The notes below the pieces were generated by a model. That model had not been told where the DNA came from, searched no databases, and worked only from the letters and a program-made list of their open reading frames with translations. DNA of 64,000 nt, from positions 178,436,001-178,500,000 of the forward strand of contig NC_042998.1 of NCBI RefSeq assembly GCF_006345805.1, written 5' to 3'. The position numbers were made by a program, and so were the translations under genes. This DNA comes from Octopus sinensis. Taxonomy: Eukaryota. Shown piece after piece: positions 1-64,000 of this stretch (positions within the stretch are counted from its first letter, which is position 1; each line of letters starts with the position of its first letter).

Positions 1-175
1 ATAAAAAACCTCCTTTGTTAACTTTCTTAATATCATAACGACTGTTAAATATCTTACAATGCCAAATACTTCAATGTTTTGACTGAGAATTCTTCATTCA
101 ATAGACCATATTTCTCTGTCTATACGGTACACTGCAATAAAGCATCTAAATTATTATCTCGACAACAATACAATA

Positions 176-578
176 GGCGCAGGAGTGGCTGTGTGGTAAG
201 TAGCTTGCTAACCAACCACATGGTTCCGGGTTCAGTCCCACTGCGTGGCATCTTGGGCAAGTGTCTTCTGCTATAGCCCCGGGCCGACCAATGCCTTGTG
301 AGTGGATTTGGTAGACGGAAACTGAAAGAAGCCTGTCGTATATATATATATATGTATGTGTGTGTGTTTGTGTGTCTGTGTTTGTCCCCCTAGCATTGCT
401 TGACAACCGATGCTGGTGTGTTTACGTCCCCGTCACTTAGCGGTTCAGCAAAAGAGACCGATAGAATAAGTACTGGGCTTACAAAGAATAAGTCCCAGGG
501 TCGATTTGCTCGACTAAAGGCGGTGCTCCAGCATGGCCGCAGTCAAATGACTGAAACAAGTAAAAGAGTAAAAGAGTA
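176..578 (+). mobile_element. tRNA-derived SINE, family A (tail of AAAGAGT repeats)
   Basis: A-box-like TGGCTGTGTGG and B-box-like GGTTCAGTCC, an internal (TA)n/(TG)n tract and a 3' AAAAGAGT repeat tail. A near-identical inverted copy lies at 9534-9946. Confidence 0.9.
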
Positions 579-1319
579 ATACTGATCATGTAAAATTGGC
601 ATTACTAAATACGAGTTTTAGATCACAAAACTAGTGTGCTGAGATAGATGGAAGCTCTGTGAGTGCACAACATGCTAGAAATAGCAACCAAATCACTCTA
701 AAATCATAACATAGTATAATAAAACAAAAGAACCAACTGGATAACATAATCCTAGATGGCCTGAGAAGGATAAGATGGCCACCATTTCAATTATAGATCT
801 GCTTAATCATGGTTGACTTGAAATTGATTTATGACCATTAAGTTAGACAAGTAAAATTTACATTGCTTACTAATTTATATCTGCTTTCAGAGTGCTCACA
901 GACATAATCAGGCTATCTAGATTATAGATTATGTTATCCAATATGTCCTTTTTTTGTATATCAGATTGTAACTTTAGAGCGATTTGACTGCTATTTCTAG
1001 CGTATTGTGCAACAACAGAGAGGGTCTCCTGAAATTCTCATGTGTTCGTGGTATCCATTGTCTAGATTGGAAAACAGTAAATGCCAGAAAAATGTTTTAT
1101 GGTATTTGGTTACATTCTAAATTAAAATTCCACCAATGATGGCAAAGGTCTAAACCATTGATATCTTCAGTGTCCATAAAATACATTGCAACTGTGAGAT
1201 ATATCCCATAAGCTTTGAACCATTTTTAACTTCGAATGAATAAAAGACAAATTTGACCTTAGAGTGGAGAGACACGGACCTAATACTCAACAATTTCTGT
1301 CATTCTCCTGTCTTGCGAT

Positions 1320-1510
1320 AATGGTTTCAAATGTTGGCACAAGGCCAACAATTTTAGATGAAGGGGTAAGTCAATTACATCAACCCCAGTGCCCAACTGG
1401 TACTTACTTTACCAACCCTGAAAGGATGAAAAGCACAGTTGATCTCAGTGGAATTTGAACTCAGAACATAAAGAGCCAGAAGAAATGCTGCTAAGCATTT
1501 TGCTCAACAC
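1320..1510 (-). mobile_element. Decayed SINE, family B (Meta/MESC-like central domain)
   Basis: Reverse complement matches the young copy at 63228-63461 (ctgagttcaaatt...cctttcatcctttc...aagtaccagt). Confidence 0.8.
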
Positions 1511-1662
1511 ACAAATATGCCAGCTCAATACCGTAATGGTAAGGATAGTATTGATGATCACAGAGACAAGGTTAGCTACTTGAAAGTACACTTACTATAA
1601 ATATATTTGGAATATCTGAATGGGTAAGCTAACAAACTCAAAGTTTATAACTTAGGTTATGG

Positions 1663-2100
1663 GTCATTATTTACATTATTTACATTTGACGGATATTTGT
1701 CCTCATCTTGTTTGTTGTTAACACATTTTGGCTGATATACCCTCCAGTCTTCATCAGGTGTCATGGGGAAATTTCGAACCTGGGCTCTCATACCTAAGGT
1801 ATTATCGATGTTATTATTATTATTATTATCATTATTCAGGTCACTGCCTGGAATTGAACTCGGAATCTTGGGTTAGTAGCCCGCACTCTTAACTACTATG
1901 CCATATAGTAATAATAATAATAACAACATCGAAAAATGCCTTAGGAATGAGAACCCAGGTTCGAAATTTCACCAAGATACCTGATGAAGGCTGGAGGGTA
2001 TATCAGCCAAAACATTGTGTTAACAACAAACAAGATGAGGACAAATATCCGTCAAAGGTAAATAATGTACATAATTCCTCATCTCTTAAATATAGAACTG
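1663..2100. mobile_element. Palindromic non-autonomous retroelement: tRNA head + (AAT)n + hammerhead-like motif, Penelope-style inverted ends
   Basis: Arms ~1666-1830 and ~1908-2075 are inverted copies. A tRNA-like head lies on the minus strand at 1838-1903. CTGATGA-stem-(G>A)AAAC occurs at 1981-2013. TAGGTTATGG is duplicated at 1653-1662 and 2101-2110. Confidence 0.85.
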
Positions 2101-3041
2101 TAGGTTATGGTTGTAAGGTTATACCCAACAAGAGGCATTGTGATGCAAAGTATGGTATTTAACTCTATTTGGTTTGGAGTCAATCTAAAGCCATACACAT
2201 GATATAGCCAAGTGAACAGCTCTAGATCAACATTTCAACTTGTTCTGATAAATGGTGTCTGTTTTTGTGTGTGTAAATGAAAATCCTGCATACACTATCA
2301 GGGAAAAGCTGTGAATTGCACAATCTTATAAGAAAAATATCCCAAACACACCCAACCAATACGACAGAATAAGGTTAATAAACTTGTATGTATCTATGAT
2401 TGAATAAAAGACACTAAGTAATAAACTGGGAAAACAGATAATTTAGTAAAAGAAAGAGTAAAAAATTAAATTATTAAAAAGAATAGAAAAAACAACAACA
2501 GCACAAGAGAAGAACAAACAACAATAAGTAAGAAAGAAAAGCTGATTTAAAAAGAATGTTAATTTGATAAACTGTTTAAAACACAAAAAAAAAAAAACTA
2601 GTAAAGTGATGTTTAAATGTCAGCTTGAAGTGTTACTTGTTGATGATGAAATTTCATGGAAGTGACATTTACACAGCTGTGTTGTTGTTACACATTAGAT
2701 TCAGATAGTAAAGGAGCACAAACACTGACACACAAACATAGTTACAAATGTGACAAACAAAGTAAAATAATTATAAATATGTAAGTAAAAAAAAAAAAAA
2801 AAAAATCTGAAAATCCGTGTTGTTGTTGCTGGTAATGGTTTTGATTGTGTTGTTTTCCATAGTTTTGATTCAAAGATTATACATACATACATACATACAT
2901 AAATATATATATGTATATAGGTTAATAGAGAGGGAGAGAATGAGCTGGAGAAGGAGTACTCAATACAAACATAGAATGTTGTGGTTTATTTAAAGCAGCC
3001 CACAGTTAGCATCCACTTCTTCAGAAAAGCCAGACTTATCA

Positions 3042-3073
<32 letters not shown>

Positions 3074-3091
3074 CACACACACACAGATATA

Positions 3092-3136
<45 letters not shown>

Positions 3137-3146
3137 GATATAATAA

Positions 3147-3203
<57 letters not shown>

Positions 3204-3208
3204 GATAT

Positions 3209-3241
<33 letters not shown>

Positions 3242-5952
3242 GGAGAGAGACTAAAGCTAACACAACACAACAATTCTGTAAATAACACCACACTTCTTAA
3301 GTATAAATGTAAATAAATGTATTTATGTATGTTATGTTAGAATAAGGATTTTTAGGAGGGGAGGTGATGAGTCTTAACAGGAAAAAAACATTTGATAATT
3401 TTGATGGCATTGTAATTAGGGAGTTACTGTTGGTTTTTTTTATTATATATATATATATCAAAGTTACATTACAAGATATTCCTTTCTCGAGAAAACTCTT
3501 ACATCCTTTCACTATCTCCACTACCATCATGATGATTATCATCATCATAATTCTTGCTACAAGCAACACCAAACCTTGGAGGCAGCTAGTTTAATTAAAA
3601 ATGTACAGTTAGGGGAATAGGACTAGGTAGGTGGAAGAAATACCAAACATCAAGCAGTGTTTCAGGTATGTAGGACATAACTGCTTATTTCAACATCCTT
3701 CTGGTTTTATCTAGGCTATATGTAAATCAAAAACATAAACAAACAGGTTTCAAAAAACAAACAAACAAACTGATAAGTAAAATAAATACAGGCAGGTATC
3801 AAATGTTTGTAATTTCTACTTGGCTATGAGCAGTACTCCCTACGATTAACTGGTTTCAGAGGAAAGTGAAGGGGAAGTTGTGGTGCTTATGCCTTCCTTA
3901 AGGGTGTTGATGAAGCAAATAATTTGATGTAAATTAGTTATAACTGGAAACTGAAACCAAGTTGTAGATTTTGGCTGACTAAGAATTTCATTTCTAAACT
4001 GCAGCATTTTTCACAATTAGGATAAGTAATTAAAAGAAATTATATAACAGGTATAATTACCAAGCTCTTATAAAGTTTAATCCTCCAGTCTTGTGTTTGG
4101 TTAAAGCACTATGCTAACAAACATCAACCATATATTGTTTGTTGTTATGGTAGTACAACCCCAAGGCCAGTCCTGATTAACAAGACATACGATTCAAGGC
4201 AATTCAGCCATGACCATTCCATCTTTTCTTGGTCAGGCACATCTCCAATGTCTCCTTCCATTTTTAAAATAGCAGGGTGTCTTTTGAAGAAGATTTGGCC
4301 ATCTTGTCTACTATGTTGAGCAATCACACAGTGGTTCCTTTGTAGGCCTGGCTCTCTCATTTGCGACCTACACCTCATAAGTTGGCTTCAGCAGGGCTGA
4401 ATATAATGACTATCAACCATTATACTATATCCACCAATCAATGTCAAGACAACAACTAAACATTCAGATATAAATGACAACCACTGGCATATCAGTCCAG
4501 TAACTTAATCATTCAACCATTATGCTGCTATCATAAATTTATACACAACTTAAGAGGAATTATCTCTAAAAACATTAGTATCACTGGAAATTAGTTTAGT
4601 TTTCAATTCCTGGTTAGAATAGTTTCAACTCATCTTTTTTTGTTATTGTTGTGATGGCCACAATAGTTCATTCAATGTTGTAAATCAAGTTGAAGTAGCA
4701 GAATGGCTTCAACAGGAATTCACTTGAGATTTGAATCTTCTAGAGAGAAAATGACCGTGAGGATTATGCTTCAGGTAAGTTTGATAAAGCAAGTTGTACT
4801 CCAATTTGGAACAAGGTCCCATATCAATGCTCTGTTTAATCTTTTTCAATCCTTACTACAAGACAGCTTAACTCGATATTTAAAGAACGACAGAGGGTAA
4901 ACTAACCTGCAACTTCTCAATGTCAGCCCTTCATTTAAAGCTTCATTTATATCTTTAAAATTATGACTACTGCTAAAATTCTCAGCAAACAATGTCTGCA
5001 ACACAATTTCACTTGGAACCATTTGGATTAAGTATATTACACTTTCAAGAAATGTATAAACGTTACAGCTTCTCAGATTCAGTCAATAACTCTGAAGCTA
5101 CATAGCTAGTTTAGAAATCTTTATTACAGTTATTATTACTATCATCACTAAGGCAACAGATGAGCAGAATTGCTAGAATACCAGACAAAATACTTTGTGG
5201 TATTCCAGCCCTTTATGTTGTAGCAGATTCAAAACTGATTCAACAAATAACCAAGTTAAAATCACAGCTTAGTAACAACCTTTTCATGTGATCGGCCAAA
5301 TTATGGACCAATCAGCACTGAGAACCACATGATGCAACTTTCTTGAATCTTCTAGAATATCCCCTAACAAGGCATATAAATAGACATGCTTTGGGAGCTA
5401 AATTTCAGTTTGTGGGTAATTGCATCTCAGCTAACCACATTCTCATTTTGCTGCATTTAACAGTAATGATTCCTTCGCATAGGCAGCGGCTACAGTTTTG
5501 CAATTGTGAACCCAGCATGGTATTTTCTCCTATTGTGACAGCTTATTTACAGAGCCAACTTAACCAACTACTTTTGTAATAACTACAGAATTGTCATTTC
5601 CAGGGTAAAAACTTTGTTGTTGCATTTTTAATGCAAGGCCAACATGTGTAGTGAATAAAATTCTGTTAATTGTTCACTGGTGTTTTACATTCATTATACA
5701 CAACCTGAACCCAACTCAATCACCACCATTTCACATCTTTCATTCTACAACCATCATGACATTGGTCCACACTGTAACAATGTCTTCAGGGCAAATTCTG
5801 CCAAGGTTGACTTTGCTTTTTATCAAAGCTTTTTGGGAGCTGATAAAATAAAGCATCAGTCAAGTACTGGCGTCGATGTAATAGACTAACCCTCTTCTCC
5901 TAAATTTCTGGCATTGTACCTATATTAGAAACAATTATTACTTTATCCATAT

Positions 5953-6300
5953 GAAAGGTAAAAGTAAAGACCCCCTTTGGTCATGATTGACCATGGGATT
6001 GCACCTAGAAAGTTTCCCTCTAAGGCATAAGTCCAAGCAAGGTTGTTTATGGAAGACCAGCAGTTGCCCATCCATATCAACTTCCCCTCTCCACGCCACC
6101 GATGTTATCCAAGGGAAAGGCAAAGACCAATACAGCTTGGCACCAGTGATGTCACAACTTATTTCTACAGCTGAGTGAACTAGAGCAATGTGAAATAAAG
6201 TGTCTTGTTCAAGAACACAACACACAACCAAGTTTGGGAATCAAACTCACAACCTTATGATTGAGAGTGCAATGATCTAACCACTGAGCCATGCACCTTC
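5953..6300 (-). mobile_element. tRNA-derived SINE, family C (CORE-like segment)
   Basis: Minus strand has TGGCTCAGTGG, then a B-box-like segment, then GTGTTCTTGAACAAGACACTTTATTTCACATTGCTC. Related copies at ~12920-13180 and ~25920-26140. Confidence 0.75.
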
Positions 6301-8049
6301 AGTGCATATGATGATTTAATATCTCTATATTACTACAATACCTCAATACTAATGTCTTGCAAATAGAAATCAAACCTAATTTTTCAGAAATCAAACCTAA
6401 TTTAGAAATCATTGTTCACACTTTTAATAACTCTAGACTAAAACTTTTCAGAAGGGCTTGAACATCACAACTTCTTTTATGTCAATAAATAGAATCTCAG
6501 GTTCCATATTTATGTAAATAACAATAATTATTAACAATAACTACTCTTATTATCCTCATCATGTTATTGAATGACTTTTGTTAGTTTTTCAATAATAGAA
6601 ACAAAAGGGTATTCATGAGAAGATTCAATTAGCTGGCTGACAGATTAAGCTAGAGGTAGTGTCCATTTTACTAAATATATCCTCTCCTAAGAGGATATAT
6701 TTAGTAATATTACTTTTATGACAACATAGTAGTTGTTATTTAACCCAAGGTTAACCTATATGAGCTGACTCACAATCAAAAGCATTCCAAGTGTAATGTA
6801 ATCACTCCATTGTTTTAGGAGTATATTGGACAAGACAGAAGAATGTGATTTGAGGGAGATTTAGCAGCTATTTGGAGCAGATCAACTGATCATGTAGAAA
6901 CTTCCTTGTTTGCTCAATTTCTGTATAACCAGTGTAGTTATGTAGAAGCTTTGGGGACGAACATAAGTATTTAAAACATTTTGCCATTCCAGAACAGCAT
7001 TCATTTGACCTTCACTGATAGTAGCTTTATGAAGTTATACTCTAAAATATAAAACGTGCGTGTGTGTTTGAAATGCTACTTGTCTACTTACACTAAATAA
7101 CAGTATGGCCTTTGTTTAGGAATATCAGACAGGAATACAAAAGAGAAAATACAACAGTTTGACTATTTATTTGTTCCACCCATCTATCCTGATAAAAACA
7201 TTTTCTTTTTTGCTCAAATTTTCACAAGACCGCATTAAATAATTTGACACGGCTGTCTTTAAATCAAGGGGGACAAAGTAGCTGGCTTGATATAGAATAG
7301 CAAACACTTCTCAGACAGTCCACTTGGTGACTGATCTGTCCCTACCACCACACCACACCACAAAACACTGTGGCATAATTATTTCTTTTACATAAGCTTG
7401 AATCTTGATTTATAGAGCAAGGGTAAACTGGATTTGAAACATTTCTGCTATTCCAAAGGACATTTACAACATAGCCATGTAATCAGATACCTGTCACAAC
7501 TAAGGATTTCTTTAATAGCTATAGCTGCCTCAGATTCATAAATTTTGAGGAAGTAAGAAGTCATGTTATTTAAACCTCTCCTAGAGCTTTAATAATTTAA
7601 GTGAAATGGTTCCAAATGGAAATTAAGTTACAGCCTTAATTACTGAAAATCTTAGTACCACAAAACTATTTAACAATGATATTTTAAGGTTATAAAATCA
7701 CCCTTTTCCTATTTGGTATTATATATTTTAAAAAATGAATGGAATATCAAATGCACTTTAATAATAATAATAAAAAAAAGACTAAAGGACATAAAAAGGT
7801 GGGGGAACACATTGAGTGCACAGTGCAACACCAACTATAATAAGGTCAGATTCATACCTGTCTGTCTGAAGTATAAGCTTCATCATCACTATGGTCAGTT
7901 GTAGAATTTGGACCTAAAAACAAAAGCAGTAAAAGAATAAGATATTGAAAAATTGACATTATTTTCAAATCATTTTAAAATATATAACTTCAGTTTATTG
8001 TTATTATATAGAAAAACACAGGAAATAGTTTTATTTCATATAATCTTTC

Positions 8050-8082
<33 letters not shown>

Positions 8083-8322
8083 GAAAGTTAGCATCAATGA
8101 ATTATATTTCAATATTATTGGACATCACTGAGGTTAACTTTGCTTTGCCTCTCTCGAGAGCTAATAAAATAAGTCAAGCACTGAGGTTGTTTAAATCAAC
8201 AATAATCCTCATTACAATTTTGTGGATCTGTGCCAAAAAGTCTTTACTGCATTATCTTTTGAATGTTCGGCAAAGATTCAAACACCAACACACTACAAAC
8301 TTTAGCTCACAGCCATGATGTT

Positions 8323-8363
<41 letters not shown>

Positions 8364-9217
8364 CTACTGCTGCTACAGTGGTCTCTGCTCCTCTGAGCTA
8401 CATAACTGCATGTCTCCTACAATTGGGCCTATCTGACACACTTGTCTCTCCTCTTTCACTCTGATTGCATCTTATCACCCAGATCCCACATGAAACACAC
8501 TTTCTTCCTGGAATGCAGCCCTCTGGAACTTCCTCTCTGCTCATTTTCCCTCCCAAACTGAATATGAACCACATACAACCTGTAACGATTATGGGCACCA
8601 TCTCTTCCCTCTCTACTAACTTATAAATACATTTGAAAAAAAAATATAACCATTAAGCCAGTGGGTTGAAAAGTAAAGTCAACACAAGATTGGAACTTGA
8701 AATTGAGAATAAAGAAACCAAATATAGAAAAGCCTTTCACTTGTACTAAAGAACTGCCGTCACATCAGAATATATAAATAAATATATTTCTTTGTACATA
8801 TTCACTGCCTTTGGGTCTGTAGTTTGATAGTTTAATTATTCAGCTATTGCATTTCTTACATATGAAAACAGAGATGAGAGTGGTGGGGGAGAAAGAAAAT
8901 ATACAGTTTTAACAAGAAAATTAATCCCCCTACATTTCGTAGTCTGGCCTAAGGGGGGCAGATACATGAGAGGGACAGAGAGAGAGGGGGAAAGGAGAGA
9001 GAGAGAGAGAGAGAGAGAGAGGCTATAAAAGAGACATGGTGAGAAATTTGGGTTAGAAATGGAGGAAAAAAAGGGGAGCAAATGGCAGGGATGAGAAAGG
9101 GAAAGAGAACAAAAAAGAAGAAATGTGAAGGATACAAAAAGCATAGTGAACACTACAATGAAGAAAAGAGGGCACAAGTCCCACAAGGTTCCCACACTTT
9201 CTGAACAGCAACCTCAC

Positions 9218-9230
9218 CGCCTTGAAAGAA
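9218..9230 (-). CDS. Candidate 13-nt microexon of the host gene
   Basis: Minus strand reads cctttttttttttag|TTCTTTCAAGGCG|gtgagg, the same strand as the exon at 42882-43343. Confidence 0.35.
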
Positions 9231-9533
9231 CTAAAAAAAAAAGGACACAGCTGCTGACCTCCCTTTTATGACCAATTAATTAAAACCCGAGATGCACGTG
9301 TGAATAAATGGCTATGTAGACCTGGATTTAAAGGTGCAGGTATATACAAACAAAAGATATCCATCGACATCAGCCCACGAAACAGTAAAGACCAAGCATG
9401 CAACGCCACCAACTTCAAAGAAAGGAAAATAGTAATTGATTTACAGTTTGTGTATGTGTGAGAGTGGTTGTAAGTGTTACAATTTCATGTAAACATGTAT
9501 GTATGTACATACACCTATATGTGTATGTATGTA

Positions 9534-9740
9534 TACTCTTTTACTCTTTTACTTGTTTCAGTCATTTGACTGCGGCCATGCTGGAGCACCGCCTTTAATT
9601 GAGCAACTTGACCCCAGGACTTATTCTTTTGTAAGCCCAGTACTCTTTTACCGAACCGCTAAGTAACGGGGACATAAACACACCAACATCGGTTGTCAAG
9701 CAATGCTAGGGGGACAAACACAGACACAGAAACACACACA

Positions 9741-9783
<43 letters not shown>

Positions 9784-9946
9784 GACGGGCTTCTTTTTCA
9801 GTTTCCGTCTACCAAATCCACTCACAAGGCTTTGGTCGGCCCGAGGCAATAGTAGAAGACACTTGCCCAAGGTGCCACGCAGTGGGACTGAACCCGGAAC
9901 CATGTGGTTGGTAAACAAGCTACTTACCACACAGCCACTCCTGCAC
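9534..9946 (-). mobile_element. tRNA-derived SINE, family A
   Basis: Reverse complement of 176-578 with a small internal deletion. Confidence 0.9.
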
Positions 9947-11402
9947 CTGACAGAAGTGGTTCAGAATAGGTGGGTGGTTCTAAAAATTCAATGCGGTGCA
10001 GTGCAGGTAGTATATCGAGTAGCTGTTTATAATGTCACTGCAGTCAAATTTGACAAAACAAAGCTAAAAACATTACCACCACTGCCACCTCCACGACAAT
10101 TACAGCTCCTAACACAATGTTACAATTATAGTTGTTGCAATTACAGCCGCCACCATTAATTTAACAACCTCATTATCATAACACCAAAGGAGTCTCTATG
10201 CAGTCAGTTGACCTGCTAGAGGTAGCAGCTGAATTTCCTCCAATGACACTCTACTATCTTAAAATAGGAAGAACACATTGGACAATGAAGTCTCTTAAGT
10301 ACAAGAAAAAAGGGACTATCAAAGTTAACATGCTTCTGACCTAGATTATTACTATCAGTAAAGTTTTGGCTGTTTCCATGTCCATAACACCATCACTATC
10401 ACTGACAAAACATTACTAACACAAAGTCATGGTAGAGATTCACCATCTCCACCATGATTCTAGCTAAAGCCATCACTTCTATCACCACCACCATCATCTG
10501 CATCAACAAAAAGTATGTGTCCCACCTGAGACCTATATAACCTGTACTGATGTCAATAGGTGAAACTAGTCAAGTAAACATCCTATGGGAGAGGGTAAGG
10601 AGGATGGGATTGGATGGTTAGTTAATAACCAGTATTTATGTCATGGTTCTGTAATTTGGTGACTTCCATTCTTTTTTCCAGAGAGGTCAATAAAATAAGG
10701 ACCTATAGCTACTACTTGTCAGGTCATGTGAATATTTTAATCACTCTCTTCTCAAAACCCTCAGAAGAATATTTATAAACACATACACAGCATTCAAAAA
10801 GCAAGTTTTTACATGGAAATCCAGCCAGCCAGCCACAAAAATAGAAGCTAAATTCCTCTCAAATTATATTCAGTCATCCTAAAAGAAAGATACATTAAAC
10901 AATGTAATCCTAAATAAGCTATGTCTGAAAAAAAGATAGGATGGTTACCATGGGTTTGCTTAATCAGGGTTGATTTTGTAGCTAAATAACCAAAACAATA
11001 TACAAACCCATCAGAATTTATATAGCTTACATGTAATATTATTTTGAAGTTATAGCACATTTGAGAGAAATGGATGATTATGATTTTGTTTCAGTTGGAT
11101 CTTACTCAGTCAGAACCATTTATGCTATCTCATTACTTTAATTTTTTTCCAACAGACACCAACAGAATAAGGGTTTAGTTCCAAGAAAACTGAGTGTATC
11201 ATTTCAAATCTTGGAGACATTTCACTTCTCTTATATGGTGGAATAAAGAACATTATCCAAATTGTCTTACTTGACAATTCTTATTCTTACACTGATAGTT
11301 TTTATTTGGAGTTACTACCTTCCTAAATGGGGAATCTACAGTGTGCCTTCTCATACACTTCACATACATATATATACATATAAACAGATAGACAGATACA
11401 TA

Positions 11403-12210
11403 TGCAGGGGGTGATGGGTAAGTTGTTGCCATTTTATGTTTTTAATTTTGTGCATGCACATTGTTTGTTTTTGATTTTTGTCAACTACACTGTATAGTAG
11501 GGTCAGTTGGGCACCGTCTGTGAGACAAACAGCACCATGATGCAATTAACTCTGCCAGAAATTTGGAAATGACATGCTGTACTGCTTGGCATTCATGCCA
11601 GAAGCTCCAATGCAAACAGATGATGAACACACAGAATAACTGTTAGCTTTCCGTGTCCCCAAAACATGTACCAAGAGAGATAAATATCAAACATCCAGTC
11701 AACATCATGGTGTTTGGAGTATGTGATGTTATGCCTCCATTCATCTTCTCACACAGCCTCATACTCAACATGGAGGCCTACATCAAGTGCCTGCTGGTAG
11801 ACCCTGTGTCTGGCAACAGGACTCTGCACCATGCTGTACAAGCAGGAGAAGCCAGTCAAGGCTGTCAGACAACTTTTGCTACAGCATCATCCCTAGCATC
11901 TGGCCACCTAACTCTCCAGACTGCAACCTCCTTGATTATTATGTGTGGGGTGCAGTTGAATAAGAGACCAACAAAACTTCTTGTAACACCAAAGATGGAC
12001 TGAAGGCAAGGATTATAGCAGCATTAACCAACTTAAACTAGGAGACTGTCCAGAAGAGTTGCAGAAGATTCCAAAGTTGTCTGGAGACCGTGGTTGAAGC
12101 CAAGGGTGTTTTACTTAATAAATTTACTCTTTAGTATATCAAGATATTTTTATGTAATTTTGGTAAATATATCTGTTAAAATGAGATATCAGTGTTATTT
12201 TTAACTTTTG
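11403..12210 (+). mobile_element. Decayed, internally deleted Tc1/mariner element, DD37D (maT-type) transposase relic
   Basis: From 11811 it translates WQQDSAPCCTSRRSQSRLSDNFCYSIIPSIWPPNSPDCNLLDYYVWGAVE*, with 37 residues between the 2nd and 3rd Asp. Frameshifts and stops are present; ends are approximate. Confidence 0.8.
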
Positions 12211-12919
12211 CCATAACATAGCAATTGGATACTGTTCCCTTTCCATCTCTATATACTTAAACCATAAAATTCTTAGGTTTTATGATCATCTTTCAGAAGG
12301 TAATATGAAACCACTACAGTGTACTTTTACTGACACTCAGCGCCAGTGTCAAGCCATATTATCAAGAAGTATAAATGCAATTCCAAAAAATAAGTATCTC
12401 TTTTGGTTTCTTAAAAGGTATTGTAATAATTATTATTTGTGAGTGTACATATATGAGTGAACTAAATGCAAAACTAAGAAGGTGGGAGTTCTGAACAAGA
12501 ACTGATTTGGACTGTAGGAATCTGTCCAATCCCTGCCAGCATAGAAAAACAGAGGTAAAAATTGATGATATACTCTGCAATTTAGCATTAAGTTTTCTTT
12601 AATTAATATTTTATGCACAGGCTCACACACACACGCACGCACATATAGAGTAAGAGGAAACTCTTCAGCCTTGCCAGGCACAAGACAACCTCTTTAGAGC
12701 TGGTGCAATAATAAAATGTATGCTGTGTGTTTTGTAAACTGGTTTGTAATATGAAGGTCATCCAGCCGTAGAAACCATGCCATAAATGGAATATATGAGC
12801 AAGATATAACATCCAGCAATACATATAATGTGAGAGGGCAGTATCTTAAAAATTTTTTTAATTAAAAAAAAAATGATATTCTTTTAATATCCTTTTGATC
12901 CACACTAGAATGGGGAAAA

Positions 12920-13420
12920 GGCGCCAAGATTATTATGGCCTGATAGTTAGAGTGCTGCACTTACAATCGTGGTGTGTTGTGCTCTTGAGCAAAACACTTC
13001 AATCATTTTGACATTTGTCATGTGGAACCTCATGCACCTGTTCAGGCAATGTTGATTTGATGGAAGGAGTGAGCTAATGCATGGCACATATATTTGATCA
13101 CTATAAACAAATCATTTGTGCAGGTCGTCCAGCAAAAGCTGAATGTTCATACATTGTTTTTGATGGGAGAGTCCATCATCATTATTACTATTATTATGTA
13201 AGGTGGCAAGACGGCAGAATTGTTAGCACACCAGGCAAAATTCTTGGCAGTATTTCATCCAACTTTACATTCTGAGTTCAAAATCTGCCATGGTTGACTT
13301 TGCCTTTCATCCTTTCAGAGGTCAATAAAATAAGTACTGGTCAAGCACTGAGGTTAATCTAATTGACTTACCTCTTGCTCAAACTTGTTGGCCTTGTGTC
13401 AAAATTTGAAACCAATATTA
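12920..13420 (+). mobile_element. Adjacent decayed SINEs (family C-like, then family B)
   Basis: gtgctcttgagcaaaacactt at ~12980; ctgagttcaaaatctgcc...gcctttcatcctttc...aagtactgg at 13272-13340. Confidence 0.7.
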
Positions 13421-14483
13421 AAAGAATATTGGTAATGTTATAAGCTAAACTAACCAATGTAGAATGTGTAATATTTTTTTTTATACTGATAGTAATATCT
13501 TTATAGAAATAATGCTTTCACAAAGATACAACTTTTAAAAAATGAACAAGTCAGAAGTTAAATTCAGAAATGTGAATTATCAGGTTGGATGTTGTTAAAC
13601 AAGAGTTTTCAACTAGGTTTCCATTAGAGCCATAAGCAAAATAAAGCATTTCTATTGATAAAATATCTAGTCTGGATGAATATATTACTATCTTGATTTT
13701 AACTGATTTATGAGATTTTTTTAGATATATCATAATTTTATCCTTCCTGAAAATTTTTCTTCAGAAATATGATAAATATAGCATATGATCTTTGCTCCAG
13801 GGAATGTTAATTGCCTCAAATAAAACTGAGCTTTTCATCCAATGAAAAGTGGATTGTATCCAAGTCACTGAACATTTATTTTTCTAGTTAAAATATTATC
13901 ATCTCTCTCAGTAATTATAGAACTGTTCAATAGTAAAAACAGAAAATTGAATTACTTTTTTTTCCCTCAATACATTTATAATCTGAGAAAACACTTCTGC
14001 GGAATTTAAACAATTTTAGAACATAAGCATGATAGTACATAAAAAAATATATTACAAAGAGCATACATTTTAATTTAATGCCACCTATCTCTCTTGCTTC
14101 ACTTATTAATCTCAGTTCTAGAAAATGTTCCTTGAATGTTGCGTATATGTATGCAATGAGTGCACTAATGAAATTAAACTGTGCCAAGGAAGGAAAACTC
14201 TACATGGGCATACAACCTGCTAGAAATAGCCATCAAATCTCTTCTCATATACAACTGTTTTAAATATGAAAAGTATACACTGGATAATGTAGTCTTAGAT
14301 ACACTGTCCCTGGAAAAAATTCTCATGGAAGAAATGCCTTTTAATGTAGAGGTGCTCATTCAGAGGACTCAGGCAAAACAGAGACATCAACATTTATGCA
14401 GAAAGTTAAGTTGGTTTATTTGAAACAGTTTTATGCATGTATGTGTGTGTGTGTGTATATATATTACACACACACACACACAC

Positions 14484-14525
<42 letters not shown>

Positions 14526-15021
14526 TATTGTAGCATTAAGACATACATTAAATTAACCTAACATTTTCAGGTTGACATTCACTATTAATCCATCCAAACA
14601 ATCTTTTGCTCATGGGCAAATGTGAATAACATGTAATCTTTGCATTCATATAAATCAGTAAATTTTCGGTAAATTTTCTTCTTTCCCTTTAAGCTTAAAT
14701 AATGTTTAAAGTATATATTCCAGTTCTCTATTTTCTGCATCAAATTATTTTAAGATGAGATGTAGTAATTGTAGATAAGTACTGAGGAAGTCTGACATCA
14801 GTAAGAAATTTCAGAAGTAACTTCCTCAGTACATAATAATAGATATAGTGTAAAATATGATATAGTACAGTATAGCAATTCAAAATATGAATATAGGTTG
14901 CCATTAAAAGATAGCAGAAAGTAAACTGAATGGAGACAGATAAAAAATGTAAATCTGAAAAACAAATTTGAGGTGAACAGTAGAGGAGAAAAATGTTGTT
15001 TGTAGAAAAGACAAAAAGAAA

Positions 15022-15203
15022 CATGCGGATCTGTGGAATAAGCTGCCGGACGAGATAGTGAAGATGCCGATGACTGCTCGGTTCAAAGTCTCTCTTGACC
15101 AGAAATGGCTTGAACTCTTTGCATGAACACCCTCCCTGTACATAACTCCATGTCCCCCTACATGGCCTTGCTTTTTGCTATTTGAGCCAAAAAATTAACT
15201 TAA
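15022..15203 (+). mobile_element. 3' end of a CR1-like LINE
   Basis: Translates ADLWNKLPDEIVKMPMTARFKVSLDQKWLELFA*, matching the WNxLP...FKxxLD C-terminal motif of CR1/L2-group ORF2, followed by a short UTR. Confidence 0.7.
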
Positions 15204-15399
15204 GTGTTGTATTTGATTGGATTGCCTATGTTCAACCCACTGCAGGACAAAGGCCTCAGCATGTCTTTTCCACTGATGTAGTGGCTATGGATTTGAGCTT
15301 GAGATTATACTGGTTTGATGAGCCTACTCTGCCACACTGGCTTGACATAGCTTGGTAGGATGATGCAGTGTTTTTCTTCTTTTTTTTAAACTCCTACTC

Positions 15400-15575
15400 A
15401 GGGGTAATTAAGTTGATTATATCGACCGCAGTGCTCACCTGGTACTTATTTTATCGAGTCTGAAAGGATGAAAGGCAAAGTCGACCTTGATGGAATCCAA
15501 ACTCAGAATTGTAAAGATGAACAAAATATTGCTAAGATATTTCACCCGGCATACTAATGATTCTACCAGCTTGCC
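15400..15575 (-). mobile_element. SINE family B
   Basis: ctggtacttattttatcga...gaaaggatgaaaggcaaagtcgacc...aactcagaa. Confidence 0.8.
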
Positions 15576-18459
15576 TAAATATTAAGAAATGCAAAAGAAA
15601 CATATCAGAGTGAAGGTTAAAATATCCCAGTTGCGGCTGTGGCTACAGTATAAACAAGACCCAAATTGGACAAGTTGGAGCAAAACTTTTACAAACCTGT
15701 CAATAGGCAAACATATACATGTACATTAAAAGTATCAGCTCCAAAACCTCACAGTCCCAGATCATCAGTTGTCACTATAAGCCATGGAGTAGGAAACAAA
15801 CTCTGTGGTGTACCTCAGGAAAGATAGCTTAGGTGAGGACATACCTCTCCATGCCATTCAACAACTGGATACATTCAACGTAATACTTCAAGATCATAAA
15901 ACATTCCTCAATTTTACTGTGGTGCTGTTGCTCACAACTATTAGATGGAATTGACAATTACAAAATTAAGTTTCTGACTACAAACTCAATGGCAGGAGAT
16001 GGAACACTCACAATACTGCTTGTTGTCCTGTACTTCATCCAAATAATCAACTAGACTCTCAATTTACATCTGAACAAGCTATTGCATGGTTGATTAAAGG
16101 CTTATTAAGTATTTTCCAAAAATTAAATACTATTCAACAACAACATGTGTACACACACACACACAAATTTGGTATTATTGAAATGGTGATGCTTTGGGTT
16201 ATTTCTAAGCCCATTTTCAGTTATGTGATTTGAATAAATAGATAAACAAAAGGAAGAAAGACATGATAGTTTTGATAGCAAGGTTGTCCCTTTGCATTCT
16301 GTGTCAACACATCATATCACTCTCTACCTCTCTCCCTTTCCTACAAGGCCCAAGCCAGGAGAAGTTTCAGAAGTTGGTCTATATGAAAATCTCCATTTGT
16401 CCCATATCTAAGGAGAGCCAGGAGGCAGAAAGCAATTTAGTTTAATTCAACTACAAATATTGCTAGGAACTTTCTATTTCTCATTAGGCACCACTTTCTG
16501 ACTTTCACGCATACCACAAACTGACCAATGCATGTAATGTAGTTTGCTATTCTTGCTTCACTAACATCACTTCCAGCATTACATACCACATTTGAAAACA
16601 TACATCAGTCCAGACTCCACCTCAGAAACTCACTTGCAATTACCAAAATAGAGCCACTTGCCTACTGAGAGGTTTTTGCTTTTCCAAGACAATAGTATTT
16701 TCATTTTCCAAGACCATAGTATATAAAGCTTCACTCACCACTAGATGGTATCCAGAGGAACTATAAAGGGGTTACCAACAACTTAAAGATGTCTTGCAAA
16801 CAACGTCAAAAGCCCCACATACCGGAAGCCAGTAAGTGTATGGGGTCATCAGGAGAGAATGCGTGCCATTTCGGGGCCTACCTCTCGACAGCATCAATGT
16901 GCACCAGCCCTCCTTACTGATATGAGGCCCTGCTTGTTAGATCAGTTGGTTATAACCACCATCTACATTCCTTTACATTCATGTTTGTTGGTCAGATGCT
17001 TTAGTCTCCAAGCAGTAATAATGGTTGGCATAACAACACTATTATCTTTCTACTAACATTGACTGGTTCAAAGCTGTATTTAAAGGATTGCTATAGGTAC
17101 ACAAGTCCTGTCCCAATGAAAAACACAGAATGTGTGTGATGTAAACTGGTATTTTAGTATGAATTTTCATACTTTCTAATTAAATTTTGCATGCATATTA
17201 AACTAAATTTTATGTGTACATACACACACACACAGATGAGAAGAGAGATGGGAAAAAATTTACAAAAGTCAAATTAAAAACATAATTTGTAGACATACAA
17301 ATTAGAACAATTTCCTCTAACCATGTTATGTTGTCTTCACTCACAAAACAGAGATCTAGAAAATTTTTCAACTAAACCTCAGGAAATTAATTTTAAAACA
17401 TACAAAACCTTACTATTTGCTATGATTTAAGTAAATAAAAAAAAATCTTAGAAGCTAGTTAATTTGGTTTCGTTGCAAATAAACACCTTGTTTACTAGTA
17501 GCTGATTACTTATTATTTGACAAAGAATGTTAACGAGAGTTGTGATTACATGTTTAGCAGAAAGACAAAAAAAAAAAAGAAACCTCATACACATAGAGAA
17601 GTTGGTCACACACAGTTATCTACATTTTACATTCCAAAACAAAATAAAATGAAAGGAAAACAATCATTAATTACCTGTGTGTGTGGTCCAACTAGAGGTT
17701 TCACATGCATGATGTGTATATATATCAAAGGCTGTCTGTCAATAGTCAATGATGACTGCCCATGTTGTAAAGTCACAACTCTCCTCTACTGATGTTTCTT
17801 TAGAGCTACAGGTATCAATGTTCAATTTCCTCATATTACACCCAACCACATCTTTGTAACTCAGTTACTGGTTCACATAAAGGACCACTTTATTGCACTG
17901 TAGTGAATTTTTCACAAGGAGATAGCTAGTATAATCTTTGATAACTTGGATAGCAATCAATCCAGTATACTTTTGAGTTATTAAGAGTATCATATTATAA
18001 TGCTTCCTGAAGATTTAAGTGTTACTGGCTAAATTTATACAAGTGGCAAGCAATCTCTGAATGAGCAGTAGAATACACAAACAGGCAAGAATAGGCGAGG
18101 ACATACTGTTTCTATAACGATGGTAGTGGCTGGACAGTTTGACACATATCTGCTCATTTGACGTGTTGTCATGGAGTACATATTTGGTACTGGATGACTG
18201 TTAGCTCTCTTCAGTTTAACCAGCATCTTGACATGTTCTTTTTGTTCTATAGGATATCTAATAATCCTCCTCCTCACCAAACAAGCTCAGTATGGTTGCT
18301 GATTCAGTTGTCAACAGCCTGACTATATTCAGGTTGTATAGACTTACACATTTATTTGGAGTAGTTCTCTGGTTATCAGATCTTTGGCTTGACACTATCT
18401 GTCTGTCTGTATAGACAGCAGACAGACAGAAAGACAGAGATATATGTCTGTGCGTGTTG

Positions 18460-18764
18460 TTTGTTCCTTCTCGAGCCATGTCAGGCTCATAAGGGCGTTT
18501 TCCCATTTTCCCAGTTTCTTGGCGTATAGGTTCCCCACCTGGATGGGACGCCGGTCCATCGCAGGTGAGCTGCAAGATGCAGGAGGAGAGTGAGAGAAAG
18601 TTGTGGCGAAAGAGTCAGCAGAAGTTTCGCCATTACCTTCTGCTGGAGCCGCGTGGAGCTTAGGTGTTTCGCTCATAAACACACACATCGTCCGGTCTGA
18701 GATTCGAACCCGCGATCCCTCGACCGTGAGTCCGCTGCTCTAACCACTGGGCCATGTGCCTCCC
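18460..18764 (-). mobile_element. tRNA-derived SINE, family D (V-domain-like body)
   Basis: Minus-strand A box TGGCCCAGTGG and B box GGTTCGAATC. Body CCTGCGATGGACCGGCGTCCCATCCAGG resembles the V-SINE domain. Imperfect 12-bp TSD ctgtgygtgttg at 18448-18459 and 18765-18776. Confidence 0.85.
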
Positions 18765-18884
18765 CTGTGTGTGTTGCTGAAGTAGGTTCCTGTCCCACAG
18801 GCAGTTTTTGGCTTTTTCTATCTAATGGGTTTTTAACTCAATATTTATATGCTATTCCCTCTCTCTCTCTTTCGGAGAGGCACA

Positions 18885-19066
18885 AGCACCTACACGCACA
18901 TATACACACACAGCAGTAACTTCCGCCTGTCGAATTCAATCACAAAGCTTCGGTCGGCTCGAGGCTATAGTGGAAGACACCTACCCAAAGTGCCATGCAG
19001 TGGGACTGAACCCGAAACCATATAGCTAGGAAGCAAGCTCCCTAACCACACAGCCATGCCCGCGCC
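18885..19066 (-). mobile_element. SINE family A, 5' portion
   Basis: gaagacacctacccaaagtgccatgcagtgggactgaacccg...taaccacacagccatgcc matches the family A head. Confidence 0.8.
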
Positions 19067-19082
19067 TATTATTTATAGCTTT

Positions 19083-19300
19083 ATAAAGGCAATGAGCTGG
19101 CAGAATCGTTAGCATGCTGGGCAAAATGCTTAGCAGCATTTTTTACAGCCTTACCTTCTGAGTTCAAAGTCTGCCAAAGTTCACTGTGCCTTTCCTCCTT
19201 TGGGGGTTAATAAAATAAATACCAGTTGAACACTGGGGTCAATGTAACCAACTAGGCCCCTCTCCCAAAATCTCAGGCCTTGAGCATATAGTAGAAAAGA
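19083..19300 (+). mobile_element. SINE family B with TSD
   Basis: Family B body flanked by TTATTTATAGCTTT at 19069-19082 and 19301-19314. Confidence 0.85.
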
Positions 19301-19499
19301 TTATTTATAGCTTTGTCTGCTTAGAGTTTCACTGATATAGAAAAGAATTGTGTGTGCGTGCATGCATGCGCATGTGTGCACGCACACACACAGCAATGCA
19401 GTCGCAGGCACAAATTGTTTAAATAAAGGATGACATACATACATTACAATCTGGTGTAGAAACTAAATGAATGAAAATAGAACTGGATATATGTTGCGG

Positions 19500-20275
19500 G
19501 GGTTAAAAGTATTAATAGGACGATTCAGCTTCGCATTACTCAGTTTCAGAGATGCAGATAACTGTCTAGTTCATCAGATATACAGGACTTGAGTGATAAG
19601 AAATAAAAATGACTTCTGAATTCAAGTCACGTGAATAAGGCGATGGAATAGCGAATGCAGATAATTTTATTTCTTTTATATATGGTACAGGAAACAGTCC
19701 AGCTGGTCTACAGTCTGTAGTATTTAACAATACAGCAACATCAGACTGGGACAGTAAGAGTATGTCTACTGTTTCACGTGACAAGGTAAGTAGTCTGATG
19801 GTGTCAGGTAACATTTGAATATATTAGCAACACCACATGGAAACTGGGTAGTGTGTTGTGTACAGCTGTTCTGTATGATGCATACTTAGCTGAGTGTTAG
19901 CATTGATAGATAACTCTGGTGGTATATGGAAGGGTAATAATCTTATCATGAGCACGCAGGGGTTGTTTACCCTGCAGTTGTGAATGGGCCAGCAAGAATT
20001 AAGGTAGTTTTTTTCCAGAATATCAGTAGTGAAAGGGTTGAAGTTCATTATTAGGGCATGTCATGGATAACAACTTTACAACAGATCAGTTTTCCCATTG
20101 ACGGATATTACAGGCTGTTGCAGAATATGCAGTTTCTCAAAGAGGCAGAGTTGGCAATTATGAGCTTCAGGTGAGCAGAGAGAAGCCCTCTCAAGAATGC
20201 CTCACAAGTTGTTGGAGTCCTTCATCCTGAAATCTCCAGATGAAGTATGACAGAGTGGTAGAGTTTCTCAATACC
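19500..20275 (-). mobile_element. Decayed Penelope-like element 3' end (endonuclease C-terminus, UTR, hammerhead-like motif)
   Basis: 20060-20271 minus translates LRNSTTLSYFIWRFQDE / ILERASLCSPEAHNCQLCLFEKLHILQQPVISVNGKTDLL*SC, like the CxLCxxEK..LN..C motif at the end of PLE GIY-YIG proteins. CTGATGA...GAAAC lies downstream at 19577-19543. Confidence 0.7.
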
Positions 20276-23200
20276 TGCAACTGAAGGAATGCTTATGTTA
20301 TGCAAACCTTCCCTTAAAATCATTGGTAGTCTAGTTTCTGACACACACACACACACACGCACACACACACACACGCACACACACACAAGAAGTAACTATT
20401 TTATGAATTTTTCATTTCTGATTGTAACTTTTGCTCCTTATATTTTTTATATCATTCCTCTACAAACATGTGGATTTGTTTCTGTGGTTCAATAAAATCA
20501 TATTTAATTTGAAAATAGGAAGAAGTGCACAGGAGAAGTGGATAAACATCAGTATCCTTTACTTAGAGGATTATGCTTTTTACATACCATAAAGTGTAAT
20601 GTGTTGAACCTTCAAGCAACATAAAAATATCTGCCCTTTTTCTAGCAGTGGGGGCAAGTAAAAAATGATAGAAAAACAGGAGACAATTCTTGTTTCAGAT
20701 TGTAATGAAAATATTGCAAACATATTGTCACAGCAAACATTCTCATTAATTAGGTCATGATTTCACTTATTTTTTAGCCCTAATACACAACCAGTTTATA
20801 GAACACTAGCAAGAGGATGGTTTCAGAAGAGAAATGGAACATATTACCAAATGGAGTAAAATGTAAAAGATACAGAATGACTTGGTAATAGACTGTCGCA
20901 GTAACAGGGTATTTTAGGTTTATAACTCAGATAGTGAATACTCTTACACTGAAGAATACACATGCATACACACAAAAACATGTGCACATGTGTAGTGCAC
21001 TAGAATTTGAAAACTACATTCTGTAATTTATATGGTTTGGTCTATGACAAAAGCAGTACCACCTTATTATTCATTCAATTTTATAACTTACCACTCTCTT
21101 ATTTACATTAAACTAATTACCACAAAAATAAAATAGCAGGAATTTTCTTAAAGTAAATTATGACTTCAAAATTAATATGGTCAGGCGACCAGAATGGAAG
21201 AGTTGTGGTGACTTGTATACAGTTATTATTGTTGTTGCTGGGTAACCCCTATTAGTTCTGATAAAACACATAAATAACACAGAGAACATAGAACAAGTTA
21301 GCATTTTAGCTGTGGCCACTCTAACTTTACTGTGTTAAAATTAAAGCATTCAAATATGTGGTCCCTAATTTAAGTATGACAGGATGGACAGAGATTTGAT
21401 TACTCCATTAAACAAGTTAGGGCCTAGTCCAGCTGCAATCATCATGTCTTTTTTCAGACATAGTGTATACATGATTACATTTAGCCAATGTGTCCTTCCT
21501 TTTTTCAGTGAGAAGGATGTGATTTGAGAGAGATTCGATTGCTATTTCTTGAAGGTTGAGAGACCAGAGTTCCACCATTAGCTCAAATTTTCCCTAGTTG
21601 AGTGTAATGGTGTAGGTATGGCTGTACTGTAATGAAGTTTGCTTTACAAATATGTAGTTCTGGGTTCCATCCCAAACTGCAGTACCTTAGGTAAGTCACT
21701 TCATTCATAACTCCAGTTTGACCAATACTTTGAGAGTAGAATATTAAAGATGGAAACAGTAAAACCCACCGTGTGTGTGTGTGTCTGAGAGAGAGAGAGA
21801 GGGGGAGAGAGAGAGAGAGAGAGAGATTATGAATGAATGCTACTGGCAACATATAATTCAGTACAACCAGGGTTACATATTTGGGTCATCAGTATTACAA
21901 GGTCAGAACGTTAGTATACATGGTTGGGTCATCTGCTAAGAATTGTAAGGATAATAACAAAACCTGTAAAAGGATAGACGAACTCAGCATAAGGTCAACA
22001 ACTATCTTATAATAGCGCATAGTGATACAGAAATACTTATGATGGTGAGACTACTACATGTGATGAGCAGACTTTATGCTCTTTAGCTCTGATGAAGACA
22101 GTTTGTCTAAAAGAGACTCACTCCAAAGAAAAACCTGACAAGTCAAGCTAAAATAACCTTTCATCTGCAACCATTTGTAATATCCAATAATCTTAGTGGT
22201 TGCTTTAGTTTTTTGGTGATTCTGCATTTGACCAAGAAAGCTATGTGGTGCTGTAAACACCACATGTTCCTCTATAGATATTTTAGATTTTATCCATGCA
22301 CAGATGTTGCTTGACAAAATAGTTGGTTCTCTTGTGTTTAACTGTATTAAAATCATGTGACGCCTGTTGGATACTTTATTCAGCTGGGCTAAAAAGTCAT
22401 CTTAACTTTGCAGATCATTAACAAGCAATAGTCATATGCATCATGGGCAAAACAGCATAAGCAAGCTCAAGGTGTTCCCAGGAGCTCTGAGAGAAGATAT
22501 CTCTTCTTCATAAGACAACCATGTCAGCGGAAGCAACCCAACTAGAGATATGGATGGGAAGGCCAAATGTTTGTAGAGCACTGCATCCTGAGCAGTTTTC
22601 AGGGCAATCTTGATGACCTGGGTTTCTTTGAGTTAACTTCTACTGTATATATGTACAAAACACCTCTTAGCTTTTGTTAAAGCATGTTTCTAGGCAAAGA
22701 CACTACTGTGTCCAAAGCTACACCAGAGATATAACTGGGTAGGAAGCCTGGGGTTTAGCAGTCTTGAAAGGCAGCAGCACTAGGAAATGGACAAGTATAA
22801 ACTCGGAGTCAACTCCAACAGTAAATTAGGTCAGAAGAGAACTCTAACCCTGCTGATTCCAAAGAGATAATGGAGACACAATGAAAAGGTCACATCTGAA
22901 ATCCCTCGATCTTCAGGCATGCAGATGGGAATATTCACTCATTCATTCATGTATGTGTATATGTTTCAGCTATTTATATCAGTGATGGGTGTAAACATCA
23001 TTAGGAAAAACAAATATCTGGAGCTTTTAAATAAAAATATCCTGTGCAGTATTTGTTCTCACCTAGTTACCTTCACATTGTGCCAACATAAATGGAGCAA
23101 ACTAGTGACTGACTTATTGGAAGCTCAGAACCAAAAGCATTTTTGTTCATCAATTCCAATATAAATTAATAAAAATAAATAGTAACAGTGGTAGTGGTTA

Positions 23201-23531
23201 CAATGATAAGAGAACTTAGTTAAGACACAACAGCATAGATCTGCAATGTTTCTATTCAAACACAAAGCTAGACGGAAGGGCATGACTCCTATAAGAGGAT
23301 CAGTTAAAACAGTTGTTTTGGAACTGTTTGGAATATCAAAATAATTTGTATCATGATAACTTGAAGTATGAAAACATTGGAATGATTTCAGCACGCTACC
23401 TCACATTAAAATGCATTACACACACATGCACACAAGCTACAGTATCTCAAAGCTGACACACTTAAACATTTAATATATCTACATACAAGAACTGTTTACA
23501 AAAACAGTAAAGTGTAGTTTACACTTCGTTA

Positions 23532-23567
<36 letters not shown>

Positions 23568-26500
23568 TATATATATATGTAATGCTTCAGACAATAACAG
23601 TTAGGTCCACAACCTATGGGCAATTTCCCAGAGCAGAAAGATTAGGAATGAGAGTGAAATTGGTGCAATTAATGTTTCCTCTCTAAACTCTGAAGATTAC
23701 TAAACATGTGCATGTGTTTGTATATAAGAGAAGTGGGGTAAGAGAGGGTGTAGAGTAGCCGAGAGATAACATATAGTGGAAATGGGTTCTAAAAAAGATG
23801 TGGTTTCAGAATGATAATGCATATTGTTGGGAAGAAAGGAGGAGGTTAGGCATATGGCTACAGAAAGATTAGGGAGAAGGAGAACTAAAGAGGAAAAAGG
23901 GAAAAAATGAGGAACAGTGAGTAATGAAGGCAAGAATTCAATAAATGAATGTAGTATGGAAGTTTAAGAAAGAATGAGCTGACGACATGAAAGAATGGGA
24001 ACAACAAGGTCATGGATATTATCTTGGGGTGGGAAAAGGTTGATAATTAAGCAAATGATTTTGATTAAGCAAGATTGAAAATCTTTTCACTAACCTAAGA
24101 AAAGTAAAACACTCTTTATACAAGAAATTTTTAAACAAATTTCTTGTGACTTATAACACTTACTTGAAAATTTTCTTTTATAGATTGAGAATGAATGAAT
24201 CGAAATTTCTGAAAGCCAAATATGTTGATCATTTGAAATATTTTTACTGAAAAGAATATTAACCATTGTGTGCAACAAGGAATTCTTGGCAGACAAATTC
24301 TACAATCCTGATTCCATTTTCCAGATCTGTTTGTTTTGTTTTGTATTTTCTAATATTAGTCAGATATTGATACAACCTAGACGTCCAGCTTGACTATCAT
24401 AAAGTCAATATATATATATATATAACAAATAAATAGAAAAAATAAAACAGTGCAGAGGGGACACTGTAGACTTGGTTTTCCAAGGAAAGTGAACTCTACT
24501 AAAGTGTGCTGTGCAGTGCATGGGAATAAATCAGTAATTGTTGACATAGTAACACTCACACAAAATTGGCTATAATGGAAATTGATGAAACAATTGTAAA
24601 TAATGTAGTAAAAGGAATTTCAGTCTCTATTCTTTGGTCCTTTTTTGCTCATATATATATATATATATATAATAAAAGGTAAAATTAATTAATTAATTAA
24701 TTAATAATTTTACCAAGTAGCTCAGTATGTTAAAAGAACCATTAGCAGTAAACTTATGCAAAAATTCTAATTATAATTATGCTCATAATCAGGGGAATGC
24801 AAGATTTCAGCTATATTGTGGTTCATATGATTCAAAGTAGACTGAAGATAACTATGCTACAAATGTTGACAGTACTTTATTTCATTAATCTTGAATTGTA
24901 GCATCAAAATTCTTTTGCAACAAGTCTAAACATGTTTACACATATAGCATCTTATGATTTACACATTGTTTTGGAGGCTTCTGAAATTTTTTATTGTTAT
25001 AAGTTTTGCAAGTTTAATGTTGCAGCTAGTTTTGCCTAATATGTATAGCATGAATTTTATAGCTCTGACAGTTTTCCCTCTTATCAACTAATCTATGATA
25101 AAGTGTATTCACTGCCATACAAATATCAAAAACAGATTGATAAGGCTCTGGGGAGTTATAATATTTCAGTAAGCAAAATTAAAACCATTTCAAATGCTTT
25201 TCATCATTGTCACCCCACCCCTACCCCACGACTACCATCACCACTATCATTATTATTAATGGAAAATGCTAAAAGGAATTAACAAAAAAACTTTAATATT
25301 GGTTTCAAATTTTGGCACAAGGCCAGTAATTTATGGGGAATGGGTAAGCTAATTACATCAACCCCAGTGTTCTACTGGTACATAATTTATCAATCCTGAA
25401 AGGTAAAGTCAAGCTCAGCAGAATTTGAGAAAAGGTCTATGTTATTGTTTTCATCCCTTCAATATAAATTATAGCATAAAGATATTCCTTAACCCTAGAT
25501 CAGTCCAGACTGAACAATCATTCCTTGTTTACTTACTATTTCTAGCAAGTCAAGCAACCACACAAAGGCTCCTTTGTTGGTTCAAAGAGTTTCAAGCTGG
25601 TAGGCATAGTGACATGTCAAGATAAAATTTCTAACAGTATTTAGTTTTAACTACCTACATTTTGAGTTCAAATCCCAACAATGTCGACTACACTCTCATC
25701 TTTCTGTGACAGTGTCAATAAAATATGTACCAGTAATACACCAGTGTCAATTCAATCAAAAAGTTATTACTTCTTTTAAAGAATTAGTGCTTAAGTGAGA
25801 GATCAATATTAATTCTAAATAAATAACATTTTTTTTTAAACATCAACTTCATTTGAAGTTCATTTTAATATCAACTTCAAATGAAGTTAACTTCATTCTA
25901 AAGTCAGATGACTGAAGCTCCAAATGTAAAGTGTGTCTTGAGTCCCAGGACTCATAGGCTGGCTTGCTCCTGAACAGGACACCATTCTGTCTCAGAGTTA
26001 CTTATTTACAACTGAGTGGGCTGGAGCAATGTAAAATGAAATGGTTTGCCCAAGAACACAAGACATTACCCAGCCCAGGAATGGAAATCACGATCTTGTA
26101 ATCTTGTGTACAAAAGGCTAACCACTAGGCCATATGCCTTCAAAGGTTCTAAAAGAGAGGACAAAAATCCCTTGGGTTATATAAAGTAGCATTGGTTTAA
26201 GGTACCAGTAACTTAAGTAGCTTTTTCAAATGTCAAGTGCTGGGAGTTGGGTTGGAGTATTCAAGAATGTAATTTTGGCTCATTCTTTTTATTTTTTTTC
26301 AATGTTCTTTCTTGCTGTAATGTATTAGTGAAAAAACTGAAAACACAGTACACTATATCTGGTGTGAAAGATGAAATATATATTTACAGAGTGCATTGAG
26401 TTTGCCTTATGTGTCAGTAATATAACGGATGGTGTGGGGTATGGTGGCCAAGTAGCTAACATGTTAGGTTTATGACTTAAATATCATAGGTTAAAATCTT

Positions 26501-26902
26501 ATGATATACACCATGTCATGGAAGTGACTCAGCTACAAAATAGGTATCAGTTCCACACTATAAGAATAATTGGTTTTAGGAGAATATTGCAGCTAAAATA
26601 TCCAAATGTCTAAACTCAATTAACTAGCATGAACATCATGGAATTAACTTCTCTTTTTGATGTTGACATATTTCAGACTGTTCTGCTATTCAGTATCAAC
26701 CTAAAGTATTTTTATAATGTGTCACCTCATAATGAAGGTGTCATGTTCACAGTTTTATACTAACTACATGGTTTGATTTTTTGTTTTCCTTCTTTTTTGA
26801 TTGGGGGTGGGGAGCTATATTCCACAGCATTAAGAAAATTAAGATTCCCTCTGGCTGCTGTCATTAATACAAGGGAAACATCCCCTCATAACAGGCAGGA
26901 TT

Positions 26903-27200
26903 GTTTGTTCCTTCTCGAGCCATGCCTGGCTCATAGGCCCAGTTTCCCAGTTTCCGTGGTGATAGGTTCCCCACCCAGACAGGACGCCAGTCTGTCGTAG
27001 GTGAGCTGCAAGATGCAGGAGGAAAGAATGAGAGAAAGTTGTGGCGAAAGAGTCAGCAGAAGTTTGCCATTACCTTCTGCCAGAGCTGCATGGAGCTTAG
27101 GTATTTCGCTCATAAACCCACACATCGCCCGGTCTGAGATTCAAACCCGTGATCCCTCAACCGAAAGTCTGCTGCTCTAACCACCAGGCCATGTGCCTCC
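26903..27200 (-). mobile_element. SINE family D with TSD
   Basis: Matches 18460-18764. AACAGGCARGATT is duplicated at 26890-26902 and 27201-27213. Confidence 0.88.
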
Positions 27201-27876
27201 AACAGGCAAGATTAGTAATTTGAAATTAAGGAATACAAAGAAGAACATGCATAGGATTCATCTATTGAATGTTTTTATCTACTAAGACGTGTGTAAACGG
27301 TGTGATGAACTTTCAATGCTGTGTCTACAACCCAGTTTCATTTCCTTATTGTAGGAATTTTCACTTATCTTATATCAGTAATAGACTCAAAACTCTTGAT
27401 TAATAAACATTCCACTGAAGTAAAAAGGAGAAATCTTCCTATTGATGGATACTGATAATTATGGTAGAGCAGGAAATACAGGTATTTGATACTAAACTAT
27501 CCTTTTTGTCTTCTAATTTTTGTAATAATTCATAATTCCTGTACACCTAAATTTACAAGTATTAAAAGCCCCTGTCTAGTATATGCATTAGTGTAATTAA
27601 TTACATTAACATATCAATCTAATGTATGTATAAGACAAGATAAATCAGTATCAATAACAATTTAAAGTTTAAAATATTGGCTACTGTGAAACATTTGTTC
27701 TAATAATTCATGCACTAAACTGAGAATTGGGAAAGATGTAAAATATATTAGAATTATGGGGAGAGTATTGGAAAGGAGAGAGGGGGAGGGGAGGGAGGGA
27801 GAGAGAAACAAAGAGGAAAAGGAATAGAGATAGAAAGAAAGGATGGCAATGTGTAAGAGGTGTAATGATGCAGGAC

Positions 27877-28060
27877 TCATCATCATCATCATCGTTTAAC
27901 GTCCGTTCTCCATGCTAGCATGGGTTGGACGGTTCGACCGGGGATCTGGGAAGCCAGAAGGCTGCACCAGGCTCCAGTCTTATCTGGCAATGTTTCTACA
28001 GCTGGATGCCCTTCCTAACGCCAACCACTCTGTGAGTGTAGTGGGTGCTTTTTACGTGCC
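27877..28060 (-). mobile_element. RTE LINE 3' tail fragment
   Basis: (CAT)n followed by the reverse complement of the LINE 3' end at 37380-37563. An older, opposite-orientation copy lies at ~28320-28464. Confidence 0.85.
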
Positions 28061-31000
28061 AGGCAGGACTGTAGATAGAAATGAGTTGGAGCCGAACTAT
28101 TGGTTGTAGAACATTAACTTGCATGTAAAAATGGAACACAAGTATGTTGGGAGAGCAGTTGGGCATTAGTCACCGTGTACGTAAAAGGGACACCAGCACT
28201 GGTATAGACAGGTTATGGAAATGGAGAGAGAGAAACAACTGAGTGAAAGGTGCTAACTGCATACAGTGGAAAGACCAAAACAAATTCCACAAAGAATTTT
28301 TATGTGATAGTGCCACATAAGTAGTTTGTGTTAGGAAGGGCATCCAGCTGTGGAAACAACACCAAAACAGACAATGGGACTTGATGTGGCTCCTATCCTT
28401 GCCAGCTCCTGTCAAACCATTCAACCCATACCAGCATGGAAAACAGATGTTAAATGATGATGATAGTGGTTCTGTCCAATGTTCTAACAATTCCAACAAC
28501 CAACCTGGATTGGTACTTGCTTTTATTAACCTGAGAACATAAGGAATTGGAACAAATGCTGCAAAGAATTTTATCAAGCGCGCTAACAATTCAACTAATC
28601 CATGCTGACTGCTCTTTCACATACATATACACTCACAGATGTATGCATACAACTGTTTCATGTGACCCAAGAATAGCTGACTAACTTACTAGACAGAAAC
28701 TGGAGAGAAACACTCATCATATCAGCAGAAAGTTATGCAAAAATATTACAAAAACTCCAACATTGACAGGAAAACATTACATTCCACTGAGAAGGAGAGG
28801 TCTCCACAATTCAGGAAAATACCTGATTGAAAAGGAGATAAAGAACTCTCTGCTGTGACAGAAACTTTCATCTGTACTATAACTATATCATAAGCAGCTG
28901 CTTGCAAGGTATTACTTTCTCATTAGACATAAAATTTTGTAGCCAAAACTATAAAGTTACCTGCAGGAAGAATTTTCCTGAGATTCATATAGAAGGCATA
29001 CCAGAACTAGAATGTATTCACACTTGAAAATAAGAAATGCTGGTGAAACATTAAAAAAAAAGTAACCCAGTGCAAACACAACAGACTTTCTATTATATGA
29101 TGGGACAGGGAAAAAAAGTCATGCACTGTTGTGGAGGTTAGCTGTCAGCAGATATGAATGTCTTATCTGAAGTTGCAGAAAAAGAGAATATCTATGGTAA
29201 ATTAATCTATAGCCAAGCTACAGCACTTGTATCTAGGCTGTAGAAACTAATGTCTATCATCATAAGTAAATTGGGATATGAAGCAACAGATTTGCATAAA
29301 TGCCCAGAGTTTTCCAAGAAAGAATAAAGTAAACTGGTTCACATCAACCAAATCCAATCAATTAGCAATACAGTGAAGATTTGTAAAACATTCTTGATTT
29401 GAACTTCTTAGATTGAACATATATGCACACTCACTTATGTTAATATGGCATACACACATATATAGAGTAATCACATATACAGTCATGTACTAAAGAGACA
29501 GATACAGCTTTACATCAATTACAAATGTATTAACATACATACACAAATATATGCACACACTAACTCATTCACAGATTCACAAATGCCTTGAACTCCTTTG
29601 ATTCAAAACAAAAGGGCTTTGTTTGTAACTAGCTTCAATTCTGCAAAGAACTTAAATAAATTACAAAAACAGAAAGACAAGCATACATACAAGAGGAGGT
29701 GGGGTTTTTATAGAGATAACACATAAAAGAAATGTGAATGTTACTAGGATTACATTAACTCCTTATTGAGGAAATACTTTTAATAATACAGAATATTTCA
29801 CATGAACATTTTATTTTTAGAATATGATTAAGGTAATGAACTGACAACTTGTAAATCACAAGTTCATATCCTGTATTATTTTTTACACAGTATTTTTGAG
29901 AGGGTAGGGTAATTATTTTCTATTTTTTCCTACTTATCTTAGTTTACTTTACATGGAAGTTTAGTACCAGTTTGTCTAGAATTCAACCTATGATAGAGTA
30001 TCTTATCCAGAAGTAACTATGGTTATCATGAGTCATTCTGTGTTACAGAATCCAAGTAAAGATAAACTTTGGACATATGAGTCAACTATGACTAACTTCT
30101 ATTACAAGAGAGTTTTTACAAAGTCAACCAAGTTGCAAGAAATAGCAATTAAATTACCTTCAAATCATACCCTACTGACTTAATAAAGTAAGGACATATT
30201 AGAAATGTAATTTTAGCCTGAAAAAAAAAAGACAATATGGTCACTTCTGCAATGCCTTTGATCATAAGTTTGCTCCATCAGGCCTGACCTAAACGCCAAA
30301 CAATAACAACTATTAAAAGAGAAATAGAGTTATTTAGTTTATGTTATTTTCTCCTCAGCTATTAACTGAAACTAAAGTGGGTTCCTCACCCCTCATCACA
30401 AAGGAATCTTTAAATTCTTCTGGGAGTGAAAACAATAGAGACCCAAACATACTGGCTTTTTTTTTAGATAAACAGAATACATAAAACAAAAAAAAAGAGG
30501 AAATGATGATAAAGCAAGTGAACTTTGAGCAAGATAACAGTGTAAATTGAAACTCCCACTTTCAATGTTAAACTGATATTATACAAGATTTTTATTTTCA
30601 TTTAATTTCATTTACAAGATAAGAAAGGTCAACTAAACAGAGACCACAAAATACGCGTAAGATGCACTGCACATCACATTTTACAAATAAAAATAGTAAC
30701 ACTACCATTTCAATATTATCTCTTACAAACTCTCTTTCTCTAGTTCTGTATTTTATATCATTCCTATCACTGTCATTAAAGTTTAATTTGCCATGCTAGC
30801 AAGGAAGGATTGGGTGAACCTGCTACATAGTATAACATCATTTGTCAAGATTCTTTTTGAGCAGACATGGAAATTTGTAGAGCCATTAGAGCATCAGGAG
30901 ATATGCTTTGTGGTATTCATCCCAGTTTCTTGCATTCTGCATTCAAATGTTGCCAAAATCAACTTTGTCTTTTTGTAAAAGTACTATTCCAGGTGAAGTG

Positions 31001-34000
31001 GTGAAATTGTTAGACCATCAGATAAGAAGCTTTGAAACATTTGTTCCCATCTCTTTACATTGTAAGTTCAAATTCTCACATGGCAGACTTAATTAGTCTC
31101 CCAGTTTAACACTGCCACCCAATCTTTGAGCATCTTTTGCAGACACTACTTTGTTGCAAGCATTCAGGCAAGATCTCCAGTTTGAAGATACTTTTCTCCT
31201 TCCCCTCCTCCAGTACCAAAGATTCTGTAAAGGGTCTTGGACACTACTTTCACTCCTAACCAAGCAATGAAAAAAATTCAGAGATCTAACATCACCATTT
31301 TGCAAAAGATGCATCTACTGCAGAGAAATATCAAGGTATTCTCAAGTTATTCTTCCTTGATTCTCTGCAATGGATACACCTTTTCAAAATATAAACAAGG
31401 CCCTCTCAAGAATATAAAAGTTCATGCAAAACAAGACTGTGATAACTTCCAATAAACAAGCTAAAAAAATTCAGAAATAATTACATAAAGATACTTTTCA
31501 CTCTACATTTTTGTGTTCTCTGTATCTTTTCTAAAGTACACTGTGTTGTTGTAGAGAAACCCCAGTCAACTTTTACTTCAATAGATTTATGTTCTAGAAG
31601 TAACTGATCACAGAATCATGTGATCAGCATTCAAGGCATAGTTATATCCTATTTATAGTGTAGGTAAGTACACTGTCTTAATATTTCAGACTTATACAAG
31701 TAGTCTCCATTTCAAAGACAGTAAAGAGATTGTTGAAGATTCGGCTATGTAGAAGCTTCACTGCTACTTTTAAGTGAACATATGTTGGACAAGCTGGCAG
31801 AATACAAAACAACACACCTCACCGTGTGTTTGTGTAAGGCTCTATTTTACTGAGGTCTCATCAAACTTCCTTACTCTATAAACCAAATGTTTATCAGTCT
31901 GTCTCTATTCCAGTCACTTTCCATTAATATCAAAGAAACGATTTTCTGCCATTTCCAAAAGATTATATGCCAACAGCAATACAGGAATTGGACAAACTGG
32001 TCTGATAAAATTTACTTTAAGCTATGTGAACTGCCATATTATTAACAGAGTTAGAAAACGAACAAGAATTTAATTTAGATTTCATTTCTTTCCAGTGATA
32101 GAAAAACAAGTGTAGAAAAGTAAATGAATGGTTTATTTCTTTAAACAGGATGTTCTTTTTTCAGAAAACAAATATGAAAATTGAAAACAAGGTGGAAGAT
32201 TACCATGTAAATATCTGCAAACAAGAATTCTGTCTGGCAGAATATATATAGATAGGGTGGAACAGAGTTTGAGTTGAGCTTTTCAAAAGAGGATTTCAAA
32301 CACTGGCACAAGGCCATGAATTTCTGGAAAGAGGTGTAGTCAATTTAACCAACCCTATTTTATTACTGGTACTAATCAAACTTAGAAAGATGAAAGATAA
32401 AGTCAAAATGGTATAAAGGGTATAAATGGTATAAATACAGCAAGGCATATTGTCCAGGACTTGCCTATTCTGCTTTTCAAAATAATGGTTGCAGATATAG
32501 TAATCATAAAGCATAAACTAGTTGTATTTTCATACTGGTATATACAGTTGACCCAATTGAGACTAAAGCTATTTGTGAATAAATTCAAGTACCAAAGATG
32601 TGCTGAGAAGCTTCTATCCCAAAAAGAATGTTGATAACATTCAGTTGGAATGTTATAGCAACAATACTACATTACTTTCTGTTTTAGTTTTTGATCTTAT
32701 TTCTTTTATATTTATGTATAAAGGAAGAACTCTTCTGTACATAAAACAAGAGAAAGTTACTCTGGATAGAAGAATGTAGAAAATATTTCAGTATTTTTTA
32801 ATAAATAATTATGAAGAAGAACGTAAGGGGGGAGGGGTGGCTGACTTAAATACAGGCGCACACGTTAGATGCACGTGTGTGAACACAAATAGTGAAGCAT
32901 TTAAAGACGCTACTGTACTCCAAACGAAACAGACAAAATATTTCAACAGCCTAAATTTTCCTTTTATAGTACAAGATTATTTTGAGAAAATGTTTTATAC
33001 AGATCACTATTCTGGCAACAGGTAAACAGACAGAAATAAATGTTTGTTGGTTAATCTAGCCATGTAATGTAATTTAAATACATTGAGAAATGGAAAAGAA
33101 ATCTAAACCTAAATACAGAGTTTAGATATTGAAATATTTACCTGTCATCTGAGGTGATTTAAAAGGATTTCTCATCAGCCTTACAGTAAATGTATTCCTC
33201 ACAGTAAAGCATTAAATGAACTCTATCACCAAAGATAGTAGGAGAGGAAATACTGTGTATGAGAAAGAGGCCAAACAGTGTAAAGCCAGAGAGCTTTGTA
33301 ATCACAGTGGTAATGAGACTTCTAACTATTTATGAAATGGGTTGGATTTCTGTCAAACTATCAAGTAACTCAAAACACAGGTAGGAGTAAAAGTAGAGGG
33401 AGGACAGAAAATGTAAGCTAGGAATGAGTGCACTGGGTTTCATTGATAAGTACCTTAGTAATAAGGTAAAAAAATTATATGCCACATGCTCTTTCAATAT
33501 ATGCTACTAGTTAGTAACCGGCATTGAGGAGAAAATATGCAAAAATTCAGATACAGAGGACAGATAACAGTGAAAAGTGATTATACATTCTAATATAATG
33601 ATAAAAGCTAAGCTATTCACCCTCAGATAGAAATAACTATACATATGCATATGTTAGTTGTATTGTGTGTGTATGTGTGTTTGTGTGTGTGTGTGTGTGT
33701 GTAAGCATGCGTGTATATGTGTGTGTGTGTGTGTACAAGTGCACATGCATGCATACAGGTTAATTACTTTAAACAATATTTCAAGGTGAGTTGAAGAGAT
33801 TACAATTTAAGAAGGTTATATACTTTTTATACTTTTTTAAAATCTTAAGTAATGCTTAACACTCAATTTTAAAAGACTTGAACATACATCAATTTTTTTT
33901 TTCTATACAAGTACAGATCTAATATTTTGTTTGGGAGAGTTGAATAGAGTTGATAAAATCAGGTATCAGTATATAACTGGTTTTAATTATTCCTTAAAGC

Positions 34001-34919
34001 AATGTTTCTCATAGGAAGAATGCAGGTCCCTCTAGGAGAGAACAGATGAATTGCTTACCATGTTTAGTAAATGAGATAGATTTTAACTTCATAAAACTAG
34101 TGCAGCACCATAGCAAAGATAGAAGAATTACATAACTGCAAGCTTTATTTTGTTTTTATATTAATAAAGAAGGAAGAAGACAAAAGATTCCATCAACATT
34201 TGTTGGGAATGCTGGGCTTTGTGAATTTGAGAACCACCACCTTAAAGCCAGCCTTTGGAAGCATTTGAAATTAGAACATTGAGAGACACTTAAAAATAAA
34301 ACTATGTGAAGAAATAATGAAGTAATGGTAAAAATGTCTGGCACTATTGATGCTCAAAAGGTATCACTTTTCAAATGCATAAATTTCATGTTTCTTCCAT
34401 CAACAATATGATGTCTTCTTCAGGTGACAACCAAACCATGAATGTAGGTATCACAGTAGGTAAAATACTACCATAGCTTTACGTACTAACCTGTATATAA
34501 GACCCTTTTAAGCTGCGTTTAAAATACCAGCTTGAAACACAATATATATATCTGTTTAGTAATGGCACATTTGAATATGGTTTGACAACAGAGCTACTAA
34601 AATGTGGCATAAACAAATATAATGTAACAACCTAGAAAGTTTAAATTAATTTAATAAACTTCTTGCAAAAAGTAGGATGTGTAGAGCTGAATTCTTAAAC
34701 CATTAACATGATACAAAAATGATATAAAAAGTATAAAATTGAAAAGAAATTATATCACAGGTCTTTCACACCAAAACCCACAACACAGATATGCTAATGT
34801 GATCTAAAACACATAGTTATTAAGAGAATGTGATAAGTAAAACGCATTTAACTGGTTGGAAAGAAAGTTACCAAGATATATATAACTTGATAAAGATTAA
34901 CAGATGCACTTTATATATG

Positions 34920-34951
<32 letters not shown>

Positions 34952-35835
34952 CAGGGTCAGGCAAAATGATCTGACACATTTGTAGGTTAAATAAAAGGCA
35001 AATGAAGTAAAGAAACAAAAAAGTGTTTTTATTTTTGTAAAGTACATATAATGCCATTTTGTTTCATTATGTTTTAAAAATTAAATCAGTCAAATGGGAT
35101 CCATTATTGTCCACACACTGTCAAAGGCGTGTGTGGCACAGTGAATAAGCAAAACTTCAGATACTGGGCCAAGAACAACCCTCGTGAGTTGCATGAACGC
35201 CCTTTGCATTGTCCTCGGGTGACTGTATGGTGTGCTGTGGCAGAATTTGGTATGTGGGGTCTGTACTTATTCGAAGAAGACAACGTTACAGTGACTGTGA
35301 ACTCTGATCGATATTGTGAGATGCTAGAGACTTTTCTCAGACCAAAATTGAATATGCTCCACGATATGGACAATGTTTGGTTTCAACAGGATGGAGTAAC
35401 AGCCCACACTTCTTGACGTGCGATGGGGATTTTGAGGAGTGTTCCCTGGTCATTTGATCTCATTGCGTGGTGACATCGGTTGGCCCGCCCGTTTACTTGA
35501 TTTAAATCCGTGCGATTTTTTTCTCTGGGGATACCTCAAGTCAAAGGTATACATGAATCGCCCTCAATCTATTGAACAACTTAAAGATGCAATTCGTCAA
35601 GAAATTACTGCCATTCCACATGAAATGACCCGCCGAGTTATTGACAACTTTCGTGAACGCCTTCGACAGTGTGTGGACAATAATGGATCCCATTTGACTG
35701 ATTTAATTTTTAAAACATAATGAAACAAAATGGCATTATATGTACTTTTCAAAAATAAAAACACTTTTTTGTTTCTTTACTCCATTTGCCTTTTATTTAA
35801 CCTACAAATGTGTCAGATCATTTTGCCTGACCCTG
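34952..35835 (+). mobile_element. Non-autonomous Tc1/mariner element, DD41D (rosa-type) transposase remnant with 179-bp inverted ends
   Basis: Arms 34952-35130 and 35657-35835, flanked by TA. It encodes NKQNFRYW...WCAV...FQQDG...WPARLLDLNPCDFFLWGYLK with a stop and a frameshift; spacing is about 41 aa after correction. Confidence 0.9.
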
Positions 35836-35848
35836 TATATATATATAT

Positions 35849-37561
35849 AGGGAGAGAATTTGTTTAGATGAAATGCAGTTCGGTTTTGTACCAGGTAGAA
35901 GCACCACTGATGCTATATTCCTGGTCCGACAACTGCAGGAGAAGTACCTAGCTAAAGATAAACCCCTCTACATAGCTTTTGTAGACTTGGAGAAAGCCTT
36001 TGACAGGGTTCCCCGTTCCCTTATCTGGTGGTCGATGCGGAAACTGGAGATTGAAGAATGGCTAATAAGGGCTGTACAGGCTCTATACAGAGAGGCTGTC
36101 AGCAAGGTTAGGATTGGCAACGAATATAGTGAAGAATTCCGGGTAGAAGTAGGTGTGCACCAGGGCTCAGCCCTCAGTCCCCTTTTATTCATCATAGTCC
36201 TTCAGGCAATAACAGAGGAATTCAAAACGGGATGCCCCTGGGAGCTCCTCTATGCCGATGACCTAGCTCTCATAGCAGAATCACTACCGGAACTAGAAGA
36301 GAAATTTCGGGTGTGGAAGCAAGGATTGGAATCAAAGGGCCTTAGAATAAATGTAGCAAAGACCAAAGTATTAGTAAGCAGCAAGAGGTACTCAGCACAC
36401 ATCCCCTCGGGTAGGTGGCCTGCTCAACCTGTAGGAAAGGTACAGGTAGAAACTCCATAAGATGCACCCAATGTAAGTTATGGACACATAAGAGGTGCAG
36501 CAACATTAAAGGGAAATTAACAGATAAGATAGCTTTCATGTGCGGCAGATGCACAGGGACAATAGACACAACAGACACTCAGAAAACAGATTCCATCACA
36601 CTCCAGGGAGAGAAACTAGAAGTAGTTGATAGTTTCCGCTACCTGGGTGACCAAGTTAGTAGCGGAGGTGGATGCACAGAGAGTATCACCACTAGAATAC
36701 GAATAGTCTGGGCAAAGTTCAGAAGCTCCTACCCCTACTGGCAACAAAAGGTCTCTCCCTCAGAGCAAAAGGTAGATTGTATGATGCATGTGTGCGAACT
36801 GCCATGCTTCACGGTAATGAAACATGGGCTGTGACTGCAGAAGACATGCGTAGACTTGAAAGAAATGAAGCTAGCATGATCCGCTGGATGTGTAGTGTCA
36901 GTGTGCACGCAAAACAGAGTGTAAGTATCCTGAGAGAAATGCTGGATATAAGAAGCATCAGATGTGGTGTGCAAGAGCGACGCTTGCGATGGTATGGTCA
37001 TGTGCTGCGGATGGATGAAGAGAGATGTGTGAAGAAGTGCCACTCCCAAACAGTTGAAGGTATCAGGGGGAGAGGTAGACCCAGGAAGACATGGGATGAG
37101 GTGGTCAAGCATGACCTCAGAGCATTGGCCTCACTGAGGCAATGGCAAAGGACCGAGATCTCTGGAGATATGCTGTGACTACAAAGACCCGGCTGCTTTC
37201 TGCAGCAATTCCACATACCCCCTACCCATTCTAAGTACCCCGGATCCCCAAAGTATCCTGGATCCCCAAAGTACCCCGATCCCCAAAGTACCCCGGACCT
37301 CGTTGCCCCCGTGCCGCTGACACGTTAAAATGCTCGAACCGATCGTGATGATGCCGGACCCTCCGGCCCCTGTGCAGGTGGCACGTAAAAGGCACCCAAT
37401 CCACTCACGGAGTGGTTGGCGTTAGGAAGGGCATCCAGCCGTAGAAACTCTGCCAGATTCAGACTGGAGCCTGGAGCGGCCCCTGGCTTCCCAGACCCGG
37501 TCGAACCGTCCAACCCGTGCTAGCGCGGAAAGCGGACGTTAAACGATGATGATGATGATGA

Positions 37562-37563
<2 letters not shown>
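35849..37563 (+). mobile_element. 5'-truncated RTE-clade LINE (frameshifted RT pseudogene, 3' UTR, (GAT)n tail)
   Basis: Motifs QFGFVPGRSTTDAIF, FVDLEKAFDRV, GVHQGSALSPLLF, YADD, FRYLG, RLRWYGHVLR and RGRGRPRKTW over three frames. ~18-bp tandem repeats at 37232-37297; ends in (GAT)n. Confidence 0.95.
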
Positions 37564-37605
<42 letters not shown>

Positions 37606-37609
<4 letters not shown>

Positions 37610-37803
37610 ATAAAAACGGTAAGATAACAAAAGAAGGAAAGAGACCTCGATATTATATAGAGGAATTTATCTGTAAATGTAATACATGACAATTATTCGG
37701 TAGCCAAGATAAAACTCCGAGTTTCGGATGCCGAGGTGGAAATCCACGCCACCATCTCTTCAGACGGTGGCATGGATTTCCACCTCTGCATCATTTACAG
37801 ATA
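37606..37803 (-). mobile_element. Hammerhead-containing repeat fragment with fold-back end, in (TA)n
   Basis: Minus strand CTGAAGA-GATG...CATC-C-GAAA-CTCGGAGT-T-TTATC at 37763-37708. 37764-37803 holds inverted copies of internal segments. Confidence 0.65.
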
Positions 37804-39703
37804 TATATATATATATAAACTATTTTTTCTCTCATTCCACACAACTACTGCATACTGGAGATTACCAACAAGTGTTTCTTCTCTAAGGTCATTTAGAGGG
37901 ATGATTTGACAACCTGGAGAATAGTAACAGAGAATAGAGACTCACCAACTCCTTGAGAATGTTTCATTAAGAGCCTCTAATGTATGAATTTGTGGTGCAA
38001 ACTAGTTAAAATTAATTCTAATATTGACATGTGCACTTAATTCCGGTATTGTAACTTTACATAGCTTTACATAGTTTTTGATATTATTCCAACCAAAAAT
38101 GCAGAGCTGCATCTGCATTCTCAAGGTCAAAACAAGCTACTAAGTACAGCTATTTAACAATGGCAGGAAGCTATCTGATATCAACTTAGCAGGAAACTAG
38201 AAACATTACAATAAGAGAAATTATTTGTAATTATTGACCCAAGAAAGGTGTGTATAATTGCATCCACTTTAGACTGAATAGTCTTGAATAGGACGCTAAT
38301 CAATTTCTTTCGACTTGTTTGTCAGTTAATACAAAGAACTTTGAGCTATTCAGTCTTGTCAGGTCACTCTAGCAAGCAATCTTATAAAATTCTGGACCTA
38401 TTCACCTAAACAAGATCATTAAAACCAAGCAAAAGATTGGCCAACCACATATATACTTAAAATAAGCTCATAGAAAAATTTCAGATTTTGGTTGCTCAAC
38501 CTGCTATAAACAACAGCCTAATCTCCCTCAAATTACACCCTAACATCTCAAAACATGGAAGATATATTGGATAATATGACCTCTGATATACAAAAAGACA
38601 GGTTGGTCATGGCTAGAATGCCTTTGGTCATAGTTTGCCAATAAGGGCTGACCTGAGAATATACAGTAATAACTAGTTGGCTTAGCAAAGATAACATTTA
38701 ATTTATTTTAATGTAATTTGTAAAACATTTCTATAAAATATTATAGCATGAAAAAAGATGATAGAAATCTATTTTCAGACCAGAAAATATTGATTTTGAA
38801 GCATTTGATTTATCCAGTTTGGAGATAATGTAGGAGACATTATTTGGAGAGCGAAATGACATAAAATATATTTTACTTTATTCATAGGTTAACAAAACAG
38901 TAAAATATTTACTTTGTCCTTATCCATATTCTTTCATTTCTAGTTAAACCAATTGATTATATAGAATGCAGAATACTCTCTTTTTTATTCTTGTATTTTA
39001 TCTCACAGAGATTTGTCTATGAGCTTATTCTAATCTTTGCTTAGGCTAGCCAGACTATTTCTGCAATAAATTAATACTCAGTTTGCATTACTTGCTCACA
39101 TCATTTTAATACTTTATTCTTCCCATTTGATCACATCACTTAGATTGTCTTTCACTTCTTTCTTTCAAGCTAACACGAGTTAAACTTCTGCTAATATAGA
39201 TATTTGCTGAAACCGTTGTTGTATAATATTTTTCAACTTGAATGCTTTCCTTAATGCAAACCACTCTGTCAAGCAACTGATGGAGTATCTATTTTCAGCC
39301 TGGTTAAGTCAGGTCAGTAATGTGACTTGTCTAAAGATACTATCCTTCAATGATGGTACAGTTTCAATAAGAAAGGCAATTCGGGTGAAAGTGATGTATC
39401 CAAGAGGCATACTTAGCAGCTATCTTAGTAATAGTAGACAAGCTAGCTGAGCAGATAAACACGATGACATTACATACAACCTTACATACACCAAGACACA
39501 CACAAGTACGCATATATCACTTGCTTCATAATTACACATAAAGCACTACGTATACAAGAACATACTCACATATACCACTTTAAACACAACTACACATACA
39601 CCATTCACACTGCTACTACCACCTACACCACTATATAATTATATACACACTATTACACATGCAAATATTCATCCTTTATTACTCACACGAGTATATATAC
39701 ATA

Positions 39704-40986
39704 CGAGGGGCGTTCAATAAGTAATGCCCCTGACCCACTTCCCATAGCAGTAGAGCAACGAAACTTGGCACAGTTATTAGTCTTTTTCTACATAGGAACC
39801 ACCCAGAGCTACGCATTTCTCACATCGTTTGATGCAGCTCTGAAGATCGTTTTTGTAGAAGACCCCCAGCTTGGTCCTCCAACCACGACGTGACTTCAGA
39901 AATCAAGGCTGCATGATCTGGGAAACGCTTTCCTTTCAAAAACAACTTCATGGCTGGGAAGAGGTGAAAATCAGAGGGTGCAAGGTCAGGAGAGTAGGGG
40001 GGATGGGGGATGAGTTCATAGCTGCACGCCTGTGTTTCTGATCTGGCGACACGCGAGTTGTGAACCAGAGCGTTGTCCTGCAAGAGGAGGATGCCTTTGC
40101 TGATCTTGCCCCGCCTCTTGATTTTGATAGCTTCTCTTAATTTCCTCAAAAGTGAAGCATAATAAGGCTTCTGTAATTGTGGCACTCTTTGCCAGGAAAT
40201 CTGTCATCAGTACTCCGTCCAGGTCCCAGAAGACTGTGAGCATGACCTTGCCAGCAGAAGGCTGCACCCTTGCCTTCTTTGGAGGAGGTGAGTCACGGTG
40301 CTTCCACTGCATTGACTGGGCTTTGGTCTCTGGATCATAGTGATGGACCCAGGTTTCATCCTGTGCAATCAGTCTTTTGAAAAATTTTGACTCATCTTCT
40401 TGGCACATCTCCAAATTCATCCTCGAGCAATCGACATGTTCTTGCTTCTGGAAAGATGTGAGCAACCTGGGAATCCATCTTTTGCATATGCAAATGGTCA
40501 TGAATGATAGTTTCCACAGACCCGGTACTAATCTTGACCTCATGGGCTATTTGGCGAATAGTTATGCGTCGATCTTCCAAAATGGCAGCCTCAACATGAC
40601 GGACAGATGCCTCATCAATGGCAGAAGGGGGCGACCAGATCTGGGAGCTGTTTCCACAGAGTTCCGACCATGTTTGAATTCACGATGCCAGCGTTTTACA
40701 AGGTCATATGATGGGGCATCATCACCATAAGTTACTTTCATTTCATCAAAAGTCTCCCGTGGTGTGCGTTCTTTCAAATACAAAAACCGGATCACTGCTC
40801 GACACTCAACAGGCTCCATTTCACACTTGACTCAGTTCAAACACTTGTAAATCAGAAACCACAATTAGTCCAGAGCTGTAATTTGCCACTTAATCTATAA
40901 AGATATAAATAATTGTACATGCAAAATTTCAGCTAGATCAAATAACTGCAAGTGGGTCAGAAGCATTACTTATTGAACGCCCCTCG
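39704..40986 (-). mobile_element. Full-length mariner (DD34D, irritans/Hsmar2-like ends) with frameshifted transposase
   Basis: TIRs CGAGGGGCGTTCAATAAGTAATGC..TGACCCACTT at both ends with TA TSD. Motifs DETWVHHYDPETK, LLQDNA and HPPYSPDLAPSDFHLF are split over frames; length ~1.28 kb. Confidence 0.95.
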
Positions 40987-42216
40987 TACTCTATTCTACA
41001 CACAACTATATATGCACTACTGTATACACCACTACATATACAAAACTACATATATACCATTACATACACTACTATACCACCTACAACACGTGCACCACTA
41101 CAAGCCAATGACAAGGCTTTTATGTGATCACTAAACTTAAATACTATGCTCCACAATCTTATGGAAAAAAAAAAGGAAGAAGCACATTGGATAAGGATGG
41201 CCATGGTTGGGATCACTTTCATCATAGGTTTGCTCAATAGGGCTGACAAAAGGCTGAACAACAACACACACCACTCTACATATATACATGCCATTAAGCA
41301 TCCTGCAATATATTTGAGACCATTATACACTCTACTACACACCCAACCAAAAGTCATCACACCCACCAAAGATGCTAGAAAATGGATACTTGTAAAGAAA
41401 ATATGAAGCTTGAGTGCAAATGTACTCTTAGGGTATTTTGAAGACAGTGTGTGTGTGTGTGTGTGTGTGCGAAAGAGAGAGAGAGAGAAGAGAGAGCACA
41501 CCATGTGCACACGTATACAATAAGTCTAGATTCAGCTTGCCTGCTAAAACGGCATTCTTTGCCAAATTCAATATAGTTTAACATGAGTTACCTATCTCAG
41601 TGAATGAAGCTCTACAATCATTGCTATCAGCTATCAGAAACATCATTTGAAATCATAAAACTCAGCTCAATGATCCAGCAATTCACCACTCAACCATTGT
41701 GGTTCTTATTTGTGTTAACTTTTCAAAGGCTTTGCCCCTCTTCTTGGGTCATATCATATTCACTTTACTGTTTCATACTATTTCACTGCAGACACAATAA
41801 ATCACACACCACCACCATTTATATCCTACTGGAACAGAGAACAAAACTCCTGATAACGCACACACATACATACTCATACACACGTTTCCTATTTTTTTGA
41901 CATACCAAAAAGGCCTTTCTTTTTACAAACAATAGTGCTTTTCTGAAAGTTCTGTGGGGTGAGAGGTTTGCAAATAGCCTGACTTATCATTTAAACTGGG
42001 AGGAGTTAGTTAGTTGGTTTACAATAGAGATATGCCAGTTGGACTTGTCCTATTAACTTTCAGCACTTCAATTCATAACACAGAATTTAATCCAGTAGCA
42101 TAATAGATAACACACAAATATATCATTGAATACATTTGTTTTTGACAGTAGTTGTTAAGGTTATACTAATTCAGAGGTTAAATTGTACCTTTATCAATAG
42201 ATCCCTGTAATCGGTC

Positions 42217-42575
42217 ATATGCCCCAACCAATTTTTTGACTGAAATGATTCTTGATTCTCTACCAACAACTGCTCCATCATCATCATCATCATCGTTTAA
42301 CGCTTGCTTTTCATGCTAGCATGGATTGGACGGTTCGACTGGAGTCTGGGAAGCCAGGAGGCTGCACCAGGCCCAGTCTGATCTGGCAATGTTTCTACAG
42401 CTGGATGCCCAGAAACACTGCCAGATCAGACTGGGCCTGATGCAGCCTCCTGGCTTCCCAGACCCCAGTCGAACCGTCCAATCCATGCTAGCATGGAACG
42501 CGGACGTTAAACGATGATGATGATGATGGAAGAGAATCAAGAATCACTTCAGTCAAAAAATTGGTTGGGGCATAT
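42217..42575. repeat. Fold-back inverted duplication of an RTE 3' tail plus its flank
   Basis: Arms ~42217-42396 and ~42411-42575 are reverse complements, including ~48 bp of non-RTE flank (atatgccccaaccaattttttgactgaa...). Confidence 0.92.
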
Positions 42576-42881
42576 ATTATTGAAGTTCAATGTACAAGAG
42601 TACAGGCAGGCAAATAAAAAAACATTAAGTACTAATCACAAGAATAAGATTAAGGAAGGACTATTATGTCGAGAGAATTACTTGTGAAAATTAAGTGAGA
42701 AAATATTAGAAAAAATGGAAAATAATGAAAACCAAGTGGGTTAGGAAGAGAGAGAAAGGAACTAAGGAGAGAATAACTGGCAAGAGATTAAAAGACACGC
42801 CCATTCAAAGAACTCCCGCACTGAATGTATGAAAATAAGTTACATGATGATGTTAATGAGGGTTAGAAGTGATATACTTAC

Positions 42882-43343
42882 TGAGTGGTGGAGTTGTTCC
42901 TTCCATCATACCATTTGCAGTTGCAGGAGTAGAAGCTGCCCGTGGCTTTGATATATGGTTGTTTTCAATGTCATTGACTATTAGAGGAGTTAGAGGAACA
43001 GAATGATCAAAATTAGGCTGGGATTCTGACTTGGGGTGGGGAGTGGATTCATGAGGATCGGATTTCTGTGATTGTTTATCACAAACGGTTTCCTCTTTTT
43101 GTAACTTAACAGGGGATATAATTTGCTCAGTCTCCACGCCTGATAATGATTTGTCTTTGGCTAAATCATTATTAGGATCAGTGGCTGGAAATGCTTTAGC
43201 TGGCTGTTCATTTGCCGGAGTAGTTTCTCTGCTTGCAGAGCCTATAGAACGATTAGAAGAGCGTTTTGAAGATCTTTCTAAGTAATCCCTTGACTGTGTC
43301 TCATTTTCTCCATTTACATCTTTTGCTTTACTTTGCTTTTGAC
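42882..43343 (-). CDS. Internal 462-nt coding exon of an unidentified gene (S/P/E/K/T-rich, likely disordered)
   Basis: Acceptor ttttattttcag|GT and donor CTCA|gtaagt; open frame throughout, phase 1-1: xQKQSKAKDVNGENETQSRDYLERSSKRSSNRS...TANGMMEGTTPPL. Confidence 0.8.
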
Positions 43344-44041
43344 CTGAAAATAAAATTGCATAGGACTGTTGTATTTATCTTTTTACAATTTAAAAAAAAT
43401 AACAATTTTAAACAGTTTATAACAGATCTTACATAACAATATCTTAATATAACTTTCCACTTACTTAAATTTATTTTTTTTTTGCAAAATTTATGGCATA
43501 AAAAAATAAGCATGAATAATTAAGGATAACAGAATCAAGCGTCTTATTCAAAAATCCATTGCATCAGCTGAAACAATGTAATTCCAGGAATCAATAGTCC
43601 CAGAGCTTTGCATAATTTAGCTATGATGCTACTCATTGCAGTGAAAAATAATTTTCACTTTCACTTGAAGCACCATTTCTTTGAAAATAATAGAATTCCA
43701 GGTAAAAACAAAGCTTTAACCTAAGGTGGGAAGCATATAAGAAATGTCTAAGTATCAGAGATGACTGACTGACAGAAACCAGGGAAAAGAAAAAGATTTC
43801 AGCTCTAAATAATTTTGGAATGATAACTGCAGATGAATGAGACTGTAAAACTTTACTTCGTTTATTGAAACCAATTAATTCAAACTTAATTATGTCAGTT
43901 TAAAAATATGTATTTCCATTGTGTTTTTTTTTTTTAATTTATGAGAAAGACAAAAATCAAAGAAACACTAGTTTAAGGTGTTAATCAGACTGGGAATCCT
44001 TTTAAACATGAATAACTCATTTAAGTGGGATCAGTGAATGA

Positions 44042-44190
44042 TGAAGGGAGGCTTATTTGCATTTAGTTAAGCTAGGTAGATTAATTTTTACCTCACGTGA
44101 GGAGAGTTACATGCATTTAGCTAAGCTAGGTAGATTCATTTAACCTTAAATGAAGAAGAGTTACTTGTATTTAGCTGAACTAGCAAGATT
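44042..44190. repeat. Diverged 54-bp tandem repeat (~2.7 copies)
   Basis: tgcatttag-taagctaggtagatt recurs at 44058, 44112 and (diverged) 44166. Confidence 0.8.
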
Positions 44191-46850
44191 AAATTAATAA
44201 CAAGCATATTTTATCTTAAATAAGTAGGAAATAACAGTTTATACCTTTCATATGAACATTAGTAATCTATGGAATATAGAAAGAGTGGTATAAGCAACTC
44301 AGAACTTGACTTTATTCTTTATCTGTTGTGATAAATGAATAAACACCAACTTTACAAATTTTTAATTTCTTAAATCAAATTTTTGCTCTTGTCCACAAAA
44401 TCAGTTTAATATTTGAGAAAAAATATCAGTGAATATTCTGGAAATTATTTGTACACAACTATATCAACACTTTGACTCTTTTGTACTTAACTCACTTCAT
44501 CCAATTATCTTCAGAAATTGTCCCTATGTTTTTGCAGTGCCAATTAAGAATAATTTTGGGAAAGATGCATAGCAAGTTATGACTCCAGAATGTAGAAAGC
44601 ACTGCTAATGGCCATTAGGAAATCTTAAAGAATTGCAGGCTTCAAATAGAAACTTTAAGCTTTTTCTTGGCTGACTCAGAATATTTTTTTAACTTTCAGA
44701 TGTTTTGCTTTCACCACCTTGCAGAGCACAGTACTTTAGCACCAACTTTTGGATCAACTTGCAGGGCAGAAGCTGTGCACTGTAAATGCTTCTTCACTAT
44801 CTCCACCACTACCACCATTGCTCCACAACCACTGCTGCTACTGCTGTTGCAGCTGCCACTACTGCCATAACCACCATCAAATTACATCATAGTAATTCCT
44901 AGTTTTTTGGTTTTAGACTTTTATTAAATACTCTTAACTTATTCAAACACAGAGTAAGTTTCCAAAGTTACATGAATTATCCTGCATTTTGGGGGATGCT
45001 ATTTGTTCTGGTTTATACAAAACTACCAAAACTTTTTAATTGTTATTTCTCCACTAAAAACAAAATGGCTAAATACTTGGAAAATCACTGAATACACTAG
45101 AACTTAGTTTCACTCAAAGATATTATACCTATCACCAAACACATCAAGATTCATCATTACTTAAGTAAGGCTCCTCTTTACTAAACAGACTTCTTTCAAT
45201 CAATTTTAGAAAATGTTCCTATTTTTATTTCAAAACATGTTTGTTCAATCCAAGGGAATATAAAACAATGAACATAAAAATTAACCTACTACACCAAATA
45301 AATAAGTATATGAATAAACAAGCACAAATGGCTTCTTCAGTTTTTGTAATGTTTCCTACTGTATGGAGCTTGGTTATATTTAATCTGAACTGACATACTT
45401 CTACTGAATGTGAGCAGTTGTTTTTCATTAAAAATTACTACATAATTTTATAATTTATAAACTGACATGAACTGATAACTGAGTTTTCCTACTTGAAGCC
45501 AAGGATTCTTGCAACTCCTCTTAAAAAGTTACAAATCTCAACTCTTGAAATATATCATTTGTGTATGCATAAGTGTATACTGTAATTTGGGTAAAAAAAT
45601 TGCTGTCTTAAGATTTATTCTAGAGTATGTAGTGCAATTACATGTATGAATTTCCAAATATAAAGCAACTTGTCAGGATGTAGTTATAAATATTTGTGTG
45701 CGTGTAGGTGTGTGTGTACAAGCACACATGCATGTGAGCATGTGTGTTCATATACAGGAATGGATAATTTAAATAATGTTGCTCAAAGAAACAAACAAGA
45801 TATCTTTTATACCTCATTGTAATAATTACATACTTTGAAAGAAAAACAAAAGAAAACAGAACAGAATTCTTCATAAGAAAAAAATAATTCCAGATGTTAA
45901 CAGAATATCATTTTATAATTGTACAGATAAATAAGGGTTTATAATATAAATTTAAGGTTTCTAATGCTTATACTGGTCAGTCTGTTTCTTCTATTATTCA
46001 AACTTATGGAATCAATTGGACTTTTTCCAAAACTCTGTGGAAGAGAGCCAAGTTTTGTTCAAGTACTGCCAGAAGTAACTAGTTTACACCTTTTTTGTGA
46101 TTGCTTTATTTTTATTACTTTTTTTAAATTTATAAAGAAAGACTTTATGTTACTTCAATACAACAGAAAATATGTGGCATGAAGCATTTGGAGAAGATTC
46201 AAAAATTTAAATTTACAGGACATAGGAATAAAATTGAAAGTTCTTAAGTAAATAAATAAAATAATTTAGCTTAATCAACTCAAGACAATGCCCCAACATG
46301 GCTTTAGCCATGGTGACTAATGCTAAAGAACTATCGACATATATTTTATCATTCCTTAGTAGTAAGTTCTATGTTGGAAGTGACAATTATAAAGAGATAC
46401 TACAGGTTACCTATTACCTATATAATGGTACTTAAAACGCTGCTATGATGCACTAAATACAATGAAACTATCATCATCTGCTAACTTGGTATACTGCCAG
46501 GTATGTTCTCATTATTACTATACATATGACTTGTAAAAGCAACATCTGGCTTGATGGAATTTATATTAAACTCCAAGTGTCATATGTGAAGTCTTGAAAC
46601 GAAAAAGAATTTATATTTGATTGTTTCAAATCTGCAGAAATGATTGATAAAACAAAAATATGAGAATATCAAGAAAAAGCCAAAATTAAATACAAACTTT
46701 TTCTCACACATAAATTATATTTATACACATGCACTATTTGTCCTGTGTGATATGAGCATATTATCCAAACTAACGTTTCATTCAATATCCACTTGTTTGA
46801 ATATATACTTCAGTAGACGGAGAATATTTATGTATATATATATATATATA

Positions 46851-47162
46851 TCACCGTGATCACCGTGACCGACCAGACTATCAGATGTTGCTACACATCG
46901 CTGGTCACAATGCGCTTCGCATTGTTTTAGCCTTTAAATAACGCCACCCCGCTGGCTAAGCGAGCAGGCCAACAGAAGAAAGAGTGAGAGAAAGTTGTGG
47001 CGAAAGAGTACGGCAGGGTTCGCCACCACCCCCTGCCGGAGCCTCATGGAGCTTTAGGTGTTTTCGCTCAATAAACACTCACAACGCCCGGTCTGGGAAT
47101 CGAAACCGCGATCCTCTGACCGCGAGTCCGCTATCCTAACCACTGGGTCATTGCGCCTCCAC
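46851..47162 (-). mobile_element. tRNA-derived SINE, family E (family D-type head, different tail), in (TA)n
   Basis: Shares the head and gagtgagagaaagttgtggcgaaagagt with family D. The 3' part differs and ends in a TCACGGTGA repeat. Confidence 0.85.
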
Positions 47163-47175
47163 ATATATATATATA

Positions 47176-47940
47176 TGAGGGTGAGTCATCAACTATCTGC
47201 AATGCACATACATTTGTTTCTTGTGAGAAAACTAGTCTTTGTGATGCAAGTTTAAACTTGAAACATCAATTAAATTGTTGTTATTGCCCATTAAGCACAG
47301 TTACTTCTTTTTCTGCTAGCTCTCAAGAAGCGCAACATTCATTAATCCTGTAGGATGAAAGTGTATCACTGGCAGAAATCCATTGAAGTGTGTAGAAATA
47401 GTGCTTTGCCATGACAAATTGTGTACAAATAGACTGAAAAGTTCAAAAATTGATCACTGGTGATCCTCTTCTTCAGTGCATCAAAAAGTGGAATGGCCAT
47501 GGTTAATGTAATAATAAGCTTAATTAACAACTCAAGTTCAAATCTGCACAGTAGTGACTAGAAAGAAACCATGACTAGTAATCCTCCTGCCAATAGGAAA
47601 AAGTGCATAAGTGATTGTGGATTATAAATGACTCACCCTCATATAAATGAAATTTTGCAAGCATGGAAAAATGGACATTAAATGATGACGATATGTGCAT
47701 ATTTACATGTATGTCTATGTGTGTATATATGAGGGGGTGTTGAAAAGTGCCTGGCTTTAGATAAATGAAAACACAAGAGGATCAGTTAATTATGATTTTA
47801 TCCAACATATTCCCCTCTAAGATTCACACACTTACTGCACTGGTCCTTCAGTTTTTCTAAGTCCTGTAAAACAACTCAGACAGTTGGACCTCCAACCAAG
47901 CCTTTAGCAATACCCTTAAAACTTTTCAGGAACTTTGCAG
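47176..47940. mobile_element. Two mariner-like end remnants
   Basis: ta-tgagggtgagtca at ~47174 and ta-tgagggggtgttgaaaagt at ~47728 resemble mariner TIR starts; no intact ORF. Confidence 0.4.
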
Positions 47941-50900
47941 TACATGTTATATATAACATGTTAAAGGCACCTTTTTGCATTTTGAAATCACAAATATATA
48001 CTACATAAACATTATCAAACTTACAAAGTGTTTTGACAACTATGGGTGGTACTTTTCCATTCTTTCAAACAAAAAAAAAAATACATGGAAGATACACATA
48101 TATACAAATACATACGAAGAAGACATACATATACAAGAAATCACACACACACACACACACACACATACATAAGCAAACACACATGCACAGAATGTTTCAG
48201 CTGCTTTAAGACATTTGAAAAGTTGAAAATAAGCAAATAAAAATTAGAGGCATTGTTTTGCCATAGAATTTTCTGTTACACTGGAACTGTCAGTTCCAGA
48301 GAAGAGATTACTACTACTAGTGTTCTACTATATCACTGATATAGAAAATCAAATCGTTGACCTATAAAACTCAGCCTCATTTCTGAAGAATATTTTCACA
48401 GAAGAAATCACATCTATCTGGTTGCATATTTTAACAAGATACAGATATCAGTTTGTATTTATTTATTTACCAAAGTATGGAAGCCTCTACATGGGTTGTT
48501 CGAACCACATGAAACACCAGCCAAATGTACCTCGAATTTCATTGTACAATGTACAGAAAAACAAATGTTTAAAAATGACCAAATGAAGGCAGAAAGATCT
48601 AATTAAGAAAAGACAGTATTTAATACTTTCTAAATAAAATGGGTTGGAATATCTTTGATCATAGATATACTCAATCAGAACTGACCTGAGGTCAAACAAC
48701 AACATTTACTATGTTGAATTCCAGCACAATAAGCAACAGATTCAAGTCTAGGTTGTCAGAATGCAAATTTTCTAGACGTTAGGTAATTTCCATTCTTTTC
48801 ATTTTATTTTGTGCCAGTATTGTTAGTGCTATTGTGCTCCAAAATCATATATTTTAACAAATTAACTAATGGTGTCTGATATCTAAAGTAGCTGACATTT
48901 GCAATGTCTTTTATTACTGTAGACAAGAAAAGAAAACCTTGTAAGTCCAAACAGTCGTTAATGGAACACCTATACATGGCTGAAAAAAGCATTCTCTTTA
49001 TAATCCTTGCTAGTCAAGACAAAACTCACACTACCTCTATTACCAATTCCCCTTAAAATCACACCCTGCTATCTTAATTTAGGAAAGACATGGGAAAATG
49101 TAGTACTACATATACACACACATATGTTTCTGCCAATAATAATGATTGCTAGCATAGGAAGAAGGTTACAAATTTGGGGATAAGAGTTTAACCAATTAGA
49201 TATCAAAACCAGTACCTGATCGGTATTCATTTCATCAATTCCAGAAGAATAAATTGCAAAACTGACACTGGCACATTTGAACTCAGAACTGAGAGAGACC
49301 TAACTAAATCATGCATGGTATTACATCTGTTAATTGACTGATTTTTGCCATTCACTAACCCTTTTATAATATTAATTTCTTTCACTAATACAAGACCACA
49401 TATTTGGAGAGGGATGTACTGATTAAATCATCTCAAACAGTACCTCATAGGTAGAGCCTAAAGGCATGTCAAAGTTGGCCCAGGCAGAATATAACTACAT
49501 ACCGCATGGCATTTTCTTCAAACAAAGCATGAAGCTCTATAATTTTTAAAGGAGAAGGCTACTCAAGATAAGATCAAGAAATCAAATACCCACAACCACA
49601 CTCCCCTCTGAATGTATACAGTCTTCCAGCTCCAACCATTGATGGGTTTGCTCTTCATTTAATCCATACCGAATTCATCACTTTTCATCCAACTTTCATT
49701 AAATTTGCTAGAGTGAAAAGCTTTTTTTACCTACTCTGACCTTAAACCCCCAAGTGATACTTTATTAAGTGATGAGCAATTCACGAGAAAGATAATAAAG
49801 AATTTTCTTCCAAGCCTTTTCTGTTTGAGCTTATTAGCCAAAACAAATAGAAAATTGGTCTGAAACTCTTAGTCCTAGGAAGACAGCAGTATGGCCTTCA
49901 CGGTAAACTCAGTTTGTTTTTCTTTTTTGTCACAATTAAATCAATCCCTGTACTTGACTGGTATTTATTTTAGAAGCCAGAGAAGGATGAACAGCAAAGT
50001 TAACTTCTCACTACAACTGTAGAAGAGCTTGAACCAATGAAGGTGTCTCTACAAAGTCACTTGATTTGCTATGAGTATCAGCCAAATACTTCCATGAAAT
50101 ACTTAAAAAGTGAAGGACACATTGGTGAGTGCAGTCCTAGATGAACGAAAAGACAGGTAGGTCACAGCTGAAATGCCTTTGATAACAAGTCTACCTAAGC
50201 AGTTCTTAAATGAAAATACTGTCTGAACATTAGTGGCAGACAGAATGACAAAAACATGTAGGCAATAATAATTACTGAAGTAATTACTTTATGCACACAC
50301 ACACATAGATGAAACAAACAGGAGCAAACACCAAATATCAGAACTATTAATATCAGAGGTTATTGTCAATCAGTGATTAATTCAACTGACTTCAAGTAAG
50401 AAGGGGCAATGAAAGTTGTGAGATACGTATCTTCCTCAAGAACAGTATTGATGTAGCCAGAAAGAAAAATTGTGTCCTACACTTAGTTTAGCAAAAGAGC
50501 CTACATAAATATTCAGTCTCATGGATGTAAGCATGGCTGTGTAGATGGATTCAGGTATGACTGAGCTTCAGACAAAAAAACTAATGAAACCATTGCTTTT
50601 GAACAAAAACGCCTAGAGGTATTTAGTCCATCCAAGCAAGACATTTTCTTGCCCTTTCCACCATCAGAAATTCAGTGAAAACCAGAGTCTGCCTTGTTGG
50701 AAACTAATAATCAACAATGCTTATTGTTCACAAAATATGGTATAAATAATTGATATAAAGATATCCAGCATCAAAGTCTGCTTTCTTTATTTGATATTGA
50801 GCACAATAGACAGTATTTATCAGTGGCTGGGAGGTTGTAATGAAGTTCATAAAAGGGTTAAATGGAAGATATTTCTTAAATATCTCAAGCAAGAGTGGTG

Positions 50901-52182
50901 TACATGCAATATCTTGGCCAGAGTCTAGAATAAAATCCAAGTTACAGACTTAATTTTTCAAGACCTTATTTTCATCTAGCACTAGAAAAATTATCTATAA
51001 CTAATTTTGTGTCTTATGTTTTGGAAAATGTAAACTCTTAAGAGTCTTGCGATTTTTGTAACATGGATATGTGAAAAGAAGTTTGCATTGCAGCCACATG
51101 GTTCCAGATTCCATTTCTATGCCTTGGACTGACTAACAGATTGACTAATGTCTCTTGTGGGTGACATTTAGTACGCAGATACTGGGCTACATGATTTTTC
51201 ATGTTGGCATGAGTTGGATAGGTTATTTGCATGCACAGGCATGGTGTGTGTGTGTATGGGGGTTTGTATTTATATATTCCAATGTAAATACTTCTTGTTA
51301 TTAAATGCCTGTAAAATGAATGTAACTCAGATCAACTTAGCTATTCAATAAATAGATATTGATAAAAAGAGCACCAGATTACTAAGGTTGAGAAACTTAA
51401 CTAAAAGCCCTTGAAGACAGTTAATTCCCTAGTGTGGCCAATGATTGAAACAAGTAAAACTTGCTATAATCCATCTTCATTAAAAGCACTGTACCACATC
51501 AGCTATGATTTCGTTTTTCAGCTGTGTTATTAAAGTGCAAGATTACTGAACATATGGTTACAGTGCTTAAACATGACTAGTACAGTCATTATGTATCTCT
51601 TGGGCAAGGAGTATAATATTGTTTATTCCAGCTGTCCAACAGAAAAAGCCAAGTCCCACATCTACTTTATGGTGTAGTTAGAATTAGAAAGAGAATTTTG
51701 TTATTATTTTACATCCATTTTTTCCATACTATGATGATGAACAGCTGGGTTATTTTTATTGAAGCATTTTATTTTTTATTATATACCCTTTTATTTTTAC
51801 ACAGCCAGAAGTTCCTTACATCCCAATCATTCAACTATGAAATGGGATTGGGCTCTATTTATGACACTCACATAAACTAGAGCATAAAAAACTTTGTGCC
51901 TTATTCAGGGGCACACTGCACAGGCCCTGACAATATATAGTATATAGCCTTGACAGAACAACCATTGAAACCATTATGAGAACCAACCCACTTCTTGCAT
52001 TGAAAGAATGGAATATTTTTAAAAGTTAGTCAGTAAAGGAGGGGCAGTGACATCAGGACACTCTCTCAAATTGACAAGACTGATGCAGCTGATATCCAGC
52101 ATTAACATCTGCAAAATAAACATGAACAAAGAGAAAATGAGGGGAGTGTCTGGAGTGATGGATTGCAACAGACTAAACACTA

Positions 52183-52591
52183 TTAACCTTTTAGCATTTA
52201 AACTGGCCGCCATATCTGGCCCAAATATTTTAGCTGGGTTGTGCTCAAACCAGCCAGATCTGGCCTCTCACACCTATTCCATAATGTCATTCTAAAAATA
52301 AACAATCATATCGTTGAAATTTCAAAGCTATGAGATAATACATTATTGATTCAAAACACTTTTGCATTTGACATCATCATCATCATCATCATTTAGCGTC
52401 CGCTTTCCATGCTAGCTTGGGTTGGACGGTTCAACTGGGGTCTGTGAAGCCAGAAGGCTCCATCAGGCCCAGTCTGATCTGGCAGTGTTTCTATGGCTGG
52501 ATGCCCTTCCTAACACCAACCACTCCGTGAGTGTAGTGGGTGCTTTTACGTGCCACCTGCACAGGTGCCAATAAAAATGCTAAAGGGTTAA
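52183..52591. mobile_element. piggyBac-like MITE interrupted by an RTE 3' tail
   Basis: TTAA-CCTTTTAGCATTT ... AAATGCTAAAGGG-TTAA ends; RTE tail on the minus strand at ~52371-52570. Confidence 0.75.
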
Positions 52592-52887
52592 ACAAACCCA
52601 AAAACCAGGCGATGATGTAAAAAAAATTATAAAAGGAAGTAGTCCCTTCACCAAAGACATAAAACAACTATTTTGTCAAAGACATTTCCACTTAATTGCT
52701 TATTATATCCCAATTCCAAAACTTATCTGCTTTTACCAATAAAAAAATCACTTAATTAACTAAACTGCTACTGGGCTGAGTGCTAATTCTTAAGAATACA
52801 TTCAAGGAACATAAACAAAGTGGTCATGGAGGACAAACACAAAAACACATACACACACATTCGCACGCACACACATTTGCACACACA

Positions 52888-52919
<32 letters not shown>

Positions 52920-52929
52920 TACACAAACA

Positions 52930-53075
52930 CACACTGGCCTTCTTTCAGTTTCTATCTATCAAATCCACTCAACCTAGAGCTATAGTGGAAGACACTTGCT
53001 CAAGTGCCATGCAGTGAAAATGAACCAGGAACCATGTGATTGGGAAGTAAGCCTCTTACCACACAGCCATGCCTG
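52930..53075 (-). mobile_element. SINE family A, 5' portion
   Basis: ttctttcagttt...gaagacacttgc...accacacagccatgcc. Confidence 0.75.
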
Positions 53076-53356
53076 TTCAGAATCAGCATAAGCTGTCTTC
53101 CTATTTCTTTTGGGAAGGGGGTGGGGGCTTAAATATGACCCAGTAATGCAACTGAACTAATTCAGTGGATTATATTCAATCCTTGTTAATTATTTTATGA
53201 AAGGATTAGTGTGATATTGTGATGTGGTAGGAAGTTCTCTACAAATGAAAATCAGTTCTACCTAGGAATCAAGACATGTTGGTAATGTGAATAAGAAGGT
53301 TACAGATTTCACCATTTCTTAATTCCTCTCTTCAAACTTCAGTCTTTACTCATTTG

Positions 53357-53387
<31 letters not shown>

Positions 53388-54210
53388 CATCGGACGTTAA
53401 ACGATGATCAGATATATAACCACTAACAACAATGAATATCACAAAATGTTTTCTCTATGCAAGTTAAAAAGAGGTAAAAAGCTATAATATAGAATAAGAA
53501 ATAAATTGTTGAAGATATAATATAAATGCTAACTCATGCAAATATAATAAAACAAAAACAAAAGAAATGAGGGTAGCTACAAAAAAAAATAATGGTCCCC
53601 TAAAGATATATATTTTAAAAAAGAAAATATACACATTCCTGTCAGTGCCTGGAGTGTAAAATTCTTATCTGTTGTATGAATCCTTGTAGGCCACCTAATC
53701 TCAAAGACTACCTCCCTATTCCATTGCTTGAAAGAACATTCCTGGCACATTCAACATAGACACAGTTTATATATTTATTTGTTCACGTGAAGAACTTCTT
53801 CACTGTCAGTAATATCAGCAAGGATTTACCAAACTAATAAGTCATCTTATTTACTAGATCAGCAGTTCCAGTGCTTTCAAGACTCAAGTAATTCTCTAAG
53901 GGATTGGAGTTTGTTTACCATTTATATTAAACACTGACAGATCATGATCTTTTTTTCCCCACCCCACAGAATAATTCGTTTGTACAATATTTGAAGGAGA
54001 GGTTCTACACTTAAATGATAACTATTTATTTAGACTATCACAACACAACATAATTTTCTGAAATACTTATCACTTAGCCAAATTTTTTTTCACATTTCAT
54101 TTGTTTTTACTTGTTCTTTTATTAATTAACTTAAAAAGGACGGGTATTGCCCTTAAGCCTGTCATATCCTTCTAAACCAGATCAGGGAATGTAAAGATGT
54201 TTGAATGAAA

Positions 54211-54439
54211 TTAACCCTTTTGATACTAACCTGCCCCAAGACCACCCCTAGGTCTATGGTACAAACTCCATTTTAAAATTATCTAAATTAAAAACCTCAA
54301 TCAAAATTTCCTGTTAATTTCTATTCCAAACACCAGCTTAAAAATGACTAAGCTATTTTACTAAATTCTTCATCATTTTCAAAATCAATTGAAATGAAGA
54401 CAGTCTGTTTCAACAGAAGTATGGTAATGAACAGGTTAA
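54211..54439. mobile_element. Decayed piggyBac-like MITE
   Basis: TTAACCCTTTTGATAC ... GTAATGAACAGGTTAA imperfect TIRs with TTAA at both ends. Confidence 0.55.
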
Positions 54440-55271
54440 TGTTCATCTTGATCTCTTATCAATAAATTGCTGAAGGGAAAACATGACCAAGGAGATCTAT
54501 ATGATTAAAGCTCTGGAGAATGATTGGAAAAGCCTTTTCTATGCAGTTTAGAAGAATAAGAAACAACATGAATGAGAGAGTTTTACTGCATTCAGTGGAG
54601 TCTGCATACAATCAACAAATTTATTTTCCACCAATTGCCAAAATAATGACCAGTCCTAATTATGGAATTCCAGACATCCATTTCATAAACTGAAGCCAAA
54701 AATAATAAAGATGAAAGAATGAGAGAGAATTTCTCATCACCTGAAATCAATATTTTAATAATGATTCTTTCAAAAATAGGAAAAAGCCTATTTTAATAAG
54801 ATAATTAGAATTGGCCCCTTGAATAAAATAGGTAATTATTTCAGTAACACAAGCAGATTCCAATTAAAGACTGTAAAGTGTGTAAGAGAACTTAGCAGAA
54901 CACTCGGACTCCTGCAATCATAATTATTATCTTTTATTTTATTTTTTTGTTTCTGGCCAGGTGAAGAGAGGAAGAATAATTGATTAAATCAACCTTAGTA
55001 TATATCTTGATACTTTAGTGGTGGTGCAAGGCAAACACAAATACAACAGCTATGAACATGTTAATTACTGTAAGGGCTTCCCAGTCTTTTTCTATGAATG
55101 AGATTTCTACTTTGCTTTGTTTGCCCAAGCTATAAGACACTTTATCCACCTTTTATTACTGGCACTTGTACATAATGACTTTTAAAAAAAAGCAAAACTA
55201 AATTAACCCAGTAGTATTTGAACACTGAAGTGTTATGTTTTGAATTAAATAGTAAAGCATTATAAAAACTA

Positions 55272-55304
<33 letters not shown>

Positions 55305-55321
55305 TAGTAGTGGTGGTGGTG

Positions 55322-55365
<44 letters not shown>

Positions 55366-55391
55366 TAGTAGTTGTAGTAGTAGTAGTAGTA
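55272..55391. repeat. (TAG)n/(TGG)n compound microsatellite
   Basis: Seen directly; explains the poly-Thr ORF. Confidence 0.95.
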
Positions 55392-55629
55392 ATACCACCA
55401 AACTACATACACTCACAACCTTTTCCCTCCTCTAGCACACACATACACATCAGCACCCACACGAACAAATAATCGTCAGATAAAGAAGATATATACATGA
55501 ATGTGTATATTTCTGGGAATGGTGCCAGAACTTGAGATTTATCATAAACATCTAATATGGAAATTTAAACACAAACACACAACACAGAGATAAAAATCAA
55601 AAGATAATATAAAAAAAAAAAGAAATAAT

Positions 55630-56080
55630 AATGGTTTCTAATTTCAGCACAAATCTAGCAAATGTAAAGCGAGAGAGTTAGTTGATTAAATCAAATCTCA
55701 GTATTGAACTAATATGTTATTTTATTGACCGCCAAAAAGATTCAAAAAAAAACAAAGTTGACCTTGGCATGATTTGAACCAAGAGAGCCAGAACAAATAC
55801 CAGAAGGTATTTTGTCCAACACTCTACAAACTCTGTCAGTCTACCTCCTACAAGAACAACCATTATTAATAATAGTTATTCTTAACATAGGCACAAGGCA
55901 AGCACATTTTGAGGGAAGGGATTAACTGAGTACATTGACACATGTACTTTATTAATACCTAATTGTATCAACCCTGGAGGAATGAAAGGCAAAGTTGATC
56001 TTGGTAAGATTTGAACTTCAAACATAAAGAGGACATAACAGAAGGCATTTTGTCAAACACTCTACCAATTCACAGCCTAA
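55630..56080 (-). mobile_element. Two decayed family B SINEs in tandem
   Basis: aaagttgaccttggc...gatttgaac and gaaaggcaaagttgatcttgg...gatttgaact segments. Confidence 0.6.
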
Positions 56081-56289
56081 CAACAGCGGCAGCAGCAATG
56101 TTTTCTTTTATTTGCCACATGAAGGGGTCAATACATGAACAGGTTACAGGAAGTGAAAGGTACTATTAACACCCATCTCACCTGTGGCACTCATGCCCCA
56201 CCAGTGGGGTGTGGGTTACTTCAGAATGGGACATAAGTAACTGGGGCATAAAGCTAAAACTAAAATTCCAATTAGAACTTCTGTATATC

Positions 56290-56505
56290 CGATCGTGGCC
56301 GTTTGCCAGCCTCGTCTGGCACCTGTGCCGGTGGCACGTAAAAAGCACCCACTACACTCATGGAGTGGTTGGCGTTAGGAAGGGCATCCAGCCGTAGAAA
56401 CATTGCCAGATCAGACTGGGCCTGGTGCAGCCTTCTGGCTTCCCAGACCCCAGTTGAACCGTCCAACCCATGCCAGCATGGAAAGCAGATGCTAAATGAT
56501 GATGA

Positions 56506-56508
<3 letters not shown>
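56290..56508 (+). mobile_element. RTE LINE 3' tail fragment
   Basis: ggcacgtaaaaagcaccc...ggcgttaggaagggcatccagccgtagaaac...(GAT)n. Confidence 0.85.
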
Positions 56509-56545
<37 letters not shown>

Positions 56546-57452
56546 TATTATATACTAATTTTATCTGTTTAAGCTAGGACAGATGTTTTGGGAAAATAAA
56601 TGTGGGGCTTGGACAAAATAGGCTGAGAAAGTGTTGTAAAAATTTACTTTGAAACTGAATGAGAAAATGAAATTGTAAAAGCATAGGTAGTGTGCATAAT
56701 TTTAAAAGAGACCAGAATAGCCATCTTAGGCCAATCAAGGAACTCCACAAATCTTTAATTTACCCTGACAACCAAGGATATGTACTCCCTCTCAGCTATC
56801 ATTCTCTGGCTTACAAGTGCATGCTGAGAGTAGGTCCATTCACTCATGCCATGTTTACAATTCTCATGTTGCAACACCTTTCAACAAATTTACTACTGAG
56901 GGACAGACCTCATTCTGTACCTTCACCTTTCTCTCTAAGGGAAAGGTATGGTAATAGTTAATGAACGCCTGCCTAATGAGGAAAATGTCTTGTCTTCAAA
57001 CCTCTGAATCACATCCACTACATTATCACTTTTACCATATCCACCAAAGAGAGGAAAACTATCTGTTGCTTCTACCAAAGGAAGGCTGTGGAATAACCTT
57101 TACGACAGACTCAGCCAATAGTCAGATCTGTCCTACATGCAAAAACAGTGATTTCACAAAACTCCATTACTTAATATTGTTCAAATAAGTGAATGTCAAA
57201 TGTCTTTTTTACTCATCAATTACTGGGATTGATGGATTCCTCTCCTCAAAATTGATGACCTTTTGCTTAAATTAGAAACAATTATTTTTACCATAGTTGG
57301 TTTTTAATGGCAAGTTTTAATGGCAATTTTCTTAATGATAATTTTAATGGCAATTACTGTAGTTGTTTTTTAATGGGGGTGAGATAACCAAAAAGTACCA
57401 CCAACCCTACCAAACCACCATTCTGTTATTGTTGTAGAATGGTGGATTGGTG

Positions 57453-57944
57453 GTACTTTTTGGTTATCTCACCCCCATTAAAAAATTGCCATTAAAAAAT
57501 TGGGTTATCTCCCCACTAAAAAAATTGAGTTAATGTGGCAACAAGAGATTTGATTAAAAGAGTTAGATCCTTTTGATTCAATACTTCAACACATTGTTGA
57601 CATTTGGCCTCCTCAATAGGCATGGTATGATTCGTTATAAAAATGTTATTAGATTCAATAAGATGTTTAATTTTTTTCAGTTTCCATATCTATTAATTTT
57701 TTCTGTTTTCATGTTTAATTTTTTTCAGTTTTGTATGATTTGTCATAAAAATATTATCAGATTTCAAACGATGTTTCATCTTTTCACTTTTTATGTTTAT
57801 TAATTTTTTCATTTTTTGTTTTATGTTTTATTTAGGGTTAAACAATTTATTTGGTTGAAGGAGATAACCAAAAGTACTGATATTTCTCGTAAAACGGGGG
57901 AGATAATTCAATTTTTTAATGGGGGTGAGATAACCAAAAAGTAC
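57453..57944. mobile_element. MITE with perfect 36-bp TIRs; extra TIR copy upstream
   Basis: GTACTTTTTGGTTATCTCACCCCCATTAAAAAATTG at 57453-57488 and its reverse complement at 57909-57944. AT-rich interior with subterminal GAGATAACC repeats; third copy at 57366-57398. Confidence 0.8.
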
Positions 57945-58464
57945 TGGAATGGTAAAGAGTTGGACAAAATACCTTCTAGTAATTGTTCTGGTTTTTTATA
58001 TTCCAAGATCAAATCCTTTCAAGGTTAGCTTTGCCTATCATCCCTCTAACAGTGATAAAATAAAGTACTAGTCAAGTACAGGGATCAATGGTTTTGACCA
58101 AAACCCCACCCCACAAAATTGCAGGCCTTGTGCCTAAATAATCGTTGATACCATTATTTCTTGCATACAAACAAGGCCTGAGATTAAAGGGGGAAAGAGC
58201 AGTCAAGAATACAATACGTGGATTCATACCCTGCAGATATAGATGATTGGTTGGTCCAATCAACTACATCTATATTCATATCAAATTAATGTGATAAGGT
58301 CAAAAGAAATAACTATAGCAGTAATAGTAATTGTGCTGAGAGATAGCTCGGGTGATAAATATTGCAAATTAAGAATAGTTGTATTCTACAGGGAATGTGT
58401 ATTCCACAAGAACTCAATCAATTATTTAAGTTGGGAACTACATGAATACTATATGTGTATGTGC

Positions 58465-59764
58465 ATATATATATATATATAATATATATATATATATATA
58501 CATACACACACACACACACAAGGAAAGAGAGAGAGGAGACAGTATTTTCTAACTGAAGGCATATCAGATTCATGTTTTTTGTCTAAATAAAATAGCAATC
58601 CCCTATTTTAAAACTGTGTTAAAATTCTTCTAAGGCAAATACCTAAATGTTTTAAACATTTATACAAAACCAATACATATATTCTGAGTTCTTCTTTTTA
58701 GTCTGTTCTATCACCTGCAGAAAAATTTTATAATATATATATATTACGGAGATGTACTTGCATAGCAAGTGACTTGATCCGAGATCGTGTGCTGGAATGA
58801 AAACAATTGCAACATGGAAGGTGTTTATAAGCCATTTAAGAAACACACAAAACCGTTAGATTCACTTCAACATTTAAATTTAATTTGTCAAAATATTTTC
58901 ATCGCTTTGAGACCGTGACCTGTTCACTGATAAAACTTTGTGCTGCATCTGAGATGCAGCACTGACACCTTCCACGCTGCAATTGTTTTTGTTTCAGCAC
59001 ATGATCTCAGATTAGGTCACTTGCTATGCAAGTACATCTCCATAATATATATATATATATATATATATACAACAAGCTTCTTTCAGTTTCCATCTACCAA
59101 ATCCACTAACAAGTCTTTGGTCATTCTGAGGTCTTGAGGCTATAGTAGAAGACACCTGCCCAAGGTGCTACGCAGTGGGACTAAACCTGGAACAATACAG
59201 TTGGAAAGCAAGCTTCTTACCACACAGCCATGCCTGTGCCATAGTGAACTTCTTAACCACATAGCCATGACTGCAACTAGTTACTCATATACATACATCA
59301 TCACCATTTAACATCCATTTCTCCATGCTTGCATGGGTTGGAAGGAGGCAAATTTTCCATGGCAAGATGCCCTCATGTATTTCCAAGCAAAGTTATATTT
59401 CCTCAAGACCAGACATATTCCTACAGATTATTAGAAATGAATGACAATACTTGTATGAGAGTGACACTCACTTACAACAAGCATGCAGTGTCAAGACAAG
59501 AAGACAATCATACGTACACTCACACACATATGTACACACATATATAATTAACTTCTTTCAGTTTCGGTCTACTAAATCCACTCACAGGACTTTGGTCAAC
59601 CCAGAACTACATTAGAAGATACTCAAGGTGCCACGCTGTGGGATTGAACCTGGAACCATGTGGTTAGGAAGCAAACTTCTTACCACACATGCCTGCACCT
59701 ATAATACATACATATATACACCCACACCTGCATCAATCAATCATACATACATACATACATATAT

Positions 59765-59806
<42 letters not shown>

Positions 59807-61049
59807 CACACACACACACACAAGGAAGAGAGAGAGGAGACAGTATTTTCTAACTGAAGGCATATCAGATTCATGTTTTTTGTCTAAATAAAATAGCAAT
59901 CCCCTATTTTAAAACTGTGTTAAAATTCTTCTAAGGCAAATACCTAAATGTTTTAAACATTTATACAAAACCAATACATATATTCTGAGTTCTTCTTTTT
60001 AGTCTGTTCTATCACCTGCAGAAAAATTTTATAATATATATATATTACGGAGATGTACTTGCATAGCAAGTGACTTGATCCGAGATCGTGTGCTGGAATG
60101 AAAACAATTGCAACATGGAAGGTGTTTATAAGCCATTTAAGAAACACACAAAACCGTTAGATTCACTTCAACATTTAAATTTAATTTGTCAAAATATTTT
60201 CATCGCTTTGAGACCGTGACCTGTTCACTGATAAAACTTTGTGCTGCATCTGAGATGCAGCACTGACACCTTCCACGCTGCAATTGTTTTTGTTTCAGCA
60301 CATGATCTCAGATTAGGTCACTTGCTATGCAAGTACATCTCCATAATATATATATATATATATATATATATACAACAAGCTTCTTTCAGTTTCCATCTAC
60401 CAAATCCACTAACAAGTCTTTGGTCATTCTGAGGTCTTGAGGCTATAGTAGAAGACACCTGCCCAAGGTGCTACGCAGTGGGACTAAACCTGGAACAATA
60501 CAGTTGGAAAGCAAGCTTCTTACCACACAGCCATGCCTGTGCCATAGTGAACTTCTTAACCACATAGCCATGACTGCAACTAGTTACTCATATACATACA
60601 TCATCACCATTTAACATCCATTTCTCCATGCTTGCATGGGTTGGAAGGAGGCAAATTTTCCATGGCAAGATGCCCTCATGTATTTCCAAGCAAAGTTATA
60701 TTTCCTCAAGACCAGACATATTCCTACAGATTATTAGAAATGAATGACAATACTTGTATGAGAGTGACACTCACTTACAACAAGCATGCAGTGTCAAGAC
60801 AAGAAGACAATCATACGTACACTCACACACATATGTACACACATATATAATTAACTTCTTTCAGTTTCGGTCTACTAAATCCACTCACAGGACTTTGGTC
60901 AACCCAGAACTACATTAGAAGATACTCAAGGTGCCACGCTGTGGGATTGAACCTGGAACCATGTGGTTAGGAAGCAAACTTCTTACCACACATGCCTGCA
61001 CCTATAATACATACATATATACACCCACACCTGCATCAATCAATCATAC

Positions 61050-61080
<31 letters not shown>
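58465..61080. repeat. Near-identical ~1.3-kb tandem duplication bounded by (TA)n
   Basis: Identical ORFs recur at offsets of 1301-1303 bp (58652/59953, 58940/60241, 59329/60632). Confidence 0.95.
58742..59046 (-). mobile_element. Repeat with ~82-bp inverted ends and a variant hammerhead-like core (duplicated at ~60043-60347)
   Basis: Arms 58742-58824 and 58965-59046, flanked by (TA)n. Minus strand TTTATCA-GTGAACA-G-GTCAC..GCGAT-GAAA-ATATT-T-TGACAAA at 58934-58884. Confidence 0.75.
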
Positions 61081-61099
<19 letters not shown>

Positions 61100-62028
61100 T
61101 CATCATCATTTAGCGTCTGTTTTATATATATATATATATATGTGTGTGTATGTACACACACACAAACAAAATAAACAGATATACATATGTGTATACACAC
61201 ATGAATTATGCAGGTTGATTCAAAATCCCTTTAACATTAATATAAAATGGTTAACAAGCAAATTGAGCTTCTTAATCTCATCTACCTTTCCCTTTGTATT
61301 CCACACACCTCCTACCTCCAAACCACTGCTTCTATTAATCCTCCTTCAACTCCGGTCCCCACCATTGGTTGCCACAGTAGCTATTCCACTACTTAACCAT
61401 TCATACCACCAGCTTCCAGGGCTACCCTGAGCTGCTAAACTACATATGAGCAGACAATCGAACAGGAATACTATTATACTGTGACCTGTTCAGGATATGC
61501 ATTTGTTATGTCAAAAGATATTTACAACAAAATAGCAAAAGCAAAAGTTGTAAACTTCATGATTTCAATTGTTACGTTGGTCATACAAGTACAACATTCT
61601 CTTGTAGGTTCACTATGTATTTACAAAGAACAATATACCACACTACATAAAACAAAGCTGGAAAGGAAAACATTGGTGGACAACACAATTTTACTCTATA
61701 AAATTAATCACAAAAATAGCAGATTAATGATGGAAACCTTAATCTTAACACAACACAGTGTGAAAATAAACAAACATGCACACCTCACAAACAAACAAAA
61801 ATGACTCATGACATATAAATCTAATGATCAAATTTCAAATTCCCATGTAAAATCTACACAAATAGCCTTTGCCTAGTTATGAAAGCAGTTACATATAAAA
61901 AGATTTCACATCTTGAAGAATAGAGTGTGAAAGTCTGCAAATATTGAAGTTTATTATTTCAAATGAACTGCAAGTGAGTCATACAAATATAACAAAGAGA
62001 AACTTAAAGTAAGTTAAAGCCAGAACAT

Positions 62029-62069
<41 letters not shown>

Positions 62070-62085
62070 ATATATATACATATAT

Positions 62086-62275
62086 ATCATCATCATCATC
62101 GTTTACTGTCCGTTTTCCATGCTAGCATGGGTTGGACGATTCGACTGGGGTCTGGGAAGCCAGGAGGCTGCACCAGGCTCAAGTCTGATCTGGCAGTGTT
62201 TCTACAGCTGGATGCCCTTCCTAATGCCAACCACTCTGTGAGTGTAGTGGGTGCGTTTTACGTGCCGCTGGCACA
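62086..62275 (-). mobile_element. RTE LINE 3' tail fragment
   Basis: (CAT)n cgtttac...ctggatgcccttcctaatgccaaccac. Confidence 0.85.
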
Positions 62276-62505
62276 GCAATATATATATATATATACATAC
62301 ATATGCATATGTACCTAGTATATGTATGTGTGTATATATAGATATATACACACACACGCACATGGTATGTATACATATATGCATGTGTGTGCGATACATA
62401 TGCCTTTTTTGGAGATATAAATATTAAAAGATGTGTATACAAATATATATTGAGAGAGAGTAGAGAGAGGTAATGATGCAGAAAAACACAATTAGGCTTG
62501 CCACA

Positions 62506-62541
<36 letters not shown>

Positions 62542-63227
62542 TCGAGCCTAATTGTCTTTATCTGCATTACTACCTCCATATCAACTTGTCTTGGATTTCT
62601 CTTATAGCCATTCTTGATGCCACGGACCTTACTTCTGGATGAAGAATTCGGGGTTTAAGTAAATATTCATTTGAGTACTACTGCATGTTTTCTATACTGA
62701 GCATATCTAGCTCTTACTTATTCTCTCTCTCTCTCTCCCTTCTTTCTGTGTGTGTGTGTGCTTGTGCGTACATGCATGCACGCATACACACACACTGATA
62801 TATACATATAGACATACATAAATTCTTAACATACTTCAAGCAGAATCACTGTAACAATAAGTACAAGACATTCTAGAATGCAACTTAGCTTCAGATCGAA
62901 CTATAATGAAGCAAAGCCTCTTCACTGTCTTTTCACCCCCAACATCGAACCAATTACTTGAATACATGTTAGGAAGTATGCATCCACAGTCTTGGACATC
63001 AGAGTAACTTTTCAGACAATCTGATACAATAGATTCTCTATCAAACAGAAATTCAAAAAAGTATGTAAGAAATTGATAAGGTGGTTGCAAAGCTACATTA
63101 AATGGTGATTTATCAACTTTACCCTTTCACTCTTTCACTGCATTGAACTCACAAAGTAAAATATTTCACCCACTTCTATCCACAGTTTCCAACACTCTCT
63201 CAATATTAGTTGTATATTTGCATTGAT

Positions 63228-63461
63228 AAGGCGGCGAGCTGGCAGAATCGTTAGCACGCCGGGCAAAATGCGTAGCCGTATTTTCGTCTGCCGTTACATT
63301 CTGAGTTCAAATTCCGCCGAGGTCGACTTTGCCTTTCATCCTTTCGGGGTCGATTAATTAAGTACCAGTTAAGCACTGGGGTCGATGTAATTGACTTAAT
63401 CTGTTTGTCTGTCCTTGTTTGTCCCCTCTGTGTTTAGCCCCTTGTGGGTAGTAAAGAAATA
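63228..63461 (+). mobile_element. Young SINE family B (Meta/MESC-like domain) with 17-bp TSD
   Basis: CpG-rich; A box TGGCAGAATCG, B box GAGTTCAAATT, then GCCTTTCATCCTTTCGGGGTCGAT..AAGTACCAG. TGTATATTTGCATTGAT at 63211-63227 and 63462-63478. Confidence 0.92.
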
Positions 63462-64000
63462 TGTATATTTGCATTGATGACTCAAAGTTGTTTGCAACAA
63501 TGAGTCGTCATGTGAAAGTAACAGTGCAGTAGGGAGCTTAAATAAATACAAAACCAGAATGGAATCCTTGGAAGATGACAGGAAAGTAACATTTTAATCA
63601 TGACTAAGTAAATGTGTTTTGGAAAAGTAGTCTATCAAATCTTGGACTGCAATTTGAAATTGTAGCTACTTTTGCAAAAAAAAAAAAAAATACCCCAAAA
63701 AAAAACCATCCCAAGATTCTTGGTGTAATCATAGACTGTTAACTATTATGAGGAGAACTAATTTCCATCATATGTAACACAGCTGCACAGATGCTTGGAG
63801 AATTTGAGTAATCAAAGTGTGAAGCAATGATTTTATCATAAGATGTCCATCAAGCCTTGAACTCAATTGAAAGCAACCTATGAGAAAGCAAATTGAGATT
63901 CTGAATGTAACCATAGACAGTGAGCTGATATGAGCTGTTATATATCTTCATCATATATAACATAGCTGCAGAGAGGATTAGAGCTCTACACAAAATTATA

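What the first reader, a model, noticed from the sequence alone, without database searches (positions are those of the whole stretch)
58884..58934. Hammerhead-like fold with a compensatory G3-C8 core swap (GUGAACA instead of CUGANGA)
Seen (minus strand): stem I TTTATCA/TGACAAA, core GTGAACA, one extra G, stem II GTCAC/GCGAT, GAAA, palindromic stem III AATATT, U at the cleavage position. The topology matches the 1663 element, including the extra purine before stem II. It lies in a repeat whose last ~82 nt are copied inverted at the 5' end, within (TA)n. Known: C3 and G8 form a tertiary Watson-Crick pair in the active hammerhead, and compensatory swaps can restore activity in mutagenesis. Inference: a natural G3-C8 variant family that CUGANGA-based searches would miss. 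Stem mismatches here look like decay from GTCGC/GCGAC and TTTGTCA. A second copy lies at 60185-60235.
Basis: partly seen in the sequence, partly recalled or inferred. Interest (0 to 1): 0.85.

Follow-up and report, generated by a model that had tools for sequence, protein, structure and literature searches.

The report
Natural G3-C8 hammerhead in octopus retrotransposon
Thousands of copies of an octopus Penelope-like retrotransposon carry a small hammerhead-shaped RNA in which two paired core letters are swapped relative to its sister elements, so it is likely a natural, still self-cutting ribozyme variant that standard searches miss, although cutting is untested.

Summary
The window copy is a decayed member of a Penelope-like retrotransposon family (RT, zinc-finger linker, C-terminal GIY-YIG) whose pseudo-LTR holds a minimal type I hammerhead with G3 and C8. 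4,915 genome matches carry that core; the majority form has perfect stems and folds into them. Two related families in the same genome, and a more distant metagenome relative, keep C3-G8, so the swap is derived. It comes with three further compensatory pair changes while the other core letters stay fixed. G3-C8 also dominates in runs of four organism labels. Against: a minority of copies is G3-G8, more than decay explains; copy 5' ends do not pile up at the cut site; G3-U17 may mispair; no cleavage data exist. The 'inverted 82 nt' is the usual inverted 5'-truncated PLE copy, and the second window copy is a 1.3-kb tandem duplication. Natural U3-A8 swaps and engineered G3-C8 rescue are published; I found no natural G3-C8 in the papers I could search, but Lunse 2017 was unavailable. 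This scan noted G3-C8 candidates before in two protist genomes. Verdict: new variant of a known kind.

The parts
58884..58934 (-). Minimal type I hammerhead motif with G3-C8 core (decayed copy: three changes from the family majority)
58921..58927 (-). Core GUGAACA; G3 = 58927, C8 = 58922
58901..58919 (-). Helix II (5 bp in the majority form) with a 9-nt loop that varies between subfamilies; extra G at 58920 before it
58891..58900 (-). GAAA, palindromic helix III AATATT (predicted dimer interface) and U17 (predicted cut 3' of 58891)
58744..58954 (-). 5'-truncated pseudo-LTR plus tail of a Penelope-like element; two family-wide 3' ends, near 58803 and 58744
58965..59056 (+). Inverted 5'-truncated copy of the tail with (TA)n; 92 nt, 89% complementary to 58733-58824
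   Evidence: known PLE insertion layout (PMC8557442 passages)
58465..61097 (.). Tandem duplication of about 1.3 kb that contains both window copies
60185..60235 (-). Identical second copy of the motif inside the duplication

Best explanation
This is a decayed copy of the pseudo-LTR hammerhead motif of an octopus Penelope-like retrotransposon, in which the C3-G8 core pair of related families reads G3-C8, and the source elements' RNA likely still self-cleaved, slowly. Shown: the host element, the majority fold, the derived swap, three more compensatory pairs. Inferred mechanism: the pseudo-LTR is transcribed (probably spliced just upstream of helix I); two RNAs pair through the palindrome AAUAUU into a double hammerhead; G3-C8 forms the same Watson-Crick geometry as C3-G8 and so would keep the 2'-OH of nucleotide 8 in place; cleavage 3' of U17 would be weak and probably helped by the element's protein, as in the anole PLE. 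Selection acted on source elements; cleavage did not set the ends of most inserted copies, which were copied from uncut RNA.
For: Host: long copies run into an RT ORF with a CxxxCxxC linker and C-terminal GIY-YIG (PF01541 E 2.9e-4, just under the curated cut-off). 4,915 of 8,918 relaxed-pattern matches are G3-C8-A9, controls 0. In the first 100 of the 8,918: 67 G3-C8, 25 C3-G8 (all with the other helix II type), 3 G3-G8, 5 A3/T3-G8, no C3-C8 (hand tally). On 22 chosen rows of three families 96.3% of cells pair, 4 of 11 pairs change on both sides (3-8, helix I, II, III), slid controls at most 47%. Sister family groups with this one at 97/95; outgroup L231 has a canonical core with another palindromic helix III. 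No other letter reaches 4% at positions 3 or 8 in 4 of 4 runs from four organism labels. Majority form: helix I and II pair probabilities 0.94 and 0.99. C3G/G8C partly rescues a PLE hammerhead, and its cleavage needs the protein (PMC11167929).
Against: No cleavage data. G3-G8 copies exceed decay: 33 of 73 non-C8 copies even after dropping the 27 of one loop type, against 7 of 51 for the matching change at position 3, so RNAs with a broken pair were also copied. Only 1 of 30 copies picked by downstream sequence starts at the cut site; 112 of 195 segments start 16-30 nt upstream of the core. G3-U17 is predicted to extend helix I (p 0.67), a possible trap. The covariation reflects about three lineages, not 22 events; helix I of family B is imperfect (5 of 6 rows unpaired at the first pair). 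Within-family constraint is not significant (Fisher p 0.11). The youngest sister family carries A9C, hinting that constraint can lapse. No intact ORF was found in the 18 long stretches fetched for this family.
Confidence: 0.7

Rival explanations
1. The fold is kept as a non-cutting (or negligibly cutting) RNA module: a dimerisation or protein-binding signal of the PLE, with the 3-8 pair needed for shape only.
For: Copy ends ignore the cut site. Hammerhead mutants do not affect insertion in vitro and no RNA-seq ends were found at the site in the anole PLE (PMC11167929). Inverted arms of one insertion sometimes differ by subfamily (2 of 19 pairs with unlike loop types), which fits two RNAs travelling together.
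Against: The 3-8 pair is a feature of the active conformation (PMC3884650 passages), and G5, G12, A13, A14, the A15.1-U16.1 pair and H17 are all retained over a long branch.
Confidence: 0.2
2. The ribozyme had already lost function; C3G and G8C drifted in independently in a source element and were amplified by chance.
For: G3-G8 templates were retrotransposed; a sister family tolerates A9C; many PLE clades lack hammerheads (PMC8557442 passages).
Against: Two changes hitting exactly positions 3 and 8 of 13 core positions and restoring a Watson-Crick pair has a rough, post hoc chance of 1 in 234; three more pairs changed on both sides; several loop II types arose on an unchanged core.
Confidence: 0.08
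3. The element is a MITE with 90-base terminal inverted repeats and the motif is a chance match.
For: This copy has inverted ends inside (TA)n.
Against: Inversion points differ from copy to copy, many copies have none, long copies lead into an RT/GIY-YIG ORF, and reversed-pattern controls give 0.
Confidence: 0.02

Closest known systems
Minimal type I hammerheads of metazoan Penelope-like elements (Cervera and de la Pena 2014, PMC4209133; read parts 1-2 of 4 and supplement parts 1-2 of 3)
   Same: pLTR location, type I layout, extra nucleotide between 9 and 10.1, G10.1-C11.1, short palindromic helix III, dimer model, mostly solo truncated copies
   Different: Core pair is G3-C8; their alignment of 56 motifs shows only C3-G8 and U3-A8; helix I here is longer (7 bp)
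Natural U3-A8 hammerheads (Schistosoma Cercyon PLE, PMC4209133; Perreault 2011, PMC3088659, section 8 and passages read)
   Same: Natural compensatory change at the tertiary 3-8 pair
   Different: U3-A8 needs two transitions and keeps pyrimidine 3 / purine 8; G3-C8 needs two transversions and inverts the pair
Engineered C3G/G8C double mutants (PAc Poseidon PLE, PMC11167929, parts 1-2 of 4 read; review PMC8495972, one passage)
   Same: Same pair; partial rescue of cleavage
   Different: Laboratory mutants; here the pair is natural and was amplified to thousands of copies
Neptune/Nematis-group EN+ PLEs (PMC8557442, passages read)
   Same: RT, zinc-finger-like linker, C-terminal GIY-YIG, tail, inverted 5'-truncated copy, microsatellite targets
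   Different: Clade not fixed: no named reference sequences were in my tree

Membership tests
PLE minimal type I hammerhead | Lies in the pseudo-LTR of an RT + GIY-YIG element | tested here: met
PLE minimal type I hammerhead | Helices I and II in type I order | tested here: met
   majority form; not met by the window copy itself
PLE minimal type I hammerhead | Literal core CUGANGA | tested here: not met
   core is GUGANCA; hence filed as a variant, not a plain member
PLE minimal type I hammerhead | Watson-Crick complementarity of positions 3 and 8 | tested here: met
   22 of 22 chosen rows pair, 13 C-G and 9 G-C; a G3-G8 minority exists
PLE minimal type I hammerhead | U4 G5 A6 A9, G12 A13 A14, A15.1-U16.1, H17 | tested here: met
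PLE minimal type I hammerhead | Extra nucleotide before G10.1-C11.1 and palindromic helix III | tested here: met
PLE minimal type I hammerhead | Self-cleavage 3' of H17 as a dimer | not testable with these tools
   only contigs were available for the RNA-guess run; no molecule ends
Rfam hammerhead families | Covariance-model match | tested here: inconclusive
   no match in the window or in 7 loci, but the canonical C3-G8 relatives among them were missed too
Neptune/Nematis-group PLE | Zinc-finger-like linker between RT and C-terminal GIY-YIG | tested here: met
   CxxxCxxC, invariant C41 C45 C48 C56
Neptune/Nematis-group PLE | RT phylogeny with named clade members | not tested
   tree held only unnamed relatives
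PLE (general) | Optional 3' tail giving two 3' ends; inverted 5'-truncated copy | tested here: met
   68 and 101 of 195 segments end in two clusters about 55 nt apart
Non-LTR retrozyme | Head-to-tail tandem units each with a hammerhead | tested here: not met
   copies are dispersed or inverted pairs; the window tandem is a 1.3-kb duplication with flanks
MITE | Fixed terminal inverted repeats, no RT link | tested here: not met

The most novel reading that the evidence does not exclude
A catalytically active natural G3-C8 hammerhead whose route from C3-G8 is still recorded in the genome (G3-G8 copies as the surviving intermediate, carried through by pairing with a functional partner), and whose double-hammerhead dimer brings two element RNAs to one insertion site, so that the two arms of inverted PLE insertions are copied from different RNAs.
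Probability: 0.2. Interest if true: 0.75.

Novelty: new variant of a known kind. Interest (0 to 1): 0.5.

Why it matters
It would add the inverted pair to the natural states of the hammerhead's most conserved tertiary contact, backed by thousands of copies and a rooted comparison rather than one sequence, and shows that CUGANGA descriptors undercount PLE ribozymes. It also bears on an open question, what PLE hammerheads are for: the active-site geometry was kept by compensation, yet inserted copies come from uncut RNA. One genome supplies a ready natural series (C3-G8, G3-C8, G3-G8, A9C) for kinetic comparison. The surprise is moderate, since U3-A8 in nature and G3-C8 in mutagenesis are known.

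Tried and rejected
Rfam scans found no hammerhead for this motif or canonical relatives: uninformative. Pfam found nothing for the 251-aa RT piece. A search for an ancestral C3-G8 subfamily inside this family gave one diverged copy at an inversion junction with a scrambled helix I (L170/L225): not counted as support. Age comparison of G3-G8 and G3-C8 copies showed no difference (2.4% vs 2.8%, p 0.57), and G8 sits on many subfamily backgrounds, so intermediate versus reversion is unresolved. A-to-G excess from RNA editing: not seen. Intact ORF of this family: none in 13 plus 5 long stretches. Metagenome scan gave 2 loci, one with 3' flank. Read laying used contigs only, so no RNA ends, strand or level; the RNA label of X11 is a guess. 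Literature: 8 searches showed no natural G3-C8; Lunse 2017, Nelson and Uhlenbeck 2008 and Martick and Scott 2006 were not held, and Lunse's large alignments may already contain G3-C8 cases. The bioRxiv retrozyme preprint was read in part 1 of 5 only; its supplements were not seen. PMC6765202, PMC6155905 and PMC10085705 were seen as passages only.

Full report
Observation. The window copy does not fold as a hammerhead (z 0.17). It sits in a 324-base insertion with 92-nt inverted arms. The second copy belongs to a 1,335-base tandem duplication with no mismatches and adds no evidence. Rfam has no hammerhead match in the window.

The family. A DNA search of the own genome gave 3,704 candidates, 40 scored. 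Most aligned copies read G where the window copy has A in helix I and have GTCGC/GCGAC in helix II; that majority string occurs 388 times exactly, control 0. A relaxed pattern gives 8,918 matches and its G3-C8-A9 subset 4,915, controls 0; these are lower bounds and inverted pairs count twice. The majority form folds into helices I and II (pair probabilities 0.94 and 0.99). Copies differ from the majority at about 2-3% of non-CpG sites. Contigs of four runs under four organism labels show no alternative letter at 4% or more at positions 3 or 8; helix II varies only at CpG sites and helix I by a change that keeps a U-G pair.

The host element. [quoted passage not shown] The motif stands both before the ORF and about 1 kb behind it, as in pseudo-LTRs. 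A branch-point-like CTAAC, pyrimidine tract and AG end about 22 nt before the core (sequence); an intron there is inferred by analogy with Penelope. Family 3' ends fall in two clusters about 55 nt apart (68 and 101 of 195 segments), the PLE tail signature. Inversion points vary between copies, so the inverted arms are the known inverted truncated copy and not MITE ends. The best named protein relative (63% identical) is from Octopus vulgaris and matches a sister family in this genome at 99%.

The swap is derived and compensated. In the first 100 of the 8,918 matches (hand tally, start of one contig) 67 are G3-C8, 3 G3-G8, 1 A3-G8 with this family's loop, and 29 belong to sister types with helix II GTCAC/GTGAC (one with a mismatch), of which 25 are C3-G8 and 4 A3/T3-G8. 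Twelve sister-type loci resolve into two families, B and C. B aligns with this family at the motif and the tail; C has intact ORFs and groups with this family at 97/95 in a tree of the C-terminal 240 residues, with about 1.4 changes per site between them. A metagenome relative outside that group has a canonical core, an extra nucleotide and another palindromic helix III just behind its stop codon (L231). On an alignment of 22 rows that I chose (9 of this family, 7 C, 6 B) 96.3% of cells pair and four of 11 pairs change on both sides: 3-8, one pair each in helices I, II and III; slid controls reach at most 47%. I left out the outer helix I pairs, which are bulged in B and C, and 5 of 6 B rows fail the first helix I pair. 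These rows stand for about three lineages. A rough post hoc chance for two core changes hitting 3 and 8 and restoring a pair is 1 in 234.

Results against. Non-G3 copies follow decay (27 A, 17 T, 7 C of 51; none with G8), but non-C8 copies do not: 60 G, 29 T, 11 A among 100 listed of 105. Without the 27 that share one loop type (18 of them clustered on one contig), 33 of 73 are still G, against 7 of 51 expected (p 7e-11; patterns differ slightly and context effects are not excluded). G8 occurs on many subfamily backgrounds and is no older; 6 of 7 inverted pairs with a G8 arm have C8 in the other arm. So RNAs with a broken pair were copied too. Only one C3-G8 copy of this family was found. Of 30 copies chosen by the sequence downstream of the cut site, 1 starts there, while 112 of 195 segments start 16-30 nt upstream of the core: cleavage did not make the usual 5' end. 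G3-U17 is predicted to extend helix I (0.67); a G3-C8 variant is reported to work worse with C17 (PMC3884650, data not shown there), so U17 in place of the sisters' frequent C17 may be a partial escape, which is inference. Within-family constraint on the structured part is not significant (p 0.11).

Mechanism. Most likely (0.7) a weak, dimer-dependent and protein-assisted hammerhead: two RNAs pair through AAUAUU, G3-C8 replaces C3-G8, cleavage follows U17. Dimer need and low activity of PLE motifs come from PMC4209133; partial rescue by C3G/G8C, protein dependence and insertion from uncut RNA from PMC11167929. Rivals: non-cutting structural module (0.2), drift after loss (0.08), chance or MITE (0.02).

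Novelty. Natural U3-A8 is published; the 56-row alignment of PMC4209133 shows no G3-C8. Eight searches found no natural G3-C8, but Lunse 2017 with its large variant set could not be read. Two earlier notes of this scan report G3-C8 candidates with an added letter in protist elements; I did not check them. Verdict: real, a new variant of a known kind, interest 0.5.

Noticed in passing
L174-L203 (e.g. L174:4637-4688): The sister PLE family with intact ORFs carries A9C (core CUGAUGC) in nearly all of these copies, often with U17, while other copies keep A9 and C17: a second natural core variant, or a ribozyme lapsing in the youngest lineage.
   Followed up: partly
L014, L143, L227, L093: The two arms of one inverted insertion carry different loop II subfamily types (2 of 19 pairs clearly), suggesting two RNA templates per insertion or source elements with unlike pLTRs.
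   Followed up: partly
G000:C20, about 2.0-6.7 Mb and 17.4-17.7 Mb: Cluster of 18 G3-G8 copies sharing one loop type; local amplification or segmental duplication.
   Followed up: partly
window 1663-2075: Another inverted-pair element with a canonical CUGAUGA core on each strand; both copies have lost G12.
   Followed up: partly
L200:4264 and 4628: A U3-A8 hammerhead-like motif with palindromic helix III in two copies 364 bases apart.
   Followed up: no
L167, L169, L173: A further repeat with CUGAYGA core and GAAA-ATATT but no clear helix II in these copies.
   Followed up: no
window 58921-58930: Positions 2.3 to 6 form TCA-N-TGA, so a 7-base micro-inversion would convert C3 to G3 in one step; a point change does the same.
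   Followed up: no
window 42279-42528 and 34938-35849: Long inverted repeats (118 nt at 93%, 193 nt at 98%) of other repeat families.
   Followed up: no
L060:100-1130: A Tc1/mariner-like transposase remnant upstream of a long copy, judged by eye from the sequence.
   Followed up: no
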